A model generated the notes under the pieces. It made no database searches, was not told the DNA's origin, and worked only from the letters and a program-made list of their open reading frames with translations. A stretch of 34,864 nt of DNA from a virus (taxonomy: Duplodnaviria > Caudoviricetes): positions 1-34,864 of the IMG/VR virus record IMGVR_UViG_3300022309_000015; one strand, written 5' to 3'. Positions 1 to 34,864 of this stretch are shown in pieces. The translations under genes were made by a program, and so were the position numbers. Within the stretch, counting starts at the first letter, position 1; the number at the start of each line of letters is the position of its first letter.

Positions 1-1976
1 AGGTCCATATTGAATATGGCCCTCGCTGATCCCATTTCATTCAGTGTGGCCCCGATTGTTCGTGTGCGCGTGTACCCCGGCCTCCTCATCAGCTTGCGCC
101 CGGCTTTTTGAACCATCGACATGAACTCGTTGCGCGGCATGGCCTCCAGGTAAGCCTTCTTTTCAACCAGCCACTTCACCGGCCCCTGTTCTTCGATGGC
201 ACGATTAACACCGGCAAGCGCCTCATCTCTCGTATTAGCATGGTGTGGCCAGTATTCGTGCCCCTGTTTCTGCTCAACACCAAAGGCGCGGTCCTTTAGT
301 ATGAACCCCTCCTCAAGTTTCTTTGCCTGCTGGATGTCCTTGAACGTCTTGAGCAGGTCGGCGGCTTCCTTCTCGTTGGGGGAGAGCGCATTGAACGCAT
401 CCCGAAATGCAGCTTCGTTCTTTGCGTACTCGCCCGTCTTGACCATCTCATCCATGTGCGTTACGAGCGCGATGTTTTCAGCAATGCTCTGCTGCTTCAG
501 TTCGATGGCAGAAATCTCGCGCTGGATGCGAATGGAGTCACGATGAAGCCGCTTCACTTCACGGTCGAGGATTGCTTCCTCGCGGGTCTTGAAGTCCTTT
601 GTCAGAAGTCTTGCCGCCGCCTTGCCTTCCTTCGCAGCGTCAGCCGCAGCCCGGTTAAACGCCTTCTGGTTCGCACCGACCGCAGCACGGGCGCGCTCCT
701 TCTTTGTGGCGGTGTCGATAATCTCCTTGTTCGGGCGGATGTTCCACTTGTTGCCACGAAGCGTATTGGTCGTGCTGGCGTGGAGAGCGTTAGTGGCCTC
801 CTCATGCGCGGCCTTCAGCCCCGGAATCTTAGCGCGAAGATCAACCTCTTTCGCAGCAAAGCGGTCGATGTTCTTCTCTATCTTAGAGTACGCCTTCGCT
901 CTCTCTCTGCCCTTCGCGGCTTCAATCGCGCTGAGAATATCTGGGCTGCTCTCAACAGCGGAAATCTTGGCCTCTATCAACTCGGCCTTCTTCTTAAGCC
1001 TGGCGTGGCGATTGGTAAGGTCGTCAATGCTTGACTTGTACTTCTTGATGACCTTCTGTGGGTTGGCGATCCTGCGTACCGGAGCCTGATCTACAGTCAC
1101 ATAGATATGCTCCATGCGCTTCGGGTCGGGTACGAGTTCAACGGCACGCTTGGTGTACTCGGACTGCGGGATGTTAGCGATAGCATGTAGTTCCCCGGCG
1201 TGCTCTCTCTTGAGTTTGGCAAACCCCGGCACTCCCATCTTCTTCAAGTGGTATGCCTGATTGAACGCCTCGCCAATACGGCTACCAGCTTCCTTCAAGA
1301 ACTCTGCCGTTTCCCTCGTTGGCCGGGTAAGCCCCGCTATTTCATCGGCACCCTTGAACAACGCGGAAACCTCGCCGACAGCGAACTTGGTGGCGACCCT
1401 CGCCGGGATGTTAATGGGGAGCGACATAGATGTTGGGGCGAGAAGATCAAGGGGCTTTCCAACTTCATACGTCATCATTAGCGGTGTTCTGCCAGGAATG
1501 GGTATTGGGGGGACAACCCCCTTCATCCCCTGCATCGCCTCTGAATACTTCGTCTTGTCCTTCCATCCGCCAATAGCAGCCTTAGCGATTCCGATTGGGT
1601 CTGGTTTTTGCGGATTGGTGATGGCGTGCCCTATGAACGTCTGCCCTTCCTTGTCGGCCTGCGCCGCTGCTTCCTCAACCTTCGCACGCTCGTACTGGAT
1701 AATTCCAGCCGTAACCCCTTCGATATGATTAATCGCGTTCTCAATCTTTTGCAACCCACGCAACGCCTGCTTCTGAGAAAACTCCTGCCCCTTTCTGACT
1801 GCGCCAATACGGGGCTTGGGGTCAACCAGCTTGGCTTCTTCCTTTCGGATGAAGTCCTCAACCTGGGAACGCTTCTTACCACCCGTGTTGGTCTGACGGA
1901 TTTGCTGCTTAGTTCCCTCGGATTGTGCGCGCAACTCGTTCTGGATGCGCAGCAGTTCTTCGTCGCTGGTAGCCAT
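1..1976 (-). CDS. Large putative internal virion/DNA ejection protein (3' partial, about 658 aa within window)
   Basis: Absent from ORF track because it has no stop in the window. ATG at 1976 directly follows TAA of the upstream gene (MATSDEELLRIQNELRAQ...); open wherever checked down to base 1; helical, K/E/A-rich; position matches the last ejection protein. Confidence 0.75.
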   Translation of the reverse strand, partial: MATSDEELLRIQNELRAQSEGTKQQIRQTNTGGKKRSQVEDFIRKEEAKLVDPKPRIGAVRKGQEFSQKQALRGLQKIENAINHIEGVTAGIIQYERAKVEEAAAQADKEGQTFIGHAITNPQKPDPIGIAKAAIGGWKDKTKYSEAMQGMKGVVPPIPIPGRTPLMMTYEVGKPLDLLAPTSMSLPINIPARVATKFAVGEVSALFKGADEIAGLTRPTRETAEFLKEAGSRIGEAFNQAYHLKKMGVPGFAKLKREHAGELHAIANIPQSEYTKRAVELVPDPKRMEHIYVTVDQAPVRRIANPQKVIKKYKSSIDDLTNRHARLKKKAELIEAKISAVESSPDILSAIEAAKGRERAKAYSKIEKNIDRFAAKEVDLRAKIPGLKAAHEEATNALHASTTNTLRGNKWNIRPNKEIIDTATKKERARAAVGANQKAFNRAAADAAKEGKAAARLLTKDFKTREEAILDREVKRLHRDSIRIQREISAIELKQQSIAENIALVTHMDEMVKTGEYAKNEAAFRDAFNALSPNEKEAADLLKTFKDIQQAKKLEEGFILKDRAFGVEQKQGHEYWPHHANTRDEALAGVNRAIEEQGPVKWLVEKKAYLEAMPRNEFMSMVQKAGRKLMRRPGYTRTRTIGATLNEMGSARAIFNMD

Positions 1977-3155
1977 TTACCGCCTCAAGTATTGAGAGAC
2001 AGGAAGGTTCTTCTTCGGGCTTCCAGTGGGGAGTCCGGTATCCCTGTATGCAGAACCAAGCTGGCTCCCTGGGGATGTCAGCCTGTCGATCAGAGCGTAT
2101 GCCTGCTCTCTTGTGATAGCCCCCATTCCAACCAGAGAGCCGAGCACATTAAGAGAAAGCCCCCCTGCCTTGACGGGTATTTTAATCCCAAGTGCGGAGG
2201 AAACGGCGTCCACATCTTCCTTGCTGAATAGCGGGGATGCTGTGTCATCAATCCCGAACTCTTGAGCCAGATTGGCAATCTCCATTCTGGACACAACGAT
2301 GACAGCGGCCTTCTCCGGTGTAATATTCTGGCGAGCAGCCGTAACCGCAACATCATGTGCCAAGCTCTTGTCGATTACCTCGCCCGTAGTCGGGTCTATC
2401 GGCGGGGTGGTGGCCCCAACCATAGGCTGTTGAAACTCACCGCGATTTTTGCTGGTGTTGTTGTAGTATGCGAGCCAACCAGACTCGAAGTTCTTTACGT
2501 CCGTGTTGATTTTTGCCTCATCTGGAGCCTGCGGGGTAAGCATGGGCCTCCCATTAACACGCTCGTACTCAAGAAGCGCAGAGCCGCCTTCAGGGTCTTG
2601 GCGGAACGCATTGATTCTGGCATTGAAATCATCCGGGCTCGCAACTTGACTATCAGGCGAAAGACCATATCTAAGATTCAGAGCCCTGGTCGCCTCGGTG
2701 ATGTCCGCGCCGCCCTTGCTCCCCCCTGTCTGGCGCTGCTGGATTTCGTGAGCACGCTCAACCTTCCCTGCCTCGGCCTGCGACTCAAGATAAGCCTTTG
2801 CATCTTCCGGCGATACCTTCGCCGCCCTCGCATAGATGTCAACGATTGCAGGAGTGATGGGCGCTCCACCATAGGCTGACTTCTCAAGACCAGAGATTGT
2901 CTTGAGCCGCTTGTCATCTTCCTGCGTAAGCGTGTGCTCAAACATAGCCTGTTGCTCGCCGCGTGACCGCGCCATCTGGTCCTGAGCCCTGAGAAGGTCC
3001 ATCTCCTGGCGCTGTTTAGTCTGCGCCGTCTGGCTCTCTCGCGCATACTGCGCCCGCTGATCACGATCCGCTAGGAACCGCTGGAGGAATTCATGCGCAA
3101 ACGACATCGCGCCCTGTCCAACCGGGAACTTATCAACCCCTGTGTACTGTGGCAT
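1977..3155 (-). CDS. Putative internal virion/ejection protein (392 aa)
   Basis: Q/A-rich helical protein with GGAG upstream of the ATG; lies between the pilot-like gene and the large ejection gene. Confidence 0.6.
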   Translation of the reverse strand: MPQYTGVDKFPVGQGAMSFAHEFLQRFLADRDQRAQYARESQTAQTKQRQEMDLLRAQDQMARSRGEQQAMFEHTLTQEDDKRLKTISGLEKSAYGGAPITPAIVDIYARAAKVSPEDAKAYLESQAEAGKVERAHEIQQRQTGGSKGGADITEATRALNLRYGLSPDSQVASPDDFNARINAFRQDPEGGSALLEYERVNGRPMLTPQAPDEAKINTDVKNFESGWLAYYNNTSKNRGEFQQPMVGATTPPIDPTTGEVIDKSLAHDVAVTAARQNITPEKAAVIVVSRMEIANLAQEFGIDDTASPLFSKEDVDAVSSALGIKIPVKAGGLSLNVLGSLVGMGAITREQAYALIDRLTSPGSQLGSAYRDTGLPTGSPKKNLPVSQYLRR

Positions 3156-3167
3156 CTATCTCATCTC

Positions 3168-3869
3168 CTACTCATAGCGGTACTGGTTCTCAAAGTTCCG
3201 ACTGTTCGTGGCCTGTGATGCGGCAACTCCCGCCGCCACCGCCGGGCCAGCCCCCGGAATAAGCGCCGCTGCGACTGTTCCCGCCGTCCCAAGTATCCCC
3301 ATGAACGCATCCCTGAATGACAGGTCGCTTTGCAACTGTTGCTGGAAGCGCATGATGTCCTTCTGCAACTCGGCCTCGTACCCCATCAAGTCAATGCGCC
3401 TGAAGAAGTCGAACTCCTTGTTAATGAACGCATCACGCTGTTGCTGCATGAGCCCGTACAGCGTGGTCGAGAAGTTCTGCTGCGCCTGCATCGTCTGGCC
3501 CTGCAACTGCGCCTGCGTGCTGTTCTGGAGGGACGCCCCAAGCCCACCCCGCGTCGAGTCAATGCCTCGGCGCTGAAGGAACTGGCTGACCGTGGCCTGA
3601 GTTCCGCGCTGCGCCAAGCCCTGTGCCGTCTGCGACTGGATGCCGAACGCGCCAAGCAAAGCCTGCCGGTACTTCTGAGCCTCAGCGTCGTACCGGGCAA
3701 GGTCACGATTGAACCGCGTGTCTCGTGCTGTACTTTTTAGGCCGATGGACGCATTTGGGTCCAATTCATCTGGACCGGCCCCATACTCAACCCAAGTGTT
3801 GGTATCGGTGTCATACCAGATGTCATACGCCTGGCCATTCCTGGTCCCTCTTCTGCGTTCTACAGCCAT
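3168..3869 (-). CDS. Putative DNA pilot/ejection protein (233 aa)
   Basis: Q-rich coiled coil plus G/A-rich hydrophobic segment GILGTAGTVAAALIPGAGPAVAAGVAA, typical of P22 gp7/T7 gp14-type ejection proteins; downstream of the nozzle gene. Confidence 0.6.
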   Translation of the reverse strand: MAVERRRGTRNGQAYDIWYDTDTNTWVEYGAGPDELDPNASIGLKSTARDTRFNRDLARYDAEAQKYRQALLGAFGIQSQTAQGLAQRGTQATVSQFLQRRGIDSTRGGLGASLQNSTQAQLQGQTMQAQQNFSTTLYGLMQQQRDAFINKEFDFFRRIDLMGYEAELQKDIMRFQQQLQSDLSFRDAFMGILGTAGTVAAALIPGAGPAVAAGVAASQATNSRNFENQYRYE

Positions 3870-3871
3870 GT

Positions 3872-4198
3872 TTATCCCTCAATCCTGACTTCAAGGTCAG
3901 CATCGGCGCTGGTCTTGAGAAATATGCTGTCCCGTGTGCGGGGCTTGTACTCCCACCAGCGAACATCTGATTTCGGTGCGACCGAGACGTGTCGCGGCAC
4001 GCGCCCCAGGTTGTGCCTGATCTCCGTCCCGGTCTGCACCACTCGCGTTGCAACGATTCGGGTCTTGTATTTGAGCGCCCGATTTATACGCGAGTCCATC
4101 TCCTGCAAGTCCTCGTTGAGCGCGCCGAGGAACCCGCGCTCTGTGTCGCTGATGTCCTCATGCCCGCCGCTGATTCTCTGATATAGCCGCGTTCTCAT
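3872..4198 (-). CDS. Hypothetical virion-associated protein (108 aa)
   Basis: Start overlaps the upstream stop (TAATG); IRHNLGRVP motif resembles small beta-rich phage tail domains. Confidence 0.65.
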   Translation of the reverse strand: MRTRLYQRISGGHEDISDTERGFLGALNEDLQEMDSRINRALKYKTRIVATRVVQTGTEIRHNLGRVPRHVSVAPKSDVRWWEYKPRTRDSIFLKTSADADLEVRIEG

Positions 4199-4794
4199 TA
4201 CGCCACCGGACCAAGTACCGTAAGATGAATGATGATGTCCCCGGCGCTGGCAGCAACGCTAAACCGAATATTCACGATGCAGCCCGTCTCGGTTATCTCT
4301 GTCACATACTTCGCAGCAAGAACGGTTGAAGCGCCAAAGCATGTCGGGGAATCAGTTTCTTCAATCTCTATCCCAACAACTGTCGGAGGAGACTCGAACG
4401 TGGTTGAGCCATCAACCCCATCCCCACCACCCCAGTCTATGTTGAGGGTCTGCACTGTCGTAGCCGTTGTAACGCTCATAACCTTATGCACACGAACAAA
4501 TCTAAGCCCGCCCGCCCCAACATTCGTATAGTCGGGGCCGTACTGGATAGCCTTGACACCCGAGTTTGCCTTCGAGTAGTCAACCTTCGCTTCGATGACA
4601 GAATCAGAAGCAAGCTTGTTTGCCGTCACAGCCCCGGTGGCAATCTCATCCGAGTCAACCGCGCCGGTTGCAATGTTCTCCTGCGTCAGCCCGTTAATGA
4701 CGGCCCTAACGTCATTGAAGTTCTTCATTACCTGAGTGCCAAGCGCCGTAGTCCCATCGGGCAGGGTCGTGTAGGTGTAGTTAAGCGTGCTCAT
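4198..4794 (-). CDS. Putative tail fibre/tail-associated protein (198 aa)
   Basis: Repeats IATGAVDSDE/IATGAVTANKL/ASDSVIEAKV typical of phage fibre shafts; ATGA overlap with nozzle gene. Confidence 0.6.
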   Translation of the reverse strand: MSTLNYTYTTLPDGTTALGTQVMKNFNDVRAVINGLTQENIATGAVDSDEIATGAVTANKLASDSVIEAKVDYSKANSGVKAIQYGPDYTNVGAGGLRFVRVHKVMSVTTATTVQTLNIDWGGGDGVDGSTTFESPPTVVGIEIEETDSPTCFGASTVLAAKYVTEITETGCIVNIRFSVAASAGDIIIHLTVLGPVA

Positions 4795-7193
4795 CGTGTG
4801 CCTTCCTTCGGCTCATAGTAAATCGTGATCGAGTGTATCTTCACCGGGTCATATATATTGATGCCCGATATGATGGGCCGGATGGACTTCCCCACCGGAA
4901 GCGTATCCAGGTTGCGGGTAAGAGCGATGCTCGTTGAACCCTGCAAGGAACTGCCCCAATTCTTCTCGCCCCAATTCCCCTCGCCCCAAATGAGCGTGTC
5001 ATCTGAAACAGGCGGGTCAAGGGTCAGCGATGTGCCCGCTGCGCGGCTGTCGTACTTGTTGTCAATCAGAATGTCCAGCGTCAACGGAACCTGCGAGGAG
5101 GCTTCAACGATAATCTCCTTGAACTTCTTGTCCATGAACGGTGCTCCGCCATCAAGGAACCCGAGGTCCGCAGAGAAGTCAATCTTCTGCGAATCTCCGT
5201 ATGCTGGTGTAACGAAGCCCTCCAGAAATCCACTTTCCGCGCGCTGTACCAGTGGCGTACTGGCAAGCATTGTCCCGGTGTTGTCCTCAAGTCCCCACAG
5301 CGTATAGGACTGAACATCCGCGTCCCTGACTTCCAGAGCGACGTTGACGCCACGTTCCAGTACCCCCATCGTCCACGTTGCAGTGCCGAAATTGTAGGTC
5401 ATGTAGTGCCGATTGTATGCCGAAGTCGTACCGTTCGGGTCGGTGTAGAAGATCGTGTACTCGCGTTCCTTCGAGTTGTAGACCGCGCAGGCACTCGTGC
5501 GCCGGTTGTTCGGGATACGCTCAAACGACTTCTTGACCTTGTGAGCCGCAAGCGGCCTCGGGGCCGTTCCGTCATAGATGTACGGGCCACGGTTACTGAG
5601 CCATGCAATCCCGCCGTCTACTTCGCAGATCGTGTTCGGTGCGATGCACCCCACGTTCGGGTCGATCAGTTGCACCGAGATGTTGGGGATGCCGAAGTCC
5701 AGTTCGTCGTCACCGCCGAGGACGGCGTACATCTTGTTCGCCTTCCACGCGAGCAACACCTGGTTCCGCCATGAGCGTATCCCCGTGATTTCGTCCGGCT
5801 CACCCGCTCCAACCGGGAAGGTGCTCTCGGGGAAGAACACCATCGGTTCGGTACCGTTGGCCTCGAACGCGGAGAACGCAATCAGGTCCGGGTAGTACGT
5901 CCACTCGGTTTCGTTGTTCCCCTTGATGGATGGGGATGTCATCCACAGCCGTCCCTTGTGGAGCGTCATGTGCTTGGAGCGCGGTGGGGACGTTAGCGGG
6001 GGCTTCCGCATTTGCTTCTGGAATATAGAGCCGTCATCCTCGAAGATAACCGGCCCCAACAGCGGATCGTATGTGGTCGCACGGATTGAATCCATTGACA
6101 CACTACCAACCCAAAACGCCGAGTATGCGTTCCCGTCATACGGGTAGTCAGAGAATGAATCCAATGGTGGAGTGCGATAGAAGTTTATCGCGCTTACATA
6201 TGGCGGTATCCTGCTGAGCCAGTAATCGTTCGGTCTGAGGAATAGAACCTTGTTGTCAGACATTGAACTGAAAGCCAGATCAAACTTGGCATTTATTCCG
6301 CTGCCAGTCGTAGCAGTTTGCGATACCGGGTTGGTTGGCTCCGATGAGTTCAAAACGGCGTCGTATATCTCAACTCCGGTTACACCGCCTCCACCGTCTA
6401 TGGAAGTAACATTGAGAATGGTGCCACCGGTAACAGTGACCTTGTCATTTACGGCGTGTCCAGAACCGGCAGTATCAATTCCAACGGACACGGCATAGAA
6501 CGCAGCGTATATCGACAGGTCAACCCTGCTATACCAGAACGCATCTGCGTAAGTTGTTGCAGAAGAACCAGCGCGAGCAATAGTTGTTTCTACTGGGCCA
6601 GTTTCACCAAGAAATGTGTCACCGATAGACACGTCGAACGTCATGTAGTATTCAAACTTGCTATACGGGAGATAGCCCCCGCCTTCTCCGGGGGTCCACG
6701 CCGGGTCATATTCACCCTGCGTCCATGCCTTAATAAAGTTCTGGTTACCAATGAATACGTTTAAGTTCGGCCTCTCCACGCCGACCCCAGGCTCCCACGC
6801 AGCCAACTCGTACTCATCGGAGCAGAACAGCACGGAGTCGTAGAACTGCTGTGTCGCGGGGGTGCCCGTGATCGACACCACCTCATCGAACAGGCGGTTG
6901 TCGTCGGTGTCCGCGTACATCTTGCCGCGGCTAACCAGCAGCAGGCGCTTGTCGTTCGCAAGCGACATATAGCGGTGCAGCAGCTTGCACCCGTAAGCAA
7001 GCGGTCGGTATGAACGGTCATGCTCCCCGGTCTGCCCGAGACGGGATTCGAGCGTGCGGCCATCACGAAGCACCATGTTCTTCACCCCGGCAAGTTCTCC
7101 GGGGCGCAGGTGCGTCGGGTCCGACAACTCGTTCACCCCGTAGGGGAATCCGTCGAGGACGATCTTGGGTTCTGAATACCGGCTGACTGTCAT
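4791..7193 (-). CDS. Tail nozzle / tail tubular protein B-like (P22 gp10/T7 gp12 class)
   Basis: 800 aa, beta-rich; N-terminal GVNEL...L.PGE...KNMV..DG..LESR.G, central GRLW and VGCIAPNTI...G.AWLSNRGPY.YDG motifs typical of nozzle propellers; follows adaptor. Confidence 0.75.
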   Translation of the reverse strand: MTVSRYSEPKIVLDGFPYGVNELSDPTHLRPGELAGVKNMVLRDGRTLESRLGQTGEHDRSYRPLAYGCKLLHRYMSLANDKRLLLVSRGKMYADTDDNRLFDEVVSITGTPATQQFYDSVLFCSDEYELAAWEPGVGVERPNLNVFIGNQNFIKAWTQGEYDPAWTPGEGGGYLPYSKFEYYMTFDVSIGDTFLGETGPVETTIARAGSSATTYADAFWYSRVDLSIYAAFYAVSVGIDTAGSGHAVNDKVTVTGGTILNVTSIDGGGGVTGVEIYDAVLNSSEPTNPVSQTATTGSGINAKFDLAFSSMSDNKVLFLRPNDYWLSRIPPYVSAINFYRTPPLDSFSDYPYDGNAYSAFWVGSVSMDSIRATTYDPLLGPVIFEDDGSIFQKQMRKPPLTSPPRSKHMTLHKGRLWMTSPSIKGNNETEWTYYPDLIAFSAFEANGTEPMVFFPESTFPVGAGEPDEITGIRSWRNQVLLAWKANKMYAVLGGDDELDFGIPNISVQLIDPNVGCIAPNTICEVDGGIAWLSNRGPYIYDGTAPRPLAAHKVKKSFERIPNNRRTSACAVYNSKEREYTIFYTDPNGTTSAYNRHYMTYNFGTATWTMGVLERGVNVALEVRDADVQSYTLWGLEDNTGTMLASTPLVQRAESGFLEGFVTPAYGDSQKIDFSADLGFLDGGAPFMDKKFKEIIVEASSQVPLTLDILIDNKYDSRAAGTSLTLDPPVSDDTLIWGEGNWGEKNWGSSLQGSTSIALTRNLDTLPVGKSIRPIISGINIYDPVKIHSITIYYEPKEGTR

Positions 7194-7894
7194 CTGCGCC
7201 TCTGGTACACGTTCCTGATCTGGCCGCTGCCCGTCATATCCTGCTGGTGAACCATCGTCTGAATCTCGTTCATCTCATTGCGATACAGCGCCGCCATCTC
7301 AGAGAGAAGCTCCCGGTCCTTCCACTTCCTCGACAACACCATCGTTGCGTAGTAGCACACCGCCATGTGCGAGAACTCTGGCAACTCGCTGTAGTCATTG
7401 TCCTCGTCCATCTTGCTTGGACGCTGGATGTAGTGAATGGTAACGTCATAGGCCGCATCCGGCCACGGGCGGAACCATATATCGCCCCGCGTGGGGGCTG
7501 TCTGTGACGTGGAACCAAACCCGACTCCGTAGAAGCGCGGAAGCCCGCCCGTCACCGTGGCGTACAGCCGCTCCAGTTCATGGATGTCCTTCTTCTGCGG
7601 GTACGTCTTAACGGACCCGTCAAGGATAATGACATCCTGAATGGCGAGTAAATCATCGGGTAGCCCGTATCGACCTTCTATGCGCGGGATGTCGTTGTCA
7701 TCCAGCGGGTCAAGCCCCGCATCGTCAAACGCTATCGTCTCCATATTGGCGAACGTGGTGAGGCACTTGGTTGCAATGGCCACATTGACGCACGCATTGT
7801 CCAACTGCGTGTTGATTTCAGTGTCCTTCACGCCATCCTCAACAGTCTCTCCAAGCAGCACCCGAACCGTCTCTCTCATCTCTCCGCGTGTCAC
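7190..7894 (-). CDS. Head-tail adaptor / tail tubular protein A-like
   Basis: MTRGEMRETVRVLLGE start, YGLPDDLL, GLPRFY, WFRPWPDAAY.V...Y and LPEFSH.AVCYYA motifs typical of podovirus adaptors. Confidence 0.75.
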   Translation of the reverse strand: MTRGEMRETVRVLLGETVEDGVKDTEINTQLDNACVNVAIATKCLTTFANMETIAFDDAGLDPLDDNDIPRIEGRYGLPDDLLAIQDVIILDGSVKTYPQKKDIHELERLYATVTGGLPRFYGVGFGSTSQTAPTRGDIWFRPWPDAAYDVTIHYIQRPSKMDEDNDYSELPEFSHMAVCYYATMVLSRKWKDRELLSEMAALYRNEMNEIQTMVHQQDMTGSGQIRNVYQRRR

Positions 7895-10800
7895 TTAATC
7901 ACCTTCTCGCTACCGCTTCCGGTTGTCTCAACCCACATCGAAGAAATCTCCATCGAGTAGGTTTCCGAGTAGACAGATGCAGCGGGCCTTGCAGTCAGCA
8001 CGCACCTGGCCATGTTGTCCGTGGTGATGCTAACGGGTATCGGTGTAGACTCTATCTCTACAACCTGTGCCGTTGTGACGGATGGAACCTCGATGTACGA
8101 AATTGCGACCAATTCTCCGCTTGCGCTATCCTTGTTAAGCTGAATCAACAGGCCGGGATTTCCAACCCCGCCAATGTCAGACGACCTGATCCTGGCCTTG
8201 AACTTGATCGTTCGTATGGTGCCATTGAATCCAGCCGGGTCGTCCAGTTCAACCGACACGATTGCGTGAGAAATCGTGATGATGCCCGCGATTGTCGGCC
8301 ACGTCTTGATGAACGTGTTGTCATCTTCATCGGCCAGCACATCCGAGTAGTTGGAATCAGACGGCTCAACCGTAAAGTACGCAAGTCCACGATCACCGTT
8401 CGGGTAGAACGCTACGTTGCCACGGAATATCTTCTTCTCCGTGTACGCGGGCGGTGGCACAAACGGAGGCGTGTACGACAGCGACCCACCATCAGTCATC
8501 GTCAGAATATCAGATTTCAAAAAGTCTCCGATGCGGTATCCAGCGTCGGAAATCTTGTCATTCGTTATGTACTCATACGAGTCAACGATGATTGTCGGCG
8601 TAACCTGAACCCCGTCATAAACCATTACTCCGGTATCCGTAACAGCCAGTTCATCGTCGCTACCATCGGAAAGCCACGACACGGTACGCGCTGGCGTCTC
8701 GGATATGTTCCCCGTGTTTATGGACTCGCTGCCGATTACGAGGAAATCCACCTGGGAGCCGATGTCGAGTGCCGCGAACTCAAGCACACCGGCGTCATTG
8801 GCCCTGAGCGTGCTCGAAGTCGTCGGCGTGAAGTCGTATCGAAAGTACGTCCCATTCAGGTCGGTTTCCGTCACATGGTAATACTGGTTTGGCACGAGGT
8901 TATGGACATAGTGCTTGTCGCTCGACCCGCCCTTGACCACGTAATACGATATGCCAACCGGGGCCAGCGCGTGGTTGGGCGTTGACCCGTCCTCCTCTGC
9001 GCTGAACACAACATGCACAAACGGGGTGGCCTGAATCGACACACCCTCCATAGAGGTCTGGTCAAATCCAAGGGCTGACTGATACTTGATTGCCCGCGTG
9101 GTGGTCGGAGCACTCTGCGTAGTTTCTCCCACCTCGAATGTGGTGCATAGCCGCCCGTACTTCTTAAACACGCTTTCAAGGCTTGTCGCCAGCGGCAGGG
9201 TGATTACCTCGCGGAAGCACTGCACCGTAAATCCTGGGGGGCTATTAAGGTCGGAATAGGTGGGCGACACACCATCATGGATAACGTACTTACGGAACAT
9301 CACGCCGCTGGACGTGCGAATCTCCACCGTGTCGGTACCATTGGCGACCGGATCAGCAGCATAGTGCCAGTGCGCGTGGAACTCGCCACCATCTGTCGTG
9401 AATGGGCTGATGACACGCATACGGTCATAGGAAACCACGAAGTTTGTGGCGTGGTGGTGGAAGAACTCCCGCTGCGCAACGTCCGTAATCGGGTCGCCAA
9501 TAGACGACTCCTGATCCGCCGGTGACAGAAGGGACCAGTAGGAGTTGTTCATGTCCACGCTTCCGTACACGTAATCACTGTCGATTTTGTGCCGCGTGAT
9601 TTCAGCGTTTACTGCGTTTTCAAACCCAGGTTCTCTACGAAGTTGGATACCTGTTGCCTGCATCCATCCGCCAGGATAGTTTGATGGAACCCACAGGTAT
9701 GTGTTGTGGAACTTGGTGTGCCACGGATCGCCGGATATACCGCCAGTTGCGAGTCCCTGTGGCTCTCCAAGAAGCCACCCGCCAAGCCTGCCACCGGGGC
9801 CGCCCTTGAATATCTGGATATGCCCCTGATCGTTGTGCTGGTGTCCCTGCGCAAAATGTACCGCTGATATGGTGGCGGATGTCCCGGTGCTACTCCATAC
9901 GTTTCGGCTGTTCAGGAACCCGTTGCCAATAGAGAACCAGCCAAGACCAAGAGATAGGTATGCGTTCTCCTCTGCGAAATCCTCGCAGTACATGAGCATT
10001 TCACGGTCAGTGAAGTCATGTGCGTTCGCGCTGGTTTCATCAGTGAAGATGTTGTCCAGCCAGTATTGTCCCCACTTGCCAACCTGCGTGCCAAGCAATC
10101 CACCCACACAGAACAACATTTCCAGCCTGTTGTACGTGTGGACGGTGATATACTCATTGATCGTCGCTTCACCGAGACATATCTGGGCTGTGCTTCCGGG
10201 CTGCGTCTCGTAGTACATATACTGCACGATGTCGGATGCGAACCCGAAGTTGTCGAAGTATGGCTGACCAGCCGCATTTCGCAACATCAGTAGCGTTTCC
10301 ATCATAGCGCGGCCCACACCACGCCCGTACTCGGAACCCTCAATCCATCCGCCGCCAATGAACGACCCAAATCCCTGCCGTGTCCACACTGGATTGCTTG
10401 GGTCCGTCGCCTGATCTATCCTGTCGATAGTGTACTCATACAGGTCCGTGAACAACGGTCCACCCTGCGTGTGGTGGCGCGGGAGAATAAACTGACGGCG
10501 CGTAGAGCTACCCGGAGGCCATCCCCAGTCAAGCGGTTGCTCATGGTACAGAGCGATGGCCGCATACGCGCACATCATGGTGTATGCGACGTAGAAGTTG
10601 TTGCCCTTGTCCCATCCGTTCGGTGACGGATCACCACCGGTATGTGTTACTGCGGCTGCGTCAGGGTGCTTGTCGTTCATAAACGCAAACACAGCACCGA
10701 GCATGTAGTCCTGCATCTTCTGCTTACGAACAGAACCCAGTTCGTCGTGCAACCAGTCATAGGTAAGCGCAAACGTCCGCATGGTTTCCCGGTACGTGAC

Positions 10801-12537
10801 ACCGGATGAGGACATATTGATTGATGCGTTCGATAGGATCGTATCAATCCTTGCCAGCGCGCTATCCCGGTAGGATGTCGTCCCTGTCATCTTGTAGGCG
10901 AGCGCATAGTGCGCCGGGCTACGGTCAATGTAATTAAGTAGCGTGGTCCAGCGCGTACCACTCGTATGCGCCTGAAGGTATGCGAGACGATTCGCCCAAC
11001 CGCCACCAATGTTGTCATTGAGCCACATGCGCGGATGGGCAACTGGTATTACCCCCTCGTACACGATTGATGCGCTTCCCGAGTCCGATATGTTGGCAAG
11101 CCCAATAGAATCGTACCCGTTCATGGGCGACGAAATCGGGTCGCCGTCATACGTGCCACTCGGAGAGTCCAGCATGTTGTCGCGGCCTATCGAATCACTC
11201 GCCGACAGCATAACAACACCAGGTGTTGGGTTTGTAGACAGGCCAAGCATCATCAGCGTATGAGGCCAGAGCGTTTTCCCTACAAGCGGATTGCTGGCAC
11301 CGAACCCGGACTGGCTGGACAGCTGGTACGAATACACCTGTTGCGCGTTTACGACTTCAGAACCGCCGCACGTCATCGCAACAACCTCTGCGGTGCTGGA
11401 TGGGTGAGCGAACCCGGAGAAGTCAACTAGTTCCCCGGTGGCAGTCATATTGGTTACATGCCCGGTGATGGCGGCGGCTGCGCCGGGGCTGTGAGATACC
11501 GCCCCATTGGCAATCACAAGCACATTCTCACCCGAGGACGAAGGTGTGAACGTGCCAGAAATGATTTCCTGCCGCGACGGATACTCTGTGGTGACACTCG
11601 GCTGCTGCAAGGATAGATACGTATGCGATCCGAATGAGGACAACTTCAGCAGTGTTATGCGGCCACGCTTGAACGATGCTAGCCCGGTGCCGGACTGCTT
11701 TCTACCAAGCAGCCTAATTTCATGTGGCACCCCACCAGATAGACTAAGTTTCTTCGACAGGAAGAAGCAGTGTGAATCTCGGCTGTCCGCAGAGTTCTTG
11801 ACCCACGGGGTAAGGATTTGGACGCCATCTACCTCAACCCACATCGTCACCAGTTCACTGATGGGCATATCCAGCGACTCGCCGGAGACGATCAGCCAGA
11901 AGTCATCCGTTGAATCCGGGGTATAGTTGGTGACGTGGATAGTGGACGCCACGGTTGTTGAGTTCGTCTGAACTGTGCTAAATGAGGACTGTGCATCATG
12001 CCAGTAATCCCCACCGGTTGCGCTCTTGGTGAGCTTGTCGTCAACGCGAATTGCAACAAGTGACACGCCCGTTACCGAGCACAGACCACCAGTAGCAAGA
12101 TTCTTGAAACTGAACTCAATGTTCTTGGTCCCGTCCGGTGAATACTCAAGCATCCCGCACAGGAGCGTTCCGTTCATCGCGTATGGCGTGCCCGTACCCG
12201 TACACTCCACCTCAACGCCCGCAAGGTCGGATGCGCCCGATGGTCTCGTGGCCACCGGAACATCAACAAGATAGCAGGTGGACGGAACAGAATTGCTCTG
12301 GTTGCCAACGCTCGCCTGATAGTAGATAAGCCACGTTGACCCGGCCACAAGGTCATCCGCAGAGAGATACGGAAGCCCAATATCGGGAGAACGCACGGGA
12401 CTCGTGCTTGATGTCTCGTACACCTGGTTGTACGAACTCGACACGACAGTCAGCGCATCTTCGCTCACAGCGACCGGAGAGTCCGTTCCTGTTACCGTAA
12501 GGCTCAGATTGGATATGTATTCACTGAATGTTGCCAT
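7891..12537 (-). CDS. Large tail spike/fibre protein with heparinase II/III-like polysaccharide lyase region (1548 aa)
   Basis: In structural operon; S/T-rich beta N-terminus; central HPRMWL, ALTYDWLHD, GGWIEGSEYG, GHQHNDQGH and TKFHNTYL motifs resemble the heparinase II/III superfamily. Confidence 0.65.
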   Translation of the reverse strand: MATFSEYISNLSLTVTGTDSPVAVSEDALTVVSSSYNQVYETSSTSPVRSPDIGLPYLSADDLVAGSTWLIYYQASVGNQSNSVPSTCYLVDVPVATRPSGASDLAGVEVECTGTGTPYAMNGTLLCGMLEYSPDGTKNIEFSFKNLATGGLCSVTGVSLVAIRVDDKLTKSATGGDYWHDAQSSFSTVQTNSTTVASTIHVTNYTPDSTDDFWLIVSGESLDMPISELVTMWVEVDGVQILTPWVKNSADSRDSHCFFLSKKLSLSGGVPHEIRLLGRKQSGTGLASFKRGRITLLKLSSFGSHTYLSLQQPSVTTEYPSRQEIISGTFTPSSSGENVLVIANGAVSHSPGAAAAITGHVTNMTATGELVDFSGFAHPSSTAEVVAMTCGGSEVVNAQQVYSYQLSSQSGFGASNPLVGKTLWPHTLMMLGLSTNPTPGVVMLSASDSIGRDNMLDSPSGTYDGDPISSPMNGYDSIGLANISDSGSASIVYEGVIPVAHPRMWLNDNIGGGWANRLAYLQAHTSGTRWTTLLNYIDRSPAHYALAYKMTGTTSYRDSALARIDTILSNASINMSSSGVTYRETMRTFALTYDWLHDELGSVRKQKMQDYMLGAVFAFMNDKHPDAAAVTHTGGDPSPNGWDKGNNFYVAYTMMCAYAAIALYHEQPLDWGWPPGSSTRRQFILPRHHTQGGPLFTDLYEYTIDRIDQATDPSNPVWTRQGFGSFIGGGWIEGSEYGRGVGRAMMETLLMLRNAAGQPYFDNFGFASDIVQYMYYETQPGSTAQICLGEATINEYITVHTYNRLEMLFCVGGLLGTQVGKWGQYWLDNIFTDETSANAHDFTDREMLMYCEDFAEENAYLSLGLGWFSIGNGFLNSRNVWSSTGTSATISAVHFAQGHQHNDQGHIQIFKGGPGGRLGGWLLGEPQGLATGGISGDPWHTKFHNTYLWVPSNYPGGWMQATGIQLRREPGFENAVNAEITRHKIDSDYVYGSVDMNNSYWSLLSPADQESSIGDPITDVAQREFFHHHATNFVVSYDRMRVISPFTTDGGEFHAHWHYAADPVANGTDTVEIRTSSGVMFRKYVIHDGVSPTYSDLNSPPGFTVQCFREVITLPLATSLESVFKKYGRLCTTFEVGETTQSAPTTTRAIKYQSALGFDQTSMEGVSIQATPFVHVVFSAEEDGSTPNHALAPVGISYYVVKGGSSDKHYVHNLVPNQYYHVTETDLNGTYFRYDFTPTTSSTLRANDAGVLEFAALDIGSQVDFLVIGSESINTGNISETPARTVSWLSDGSDDELAVTDTGVMVYDGVQVTPTIIVDSYEYITNDKISDAGYRIGDFLKSDILTMTDGGSLSYTPPFVPPPAYTEKKIFRGNVAFYPNGDRGLAYFTVEPSDSNYSDVLADEDDNTFIKTWPTIAGIITISHAIVSVELDDPAGFNGTIRTIKFKARIRSSDIGGVGNPGLLIQLNKDSASGELVAISYIEVPSVTTAQVVEIESTPIPVSITTDNMARCVLTARPAASVYSETYSMEISSMWVETTGSGSEKVIK

Positions 12538-12543
12538 TACTTA

Positions 12544-13008
12544 TCACACATCTTGATCGAACGGATCAGGATACTTGCTGCCGCCGCCACTTGCGGAACC
12601 ATTCACAGACCGTATCTCAATCTCTTTAACACCGTTGTTCCACACGGAAGCCGGAATTGAGAACCCTGTGAACGGAATGTACGAGTTGAGCCACGCTCCG
12701 GATGTATCAGACGATGCCGAGTATTCCGCTATCTTCGCGCCGTTCAAGAACAGTCGCACGTTTATAGCCGGTATCTGTGGTGAAGCAGACCCCTTGATGC
12801 GAATGTTTGCCGTGATGTCAGTGATGATGTTGAAGCCTGGCGTAACCGAACCAAATGTGAATCGGTCTACTTTCCCATCAGACGCAGCAACAATGTAGTC
12901 CCCATCATCCGCAACCAAATCATCTATTAGAGTGTAGTGGTCTACGGCTGACGATGGAGTCCACGATACAGAAACATCCGATAGCGGATACAGGTTCATG
13001 GAAGGCAC
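12544..13008 (-). CDS. Putative virion structural protein (154 aa)
   Basis: GGAGG upstream; beta-rich; resembles the C-terminal domain of the 1548-aa protein. Confidence 0.65.
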   Translation of the reverse strand: MPSMNLYPLSDVSVSWTPSSAVDHYTLIDDLVADDGDYIVAASDGKVDRFTFGSVTPGFNIITDITANIRIKGSASPQIPAINVRLFLNGAKIAEYSASSDTSGAWLNSYIPFTGFSIPASVWNNGVKEIEIRSVNGSASGGGSKYPDPFDQDV

Positions 13009-13019
13009 TGTACCCTCCG

Positions 13020-13613
13020 TTACGGAATGACCTGAATGACCATCTGCGCCGTGAGCGTTCCATTTGTCGCAATAGACGTGGACGAAACCAGCACACGGTT
13101 AAAGTATTTGCTGGACGAGTTCCGAAGCGCCATTTCCGTAACCGAATACGGGCCGCTAATCAGAGTCAACAGCCCGAAGCTGCGCGTAATCGTAACGATG
13201 TCATTCGGAAACTTTGCAGCCGGAGAACTCGTACAGGTCACATCATCCGGGGCCGCAAACGAAAGCCCGGCGTCGGAGATTTCGTTGCCAAGTTCGATGG
13301 TCGTGTCCGTCCACGCAGTCGCATCCGTGCCAAGTGTGATTACATTCGGGATGTTCGGTAGCGCGTAGGAGCCAGTGTCATACGTGCTGGAGTCAAACAG
13401 GCGTCCAAGCAAAAGCTCCGGGCCATACTTGACCAGACGGTTGCTTGAGAACGGAGTCCATACATCGTTGTAGCACAGCCTGCCCTTGCCGGTTGTGTGG
13501 GCAATCTCCAGGCTGGAGAGCAGATTGCTCGCCAGTTCGTGGTCATCGTCGGTGACGCCCGTGTCTCCATAGATTTCGCGCAGCACCTTCTTATATCTCG
13601 GGTCAATCTTCAT
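13020..13613 (-). CDS. Putative virion structural protein (197 aa)
   Basis: NRLVKYG...LGTDATA....ELGNEI...VTEMAL....FNRV pattern resembles tail-collar/fibre-anchor domains; in structural operon. Confidence 0.6.
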   Translation of the reverse strand: MKIDPRYKKVLREIYGDTGVTDDDHELASNLLSSLEIAHTTGKGRLCYNDVWTPFSSNRLVKYGPELLLGRLFDSSTYDTGSYALPNIPNVITLGTDATAWTDTTIELGNEISDAGLSFAAPDDVTCTSSPAAKFPNDIVTITRSFGLLTLISGPYSVTEMALRNSSSKYFNRVLVSSTSIATNGTLTAQMVIQVIP

Positions 13614-13638
13614 CTCTGATCCTTCCTAGTTTACACAG

Positions 13639-15111
13639 TTACGGAATAAGCAGGTTCAATGCCTGCTGCGTTGAGAACTTGTTTGGGTTTCCACTTGTAT
13701 TGCCTACAAGAATGTTGGCCGCGTTGGTGGTGCTGTATTTAAGGAACGGCTCATCTGCTACACCACACAGAATGTTTAGAACCTGCTGCGTTGAATACTT
13801 AAATGGCGACGGTCCATCACCTGATACGGCATTATCAGATTCATCAATCGCCGTCGGGAACAATGCCTCAAACTCAGCCTGCGTCTTATCATTCGCGTTC
13901 ACCGAAGCGTAATAGGAACCAGGCGAGTACACGGTGTTTGGCCCGAACGAGTGGTCAACTGCAAATGCGGGCCAGTATGTACTGTCCATGATTTGATAGA
14001 TGTAATCGCACCCGTAGAAGATGTTGTTCTTTACGGTGCATCGCTCGGGATCGGTAACGAAAGCAGAGTCGCCATTGATCCTGATTCCATACGTGCAGTT
14101 CGCAATCACATTGCGAAGGATGCGGTGCCTCTGCCCGTGTGCAATCACCACACCAGCCGTACCACCATCAATGAATCCGTCAGACACCAGTATGTTCTTC
14201 GTATCCTCTGCCAGAGGTACTGCGTATGTAGCGGCATTGGTTACGCGGAAGTTGACCAACTCGCAGTCCTCTGCTCCGTTCTCAAACTCAATTCCATACG
14301 CACCGGTATCATTCACTCTGATTCCATGCAGCCTGATTCTTTTCGCTGGATACAGCGTCGAAGTATGCCCAACATGGATACCGGGAACCGCCGTGGTGTT
14401 TCCATCCACCCACACATTTGAAACGTCAATGTCATACGTTCCATTCGCGCTGTTTGCCTGAATATGTAGTCCGTAACTAGTAGTGTCCTTTGTCCACAGA
14501 CCATCAATCCTAACGTCCCTGCAATCACGGGTGTAAACCGCGTTTACCATAGTTTCCGATGTATGTAGCCGGGCATCCACATTCTTGATAAGCATATCAA
14601 GATTGCTTGTCGTCCCGACGATCCAGAACACATAGTCACCGGCATAAGTTGCTGTGGTCGTGATGTTCTCAAATGTGATGGTCGTTCCGGCATGAGCCGA
14701 AAGGAAGAACGCGGTTGCGCTTTGACCGGAAAGCACGATGTCCCGGAACACAAACTTCGTCAACGGGCAGTCGGCATTGTCACGAAGGATTGTGTTCGAT
14801 CCAGTCTGATTGAGGAATGTCATATCCTCGATAATAACGCCTGTCGCATCCCCTCCACGGATAGCCTCGAACGGACATCCAGAAAGATTGAGCGTGGCTC
14901 CACCAGGATTCTTAGAGCGAATGGTAAGCCCCGGAGTCGATCCAGATGGCGCGAACAGCGTGCCAGTTACAGCGGACCTGAAATCCATCGCAGAAGTGTT
15001 GAACGTATAAGTTCCATCGTTCAGTTCGATTATATCCCCACTGGTATTGTTTGCTCCGTTGATTGCCGTCTGAATGGTGTTCAGGCCGGGGCTTACTGTG
15101 TATGTAGCCAC
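13639..15111 (-). CDS. Right-handed parallel beta-helix (pectate lyase-like) virion protein
   Basis: TIQTAINGAN..GDIIELNDGTY N-terminal cap and N/D/G/I-rich coil repeats. Start probably GTG at 15111, which has GGAGG upstream, rather than ATG at 15126. Confidence 0.75.
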   Translation of the reverse strand: MATYTVSPGLNTIQTAINGANNTSGDIIELNDGTYTFNTSAMDFRSAVTGTLFAPSGSTPGLTIRSKNPGGATLNLSGCPFEAIRGGDATGVIIEDMTFLNQTGSNTILRDNADCPLTKFVFRDIVLSGQSATAFFLSAHAGTTITFENITTTATYAGDYVFWIVGTTSNLDMLIKNVDARLHTSETMVNAVYTRDCRDVRIDGLWTKDTTSYGLHIQANSANGTYDIDVSNVWVDGNTTAVPGIHVGHTSTLYPAKRIRLHGIRVNDTGAYGIEFENGAEDCELVNFRVTNAATYAVPLAEDTKNILVSDGFIDGGTAGVVIAHGQRHRILRNVIANCTYGIRINGDSAFVTDPERCTVKNNIFYGCDYIYQIMDSTYWPAFAVDHSFGPNTVYSPGSYYASVNANDKTQAEFEALFPTAIDESDNAVSGDGPSPFKYSTQQVLNILCGVADEPFLKYSTTNAANILVGNTSGNPNKFSTQQALNLLIP

Positions 15112-15129
15112 TATTTCTTCCTCCATGTA

Positions 15130-15155
15130 GGGGCGGGAGCCGAAGCCCCCGCCCC
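15130..15155 (-). terminator. GC-rich hairpin with cUUCGg loop after the capsid/decoration genes (terminator or stability element)
   Basis: Minus strand GGGGCGGGGGC-TTCG-GCTCCCGCCCC; no clear U tract. Confidence 0.55.
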
Positions 15156-15166
15156 ATCCCGTTCAG

Positions 15167-15661
15167 TTACACCAGCGCCCCACTAGAGGGAAGCCATCCG
15201 AGAATGATGTTGTTCGAGTTGGTTGTTGCGTCATCGTCGTTGACAGCAACTCCAATACACACATCACCCGTAACAGCAGCCTGGCAGACTCCGGTGTTAG
15301 CCGGACCCACCTTTGCGCCGTCATTCCAGCCAGTTCCATCCGGGTCAACGTAGAAGATGGGACCTAGACAGCCCCAAAAATACGTTCCAGACGAAATCGA
15401 TCCGCCCGTGTTGTTCACGGCAACGATGATGACTGAATCAGCCGTGGCCGCAAGCACCGTTACCTCGCTGGATGAAGTGCCATCCTTTACAACAAGGATA
15501 GCGTCAGCGATAGTGCCGGATGCCTTCAGAAGCATGTAGCTACGAACGCCCCATGTTTCATCCGAGAACTGACGAACCATCCCGGTTCTAGCGTTTGCGC
15601 CAAAATCGGTCAGGGTCGTAGAAGTGAACTTAGGTCCACGAACTTCTATGGTGAGACTCAT
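15167..15661 (-). CDS. Putative capsid decoration/cement protein (164 aa)
   Basis: Directly after the major capsid gene; strong SD GGGAGGTG; small, G/T/A/V-rich, beta-type. Confidence 0.6.
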   Translation of the reverse strand: MSLTIEVRGPKFTSTTLTDFGANARTGMVRQFSDETWGVRSYMLLKASGTIADAILVVKDGTSSSEVTVLAATADSVIIVAVNNTGGSISSGTYFWGCLGPIFYVDPDGTGWNDGAKVGPANTGVCQAAVTGDVCIGVAVNDDDATTNSNNIILGWLPSSGALV

Positions 15662-15676
15662 GTTAGTTCACCTCCC

Positions 15677-16684
15677 CTAGGTCGTGATAGAAGCGATGTC
15701 GAAGTCGTGAATCACGACATGACGGCTCGGGTCCCACGTAACAACGTTACCGGCCCAGAACAATTTATTGACGAGCGCAGCCTGGTCAATCGGCTCTTTC
15801 CACCCATCGACTCGGAAGTTTTCCTTTTCGTGGGTGATGAGGTCGAAGTAATCCAGGTTGAGCGCGTAGATGCGGTTGGTCGCTGGGACAGACGTGCTGT
15901 ACGCGATATGGTTATCCGCGACAAACGGAATACCATCCACATGCGCCATCTTGAAACCGGCGAGCAACTGTGCATACGGACCCTTTGCCCCGTCAGCGAT
16001 GTACCGCTGATTGGACTGCTGAGACTGCATGAACGTGTCGATGGTCGTGGAATAGGCCATCAGGAAGTTGGGAACCTTGTCCGCATCATGTGCCAGCGCG
16101 AGGCCGGACTTGATGTTGGAGTAGGTGGGACCGTGGTCGCCGCCCGTACCATCAAGGTCTTTGCAATTTCCAGCCCACCACGAATACGTGGACTTGCTGA
16201 TGCCACCATACGTGACACCGGCACCGAGCGAATCGGAAGCATCGTTTAGCGCGTGATCCAGTTCATTGATGACAAGAGACGAGTCCGTCCCGCCACCAGT
16301 GAAGAAATCATTCGCCAAATCCTGCTCGCCGCCGTACTTCATAACCATGACCTTCGCTTCCATGATGTCATGGACCTGCGAAGGACCGGCGTTCTCAAGC
16401 TGGTCCTGCCGGGTAATCATCGTAGGCCACATGTAGTAGCGATACGTCCACTCGGCAGCCGTGAAGTTTTCCTCGCCAGACAGGTCGAATACCTGCCCGC
16501 GACCGTAAGCCCCGCCCTTCGTGTACTGATAGGCGATAGACTTACGGATACTCGTTCCACCCTGGAGTTTGCTTCCCTTAGACAGCAACGCCTTCAGGAC
16601 CGGGACTTCCGATCCGAAGTTCGTTGTAATCCGGGGAAGATAAAGCTCCTGAGTAAGAGCGTTAAGTTCCGCGATTGAAGGCAT
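15677..16684 (-). CDS. Major capsid protein (335 aa)
   Basis: Follows scaffold; size and motifs (GGTSI, TYGGISKS.YSWW, DGIPFVAD, IYALNLDY, W.GNV...PSRH) typical of HK97-fold podovirus capsids; AGGAG SD. Confidence 0.85.
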   Translation of the reverse strand: MPSIAELNALTQELYLPRITTNFGSEVPVLKALLSKGSKLQGGTSIRKSIAYQYTKGGAYGRGQVFDLSGEENFTAAEWTYRYYMWPTMITRQDQLENAGPSQVHDIMEAKVMVMKYGGEQDLANDFFTGGGTDSSLVINELDHALNDASDSLGAGVTYGGISKSTYSWWAGNCKDLDGTGGDHGPTYSNIKSGLALAHDADKVPNFLMAYSTTIDTFMQSQQSNQRYIADGAKGPYAQLLAGFKMAHVDGIPFVADNHIAYSTSVPATNRIYALNLDYFDLITHEKENFRVDGWKEPIDQAALVNKLFWAGNVVTWDPSRHVVIHDFDIASITT

Positions 16685-16730
16685 GGTGATTGTCTCCTAG
16701 TGGAGAACCGTCACCAGAACCGATGAGCGA

Positions 16731-17519
16731 CTAGGACAGACCCTTTGCAATCCGCTGCGTTGCGTATGCCGCAAACTCTGATGCAGTCATCTTGCTTACG
16801 TCCTGTGCGGGCGAAGTCGCGGCAGCTTGGCCGCGCTGCGGAGCCGCCGGAACGTAAGAGTTGTTGTTCATCTTGATTGCAGCAACCGCATCCTCTGCGG
16901 CCTTGCGGCGTTCGTGTTCCAGAAGAATGTCCCCGTACTTCGCCATATAGACGCCCTTCGGGGTAACGCCTCCTCTGGACTCAAGAACCGCTGCGGTTAT
17001 CTCATCCCGCATCGCTTCGTCAACCGGCCACCCTCTTGCTTCGAGGGCGCTGATTTCACTCTCGGTTCGAGTTACCAGGTTCTCCATCTCAATTCTGTTT
17101 AGCCGCTCAGCCAGATCGAGGTTCTGGAAGTTGGCCTGCGAGGAGACGCCGGGGTTGGCCTGCTCGTATTTCTCAACGACGCTTGCCATCTCCATGCGCA
17201 TTTCCTCGTTCTGGTCAATCATCTTCCAGAACGCATCCTTTGGCTCATTGGCTTTCTTGTATTCGGCCAGTTCCCTTCCAAGTTTGCTGTTGGTCTTGTG
17301 GAGTTTATCTACCCACTTGTCCAACGTCTTGAGAGAGATGTCCGGGCCGAACTTGCTTTTTAATGTTGCCTCAAGTGCGGACGCATCGAACGGGCTTTCT
17401 TCCTCACGCGGCGCAATTGCCGGAGTCTCCGGGGCTGACGCTGCTTGCGCGGCGGGCTCGGGAGCCGGGGCTTCCACGTTGAGGGAAGTCGGAACGGCGG
17501 TACCGTTAGGCTCTGACAT
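16731..17519 (-). CDS. Capsid scaffolding protein (262 aa)
   Basis: P/A/E-rich N-terminus, coiled coil, C-terminal DVSKMTASEF helix; immediately upstream of capsid gene. Confidence 0.7.
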   Translation of the reverse strand: MSEPNGTAVPTSLNVEAPAPEPAAQAASAPETPAIAPREEESPFDASALEATLKSKFGPDISLKTLDKWVDKLHKTNSKLGRELAEYKKANEPKDAFWKMIDQNEEMRMEMASVVEKYEQANPGVSSQANFQNLDLAERLNRIEMENLVTRTESEISALEARGWPVDEAMRDEITAAVLESRGGVTPKGVYMAKYGDILLEHERRKAAEDAVAAIKMNNNSYVPAAPQRGQAAATSPAQDVSKMTASEFAAYATQRIAKGLS

Positions 17520-17541
17520 GAAGGATCACTCCTTGTTATGC

Positions 17542-17919
17542 CTACCCTAAGGGGGCGCGACCGGACGGGGCCGACTGCGCTGCTGCCGGGGCGATCCCCG
17601 GAAAGCCAGTCGGTCGCTGCTCCATCGCGCCGGGCTCAGTGGCGGGCGGTTGCTGAGATGACTGTCCTCCAAGTTCCTGCAACGCAAGAAGGAACGCACG
17701 GAGAGATTCCATCGCTCCGGGTTCCTGTGCGGTGATTCCCTTGAAGGCTTCGGCCAGATGCTCTCCGACCGATCCGGCTGCGGGTGGTGTCATCCCTTGA
17801 CCACCCGCAATACCCTGTGCTCCCCCTTGCGCGAGGCCACCGGGCCTGTTGCGGTTGAACAATGTCGTTACCTGTTTGGACTGCGGATTGTTACCGCCGC
17901 CACCGCTTGGAGGGAACAT
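17542..17919 (-). CDS. Hypothetical low-complexity protein (125 aa)
   Basis: AGGAG SD; G/Q/P/A-rich; between portal and scaffold. Confidence 0.65.
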   Translation of the reverse strand: MFPPSGGGGNNPQSKQVTTLFNRNRPGGLAQGGAQGIAGGQGMTPPAAGSVGEHLAEAFKGITAQEPGAMESLRAFLLALQELGGQSSQQPPATEPGAMEQRPTGFPGIAPAAAQSAPSGRAPLG

Positions 17920-17927
17920 GGTGTCTC

Positions 17928-19733
17928 CTACTGAACCGATCCTGGCGGGACCGGCTCGGGTTGATTCTTCATCGCTTCGGCCTGCAAGTCGGCTTCCTGT
18001 TGAGCCTGCTGTGCAGCCTGCGCCTGTTTCATATCTTGCTCTCGCGCCGCCTTCATCTCATCGAGGAGCGCGTCTTTATTCGGAAGGTCGGTCTGCGAGA
18101 GCGTGTACTGGTACATGACCGCGTGCGGGCCACTCCCCACCGGGCCTGCGCGGTCGAGCATCTGGAGAAGGAACTGTTCCTGAGCGCGCCGACTCGCGGG
18201 AAGGTTCAATCCTGCGCGAATCGTGTACTCGAACATCTCCGGGTGAACACCCACAAGGTCCATTTCCTGCGGGTAGTGAACCCCTCGCTCGTAGAACATC
18301 CCGTGCATCCGGGTGTTCTTCTGCGCGAAGTCGCGCATACAAGCTTCCTGCGAGTAGGTCAGCAGTTTCAGCCTGCCGCGAACGAGTTCAGAAAGCGCAT
18401 CGACCGCGTACCCACTCCGCCAGTCACCGGACGATAGTTGAGGTAGAATGTCGGGGGAGCCCGATACGCGGTCGAAGTCTGCGAGAATCTGGTTGATGGA
18501 TGCGAACGCTTCTCCGGGGACTCGCGGGCCGGGAGTTGTCTTGATACCGTCGATGCTTGCGACGAATCTAACCTCTCCGGGGCGGTTCGTGATCTGGCGC
18601 GCACTCTTTACCCCGGTTCGGGCGTCCATCCACGTCTGGTCGCCCATCACCGCGAAGTTCATCGAATCGTTAAGCTGGTTGTTACGCAGATCGTACAGGT
18701 CTTGAATGGGGATGAGTTGATCCATGCCACCCATCGGCCATTCCAGATCGTCGCTCATGTAGATCATCTCGGAGTACGGGAAGTCGGGGAACGGATTCTC
18801 GCGGTCCTCGAACTTCACATCTCCGGCCCACCGGATGTATCGCCCGGTCGGGTACTTGGCGTAAGACCGCTTGCGCTTCTGCGGCTTCACGCCCGAATCG
18901 GAGGGCTCAATGATCCACCCGAACCGTTCGATGGTTTCCGGGTCGCGCATCCAGGCTTCGTACAAGACAATCTTCTGTGTGCTGGTGGCTCCGCCCATCC
19001 GTGCATCGTGGTAGATCGTGAGCCCTGTTCCGTCAATGTGGGTGCCGGTATCAGACTCAATCAGGTTCAGCAGTTGCTCGAACTCCGCCGATTTCGTGCG
19101 GTCGGCAAAGAGTGTGTGAATCTGGTTCTTCTTCTCGGGGTACATCATCAAGAGGTCCAGCTTGGATACAGCGGTCATCTCAATGATGTAGTGCGAATCG
19201 CGCATCCGAACCTTGCCCGGCTGCTTCAGCAGGTTCTTCGCACTTATGGCGTCGTGGCGGATACCGCCGATGCCGCGCCCAATGCGCGCATCCCATGTGG
19301 TCTTGAGTGCGCCCATCCCGTAGTGAACGACCGAGAACAGCAGTTCCTCGGTGCGTTCCACGAACTCGTTACGCCGCATGTCGCGGGTCGTAATCTTCGC
19401 ATCTTCTTTGGCGAGTTGTTCGTGCATCGGGTCAACGCCGGATGCGTCAACCTGGGGGATGTCCCGCATGAGGACTGCGAGGACGGAACCGTAGAACGGG
19501 GCGAGAAGGTTGGTGCGAGCGTCGGAGCGCCAATCGTCGCTATCGGGTTCCGACCCCTCGAAGCGGCTCTGGAGGCCACGGGCGTACTTATCGACCGTTT
19601 TCCATCGGTCCCCGACCTGCGTATCCTTGTGGCGGATCGCTTCGTGGGTGATGGCGTTCAGAAGTTCGAGTTGCTTCTTCTCCGCACGGGAGTCTGCCTT
19701 GGGAGCGCCTTCGTCGATTTCTAGTTCTGCCAT
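17928..19733 (-). CDS. Portal protein (P22-like, 601 aa)
   Basis: Size, position after terminase, HYGMGALKTTWD and LIPIQDLYD.RNNQL.D motifs, Q-rich C-terminal helix. Confidence 0.85.
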   Translation of the reverse strand: MAELEIDEGAPKADSRAEKKQLELLNAITHEAIRHKDTQVGDRWKTVDKYARGLQSRFEGSEPDSDDWRSDARTNLLAPFYGSVLAVLMRDIPQVDASGVDPMHEQLAKEDAKITTRDMRRNEFVERTEELLFSVVHYGMGALKTTWDARIGRGIGGIRHDAISAKNLLKQPGKVRMRDSHYIIEMTAVSKLDLLMMYPEKKNQIHTLFADRTKSAEFEQLLNLIESDTGTHIDGTGLTIYHDARMGGATSTQKIVLYEAWMRDPETIERFGWIIEPSDSGVKPQKRKRSYAKYPTGRYIRWAGDVKFEDRENPFPDFPYSEMIYMSDDLEWPMGGMDQLIPIQDLYDLRNNQLNDSMNFAVMGDQTWMDARTGVKSARQITNRPGEVRFVASIDGIKTTPGPRVPGEAFASINQILADFDRVSGSPDILPQLSSGDWRSGYAVDALSELVRGRLKLLTYSQEACMRDFAQKNTRMHGMFYERGVHYPQEMDLVGVHPEMFEYTIRAGLNLPASRRAQEQFLLQMLDRAGPVGSGPHAVMYQYTLSQTDLPNKDALLDEMKAAREQDMKQAQAAQQAQQEADLQAEAMKNQPEPVPPGSVQ

Positions 19734-20108
19734 CTATTCGCCCCCGTACTTGCGTCGGTAACTCGGGTCGTTTTCAAACCGGTGGCGAATCTCTGCAAGT
19801 TTTTCAGTAACTTCTTGTTTTGAGCAGACTTCGCGTTTGGTATCATCAACCCACTTGCCGCGCACGTATTTGTCAAACTCGGTGCCGACTTCAACAAGCC
19901 CTCTCTCATTGAGAACCCGTGATTTGTGGCGCGGACCCTTTATCTCCATGCCGAGCCCGGTATCGAAGTACGGATACTGCTGGCCGGGTTCCCAATGCCC
20001 ACCGGCCCGCGAACAGTCCCCGCAGATATGGTCCGGGCCATAGGTGTTGCACGGATAAGGCCGTTCTTCCTCGGGAGTCCAGAATGGATTGACTTCATCT
20101 GTGTCCAT
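19734..20108 (-). CDS. Hypothetical phage protein with Cys motifs (124 aa)
   Basis: CGDC and YFDTGLG.EI...RH...VL.ERGLVEVG pattern; stop abuts portal start. Confidence 0.7.
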   Translation of the reverse strand: MDTDEVNPFWTPEEERPYPCNTYGPDHICGDCSRAGGHWEPGQQYPYFDTGLGMEIKGPRHKSRVLNERGLVEVGTEFDKYVRGKWVDDTKREVCSKQEVTEKLAEIRHRFENDPSYRRKYGGE

Positions 20109-20128
20109 AAGTACACACCACAGATTGG

Positions 20129-20157
20129 GGTGTAGACTATTCTACAGATTGTGTCAA
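20129..20157 (-). promoter_or_regulatory. Putative sigma70-type promoter for the virion operon with overlapping palindrome
   Basis: Minus strand TTGACA-N17-TACACC (weak -10); TGTAGA-N4-TCTACA palindrome at 20131-20146. Confidence 0.5.
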
Positions 20158-20168
20158 CAACTATTTTG

Positions 20169-21773
20169 CTAGTAGGCGGCTTTCCAGGTTTTCTTGCGGG
20201 ATGATCCTGAGTGGATTTCGTCTATGTGTCTATCTGTCTCAGACTTACGGATTTCGGCGGTGTCGGTTTGGTGTTCCATCGGGGTGCGCGCCACCTTCAC
20301 CGCGTTGGAGATTGCGTCCAGCCCGTCGAATGTCTTGGAGTACGGGAACTGGTAGAACTCATGTTCGAGCCATTCCAGGTCACGCTTGATCCACAGCTTG
20401 TGGGCCCGCACCCGGCCTTCGAGTGCCCCTTCGATGCGGTTCTTCTTGTCTTGACCCTGCGAGGATGAGGTGAACTCGAAGTTCGGGTAGACCCCGGTAT
20501 CCAGCGACCAGTTGTCCAGCGTCTCCTTAAGGTATTTGTAATCAACCTGTTGGCACCCAATGGAGATGGTCTGGATGCCGTCGAGGGCTTCCCACTGCTT
20601 CCAGAGTTCCTGACACAGTTCGGTCTTGTTGGGGCGTCCCCGGTAGCAATGGGTCATATACAACGATCCCGAAGAATCTACGACAAACCGGACGATGACC
20701 GTGTAGGCTTTGGAGTCGGCTTCCCCGGCGCGGATACGTTCCTCGCTGACCCAGTTCGGGTCGAATCCCATGACGGCGTAGGCGGCTTTCCCGTGGAGTT
20801 GGCGCATGATGTCGTCCCCGTCCACGTAGCGCAGGTCGGTCAGGTTGAACTTGCGGGATTCATCCGACAGGGGTTCGAGCATGTACTGGCTCGCCCACGT
20901 GAACGAGGTCGAGGTCGAGCGAATCTGCTCCACCTTTTCACGTGAAAACCTTGTTGGGTACATGGGGTTCCCCTCGGGGTCGATGATGGGGAGCACCAGT
21001 GGGTTAAATCGCACAGCCCATTCCTCATCGGCGTTCTTTGCGGTCTGGTCGAAGATGCGCTGGTAGATGTCGGAGAAGGACCAGCGGGTGCCAATGACGT
21101 TCATCTCCCCGTCCGGGTTCAAGATAGAGTGAAGCAGGACATAGAGTTCCCAGCACTTGTCAAGCTGCTCGGGGGAGAAGGACGACGCATACGCCTGGAG
21201 GTCGTCGGCCACGATCAGGTCGCAGTGGTATCCGGTTTGCTCGGCTCCAAGTGAAATGATGAACGAAGTCGGGTTTGAGTTGCGGGCAGTGGCATCGGAT
21301 GAGCGCATCCCGCTGGTGAACTCCCCGCCACCCCAATTCTTGGAGTACCCGGTGGGCTTGTGTTGCCCGAAGTAGTGGGAGAAGCGTGGAGATATGATGA
21401 TACTCTTGATTGCGCGAAGATGCTTTTTTGCAAGCCCCTGCCGTTCGGAGGCGAGGCCGATGGAGATGGTCGAGTCTCCCCGGCTTTCGATGATGTCGCG
21501 GGCGATCCGCCACGCGATGTAGTCAATCGAGTACACCTGGCTCTTGAGCGAGCCCCGGAAGGCCAGGGTCATGCGGTGGCGTTCATGGCGGTTCCCCATG
21601 AATCCGGTGGCGTTTTGGAGCATGGGTTCGTGGAACGGGTCGTAGAGGATGTCGGTTCCGCAGATGTCCTTGCAGAACGGGCCGAATCCATCGGGCCGGG
21701 TATAGGCGTAGGCGGCGAGTCCACGGGCGAGTTCGGAGTTGCCTGATTCATGTGCAGCACGGGCCTGCTTCAT
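20169..21773 (-). CDS. terL: Terminase large subunit (start uncertain: 21773 or 21884)
   Basis: Walker A-like AFRGSLKS, Walker B TGYHCDLIVADD, VIGTRW...DIY, nuclease GFDP and FPYSKTFDGLDA. Confidence 0.9.
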   Translation of the reverse strand: MKQARAAHESGNSELARGLAAYAYTRPDGFGPFCKDICGTDILYDPFHEPMLQNATGFMGNRHERHRMTLAFRGSLKSQVYSIDYIAWRIARDIIESRGDSTISIGLASERQGLAKKHLRAIKSIIISPRFSHYFGQHKPTGYSKNWGGGEFTSGMRSSDATARNSNPTSFIISLGAEQTGYHCDLIVADDLQAYASSFSPEQLDKCWELYVLLHSILNPDGEMNVIGTRWSFSDIYQRIFDQTAKNADEEWAVRFNPLVLPIIDPEGNPMYPTRFSREKVEQIRSTSTSFTWASQYMLEPLSDESRKFNLTDLRYVDGDDIMRQLHGKAAYAVMGFDPNWVSEERIRAGEADSKAYTVIVRFVVDSSGSLYMTHCYRGRPNKTELCQELWKQWEALDGIQTISIGCQQVDYKYLKETLDNWSLDTGVYPNFEFTSSSQGQDKKNRIEGALEGRVRAHKLWIKRDLEWLEHEFYQFPYSKTFDGLDAISNAVKVARTPMEHQTDTAEIRKSETDRHIDEIHSGSSRKKTWKAAY

Positions 21774-21804
21774 CAGTGTGCTGTACTTTAGTGCTTTAAT
21801 GTCC

Positions 21805-21833
21805 TTGACATCAATCAGCGCCGGGGCGAGAAT
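21805..21833 (+). promoter_or_regulatory. Putative sigma70-type promoter for the plus-strand cluster
   Basis: TTGACA-N17-GAGAAT, followed by SD GAGGAGG and GTG at 21874. Confidence 0.5.
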
Positions 21834-21873
21834 CTCACTGTCAGCAACTTCAAGATGAGAGGAGGATTTTCGA

Positions 21874-22062
21874 GTGGAAGCCATTATTCTAGCCTTGGTT
21901 ATAGCGGTAGGGGCCGCTGCATTGATTGTGTTCCTGCATAAGTTCCCGGTGGTTTTGACGTTCCGGTTTGAGCGCCATGACAACACCGGCTTCATGGAAG
22001 CACTGGAATCGGAAAAAGACAAGCAGAAAAAGGTGAGGGATGCCCGATACAACCAGTCGTAA
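21874..22062 (+). CDS. Small membrane protein (62 aa)
   Basis: Strong SD GAGGAGG before GTG; N-terminal hydrophobic helix. Confidence 0.65.
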   Translation: MEAIILALVIAVGAAALIVFLHKFPVVLTFRFERHDNTGFMEALESEKDKQKKVRDARYNQS

Positions 22063-22381
22063 GCCACTGCTCCCCGACGCGAACTACCCGGACCTTGACA
22101 ACATCGAGTGGGTACCGGAGTACATGGTTCAGCGCCAGATCAAGGCGGCGGCGGAGCACCTGGCGCACAAGGTGTTGGAGCCGTTCATTGCCCGGTTGCA
22201 GGAAAGGCCGGGCGAGTGGGCGGTGTACGCGAAGGGGAGAAAGAGTTGTTTTCCGAGCAGGCGGATTACGGACCCGACGCTTCGGTTGTATACACAGGTC
22301 CGCAACTCGTATGACCGGGAGAGCAAGACGTTCACGATCTACATGCGGTGGACCGGAGGCCGCATGAAACAGGAGGATTGA
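22040..22381 (+). CDS. Hypothetical protein (113 aa)
   Basis: Overlaps upstream gene; AAGGTGAGG upstream of ATG; GC3-rich codons. Confidence 0.7.
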   Translation: MPDTTSRKPLLPDANYPDLDNIEWVPEYMVQRQIKAAAEHLAHKVLEPFIARLQERPGEWAVYAKGRKSCFPSRRITDPTLRLYTQVRNSYDRESKTFTIYMRWTGGRMKQED

Positions 22382-22382
22382 G

Positions 22383-22628
22383 ATGGAAACTCTTTCAGAA
22401 GAACATGCCAAAGAACTACTGAAGTATTGCATTCTAAACAACTTCTTCAATCTAGACTTGATGGCGAAGAACATGGCTGAGGCATCAAAGATTGATAACA
22501 ACAAAAATCCAGATTATGTGTACTGGTTGGCAAAGAATGAGATAACCAATCGGTTCATCGGCTGGGCGCAATACCATCTTTCACCGTCTGATCTTGAGGG
22601 AAGTATGAAACAGGAGGATTCAGAATGA
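22383..22628 (+). CDS. Hypothetical protein, AT-rich (81 aa)
   Basis: AGGAGG SD; visibly more AT-rich than neighbours; flanked by 16-bp direct repeat. Confidence 0.7.
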   Translation: METLSEEHAKELLKYCILNNFFNLDLMAKNMAEASKIDNNKNPDYVYWLAKNEITNRFIGWAQYHLSPSDLEGSMKQEDSE

Positions 22629-22705
22629 GTGTTCTATCGGAAGTATTGATTGGCATAGCGTTGTTTCTCATTGGATTCTTTATTGGAAGGGGGCGTTCAG
22701 AATGA
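22625..22705 (+). CDS. Small single-TM peptide (26 aa, MSVLSEVLIGIALFLIGFFIGRGRSE)
   Basis: AGGAGG SD; ATGA overlaps at both ends; below ORF-track cutoff. Confidence 0.6.
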   Translation: MSVLSEVLIGIALFLIGFFIGRGRSE

Positions 22706-23046
22706 AAGCACCGATTCGAGTTGACCAGTATGATTGCCCGGATTGTTACCACCGGATGACGAACTACCACAAGAAGGATCGCCAGGAGGTCCGGGTGACG
22801 TGCCACAACTGCCGTAAGGAGTACACGTACAAGTTGGTCGAGCAGTTGGGGGTGTACCAGTGGCAGGTTCCCGCGAAGCCGGTGGCGTTGGAGGAGAGCA
22901 TCACCCCGGACGTATTGGCAAGCGTACCGACAGGGGTGGGGATTCATAGCATGGCGATTACGCCAGATGCCGCCCCTGAGAACGACAATGGGGTATTGAA
23001 CCCGCCGCGGCGTGGTCCGGGCCGACCGAGGAAGGTTCAGGAATGA
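22702..23046 (+). CDS. Zinc-ribbon protein with C-terminal AT-hook-like motif (114 aa)
   Basis: CPDC...CHNC; RRGPGRPRK. Confidence 0.7.
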   Translation: MKAPIRVDQYDCPDCYHRMTNYHKKDRQEVRVTCHNCRKEYTYKLVEQLGVYQWQVPAKPVALEESITPDVLASVPTGVGIHSMAITPDAAPENDNGVLNPPRRGPGRPRKVQE

Positions 23047-23237
23047 ACAAAGAACGGTCGCCATTTCATGTTGGGGACTACTACTGCCCGTACTGCCCGG
23101 AGGGGTACGCGCTGGTGCAGAATCGTGTTGTTGAAACCAAGTTTGATGGCGAGACAGTCATGGAAGTATCTGTTAAGTGCGCATACTGCAACCATTTCTG
23201 GTACAAGGAAATCAAACAGGACAGTGGTTGGCAATGA
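23043..23237 (+). CDS. Small zinc-ribbon protein (64 aa)
   Basis: CPYC...CAYC; ATGA coupling. Confidence 0.7.
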   Translation: MNKERSPFHVGDYYCPYCPEGYALVQNRVVETKFDGETVMEVSVKCAYCNHFWYKEIKQDSGWQ

Positions 23238-23782
23238 TTGCCCGTAGAACATGGAAGGCGATCATCCCGAACTATGAGAAGAACTACCGGGAGATGTTGC
23301 AGAAGTTGACGACCCTCAAGGGGGACGAGCGCAACAACTTCCGGTACTTGATTCATTGTGAAGAAGTGAACTTGTATAATATGCGGTTGTTGGCGGATGG
23401 TCGCTCCCCGACAGCCGAGGTCATGTCAAAGGAGGAATGGCTTGGAAGTCATGTTGAAGAACGCGACGTTGATATTCAACGGAGAACGCGGAGTGACGCT
23501 GGACACGGTGATATGCAGCGCGAAGAAGGTGGACGGGACCGTGATCGGCGCACTCCCCGGCGAGAGCGTGTGGATCGACAAGAGTGCAGCCCGGAACGTG
23601 TGGGTGACAAAGGAACGGGAAGTGCTGCTCCGCTTGAAGCCGTGAGCACCCGAATCGCGTTTTGGAACTACCAGGTGTGGGGACCGGGTGTCAAGTTTAG
23701 AACCGCTTACGAAGCCGTCCGGGTGGGCCGGTTGCATTGGAGTGGGAAGCGGTGCATGATGGCCCGGAAGCTATTGCCGTAG
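23234..23782 (+). CDS. Hypothetical protein; true extent uncertain (overlaps a second frame)
   Basis: ATGA-coupled start at 23234; middle part is R/D/E-biased where the 23451-23645 frame looks coding; possible separate GTG start at 23642. Confidence 0.45.
   Translation: MIARRTWKAIIPNYEKNYREMLQKLTTLKGDERNNFRYLIHCEEVNLYNMRLLADGRSPTAEVMSKEEWLGSHVEERDVDIQRRTRSDAGHGDMQREEGGRDRDRRTPRRERVDRQECSPERVGDKGTGSAAPLEAVSTRIAFWNYQVWGPGVKFRTAYEAVRVGRLHWSGKRCMMARKLLP
23451..23645 (+). CDS. Hypothetical protein (64 aa)
   Basis: MLKNATLIFNGERGVTLD...; protein-like composition; GTGA coupling at its stop. Confidence 0.55.
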   Translation: MLKNATLIFNGERGVTLDTVICSAKKVDGTVIGALPGESVWIDKSAARNVWVTKEREVLLRLKP

Positions 23783-23794
23783 AAAGGAGAAGAT

Positions 23795-24076
23795 ATGAGC
23801 AAACCCGATCTGAATGATGCGCTATTGGTGGTGCTGCGCGACTTGCAATCCAATCTAGCCGGGGCGCACGGTGGATACGCCGGAGAGTACGCGCTACAGT
23901 TAGCGCGACACGTCTCCGCCCTAGAAAACGCCGTTGTGCTTGACCGCGAGGACTGGGAGGAGGCGCTGGATGTCGTGAAGTTACTTCTTAATTGGATCAT
24001 GTCTGGCACTTCTAAATGTGGTATATGCGCTGCGCGCGCCCGCGCCTTCCTTGAAAAGCATCAGAGCAAACAGTAG
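23795..24076 (+). CDS. Hypothetical protein (93 aa)
   Basis: AAAGGAG SD; CGIC motif; C-terminal ARARAFLEK. Confidence 0.7.
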   Translation: MSKPDLNDALLVVLRDLQSNLAGAHGGYAGEYALQLARHVSALENAVVLDREDWEEALDVVKLLLNWIMSGTSKCGICAARARAFLEKHQSKQ

Positions 24077-24116
24077 AAAAGCAAGCGCCCCCGGAAGGGC
24101 TCCAGGGGCGGCTTGC
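24077..24116 (-). terminator. Intrinsic terminator of the candidate sRNA (may also serve the convergent plus-strand cluster)
   Basis: Minus strand GCAAGCCGCCCCTGGA...TCCGGGGGCGCTTGC followed by TTTTCT. Confidence 0.6.
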
Positions 24117-24159
24117 ACAACGGAGGTTAGTCGTTGGTTCTATGCCCGTCGAGGCGAAC
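24077..24159 (-). ncRNA. Candidate ~83-nt trans-acting antisense sRNA with anti-Shine-Dalgarno loop
   Basis: Upstream TTGACA-N17-TATGGT promoter; three hairpins; loop ACUAACCUC; ends in GC stem plus UUUU. Confidence 0.6.
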
Positions 24160-24165
24160 ACCACC

Positions 24166-24194
24166 ACCATACCCCGATCCCAAACCCATGTCAA
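24166..24194 (-). promoter_or_regulatory. Sigma70-type leftward promoter
   Basis: TTGACA (24194-24189), N17, TATGGT (24171-24166). Confidence 0.7.
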
Positions 24195-25048
24195 GTACCA
24201 ATCGCAACCAAACCCGCATCGACGTAACTCGCTCAAAACAGGCAAATAGCGCAAATTCTCGACTCGGATTATAAAGACAGGTTAACATAATACCCGAATC
24301 TTACTAAGATTTTCAACGTTGTCCACACTACTATATTTCATTCAGAAGCAAGGAGATACGGAGAACCTTACTACGATTCTAAAAAAAAGTGCTTTTCAGA
24401 AATCAGCGTTTCTGCTACCCATTTCCTTAGTGCCAGCTAGACCACCATTGAACCAGACCCCTCTTTCGGGCGGGGCGGGGCTCTTACCGGGGATACCCGT
24501 AGCGCCCCTTCAGGCGGCTGGCGTAGGGTATCCCCCTCCCAACTATTCCTCAACAGCAAAACAACCTCCTCAAATGACCCCTCCGGGTATGGACGACGCA
24601 CGCCTGGCTCCGTAAAGGGCCGCGCACGTCGTCCCCGATCTATCCCCCGCCCTTCCAATAGCGTCCAGTCTCCGGGCACCTTGGGTGTCCCGTCAAGAGA
24701 ATAGCTCAGATAGTGAAGACCGTATATAGCGCGTGGTGGTGTGCGTGTACGCACGGCACCCGCCCGTCTCCATTTCTAGCGCGGGAGCGCAAGAAGCTGC
24801 TCAATAGTATACCCGCGCACCGATGCGCGTCCCGCTAGGCGTGACAGACACGCCGATCGGACTAGCACGCTAGGGGAGAAGAGACCATCCCCTACCTAGC
24901 CACTATGTCCGAATGGACACACTAGCTGCTGCTTACGGTATAGCGTAATTCGTGCATCATGCGCAATCATTGTAGGGCTCGGCCACCATGGCATGGCGTA
25001 TGCTCTGCCGGGGCGGGCGGGCAAGCGTAAGATTCTCTCGATTCACCC

Positions 25049-25077
25049 TTGACAAGTTATGCTTGCATGGATATGCT
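25049..25077 (+). promoter_or_regulatory. Sigma70-type early promoter
   Basis: TTGACA-N17-TATGCT, upstream of SD and ATG at 25095. Confidence 0.75.
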
Positions 25078-25094
25078 ATAGGTGGAGGTTAGAT

Positions 25095-25283
25095 ATGAAT
25101 CCCTGTAAGTGTTATGCGTGTAAGGTTGAGCGGTTGCGGTTGGCGGCTGATGCGGCGCGGGCATTGTCCCTTGCCAAGCCGACAAAAGACAACCGTTCCG
25201 AGGCGCGGTTGGCGGCGGATGAATTGGCGTTCGTGCTAGCGCACGGGCCCGCTGCTGGCCAGCCTGTCGATCACAACGGATAA
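25095..25283 (+). CDS. Early hypothetical protein (62 aa)
   Basis: GGAGGTTAG before ATG at 25095; CKCYAC. Confidence 0.7.
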   Translation: MNPCKCYACKVERLRLAADAARALSLAKPTKDNRSEARLAADELAFVLAHGPAAGQPVDHNG

Positions 25284-25297
25284 CAGGAGGTTAGAGC

Positions 25298-25555
25298 GTG
25301 AAAATTACGAAGAGCATCGTGCTTGGTACAGCCGAGCGAATGCACGAGGATTGGGACTGGCCGTATACGGTTGTCAAGTGCCAGCATCGGCCCGGGTACA
25401 TGTGCATCCGCGACTACGACGCAAGGGGACCTGGGGGGGTGTACCCGCTGAACGGAACGTCTTATACGCTCCGAGAGGTATGGGCTCACCTTAACGGCGT
25501 GGCTGCTGCACTTGACCACGCCGCAAACAAGGCAGACAAGACCGACCACGACTAA
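25298..25555 (+). CDS. Early hypothetical protein (85 aa)
   Basis: AGGAGGTTAG before GTG. Confidence 0.75.
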   Translation: MKITKSIVLGTAERMHEDWDWPYTVVKCQHRPGYMCIRDYDARGPGGVYPLNGTSYTLREVWAHLNGVAAALDHAANKADKTDHD

Positions 25556-25657
25556 CACAACGGGCGGGCATTCGTGCCCGCCCGCCTGTCCGTGGGCATG
25601 TGCCCACGCTGACGAGGCCCACGGGCCGAAACAGGAAACACAAACGGAGGCTAGACA

Positions 25658-25867
25658 ATGGACAAACATGTCCAGATTTCAAGGGACCCCTTTGCGCGCC
25701 ATGACGTAGTGCGGCGCGTGGTCGATAAGCACGACCGCCGCGATTGTGATTGGTGCGGCCGCGAAGGTGCCAAGTATCAGTACGGTATTTGGCCCGATGA
25801 TGGGGGCCCGATGTACGAAAACAAAGTCTTTTGCTGCAAGGGCTGCCACGACAGCTACGGCGACTAA
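25658..25867 (+). CDS. Early zinc-finger-like protein (69 aa)
   Basis: GGAGGCTAG SD; CDWC...FCCKGC. Confidence 0.75.
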   Translation: MDKHVQISRDPFARHDVVRRVVDKHDRRDCDWCGREGAKYQYGIWPDDGGPMYENKVFCCKGCHDSYGD

Positions 25868-25961
25868 CACAAACGGAAACCAGGGCGGGCGCGTTTGGCC
25901 CGCCGGTGTGTGCGCCCGCCCGCTACCCTCCACACACCGGCAACAAACCGGAGGCTAGATC

Positions 25962-26258
25962 ATGCAAACGAAACACACGCCCGGACCGTGGGCACACTAT
26001 CCAGGGGACAGGTATATACGCGACCCCAAAACGGACGCAACCATTGCTTTTGTCTGCCCAGATGACGGGCATTGCGACGAACCGCAGTATATGCCGTGGG
26101 AGGATAACGCCCGTCTCATCGCCTCCGCGCCGGATTTGCTCGCGGCGCTGGAAGCGGTTCTCAAATATCTACCCGACTACGACCGGCTCAACTACGAGTT
26201 TAGGGACGCGGTATCAGCCGCCCGCGCCGCAATCGCCAAAGCCAAAGGAGGTGAATAG
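25962..26258 (+). CDS. Conserved phage hypothetical protein (HTPGPW...NARLIASAPDLL type)
   Basis: KHTPGPW, NARLIASAPDLLAALE and ARAAIAKAKG motifs common in small phage early proteins; GGAGGCTAG SD. Confidence 0.8.
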   Translation: MQTKHTPGPWAHYPGDRYIRDPKTDATIAFVCPDDGHCDEPQYMPWEDNARLIASAPDLLAALEAVLKYLPDYDRLNYEFRDAVSAARAAIAKAKGGE

Positions 26259-26259
26259 C

Positions 26260-26481
26260 ATGGAAAAGGTAACTATAAAGCCGGGGTGTGGTTATTGGGA
26301 TTGCACCAAATATCCCATTGGGGGATGCTTTTGTAGAGTTCCCAGAGATGGCGCGGGGCTTGAGGTGGCGAACGTTCAAAAGATGTGGAAATCGCACAAG
26401 GGGGCGGACCATACCGGAACCACTCCGGACGGTAGAAGCGTTGCCTTTGGCATAGAAGCCACAACAGAGGGAGGTGAATAG
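26260..26481 (+). CDS. Hypothetical protein (73 aa)
   Basis: AAGGAGGTG SD before ATG at 26260. Confidence 0.7.
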   Translation: MEKVTIKPGCGYWDCTKYPIGGCFCRVPRDGAGLEVANVQKMWKSHKGADHTGTTPDGRSVAFGIEATTEGGE

Positions 26482-26482
26482 T

Positions 26483-26731
26483 ATGGCCGTAGAATCTGGA
26501 AAGTATACCTTTTTTGAGCGCCGCCGCTTTGGGGTGTTTATGCGCCCCTGGTTTGCGTTTGGGGCCTATATCGACGCCTACCGGCTAACGCATCGGCTTG
26601 TTAGCTTTGATACAATGCGGATGGATAGCGGCCGCATAGTGTGGATATACAGCGGTAAACTTTGCGTTTGGATTGAATTAGGGTGTGAGCAAACGCCCCC
26701 GCAAACCGTTGGAGAAAGGGGTGTTTGGTAA
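26483..26731 (+). CDS. Hypothetical protein (82 aa)
   Basis: GGGAGGTG SD before ATG at 26483. Confidence 0.65.
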   Translation: MAVESGKYTFFERRRFGVFMRPWFAFGAYIDAYRLTHRLVSFDTMRMDSGRIVWIYSGKLCVWIELGCEQTPPQTVGERGVW

Positions 26732-26985
26732 TGGAACGACTACACAAAGGAACCTATTACAAGCCCTTCTCGTGGCGGGATTATGAGCGCGACAAGCGGG
26801 CGCTTGCCAAGCGGGAACGTGATCGCGAGGAAAGCCGGACAGGTGCGGCCATCGGCTTTTTGGTCCTGGTCGCGCTTACCCTGGCCATCATGGCCTCATG
26901 CACGAAAGCGCCGCGGAGCTATTCGGACATTTCCGTCGAAGCCCGAACCGGGGTGGCCGTGTGGGATACCACAATTGCCCCTTGA
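26731..26985 (+). CDS. Small membrane protein (84 aa)
   Basis: TAATG coupling; hydrophobic segment ending in lipobox-like IMASC. Confidence 0.65.
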   Translation: MERLHKGTYYKPFSWRDYERDKRALAKRERDREESRTGAAIGFLVLVALTLAIMASCTKAPRSYSDISVEARTGVAVWDTTIAP

Positions 26986-27010
26986 CAACTTGACGGGGAA
27001 CGGATAAACT
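26982..27010 (+). promoter_or_regulatory. Sigma70-type promoter
   Basis: TTGACA-N17-TAAACT. Confidence 0.7.
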
Positions 27011-27045
27011 GGTTTATGGGTCTCAAACAACTGGAGGTTAGAACC

Positions 27046-27759
27046 GTGACATACTCGAAAGCCCAAGAATTGATCGGAACCGCCCGCAACCAGCAAGCCG
27101 GAAAGCCCCTCGCAAACAATACCCGGCTGGTACGGGACGGTGACGGGCTTGCAATCCGCTTGCATGATACCAACGTTGTGACCTTCAACCCGGATGGGAG
27201 CGTAACGCTCGATTCCGGCGGGTGGCGTACCGTTACCACAAAGGCGCGCATGAATGAGTACGCGCCCTGCCGCGTTTCCCAGGATCGCGGGCAATGGTAC
27301 GTTTCCACGGACGGGGAAACCCGCGTGGTATACGCGGATGGTATCACCATTATGCCGGATGGGACGGTAACCGGGGCGGGGGGTGATGCCGAACCAGCCA
27401 AAGGCCGCAAGATGGCGGCTGCAATCCGCAAATACGCGGACGCCTACGTCGCCGCATTGTACGCAAATGAGATTCCTACGCCGTCAAACGGCGACTGTTG
27501 GGGCTGCCTTATGCGGGGAGAAAAGGGCGAAGCCGTGATCGCCCATGACCATGTGGAATCCCATATTGAGGAAGGCTACTTTGTCCCGTCGCTCGGGGTC
27601 CGCGCTGTCGAAGCCTACGGATCGCAAGCCGCCAAGATGGTGACATGGGGGCTTATGGAGGGGAAAACTACCGGCGGCTACCTGGCAGAAGCCGCCCGCG
27701 ATCAAATCCGGCGGGCGATCACCCGCTGGTGCAAAAAAGAGTGTGGAATTGCCGCCTAA
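27046..27759 (+). CDS. Conserved phage hypothetical protein (237 aa)
   Basis: GGAGGTTAG before GTG at 27046; LDSGGWRTVTTKARMN motif typical of a phage early protein family. Confidence 0.8.
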   Translation: MTYSKAQELIGTARNQQAGKPLANNTRLVRDGDGLAIRLHDTNVVTFNPDGSVTLDSGGWRTVTTKARMNEYAPCRVSQDRGQWYVSTDGETRVVYADGITIMPDGTVTGAGGDAEPAKGRKMAAAIRKYADAYVAALYANEIPTPSNGDCWGCLMRGEKGEAVIAHDHVESHIEEGYFVPSLGVRAVEAYGSQAAKMVTWGLMEGKTTGGYLAEAARDQIRRAITRWCKKECGIAA

Positions 27760-27770
27760 GCGCATCAAAT

Positions 27771-27796
27771 GCCCGGCCCCATACCAGGGGCCGGGC
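27771..27796 (+). terminator. Perfect 10-bp GC hairpin (terminator or processing element)
   Basis: GCCCGGCCCC-ATACCA-GGGGCCGGGC after stop; no U tract. Confidence 0.5.
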
Positions 27797-27816
27797 CGGA
27801 CCGAGTTAGGCCCTTA

Positions 27817-28185
27817 GAACGCAAACCAGGAGGTTAGAACCGTGGAAAAAAGACTCAAACAAAGGCTAAACCTTGCGCTACAAGTCACCATTAATGCGGT
27901 TGAATATTCCGAGGTAACACCGGGACAGGAAACCACACTTGCATATCTCCGCGATATGCTTGCCCGCAAGCGTTCGGACGACTTCGCCACCGCCCGCGCC
28001 GCCAACTCGCACGCGGAACTAGTCGCGGCGCTGGAGCAGTGCTTGACCGTGATAGAGTTTGAAGCGGCGGCGGCGGGGAAGCTCGAATCGGTCAAAGCAT
28101 CCCCCGGCTACATTGCCGCCCGCGCCGCACTCAACAAGGCAAAGGCCAACGACTAAGGAACGCAAACCAGGAGGTTAGAACCGTG
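27817..28185 (+). repeat. 28-bp direct repeat spanning RBS and start codon (27817-27844, 28158-28185)
   Basis: GAACGCAAACCAGGAGGTTAGAACCGTG, identical in both copies. Confidence 0.9.
27842..28156 (+). CDS. Hypothetical protein (104 aa)
   Basis: Repeat-borne RBS; ELVAALE...AARAALNKAKAND. Confidence 0.8.
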   Translation: MEKRLKQRLNLALQVTINAVEYSEVTPGQETTLAYLRDMLARKRSDDFATARAANSHAELVAALEQCLTVIEFEAAAAGKLESVKASPGYIAARAALNKAKAND

Positions 28186-28512
28186 CAACAGGAACATAAC
28201 GTTTGGCAAGAGTACGACGCAGCCGCAGAATGGTGCGCCCGTCGCGGTATCGCTGGTAAGCCGGGGGACCGGCTTCCGGAGTTGCTTTCCGTTGCCGCGT
28301 TGCGAGAGATTAACGCGGACCCGGACGCTTTCCAGCAGCGCGTGCGCGATTCTGCCTATGCTCTTGCTATGGCAGCGCTGGAGGATCTTGTGGAATGGCA
28401 AGACCCCGACACGCAAAACGACATGAAAACGGACCATCATCTCCGGGTAGAATATCAGCGCGCAACCGAAGCCGCCCGCGCCGCCATCGACAAGGCAAAG
28501 GCCAACGACTAA
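28183..28512 (+). CDS. Hypothetical protein (109 aa)
   Basis: Repeat-borne RBS; MAALE...AARAAIDKAKAND. Confidence 0.8.
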   Translation: MQQEHNVWQEYDAAAEWCARRGIAGKPGDRLPELLSVAALREINADPDAFQQRVRDSAYALAMAALEDLVEWQDPDTQNDMKTDHHLRVEYQRATEAARAAIDKAKAND

Positions 28513-28515
28513 GGC

Positions 28516-28839
28516 ATGGGCGAACAGCTTGACATATTTACCGGCAAGGTAGACCCGCGCGTGCCGTATGTCGCTGGTTCCGAAACGAGCAAGCGTGCCG
28601 CTGATGGTATCCGGCCCCAGGTCCAGCACGACCGGGGCCGGGTACTGGCCTATCTGCAAGCGTTCGGCCCTTGCACGGATCAGGAGCTACAGGACGCACT
28701 GGATCTTGACCCCAGCACGGAACGCCCGCGCCGAGTGGAACTGGTAACGGCGGGACTGGTCTACGACTCCGGGCGGACGCGGCCCACGAAAAGCGGACGG
28801 CCCGCCGTACTCTGGATCGCACGAAAGGAAAGGCCATGA
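28516..28839 (+). CDS. Winged helix-turn-helix DNA-binding protein
   Basis: GPCTDQELQDAL....STERPRRVELVTAGLVYDSGRTR.TKSGR.AVLW, typical phage wHTH. Confidence 0.75.
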   Translation: MGEQLDIFTGKVDPRVPYVAGSETSKRAADGIRPQVQHDRGRVLAYLQAFGPCTDQELQDALDLDPSTERPRRVELVTAGLVYDSGRTRPTKSGRPAVLWIARKERP

Positions 28840-29042
28840 GTTGCAAGCACGGTAACGATGAGTGGTGCGTTTTTTGTCAGGCGGAGGCTATAGACGCCCG
28901 GATTGCCGCAAGTTATGAGACAATCGCGGACCTGAAGGTTATGATTGAGCGCAAGCGGTGCGCGGAACTCGTAGAGATGGCGCTTCGGCAGGTTCACCCC
29001 GAATGGTGCGATGCCATCCTGGAAAAGATCAGGAACCCTTGA
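28836..29042 (+). CDS. Hypothetical protein (68 aa)
   Basis: ATGA coupling; CKHG....CVFC. Confidence 0.7.
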   Translation: MSCKHGNDEWCVFCQAEAIDARIAASYETIADLKVMIERKRCAELVEMALRQVHPEWCDAILEKIRNP

Positions 29043-29230
29043 GCACGCTAACCCCGTATTGGCGCGGGTTTTACGCCCGCATCTTTAAGCGCATCGACTC
29101 GCGCTATCAGCCGACGCGGCCCGCACTTGACCCGGAGCGCCTTCAGGAGTACCGGAACGGGTACGCGGACGCGCTGGAAATCGAACGGAAAACCCCGCTA
29201 TGGGATTCCCAAACCCGAAAGGAAAGGTAA
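29039..29230 (+). CDS. Hypothetical protein (63 aa)
   Basis: TTGA coupling with AGGA upstream; fills the gap between flanking genes. Confidence 0.55.
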   Translation: MSTLTPYWRGFYARIFKRIDSRYQPTRPALDPERLQEYRNGYADALEIERKTPLWDSQTRKER

Positions 29231-29234
29231 GACC

Positions 29235-29750
29235 ATGAAGGAAACTTTGTACGAAATCGCCGCCGCCCTGAAGGCGGAACTGGCCAACGCCTTTGACCCG
29301 GAAACCGGGGAGATTGACCCCGAAGCCGAGGCGCGCATCCTGGCTCTCGAAGGGGACCGGGACCATAAGGCGCTGGACGTGATCGCCTACGCTAAGAACG
29401 TCCGTATGAAGCTGGCAGGGATCAGGGGGATGAAAGGGTACGTCAATGAGCAGTTGGAGCGTCTACGGGCCGAGGAGAGGGCACTGGAGCGACAACTGGA
29501 CTGGACCGGGGACTATCTCCGCATGAACGGCCTCGAAGGGATCAACCTCAAGGACTCGCGGGGCTCGGTCTACTGGAAGAAATACCGGGGCGTCCTTGTT
29601 TCCGAGGACGCGGACCTGAGCCAGTGGCCGGAGGATTGCGTCCGGCACACCCGCGCACCCCTCAAGACTAAAGCCCTTGAGCATATCGACGCGGGCGAAC
29701 CCCTGCCCGGTGCAACCGTCATCGAAAAAGTTACGCCGGTCATCAAATAG
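29235..29750 (+). CDS. Siphovirus Gp157-like protein
   Basis: TLYEI...DPETGEI...K.LD...Y.KN, coiled coil, C-terminal GEPLPGA; next to recombination genes. Confidence 0.75.
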   Translation: MKETLYEIAAALKAELANAFDPETGEIDPEAEARILALEGDRDHKALDVIAYAKNVRMKLAGIRGMKGYVNEQLERLRAEERALERQLDWTGDYLRMNGLEGINLKDSRGSVYWKKYRGVLVSEDADLSQWPEDCVRHTRAPLKTKALEHIDAGEPLPGATVIEKVTPVIK

Positions 29751-29753
29751 GGG

Positions 29754-29782
29754 TTGACAACATATCGGTACGTGGATACAGT
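29754..29782 (+). promoter_or_regulatory. Sigma70-type promoter
   Basis: TTGACA-N17-TACAGT; predicted +1 near 29789. Confidence 0.7.
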
Positions 29783-29789
29783 GAATGTG

Positions 29790-29997
29790 TGGGTGCGGCG
29801 GCGTGGAAGAACACGCCATCCCCTGCTTGTATCGTAGGCCCGTTGGGCCGGTGCTGACTGCGAACCGTCGCAAGGGTACTGGACGGACCAACGAGAAACC
29901 GCGAGTGCAGACGGATGCTATTAAGTGCTGGCAATTTAATTTGAAGTCGGTAAGTCCAGCCGAACCAGCCATGCGGTTAAGACATGGCCCGCACTCA
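29790..29997 (+). ncRNA. tRNA-like structured RNA 1 (~208 nt)
   Basis: TGGGTGCGG/CCGCACTCA closing stem; CG linker; GCGTG-GAAGAA-CACGC arm; GCCATG-N9-CATGGC arm adjacent to the 3' strand; starts at predicted TSS. Confidence 0.55.
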
Positions 29998-30020
29998 AAA
30001 CCTCTTGAAAGGAGAAGCAA

Positions 30021-30833
30021 ATGAGCAACACTAAGATTTGGGATGCGCTTTCTACCCCGCCCGCATGGGCGCTCAAGGAAATCATGGGTGGACGGCTCAA
30101 GGGCATGACGGACGTTTCCCCGCTGTGGCGGGTACAGGCCATGACCGAACTGTTCGGCCCTTGTGGTATCGGCTGGAAGTGGGAGATTGTCCGGCTGTGG
30201 GTTGACGAAGGAGCGGACGCGCAACGGTTCGCTTTCGCGCACGTCAACCTGTTCACAAGCGCGGCGATGGGTGAGGGATGGTCCGCGCCGATCCCGGGCG
30301 TGGGCGGTTCCATGCTCGTTGAGAAGGAAACCAAAGGGCTGCACAGCAATGATGAGGCGTTCAAGATGGCCGTGACGGATGCACTCTCCACTGCCATGAA
30401 GATGCTCGGGGTTGCCGCGAAGGTATACGCCGGGCAGATGGACGGAGGAAAGTACGCGCAGGCAACGCCCGTACACACACCGACCCCGGCGCGCAAACTC
30501 CCGCCGCCCACACAGGACGAGAACAGCGAGCCGATCCCCGTCCACGTGACCAACGTGACGTGGGAAATGTTCACCCCGCACGGGAAAACCGAGCAGATGA
30601 AGCGGTACATCATCACGTTCGATGATGGGGCCACATACAAGATCATCAAGGAGGAGATGGCGACAATGGCCGCTCAAGCGAAGGTCCACAACCGCCCCGT
30701 GTTCTACTCCACCGAGCAGCGCGGGAAGTACACGAACCTGGTGGCGATGGAATACGCACCGGAACCCCTCGGCCAGACCGAGGAGCCGACCGACCTTCCA
30801 CCCGTACCGAACGACGACGATCTGCCGTTCTGA
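30021..30833 (+). CDS. Rad52/Rad22 (Sak-like) single-strand annealing protein
   Basis: GGRLKGMTDV.P.WR...MTELFGPCGIGW and DEAFKMAVTDALS...K.LG.AA.VY; C-terminal DDDLPF. Confidence 0.75.
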   Translation: MSNTKIWDALSTPPAWALKEIMGGRLKGMTDVSPLWRVQAMTELFGPCGIGWKWEIVRLWVDEGADAQRFAFAHVNLFTSAAMGEGWSAPIPGVGGSMLVEKETKGLHSNDEAFKMAVTDALSTAMKMLGVAAKVYAGQMDGGKYAQATPVHTPTPARKLPPPTQDENSEPIPVHVTNVTWEMFTPHGKTEQMKRYIITFDDGATYKIIKEEMATMAAQAKVHNRPVFYSTEQRGKYTNLVAMEYAPEPLGQTEEPTDLPPVPNDDDLPF

Positions 30834-30845
30834 AAGGAGTAGGCC

Positions 30846-31112
30846 ATGGGACTCGTAACCGACAGCAAGCTGGAAGAAGAACTGGCGTGGATGAGGAAAT
30901 TGATTAACACTACGCAGAGCATCAAAACCACATCGACGCAGCATGCAATGTCCAATATCTTTCCTTCTTACGCTTACGAGAAGGCAATCTCTGTCACCAC
31001 AAAGCAGGCAATCGAGGCCATCATTGACTACCTCGGGATAGAACTGCGCGTTGAGCCTGGCAAGACCGTGCCGGAAAAGGTCGTTGCCAGCAAGGCAAAG
31101 AAAAAGGAGTAG
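30846..31112 (+). CDS. Hypothetical protein (88 aa)
   Basis: AAAGGAG SD. Confidence 0.75.
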   Translation: MGLVTDSKLEEELAWMRKLINTTQSIKTTSTQHAMSNIFPSYAYEKAISVTTKQAIEAIIDYLGIELRVEPGKTVPEKVVASKAKKKE

Positions 31113-31115
31113 ACC

Positions 31116-31415
31116 ATGTGGAGAATCACCGAAGGCGGCAAGGTTACATCCGATGGGCACGATACGGAGGAGGACGCGCTGGAAGCTGCCGAGCAATCCG
31201 GTCAGGCCGTGTGGGAGAAAGGCGGTACCGACCACAACCCGCACCGTGGCATGTACGTGCTCTCCCCCCACGTGGACATCGAGGAGTATGACGACCCGGA
31301 CTACGACCCGACCGATGAAGAACTGGAAGCAATGAACCCGTTTAGTGAAGAACGCTTCGCCCGCGCTTGCGCGGAGCGGCAGCGATTCCTGGAAGCATGG
31401 CGGCTGAAACGATGA
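31116..31415 (+). CDS. Hypothetical acidic protein (99 aa)
   Basis: AAGGAG SD; D/E-rich. Confidence 0.75.
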   Translation: MWRITEGGKVTSDGHDTEEDALEAAEQSGQAVWEKGGTDHNPHRGMYVLSPHVDIEEYDDPDYDPTDEELEAMNPFSEERFARACAERQRFLEAWRLKR

Positions 31416-31600
31416 TGAAGGCAAGGGGCATCAGTATGGACAACGCGATGGTGGTCGCCGTCCGGCGCGCCGTGGCACGGTACAACGCGAACAACCAGCA
31501 GACACCGCTGAACGTATCGTCATACATCCGGCGTGCGGTGCAAGAGAAGCTGGAACGCGACGGCGAAGCCGTGGACGTGTGGCAGGTGGAAACCGACTAA
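31412..31600 (+). CDS. Ribbon-helix-helix-like DNA-binding protein (62 aa)
   Basis: ARGISMD strand and NVSSYIRRAVQEKL helix; ATGA coupling. Confidence 0.65.
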   Translation: MMKARGISMDNAMVVAVRRAVARYNANNQQTPLNVSSYIRRAVQEKLERDGEAVDVWQVETD

Positions 31601-31606
31601 TGACTA

Positions 31607-31737
31607 TCGCGCACGGCGGCGTGGAAGGACACGCAGCCCCAAACGATACCGGATGCAGTGATGTATTCCGCTACCAGTTTGGTACGCACGAGGCGAAAGC
31701 CGTAGAACAGCCGGTATCAATCCCGGCCCGTGCGCGA
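31607..31737 (+). ncRNA. tRNA-like structured RNA 2 (~131 nt)
   Basis: Perfect 10-bp TCGCGCACGG/CCGTGCGCGA stem; CG linker; GCGTG-GAAGGA-CACGC D-like arm; GCCGG-TATCAATC-CCGGC T-like arm. Confidence 0.6.
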
Positions 31738-31826
31738 GACTAAATGGGCGGGCTGGCCGGGGAAGGACGTATCGGGAAGTGCTGTGACCTGGCTGGCCCG
31801 TCCCGCAAACTTGAAAGGAGCAAGAC

Positions 31827-32237
31827 ATGTATGGAAGCATGAAGGAATGGCTGGACGGGTGGGATAGAACCGAGATTGGTTTATATGCCCTGCACAAAGA
31901 AATCGCCAGCCGCATCGACGCGATGGAAGATGATGGTAGACACTATCGGGCGTCCTTCAATGAGGTGTTCTCGCGCCTCCAAAAGCTGGAGCAGTTTTCA
32001 TCCAGCGTTATCAAGGTAGCGCCTAAGCCAGAGCCGCAGGGTGTCTACGTGCGCGAGGGGATGCAGGTGGAGACGAAGGAGGGGAATATATTTACCGTGC
32101 GGAAGAACCATCCTGTTGCTGGCTATGAAGATTGCATCGACGTGTGGCTTTCTAATGGTTCGCATGGGGTTATTCGCAAGGGTGAAATCACCTACGGAGG
32201 AAGGCCTGTTCTTGGATACGTGGAGGACCGGCCATGA
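31827..32237 (+). CDS. Hypothetical protein, paralog A (136 aa)
   Basis: AAAGGAG SD; shares blocks with the next gene. Confidence 0.75.
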   Translation: MYGSMKEWLDGWDRTEIGLYALHKEIASRIDAMEDDGRHYRASFNEVFSRLQKLEQFSSSVIKVAPKPEPQGVYVREGMQVETKEGNIFTVRKNHPVAGYEDCIDVWLSNGSHGVIRKGEITYGGRPVLGYVEDRP

Positions 32238-32620
32238 GCGAAAGCATGAAGGAATGGCTGGGCACGTGGCGCGCAGTACGTGACTACATAAATGAAACTT
32301 TCGACGGGCTCGCCCACCGCATCGACGCGCTGGAGGCACGGGTAAAGTTTCTCCCGTTCATATGCGGGAAATGCGGAGCACATCTCCAGTTCAATGGTGC
32401 GGAGTGTTTCTGCGGCAAGCCGCATGGTGTCTACGTGCGCGAGGGGATGCGGGTGACTGAAAAGGAAGAGGGGTCCCGATTTACTGTAAAAGCGCATTGG
32501 GGCCGATGCAGTGGGTGGATCTACGTATGGACCGATGATGGCGAGGTCGTGTGTATTCACAAGGATGAAATCACCTACAACGGAAAGCCAGTTCTTGGCT
32601 ACGAGGAGGACCGGCCATGA
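32234..32620 (+). CDS. Hypothetical protein, paralog B (128 aa)
   Basis: GGAGG SD; SMKEWL, RIDA, GVYVREGM and EITY.G.PVLGY.EDRP shared with paralog A. Confidence 0.75.
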   Translation: MSESMKEWLGTWRAVRDYINETFDGLAHRIDALEARVKFLPFICGKCGAHLQFNGAECFCGKPHGVYVREGMRVTEKEEGSRFTVKAHWGRCSGWIYVWTDDGEVVCIHKDEITYNGKPVLGYEEDRP

Positions 32621-32838
32621 AGCACTACTGGAGGGACGATTACACGCCACCCCCGATGTGGATTGTGCCAGCGGGGATAGCCAGGGTGCGGTGCGGGTTT
32701 TGCAGCACCGTCCGCGACGAACCGCTGGACGAACCCCTCGGCAAGTGCCCGGTGTGCGCGCAGTGGGACAACCATGAGCTGCGGCTGATGCTCAAGCACA
32801 CGCTCGGCTATCTGCCCGAAGTGAAGGAGAAGCCATGA
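32617..32838 (+). CDS. Small zinc-ribbon protein (73 aa)
   Basis: CGFC...CPVC; ATGA coupling. Confidence 0.7.
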   Translation: MKHYWRDDYTPPPMWIVPAGIARVRCGFCSTVRDEPLDEPLGKCPVCAQWDNHELRLMLKHTLGYLPEVKEKP

Positions 32839-33107
32839 AGCAAAAACCAAAGACACCCTATCAGCATCTACTGGAGGATGCGCGTAAGTGGGCGTTCGAG
32901 GTTGAGCACCCTCGCATGGCGCCCATGTTTCTCTACGATGCTAAAGCGATTGTCAATAGGGTAGGATTTCGTATGGACGATTTGCGGGAGCGCGTGCTGG
33001 CTGCTGACCAGTTGGGCTACGACGTGCGTGTGCGTGTGGACAATGACGGAAATCTTCGCGCCGAATATGTGAAGCGACCGTCTCTAGCGCCGTACAAGCT
33101 GAGATAG
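32835..33107 (+). CDS. Hypothetical protein (90 aa)
   Basis: AAGGAG SD; LRERVLAADQLGYDV. Confidence 0.75.
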   Translation: MKQKPKTPYQHLLEDARKWAFEVEHPRMAPMFLYDAKAIVNRVGFRMDDLRERVLAADQLGYDVRVRVDNDGNLRAEYVKRPSLAPYKLR

Positions 33108-33130
33108 GATATAAACCCGAAGGAGAAGCC

Positions 33131-33352
33131 ATGAAGATCATGCGTGACGGTAAGGAAGTGGACCCGGCGTTGTTCGGCGTGGTGGTGCCCTTGCAGAAGG
33201 GCAAGCGGCTGACCGATACCAGCGAGTGGCCGCCGATGGGAGAGGACGACATGCAGCGCAGCCGCGACATGGTGGGGCTGATGCTGGTAGTAATCGTGTT
33301 TGAAACCGGCATGCTTGTCGGGGCCATGCTTGTAGCACTGTTTGGAGGTTGA
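33131..33352 (+). CDS. Small membrane protein (73 aa)
   Basis: AAGGAG SD; C-terminal hydrophobic helix. Confidence 0.7.
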   Translation: MKIMRDGKEVDPALFGVVVPLQKGKRLTDTSEWPPMGEDDMQRSRDMVGLMLVVIVFETGMLVGAMLVALFGG

Positions 33353-33355
33353 GGT

Positions 33356-33670
33356 ATGAGCGCGAAGCTGTGCAAGGACTGCCGGTGGTATAAGGCGGAG
33401 TGGAAGTTCTCTAGGCCAGACTGCACGCACCATTTGCGCTCTCCTCGTCGCCTGGTCATGGCCATGGAAGCTGTGTATCTACCCCGCGTTCAGTTCGCCG
33501 CACATGACGACATGGTTGTTGATCCTCCGACACCATTTTACCGCACAGAGAAATGGCTTTCATGCGCCCATACGAGTCGGGATCGGTATGGTTCCTGCGG
33601 TCCTGAAGGCAAGTTGTGGGAACCGAGACGCACATTGTGGCGTCGGATGAAAGGATGGTGGATACGGTGA
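33356..33670 (+). CDS. Cys-containing hypothetical protein (104 aa)
   Basis: KLCKDCRWY...CGPEGKLWEP pattern; GGAGG/GAGG SD. Confidence 0.75.
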   Translation: MSAKLCKDCRWYKAEWKFSRPDCTHHLRSPRRLVMAMEAVYLPRVQFAAHDDMVVDPPTPFYRTEKWLSCAHTSRDRYGSCGPEGKLWEPRRTLWRRMKGWWIR

Positions 33671-33942
33671 AGCCGATAGTTTTCAAAGAGCGCACGGGCA
33701 CGCTTGGGAGGCCAGTTGGCATAACGGAAGAACAATGCGGGTCGCTATCAGTGCACCAGACAGGAGAGCAAGTGATTTCGTGTTGGCGCGCGTCGTGGCG
33801 CGAGCGCCTTTCCTTGCTGGTGTTCGGGAGGGTCTGGTTGTGGGTGTGGTCTGGCAACACGCAGCCGCCAGTCACGCTTGAAGCCACGCGCACGGTATTC
33901 TCTTCCCGACGCCCGTGGTGGCGTCGGCTGTTTGGAGGTTGA
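33667..33942 (+). CDS. Conserved phage hypothetical protein (91 aa)
   Basis: GTGA-coupled start; ISCW....RERL....GRVWLWV....QPPV motif. Confidence 0.7.
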   Translation: MKPIVFKERTGTLGRPVGITEEQCGSLSVHQTGEQVISCWRASWRERLSLLVFGRVWLWVWSGNTQPPVTLEATRTVFSSRRPWWRRLFGG

Positions 33943-33945
33943 GAC

Positions 33946-34209
33946 ATGAGCGAGAAACTTAAGCCGTTGACTACTAGTATTCAGGTTTCGTTGTGCAAGC
34001 ATCAGATGGCTACTTCGCGGTGTCCTGCATGTGCAGAGATTTCCAATGCCCGCCGCGAGGCGTTCGAGGAGTGCATTATGATTGCGGAGCCACAGCCCGG
34101 ACCAGAGCCTAGAGATTTTCAGGCATACCGAATACAAGTATCAACGCAAAGATGGATCGCTGATGCTCTCCGCGCCCGCCTAGCCGAACTGGAGAAGGAG
34201 AAGCCATGA
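33946..34209 (+). CDS. Hypothetical protein (87 aa)
   Basis: GGAGG SD; shares RREAFEECI and LRARLAELEKEKP with the next gene. Confidence 0.7.
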   Translation: MSEKLKPLTTSIQVSLCKHQMATSRCPACAEISNARREAFEECIMIAEPQPGPEPRDFQAYRIQVSTQRWIADALRARLAELEKEKP

Positions 34210-34526
34210 GTACGCAGGAAGAACGAGAACGGGCGCTGAAGGTAGTTCTAAATGATCTGGAGTGCAACATCGATGGTGTTCCCTCCAGTTACGACGACAC
34301 AATTAGAGCGCAGATGCGCGGGCATATCGAAACCCTCCGCGACCGCGTCCGTGAGGAGCATGAGCGGATGGAACGTAAAGTCCGCCGCGAGGCGTTCGAG
34401 GAGTGTATCAGGATTGCGGAGACAACTCCGCTGGTACAGTTGTCACCTTTGGCAGACCGGCAGCAGGCCGCGATTACCTCCAACCTCCGCGCCCGCCTAG
34501 CCGAACTTGAGAAGGAGAAGCCATGA
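34206..34526 (+). CDS. Hypothetical protein (106 aa)
   Basis: AAGGAG SD; ATGA coupling. Confidence 0.75.
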   Translation: MSTQEERERALKVVLNDLECNIDGVPSSYDDTIRAQMRGHIETLRDRVREEHERMERKVRREAFEECIRIAETTPLVQLSPLADRQQAAITSNLRARLAELEKEKP

Positions 34527-34762
34527 GCGACGACGTTGAATATTTCCGCACCTATATGATGATGAGGGTGGAGCGCGAGCGTGCCTATGCCGAGTACCTC
34601 CAAGCGTCAACATCGTTGGAGTTGGCGTGGGTGCATGAGCGAGCGGCTGAGTTGGCGAGCCAGAGCGAGCCGCTTGAGACGGCGTGCGGACTGATGGATA
34701 AGCGCGCCCTCGCCATAGCGGCAGCCAAATACGTCGCATTCGGGAAAAAGATACAACCCTGA
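34523..34762 (+). CDS. Hypothetical protein (79 aa)
   Basis: AAGGAG SD; ATGA coupling. Confidence 0.7.
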   Translation: MSDDVEYFRTYMMMRVERERAYAEYLQASTSLELAWVHERAAELASQSEPLETACGLMDKRALAIAAAKYVAFGKKIQP

Positions 34763-34772
34763 AGGAGAAGCC

Positions 34773-34864
34773 ATGAAGTACGCAATGCTTGCCGCAGTTT
34801 TCGTGATGCTGATTGCCCCGGTGCGTTTTGTCGGGTTTCCAGATCTGGAACCGCGCACGTCGCC
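34773..34864 (+). CDS. Partial CDS with signal-peptide-like N-terminus
   Basis: AAGGAG SD; MKYAMLAAVFVMLIAP...; runs off the window. Confidence 0.6.
   Translation, partial: MKYAMLAAVFVMLIAPVRFVGFPDLEPRTS

Follow-up and report, generated by a model that had tools for sequence, protein, structure and literature searches.

A predicted phage RNA that mirrors a ribosome-site motif shared by early genes

Introduction

How phages without a polymerase of their own turn off their early genes, while the host-type promoters of these genes are still firing, is poorly understood. Phage small RNAs, as characterized in the consulted portion of a 2025 review (PMC12197685), regulate a single gene in cis or, in trans, chiefly genes of the host; the review further has a table of 38 RNAs without an assigned function, which may bear on the novelty of the RNA proposed below.

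The DNA analysed here (34,864 nucleotides of a phage record, termed the window) carries its terminase, portal and major head genes on the minus strand and small genes on the plus strand. A contig of 43,441 bp (L118) is 99.9% identical to it, so that the window is missing ~8.5 kb of a 43.4-kb genome. Window DNA is present in sediment, marine and estuary sequencing runs; no RNA dataset was among the runs listed. Positions 24077-25048 form a non-coding kilobase between a short plus-strand operon and two host-type early promoters (at 25049 and 26982). The original prediction, made from the sequence alone, placed at its edge a short minus-strand RNA that would silence at least seven early genes at their ribosome-binding sites, in a timing, lysogeny or immunity switch.

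Results

A short predicted transcription unit on the minus strand

The gap begins with a compact unit on the minus strand (Table 1). Its two promoter hexamers, recovered by pattern scan, match the consensus at 10 of 12 positions and stand where the original prediction had placed them. Folding of positions 24075-24159 (minus strand) likewise reproduced the predicted succession: first a 5' hairpin, then a hairpin of 5 bp whose loop has 9 nt, and last the long stem of a terminator, at -39.1 kcal/mol (z -4.57; as stable in 0 of 200 shuffles), and the U tract of the terminator abuts the stop codon of the convergent gene (24076), as claimed. Within the seed hairpin, UAACCU is ~90% unpaired in the predicted fold. 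As judged by pattern scan and folding only, the unit has what characterizes trans-encoded small RNAs: a promoter of its own, an intrinsic terminator, a length of 50-150 nt and an exposed seed.

Table 1. Features of the unit, its surroundings and its predicted targets in the window.
Feature	Position	Strand	Basis or remark
-35 hexamer TTGACA, predicted RNA promoter	24189..24194	-	pattern scan
-10 hexamer TATGGT, 17-nt spacer	24166..24171	-	pattern scan
Predicted ~83-nt RNA	24077..24159	-	start inferred from -10 position
5' hairpin; GCCTC and GCATAGA common to L116 unit	24137..24159	-	folding, alignment
Seed hairpin, 5-bp stem, 9-nt loop 24131-24123	24118..24136	-	folding
Intrinsic terminator, stem and U tract (24080-24077)	24077..24116	-	ends at stop codon of convergent gene
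Convergent gene, 93 aa	23795..24076	+	replaced in co-occurring variants (junction 24073), unit kept
46-aa TTG ORF behind plus-strand motif copy (rival reading)	24134..24274	+	no homologue found
Early sigma-70-type promoter	25049..25077	+	first gene downstream bears motif
Second early sigma-70-type promoter	26982..27010	+	first gene downstream bears motif
Predicted target GGAGGTTAG, gene 25095	25084..25092	+	complementarity
Predicted target GGAGGTTAG, gene 25298	25286..25294	+	complementarity
Predicted target GGAGGCTAG, gene 25658	25646..25654	+	complementarity
Predicted target GGAGGCTAG, gene 25962	25950..25958	+	weakest, rank 20 of 46
Predicted target GGAGGTTAG, gene 27046	27033..27041	+	rank 1 of 46
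Predicted target GGAGGTTAG, gene 27842	27829..27837	+	complementarity
Predicted target GGAGGTTAG, gene 28183	28170..28178	+	complementarity
Possible extra targets, two GGAGGTGAATAG sites (26247, 26470), genes 26260 and 26483	26247..26481	+	strong predicted binding

Summed contig depth rises ~1.7-fold from 24600 to 24960 in sequencing run X2, and to ~24860 in run X1, which hints at genome ends or terminal repeats around 24600-24960, and can only hint at them because contig depth is not copy number. If the ends lie there, the unit would sit ~0.5 kb inside the right end, facing inward, and the early genes would begin at the left end. The unit, 855 bp from the early promoter, had been described as transcribed divergently from it; because the probable genome ends separate the two, this description holds only for the circular or concatemeric form. 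A strain bubble at 24596-24764 accompanies the deeper stretch, and an A+T-rich patch at 24240-24430, where promoter-like sites on both strands overlap (three, at 24282 +, 24316 - and 24325 -), is possibly an origin, or a second promoter for a longer RNA.

The loop is complementary to a motif at early gene starts

The motif GGAGG(C/T)TAG occurs eight times in the window, always on the plus and never on the minus strand: GGAGGTTAG begins at 24122 within the unit and, together with its variant GGAGGCTAG, at the seven early sites in Table 1, each of which precedes a start codon that opens an ORF. In 200 order-4 Markov genomes, chance copies averaged 0.155 and never exceeded two, against the eight observed, and there was no copy in the late genes of the window or in record G003, which covers late genes and most of the missing part. 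The claim that seven early genes share this tag at their ribosome-binding sites, five in the exact and two in a variant form, is borne out by these counts.

Loop-displayed anti-Shine-Dalgarno seeds are used by RNAs such as S. aureus RNAIII. In the window, the seed complements GGAGG(C/T)TAG and, in part, the AAC upstream of the tag, in agreement with the pairing extension proposed originally; the single mismatch claimed for genes 25658 and 25962 is present at their GGAGGCTAG sites and can be specified as a central A-C. The TAG of the motif, as had been argued, is not accounted for by the host ribosome, because GGAGGTGA, the match to the canonical 16S tail, is found at other genes of the window (15661 among the late genes, 26260 and 26483 among the early ones); TTAG is the most frequent 4-mer after GGAGG (6 of 79 sites).

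When 46 curated starts of the window (one placed one base off) were ranked by net predicted binding of the whole RNA, the nine best all fell within 25095-28516. Six of the seven tagged genes are among these nine, joined by gene 28516 and the two GGAGGTGAATAG genes, whereas gene 25962 came only 20th. By predicted binding, the proposed target set holds for six genes, is weakest for the seventh, and may extend to two early genes that it had not included (26260 and 26483).

Several other elements lie among these genes. A second repeated ribosome-site motif, AAGGAGAAG(CC), precedes five to six middle genes at 30021-34773 (+), and no mirror unit was found for it. Genes 27842 and 28183 have near-identical leaders (27817-27847, 28158-28188) and 3' ends (28115-28158, 28471-28514), a sign of cassette duplication. 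Just 5' of the tagged site at 25646, positions 25583-25637 (+) match the Type III hammerhead ribozyme (39.6 bits, E 2.4e-5, below the gathering score of 48.5) with a core that looks intact; an 88.5% identical copy lies upstream of an early gene in a related fragment (L120, 1081-1141), and one variant contig skips 25560-25878, spanning the match. The stretch just before the tagged site at 25950 (25881-25940, +) contains two perfect stems of ~10 bp that cross each other, the pattern of an H-type pseudoknot.

Two relatives carry seed-tag pairs of their own

Relatives were gathered by a terminase profile (13 loci) and a portal profile (21 loci, partly overlapping). In L116, whose terminase is 39% identical to that of the window, a unit adjoining the terminase gene runs from TTGACA-17-TACATT through a 5' hairpin and the seed CTCCTTTCGGGT to a terminator, and the repeated ribosome-site motif of this phage, ACCCGAAAGGA, is the complement of that seed. 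Sites of the form ACCCG..GGA on the target strand precede early starts in five of five cases, two of them being the exact 11-nt complement; an automated rank test returned only one L116 target ORF. Outside the seed, the window and L116 units align with a score of 50, against 20.8 ± 6.1 in shuffles (0 of 2000).

Among 27 other terminator segments the highest score was 39.5, and the segment at the top, picked by terminator likeness before targets were inspected, is a third unit, in the complete relative G001 (terminase 42% identical). It has TTGACA-17-TAGATT at 1631 and a U/C-rich seed that is unpaired, and its terminator, like that of the window unit, meets a convergent gene, whose stop codon is overlapped by the U tract. 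The G001 motif, GGAAAGGAA, is complementary to this seed and lies at starts in all four of its copies, with none in the window and none in L116; the seed matches six starts by 8-12 nt, including the first genes after three promoters. GGAGG(C/T)TAG is in turn absent from L116, G001 and L120. A table of tags against phages is diagonal for the window and G001 tags; the L116 11-mer is not private, occurring once at a start in the window and once in G001. GAAAGGA, the core that the L116 and G001 motifs have in common, is itself a sequence of ribosome type. In both relatives, the seed has changed together with the phage's own ribosome-site motif, and the comparison of loop and motif that the original prediction had proposed therefore turned out in its favour.

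The three units also agree in strand. On the mirror strand, each has a 10/12 promoter at a fitting distance; the G-U pairs favour the same strand, and the promoter strand folds better throughout (z -4.57 vs -2.24 in the window, -3.67 vs -1.57 and -4.58 vs -0.79 in the relatives). Among the three terminators (n = 3 sequences), 39 of 42 cells pair and 3 of 14 pairs have changed on both sides, which 23 of 500 shuffles reach; homology of the units rests on short GC-rich stems, and convergence may explain them instead. Their placement varies: the window unit faces inward at the probable right end, the L116 unit adjoins the terminase and faces outward, and the G001 unit closes the late operon, ~11 kb from the nearest early promoter. 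The first gene behind strong promoters is tagged in two of two cases in the window and two of two in L116, as it is behind three of five early or middle promoters in G001.

These comparisons bear on three other readings of the site. The motif copy at 24122 might be the ribosome-binding site of a real 46-aa gene with a TTG start at 24134, as its spacing equals that of gene 25298, and a false positive of the same kind arose elsewhere (G009, see below); opposite the window unit, and also opposite that of L116, the other strand offers a start codon whose spacing would serve. However, the 46-aa ORF lacks a detectable homologue, its TTG is the 3' arm of the hairpin, and it runs across the promoter; the opposite-strand ORF of L116 is unrelated to it, and G001 has no equivalent. 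This reading, which the original prediction had named as its own refutation, is weakened because no start codon lies within 26 nt on the strand opposite the G001 unit, and we regard it as extremely doubtful.

All three seeds contain CCUCC or UCCUUUC, which we take, from the canonical 16S tail, to be an anti-Shine-Dalgarno core, and the RNA could on this ground be a mimic of the 16S tail aimed mainly at host messages, shutting off host translation. Past this core, however, the flanks follow each phage's own tags, so that the phage's genes would be hit hardest, and a host-directed mimic appears highly improbable.

Alternatively, the tag could bind a protein, either a translational repressor or a stoperator-like DNA-binding protein, with the extra copy serving as a decoy on plus-strand read-through RNA or on DNA. 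The plus strand also folds into a hairpin with GAGG in its loop, its lack of a U tract here leads one to expect read-through, and the consulted text of PMC3203893 leaves a protein partner open for the comparable sequences of cluster K phages. Against such a decoy, the promoter faces the opposite way, minus-strand folding is favoured in three phages, and the tags differ widely among relatives, a change that an RNA seed would follow more easily than a protein; we hold it to be very unlikely.

The relatives contain further structured elements: a tRNA gene in G001 (L176, 19468-19539, +); a 146-nt segment near the genome end of G001 (L113, 6755-6900, -) with four long perfect hairpins and a long T run behind TTGACA (z -10.5); and, in G002, a long structured leader behind TTGACA (L145, 3770-3955, -), where pairing is possible between CTAGCCTCCCGC and, further downstream, a GCGGGAGGC that immediately precedes a gene start, and which from its sequence would be riboswitch-like or attenuator-like.

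Units with several matching starts are rare elsewhere

With a detector whose thresholds were fixed after two of the units were already known, 113 unrelated loci (1.32 Mb), many of them selected for a promoter followed by an anti-Shine-Dalgarno 9-mer, yielded 37 distinct units, none with a 9-nt target (0 of 37); under an earlier version, none of 30 background units had at least two 8-nt targets. In 12 further unrelated whole or partial records, 2 of 19 units had at least two 9-nt targets, at 0.45 and 0.10 targets per 10 kb versus 0.96-2.18 for the three family units. The unit at 0.45 per 10 kb (G009) is the reverse of a real-looking gene start and shows that false positives do occur. Three unrelated viral contigs (L105, L110 and L025, in G020, G021 and G023) also combine a promoter, an anti-Shine-Dalgarno 9-mer and a terminator; the G023 unit has 15 weak 8-nt matches in 191 kb, and those of G020 and G021 have none or one.

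Within the family, no unit was found in four of seven records (L111, L120, G013 and G002, all fragments of 9-32 kb); in L120, two copies of AAACGGAGGA stand at early starts, and the 12 kb examined contain no unit that mirrors it. Wider searches added no further case. The exact 19-nt hairpin had no match in viral contigs, a promoter followed by CTARCCTCC was found at 95 loci, none with more than two motif copies, a promoter followed by the L116 seed at 18 loci, with several targets in L116 only, and the motif was absent from 15 loci with a relative of gene 27046. A single-sequence terminase scan gave no matches; terminase matches among GenBank phages were all below 60% identity (22-25% for the best listed), with no DNA match over 25% of the unit, and prokaryote genomes contained only distant terminases (22-28%). 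A covariance model built from the three units, run against 52 sources, recovered only its training sequences and one match at E 0.39.

Genes change behind the tag while the unit is kept

Contigs of co-occurring strains join different genes directly behind the tag, with loose ends at 25294, 25655, 25959 and 25963, and add a further tagged site behind 25084; variants also swap the convergent gene and yet keep the unit. Contig pieces spanning the unit in runs X2 and X5 show no difference inside it among the differences listed, and one X1 variant contig differs somewhere in 24178-24223, a span covering the -35 box.

Retention of the tag while genes change fits a regulatory tag and a recombination handle alike. 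Under the latter reading there would be no functional RNA: the unit would be an ordinary terminator or boundary and its plus-strand motif the leftover of a cassette-swap junction, and indeed the copy at 24122 has the same orientation as the other seven and the same spacing to a start codon. The relatives speak against this, as the L116 copy cannot be a stray sense copy because it is inverted relative to its targets, the G001 copy lies far from any early promoter with no start codon behind it, and all three mirror strands share the promoter and G-U features described above. We consider a mere recombination handle quite improbable.

Comparison with known phage RNAs

In how it would work, the window unit is like the C4 RNA of phages P1 and P7, whose target is an immunity operon, yet it falls outside the C4 family: a search against 4227 Rfam families, with E up to 1, gave no match at 24077-24194, and there was no C4 match at gathering score in L116 or L175. 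As described in the available portion of PMC5320573, C4 resembles the unit in being phage-made, in its size (~77-83 nt for the two), in covering ribosome sites by loop pairing, in a specificity set by flanking sequence, and in loops and targets that change together between relatives (for the unit, by sequence only). It differs in that C4 is cut by RNase P, has three stems and pairs through two loops, a' and b', whereas the unit has its own terminator, a 5' hairpin and one seed, along with seven or more dispersed predicted target genes and no sign of a temperate cycle.

The C4 parallel suggests another purpose for the same RNA and pairing, namely exclusion, in which the RNA of a resident phage silences incoming kin and seed-tag pairs are immunity types, as in P1/P7. 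The three relatives do have three different seed-tag pairs, and in the same portion of PMC5320573 a 4-nt change in the C4 loop and targets restricts cross-action. The 55 window proteins scanned (from a window missing ~8.5 kb of 43.4 kb) include, however, no match to an integrase, repressor or antirepressor, and a phage must express its own tagged genes, so that a time lag would be needed and exclusion would become a by-product of shut-off. As a main purpose, exclusion seems unlikely, and the lysogeny switch entertained originally finds no support in these 55 proteins.

Among the other phage RNAs that the consulted part of PMC12197685 covers, sar (P22), OOP and aQ (lambda) and STnc6030 (BTP1) pair with phage genes and so repress them, in some cases to set timing or to exclude other phages, but each overlaps a single cis target gene, whereas the unit overlaps none of its predicted targets. 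PreS, VpdS and DicF are trans-acting with several targets, as the unit would be, but these are mostly host targets, and no tag shared among the phage's own ribosome sites is described there. In the open literature, to which the search was confined (subscription papers lay outside its scope), we found no account of a phage RNA that mirrors a tag common to several ribosome sites.

A partial parallel in cluster K phages

The tag itself has a counterpart in the start-associated sequences (SAS) of cluster K mycobacteriophages and cluster EF Microbacterium phages, which, in the consulted parts of PMC3203893, PMC7302621 and PMC11373665, are over-conserved asymmetric motifs at ribosome sites of non-structural genes, with one copy away from starts; their function is described as unknown up to 2024. 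The window follows this pattern, its tags outside the unit all standing at early starts and none in late genes or G003, but with a motif that is neither the cluster K nor the EF consensus.

In Anaya and Adephagia, a single reversed SAS occupies the 10-nt loop of a hairpin (58685-58694 in Adephagia; z -5.45 and -7.80 for the regions) within a non-coding gap, at ~950 bp from the right end, and Adephagia late transcription appears, from the consulted part of PMC11373665, to start in the gap that holds it. The cluster K loop is thus within a long late leader, whereas the window has a short terminated unit. Sequences matching the gap occur in 186 records, and in an alignment of 10 phages its stems remain paired. 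Across 14 cluster K phages chosen to span divergence, the reversed-SAS loop is exact in four, a weaker C/U loop in four and absent in six, while the SAS itself is unchanged in nine of nine phages checked; a covarying tag, sought in those with degenerate loops, was not found, their SAS being unchanged. The cluster EF phage AnnaSerena has 10 forward SAS copies and no reverse copy. Cluster K is therefore a striking but partial parallel to the window unit, not proof. In all 14 phages (JF704106 59760-59910 and its cluster K equivalents, L186-L199), a conserved TAGACT box precedes two hairpins, a small one (GCAC-loop-GTGC) and a long GC-type one, together a candidate late promoter and structured late leader.

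Discussion

Taken together, these comparisons of sequence and predicted structure make it probable that the unit is the gene of a trans-acting RNA of ~83 nt, whose loop mirrors the tag in early ribosome-binding sites and which is predicted to block the translation of these genes as a group. The RNA would be made by the sigma-70 polymerase of the host; its loop would nucleate on GGAGG, upon which the 5-bp stem would open and pairing would spread over TAG and the upstream AAC, keeping ribosomes from the tagged sites. Because the first gene behind strong promoters bears the tag, such a block could also silence downstream genes by polarity.

The purpose that we favour is a shut-off of early translation, because the early promoters are host-type, the first gene behind them is tagged, and the 55 window proteins scanned gave no match to a phage RNA polymerase or a repressor. 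Host-type early promoters would keep firing, and the RNA would turn the production of early proteins into a pulse, with the delay arising from accumulation of the RNA, from late entry of the right end, or from a boost by late transcription or read-through (as in G001). A new gene cassette landing behind the tag would join the regulon, and kin might be excluded as a by-product.

More tentatively, and with somewhat less confidence than doubt, we suggest a general tag-and-mirror switch, in which a private Shine-Dalgarno extension marks the early class and one movable RNA mirror shuts this class off, with no repressor protein; tag and mirror would drift together, the unit would move, and swapped-in genes would join behind the tag. 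The same logic would explain the SAS of cluster K, unexplained since 2011, through a mirror loop in the late leader RNA.

If this is true, a single RNA that recognizes one tag at many ribosome sites would be an economical solution to the problem of early-gene turn-off, and one predictable from sequence alone. The role of the cluster K start-associated sequences would become a directly testable question in cultured Adephagia, and the three natural seed-tag pairs would be ready-made orthogonal translation switches.

Follow-up and report, generated by a model that had tools for sequence, protein, structure and literature searches.

The element at positions 31607-31737 of the window (the whole stretch of 34,864 nucleotides analysed here, a 34.9-kb tailed-phage record) is real, and it belongs to a widespread family of phage RNAs that is absent from Rfam and whose frame recurs in hundreds of phages. 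The family adds an uncatalogued variant to a class of phage RNA that is known but unexplained. For about fifty years phages T4 and T5 have been known to carry stable, tRNA-like RNAs without an assigned role, and the family makes of these isolated cases a broad comparative collection in which the frame is constant and the insert varies. Judged from sequence comparison, the middle of the element is an exchangeable insert within a frame conserved across these hundreds of phages.

Structure and setting of the element

The tRNA-like topology proposed in a preliminary description of this DNA (a 10-bp stem, a 2-nt linker, a D-like arm and a stacked T-like arm) is present at 31607-31737 (Table 1). The closing stem (31607-31616/31728-31737) consists of 10 bp, all Watson-Crick, with pair probabilities of 0.65-1.0; the D-like arm (31619-31634) has 5 bp (probability 0.99), and the T-like arm (31710-31727; 0.98-0.99) stacks immediately on the closing stem's 3' strand. 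The folding energy of the element is -58.2 kcal/mol, against -44.0 ± 3.5 kcal/mol for shuffled sequences (z = -4.04), and none of 200 shuffles equalled it. The same description had noted that both an anticodon arm and an encoded CCA were missing, which was borne out for 31607-31737. Of the small hairpins that it had drawn in the middle, those with the GUGA and GAAA loops were recovered, whereas the TACCA-GTT-TGGTA hairpin has a pair probability of about 0.03. The middle (31635-31709) forms a single long, irregular hairpin with a GUGA cap and a 3-bp hairpin with a GAAA loop, and the TACCA and TGGTA bases pair instead with the start of the middle (six pairs, probability 0.96-0.97). The minus strand of the element folds comparably (-60.5 versus -58.2 kcal/mol), and thus the orientation was assigned from the loop motifs and from the co-orientation with genes and tRNAs. 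ARAGORN found no genes in the window, in line with the expected absence of a tRNA call, and Rfam, YrlA and tmRNA included, gave no hit at E ≤ 5 on the element.

Table 1. Positions of the element, its neighbours, the second copy and examples of the sister frame (window coordinates unless another record is named).
Feature	Position	Strand	Remark
Closing (acceptor-like) stem, 5' strand	31607..31616	+	last base is G7 of the family
CG linker and D-like arm	31617..31634	+	5-bp stem, loop GAAGGA, GG at tRNA positions 18-19; all 5 pairs with double-sided changes in the family
Variable insert, 75 nt	31635..31709	+	long GUGA-capped irregular hairpin and a GAAA hairpin of 3 bp; the A preceding the T stem is conserved
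T-like arm	31710..31727	+	5-bp stem, 8-nt loop ending UCAAUC
Closing stem, 3' strand	31728..31737	+	no CCA after it
Upstream small gene, 62 aa	31412..31600	+	terminates 6 nt before the element; longer ORF is a weak PHROG 19714 match
Downstream gene, 136 aa	31827..32237	+	without family match
PHROG 7838 'exonuclease' gene	30021..30833	+	next after the second copy
GC-rich hairpin without U tract	31746..31804	+	between element and next ribosome-binding site; not among predicted terminators
Direct repeat, 6 bp, left copy	31595..31600	+	ends the upstream gene
Direct repeat, 6 bp, right copy	31738..31743	+	
Sigma70-type promoter-like site, 10/12	29754..29782	+	just upstream of the second copy; consensus match only
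Second family member	29790..29997	+	9-bp closing stem, D loop GAAGAA, 152-nt insert, divergent 6-bp T arm with 9-nt loop
Sister frame, L014	~1596-1715	+	
Sister frame, HK620	16099-16182		
Sister frame, mEp460	30984-31108		

The minus strand of the window carries the terminase, portal, capsid and tail genes, and the plus strand a run of small early genes, within which the element sits 6 nt past a 62-aa gene and about 90 nt ahead of the next gene. A second copy, to which the preliminary description had alluded, is real (29790-29997). It shares a 20-nt D-arm motif with the element (two matches versus 0.02 expected), folds at z = -2.07, and lies between the Gp157 gene and a probable recombinase gene, directly preceded by one of the promoter-like sites of the window (12 found versus 5.0 expected). 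The gene that follows it, the PHROG 7838 match, is likely a single-strand annealing recombinase, judging from the known synteny in which such a gene comes after a Gp157 gene. A loose end in metagenome run X2 represents an allele of the second copy in which the same 3' strand is joined to a T arm of the kind usual in the family. A GUAAGUC loop-like motif near 29950, in the insert of the second copy, occurs in 7 of 192 inserts of the family (0.6 expected) and also in T4 rnaD and T5 RNA2.

Gene gain and loss are concentrated in the early arm of the window. Small paralogous genes and recurring gene-start cassettes (families D1, D3-D5, D8, D11, D14 and D16) were found at 31826-32620, 27817-28518 and 32822-34778, and are typical of exchange at gene boundaries. 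At 31600, beside the element, relatives in runs X2-X4 bear other sequence, apparently another small gene, and a contig of run X5 lacks the gene at 30846-31112 (window region 30832-31103). A type III hammerhead-like sequence was also recognized at 25583-25637 on the plus strand, in an intergenic gap of the early region with a gene start about 20 nt further on; its score (39.6 bits, E = 2.4 × 10-5) is under the gathering score of 48.5.

A widespread family with a covarying frame

By estimate, a 19-nt D-arm pattern occurs in about 490 stored IMG/VR stretches, a T-arm pattern in about 560, and a looser D-arm pattern in about 530 stretches of bacterial genomes, the genome hits spanning Proteobacteria, Acidobacteria, Planctomycetes, Chloroflexi and others. 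Among the matches listed, the frame was complete in 102 of 120 D-arm loci and 93 of 120 T-arm loci (unselected checks for a full T arm and closing stem) and in 38 of 120 genome loci with the looser D arm. Within 400 pattern-selected sources, 204 distinct members were parsed among the matches listed, and none in shuffled copies. The parser required a paired D stem, a paired T stem and six of seven acceptor pairs including G7-C66, and allowed any insert of at least 15 nt, so that the rates of those pairings are selected, as is the G7-C66 pair found in 204 of 204 members. In 199 members an A precedes the T stem, a feature that the parser favoured slightly in its score, and 156 have the D stem GCGUG/CACGC (partly fixed by the search patterns). 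The closing stem commonly exceeds 7 bp: pair 8, for which the parser had no requirement, is formed in 81% of the members (versus 41%) and pair 9 in 64%.

Covariation was found in 18 of the 19 frame pairs. In 80 of the 94 representatives with inserts of 55-95 nt, double-sided changes occupied 358 cells versus 94.6 in shuffled alignments, a value reached by none of 500 shuffles, and slid-pairing controls were at most 42% paired. RNAalifold recovered the same 19 pairs and none within the middle. A covariance model (R1; E-values rough), built without the window sequences, gave 76.7 bits for the element and 33.5 bits (E = 5 × 10-5) for the second copy. A search of phage genomes with this model revealed members in five cultured phages, DMCA, AP1, phiKX1, Pan3 and QDWS595 (49-79 bits), whose hosts include Caulobacter (DMCA; member at about 25552-25688 of PQ480021), Komagataeibacter (phiKX1) and Pseudanabaena (Pan3), all of them harmless. 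Five whole records that were searched contain one or two full members apiece.

Rfam gave no hit on the element in 20 D-arm loci or in 20 further loci. BLAST of the element against 50,697 phage records returned arm matches of 20-25 nt only, and BLAST with a typical member found none in E. coli genomes and nothing convincing in plasmids. We found no description of the frame family in the literature, in a comparison that the alignments of Fremin 2023 and the subscription papers on T5 RNAs lie outside. Fremin 2023 (PMC10690425) reports 10,006 candidates, and its passages and four table and text supplements, which hold no alignments, contained no motif match; the frame or single inserts may be among those candidates.

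The view that this is a non-decoding, tRNA-shaped RNA is supported for the whole family. Features of canonical tRNAs are present (a 7-bp acceptor stacked on a 5-bp T stem, and GG in the D loop), together with a T loop of 8-9 nt. A canonical anticodon stem-loop (5-bp stem, 7-nt loop) was found at the canonical place in none of 192 representatives and anywhere in eight, versus 4.0 in shuffled sequences. Encoded CCA was not enriched (8 of 204 members at the canonical offset versus 4-9 at other offsets), and with introns allowed ARAGORN made one doubtful call that overlapped a member, among 192.

A tRNA lies outside the element at 25 of the 192 loci; all 43 such tRNAs are on the same strand, and 13 are within 4-31 nt. 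At recombinase-homologue loci, tRNA proximity was 0 of 80, a weak control because these loci are largely redundant. In three members (L117, L202 and L237) a tRNA, whole or broken, sits in the insert and is thereby nested within the frame. For two members (L481, 1071-2632, in phage DMCA, and L143) the close upstream neighbour is a gene of about 400-440 aa annotated as a transposase, a placement that is not general. In phage PHB04 (L482, ~1700-2040), a region resembling a two-piece tmRNA by eye is followed by a minimal frame, which has the closing stem and the T arm and no D arm or insert.

Exchangeable inserts and their possible function

The inserts are 41-280 nt long and fall into 192 groups among the 204 members; none in the parsed set is shorter than 41 nt, though 15 nt was allowed. 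Loci L149 and L222 have flanks that are 97-98% identical and the same frame, and unrelated inserts of 70 and 51 nt; the L222 insert was found again in other frames, with different stems. The inserts have no common motif beyond weak k-mer excesses, and a pattern written for one insert sub-family gave seven matches, all by chance. Across the family the inserts are weakly folded (mean z = -0.38; 26% below -1), and the frame fold is within 0.5 kcal/mol of the free minimum in 84 of 192 representatives. Within sub-families, 11 insert pairs changed on both sides (2.8 expected) and 11 were broken (35.3 expected), in a test of 12 pairwise comparisons from nine sub-families chosen by similarity, in which the first sequence alone supplied the structure. 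Because pairs change on both sides more, and break less, than expected, the inserts keep their own folds within sub-families.

At the locus of the element, metagenome contigs have flanks that are 99% alike. Contigs of runs X2 (16.8x) and X3 (2.2x) retain 30 letters of each arm while bypassing the insert of the window (31635-31709), the window's own allele is also present in X2 (10.4x), and an X2 contig (8.3x) with an empty allele joins 31594 to 31738 across the 6-bp direct repeat. These alternative alleles are known from contig joints, without the letters between, and short-sided joints may stem from other organisms; we trust the joints, which would represent alleles of this locus in two studies, because the shared letters include the locus-specific stem. 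A conserved frame with inserts that differ between near-identical relatives is likely to be a stable carrier for exchangeable small RNA modules. With natural alleles at one locus (insert A, insert B and empty) and members in cultured phages, frame and insert are testable apart.

We tentatively read the element as a tRNA-framed small-RNA cassette, in which the frame would stabilise an exchangeable insert and the insert would probably be a protein-binding effector; as a model, we give this somewhat less than an even chance. Together the closing stem, D arm and T arm are predicted to adopt the shape of a tRNA's elbow and upper half. This frame would likely protect the RNA, fix its ends and present a short folded insert, and the insert is probably what acts, most plausibly by binding a host protein as its ligand or decoy. 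The element would be transcribed with the early operon, and either a promoter or RNase P may place its 5' end at the stem. Inserts may be swapped by recombination between the near-invariant arms, with host selection possibly driving their diversity. Promoter-like sites just upstream of members are not enriched (7 of 165, versus 6, 4 and 2 in control windows), and four of the seven end exactly 12 nt before G7. A closing stem that usually runs past 7 bp, with CCA not encoded, is a poor fit to classical RNase P/CCA maturation.

The D and T loops may also dock. Combinations at D19-T56 are G-C in 192 members, G-U in seven, A-C in three and A-U in two (Fisher p = 0.016, in pattern-biased sets). A scan with an A19 pattern gave 15 loci, mostly chance, with three true members that all keep C56, and a U56 scan gave 24 loci, about ten with a clear D arm and one with A19. 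Support for docking is thin in the family and clear in the sister frame described below.

If the inserts are effectors, the cassettes would represent a new route of phage-host conflict via modular RNA, and would parallel in nature the tRNA scaffolds that have been engineered. A further step, which we consider unlikely, would be a natural tRNA-scaffold library of a few hundred interchangeable aptamers, recombined through the arms, each neutralising a different host protein of defence or RNA surveillance; RNA inserts would then vary between strains as anti-defence proteins do.

Several observations count against the cassette reading: the inserts fold weakly on average, the frame fold is close to the free minimum in 84 of 192 representatives only, no partner gene co-occurs, and the frame sequence is conserved beyond the needs of a mere carrier. 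A serious, though not very likely, alternative is that the frame itself is the effector, an elbow or top-half tRNA mimic that binds and diverts a host protein recognising the shape of tRNAs (a nuclease or sensor of defence, a modification enzyme or a translation-surveillance factor), with the insert as folded filler. The D and T arms are near-invariant across phages of many hosts (the D stem being partly fixed by the pattern), the lack of a common insert motif would suit a filler, and the relative in PHB04 does without both D arm and insert. However, compensatory changes maintain insert folds within sub-families, inserts are exchanged as whole modules, and the parsed inserts stop well above the allowed minimum length. 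The decoy for tRNA-targeting nucleases suggested in the preliminary description would be weak for anticodon nucleases in particular, because the RNA presents no anticodon loop to cut.

It is distinctly unlikely that the element is a cis-acting processing, stability or antitermination signal, through which RNase P/Z or a polymerase-bound factor would alter expression of the flanking genes. Both window copies do lie in intergenic gaps of the early operon, one of them right after a promoter-like site, neighbours are mostly co-oriented (79 of 117 and 84 of 117, by rough ORF calling), and starts led by a ribosome-binding site are concentrated 22-35 nt past some members (37 of 147 have one less than 70 nt away, versus 28 in the control window). 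However, the neighbours are unrelated between loci, with no partner gene recurring in a PHROG scan of 86 upstream and 93 downstream ORFs at 117 loci, and members stand between tRNAs or, as in DMCA and Pan3, face convergent genes. Homologous Gp157-to-next-gene junctions are without the element (0 of 80 by the D-arm parser, 0 of 15 by the model), and at the present locus an element-less allele exists. The processing signal proposed earlier is possible but not general, because two cultured members have no same-strand gene next downstream.

A C4/CI-type antisense regulator, in which the insert would pair with leader sites of the phage itself and insert diversity would set immunity specificity, is very unlikely. 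Hypervariable inserts would suit such specificity, and passages of PMC5499578 describe C4 (P1/P7) and CI (P4) as small phage RNAs that RNase P cuts from early transcripts. However, the C4 and CI RNAs have no T loop in those passages (PMC5499578), and Rfam gave no C4 hit on the elements in the window and the D-arm loci. The longest complementary runs between insert and flank equal those of controls (144 loci at 250 nt, 90 at 1200 nt), and for both window inserts the best match in the whole window was 10-11 nt, versus shuffle means of 10.3-10.9 (contiguous pairing only).

Least probable is a selfish, tRNA-derived mobile element of SINE- or MITE-like kind that would spread through phage genomes, tolerated since it would be cut out of transcripts. 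The empty allele at this locus, cleanly delimited by a direct repeat of 6 bp, the scattered gene contexts and ends that form inverted repeats of up to 24 bp would fit it. Against it, flanking direct repeats of at least 6 nt are no more frequent (15.2% of 184) than in controls (16.3% and 13.6%), the inverted ends lack a conserved sequence, the 179 neighbour ORFs scanned show no recurrent mobilising enzyme, and members occupy tandem places in tRNA arrays. Target-site duplications of the SINE/MITE kind are not family-wide, the repeat with an empty allele being seen at this locus only.

Relation to known RNAs and the sister frame

The closest precedent is T5 RNA2 (AY543070, 32959-33083), annotated as 'tRNA-like stable RNA with unknown functions', a structural cousin rather than a demonstrated homologue. 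Like the family, it has a closing stem (8 bp) ending in G7, a CG linker, a 5-bp D stem with a GAU...GGA-like loop, a long insert in place of the anticodon arm, an A before a GCAGG T stem, no encoded CCA, and a position in a tRNA cluster. It was the sole R1 hit in the 9-kb T5 tRNA region, aligned over its full length (13.8 bits; E = 0.47, with rough E-values). However, its D loop has 8 nt (6-7 in the family) and its T loop is a canonical one of 7 nt (8-9 in the family). T5 RNA3 lacks a D arm of this kind, though its T-like loop has 8 nt. In T4, the species 1 and 2 RNAs are stable non-decoding RNAs of a phage tRNA cluster whose role is given as unknown in passages of PMC3014915 and PMC9697503. 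T4 rnaC, like the family, ends in a T arm plus stem, whereas both rnaC and rnaD have no matching D arm and a canonical T loop, and neither was hit by R1 at E ≤ 10.

The Y-RNA-like scaffold also suggested in the preliminary description fails on topology. YrlA, according to passages of PMC4201824, carries a non-decoding tRNA-like module with D and T arms in the permuted order T-acceptor-D and a looped acceptor, whereas the order in the element is acceptor-D-insert-T-acceptor; Rfam YrlA (Y RNA, RF02553) hit no element in the window or in the 40 family loci scanned. The YrlA module is closed by a stem that binds Ro60 and has a Ro60 gene beside it. No Ro60/TROVE gene was found near the element (27 window ORFs searched with Pfam and 56 with PHROGs) or among neighbours in the family, which were searched with PHROGs only. 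tmRNA was rejected as an identity on the lack of an ARAGORN or Rfam call, the covarying 5-bp D stem, and the absence of a frame bias in insert length (55/77/60 by length modulo 3). The tRNA-Sec and allo-tRNAs, as described in parts of PMC7609411 and PMC5389517, resemble the family in their long D stem and long acceptor and, in some allo-tRNAs, extra arms, but they have an anticodon arm, 8/4 or 9/3 branches and a D tetraloop, whereas the family has a 5-bp T stem, a 6-nt D loop and no anticodon arm.

A sister frame occurs beside family members at 6 of 192 loci. From 121 loci, 74 distinct members were obtained in 68 insert groups, with 47 pattern hits unparsed; their D and T loops are complementary, with matched variants. 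Arms of the sister frame match about 2100 IMG/VR stretches and 232 cultured-phage records. In HK620 it sits in the pR'-tQ leader. Rfam gave no hit on the frame in 40 sister-frame loci, and isrJ/isrK was rejected as an identity, the weak Rfam scores being terminator matches. In mEp460, the primers given in PMC7719688 for sRNA-17 of E. coli K1 RS218, a 193-nt prophage RNA verified there by RACE and Northern blotting, map to the sister frame, with the start at the stem edge and the end at the terminator; the text examined of that paper does not describe a tRNA-like frame. On this mapping, sRNA-17 is a prophage RNA that resembles the family in having a closing stem, a 5-bp D arm, an unrelated insert and a 5-bp T arm, but differs in its linker, in its loops (complementary D and T loops) and in a 3' trailer that runs to the terminator. 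Its ends, at the stem edge and the terminator, support discrete expression and argue against obligatory trimming to CCA.
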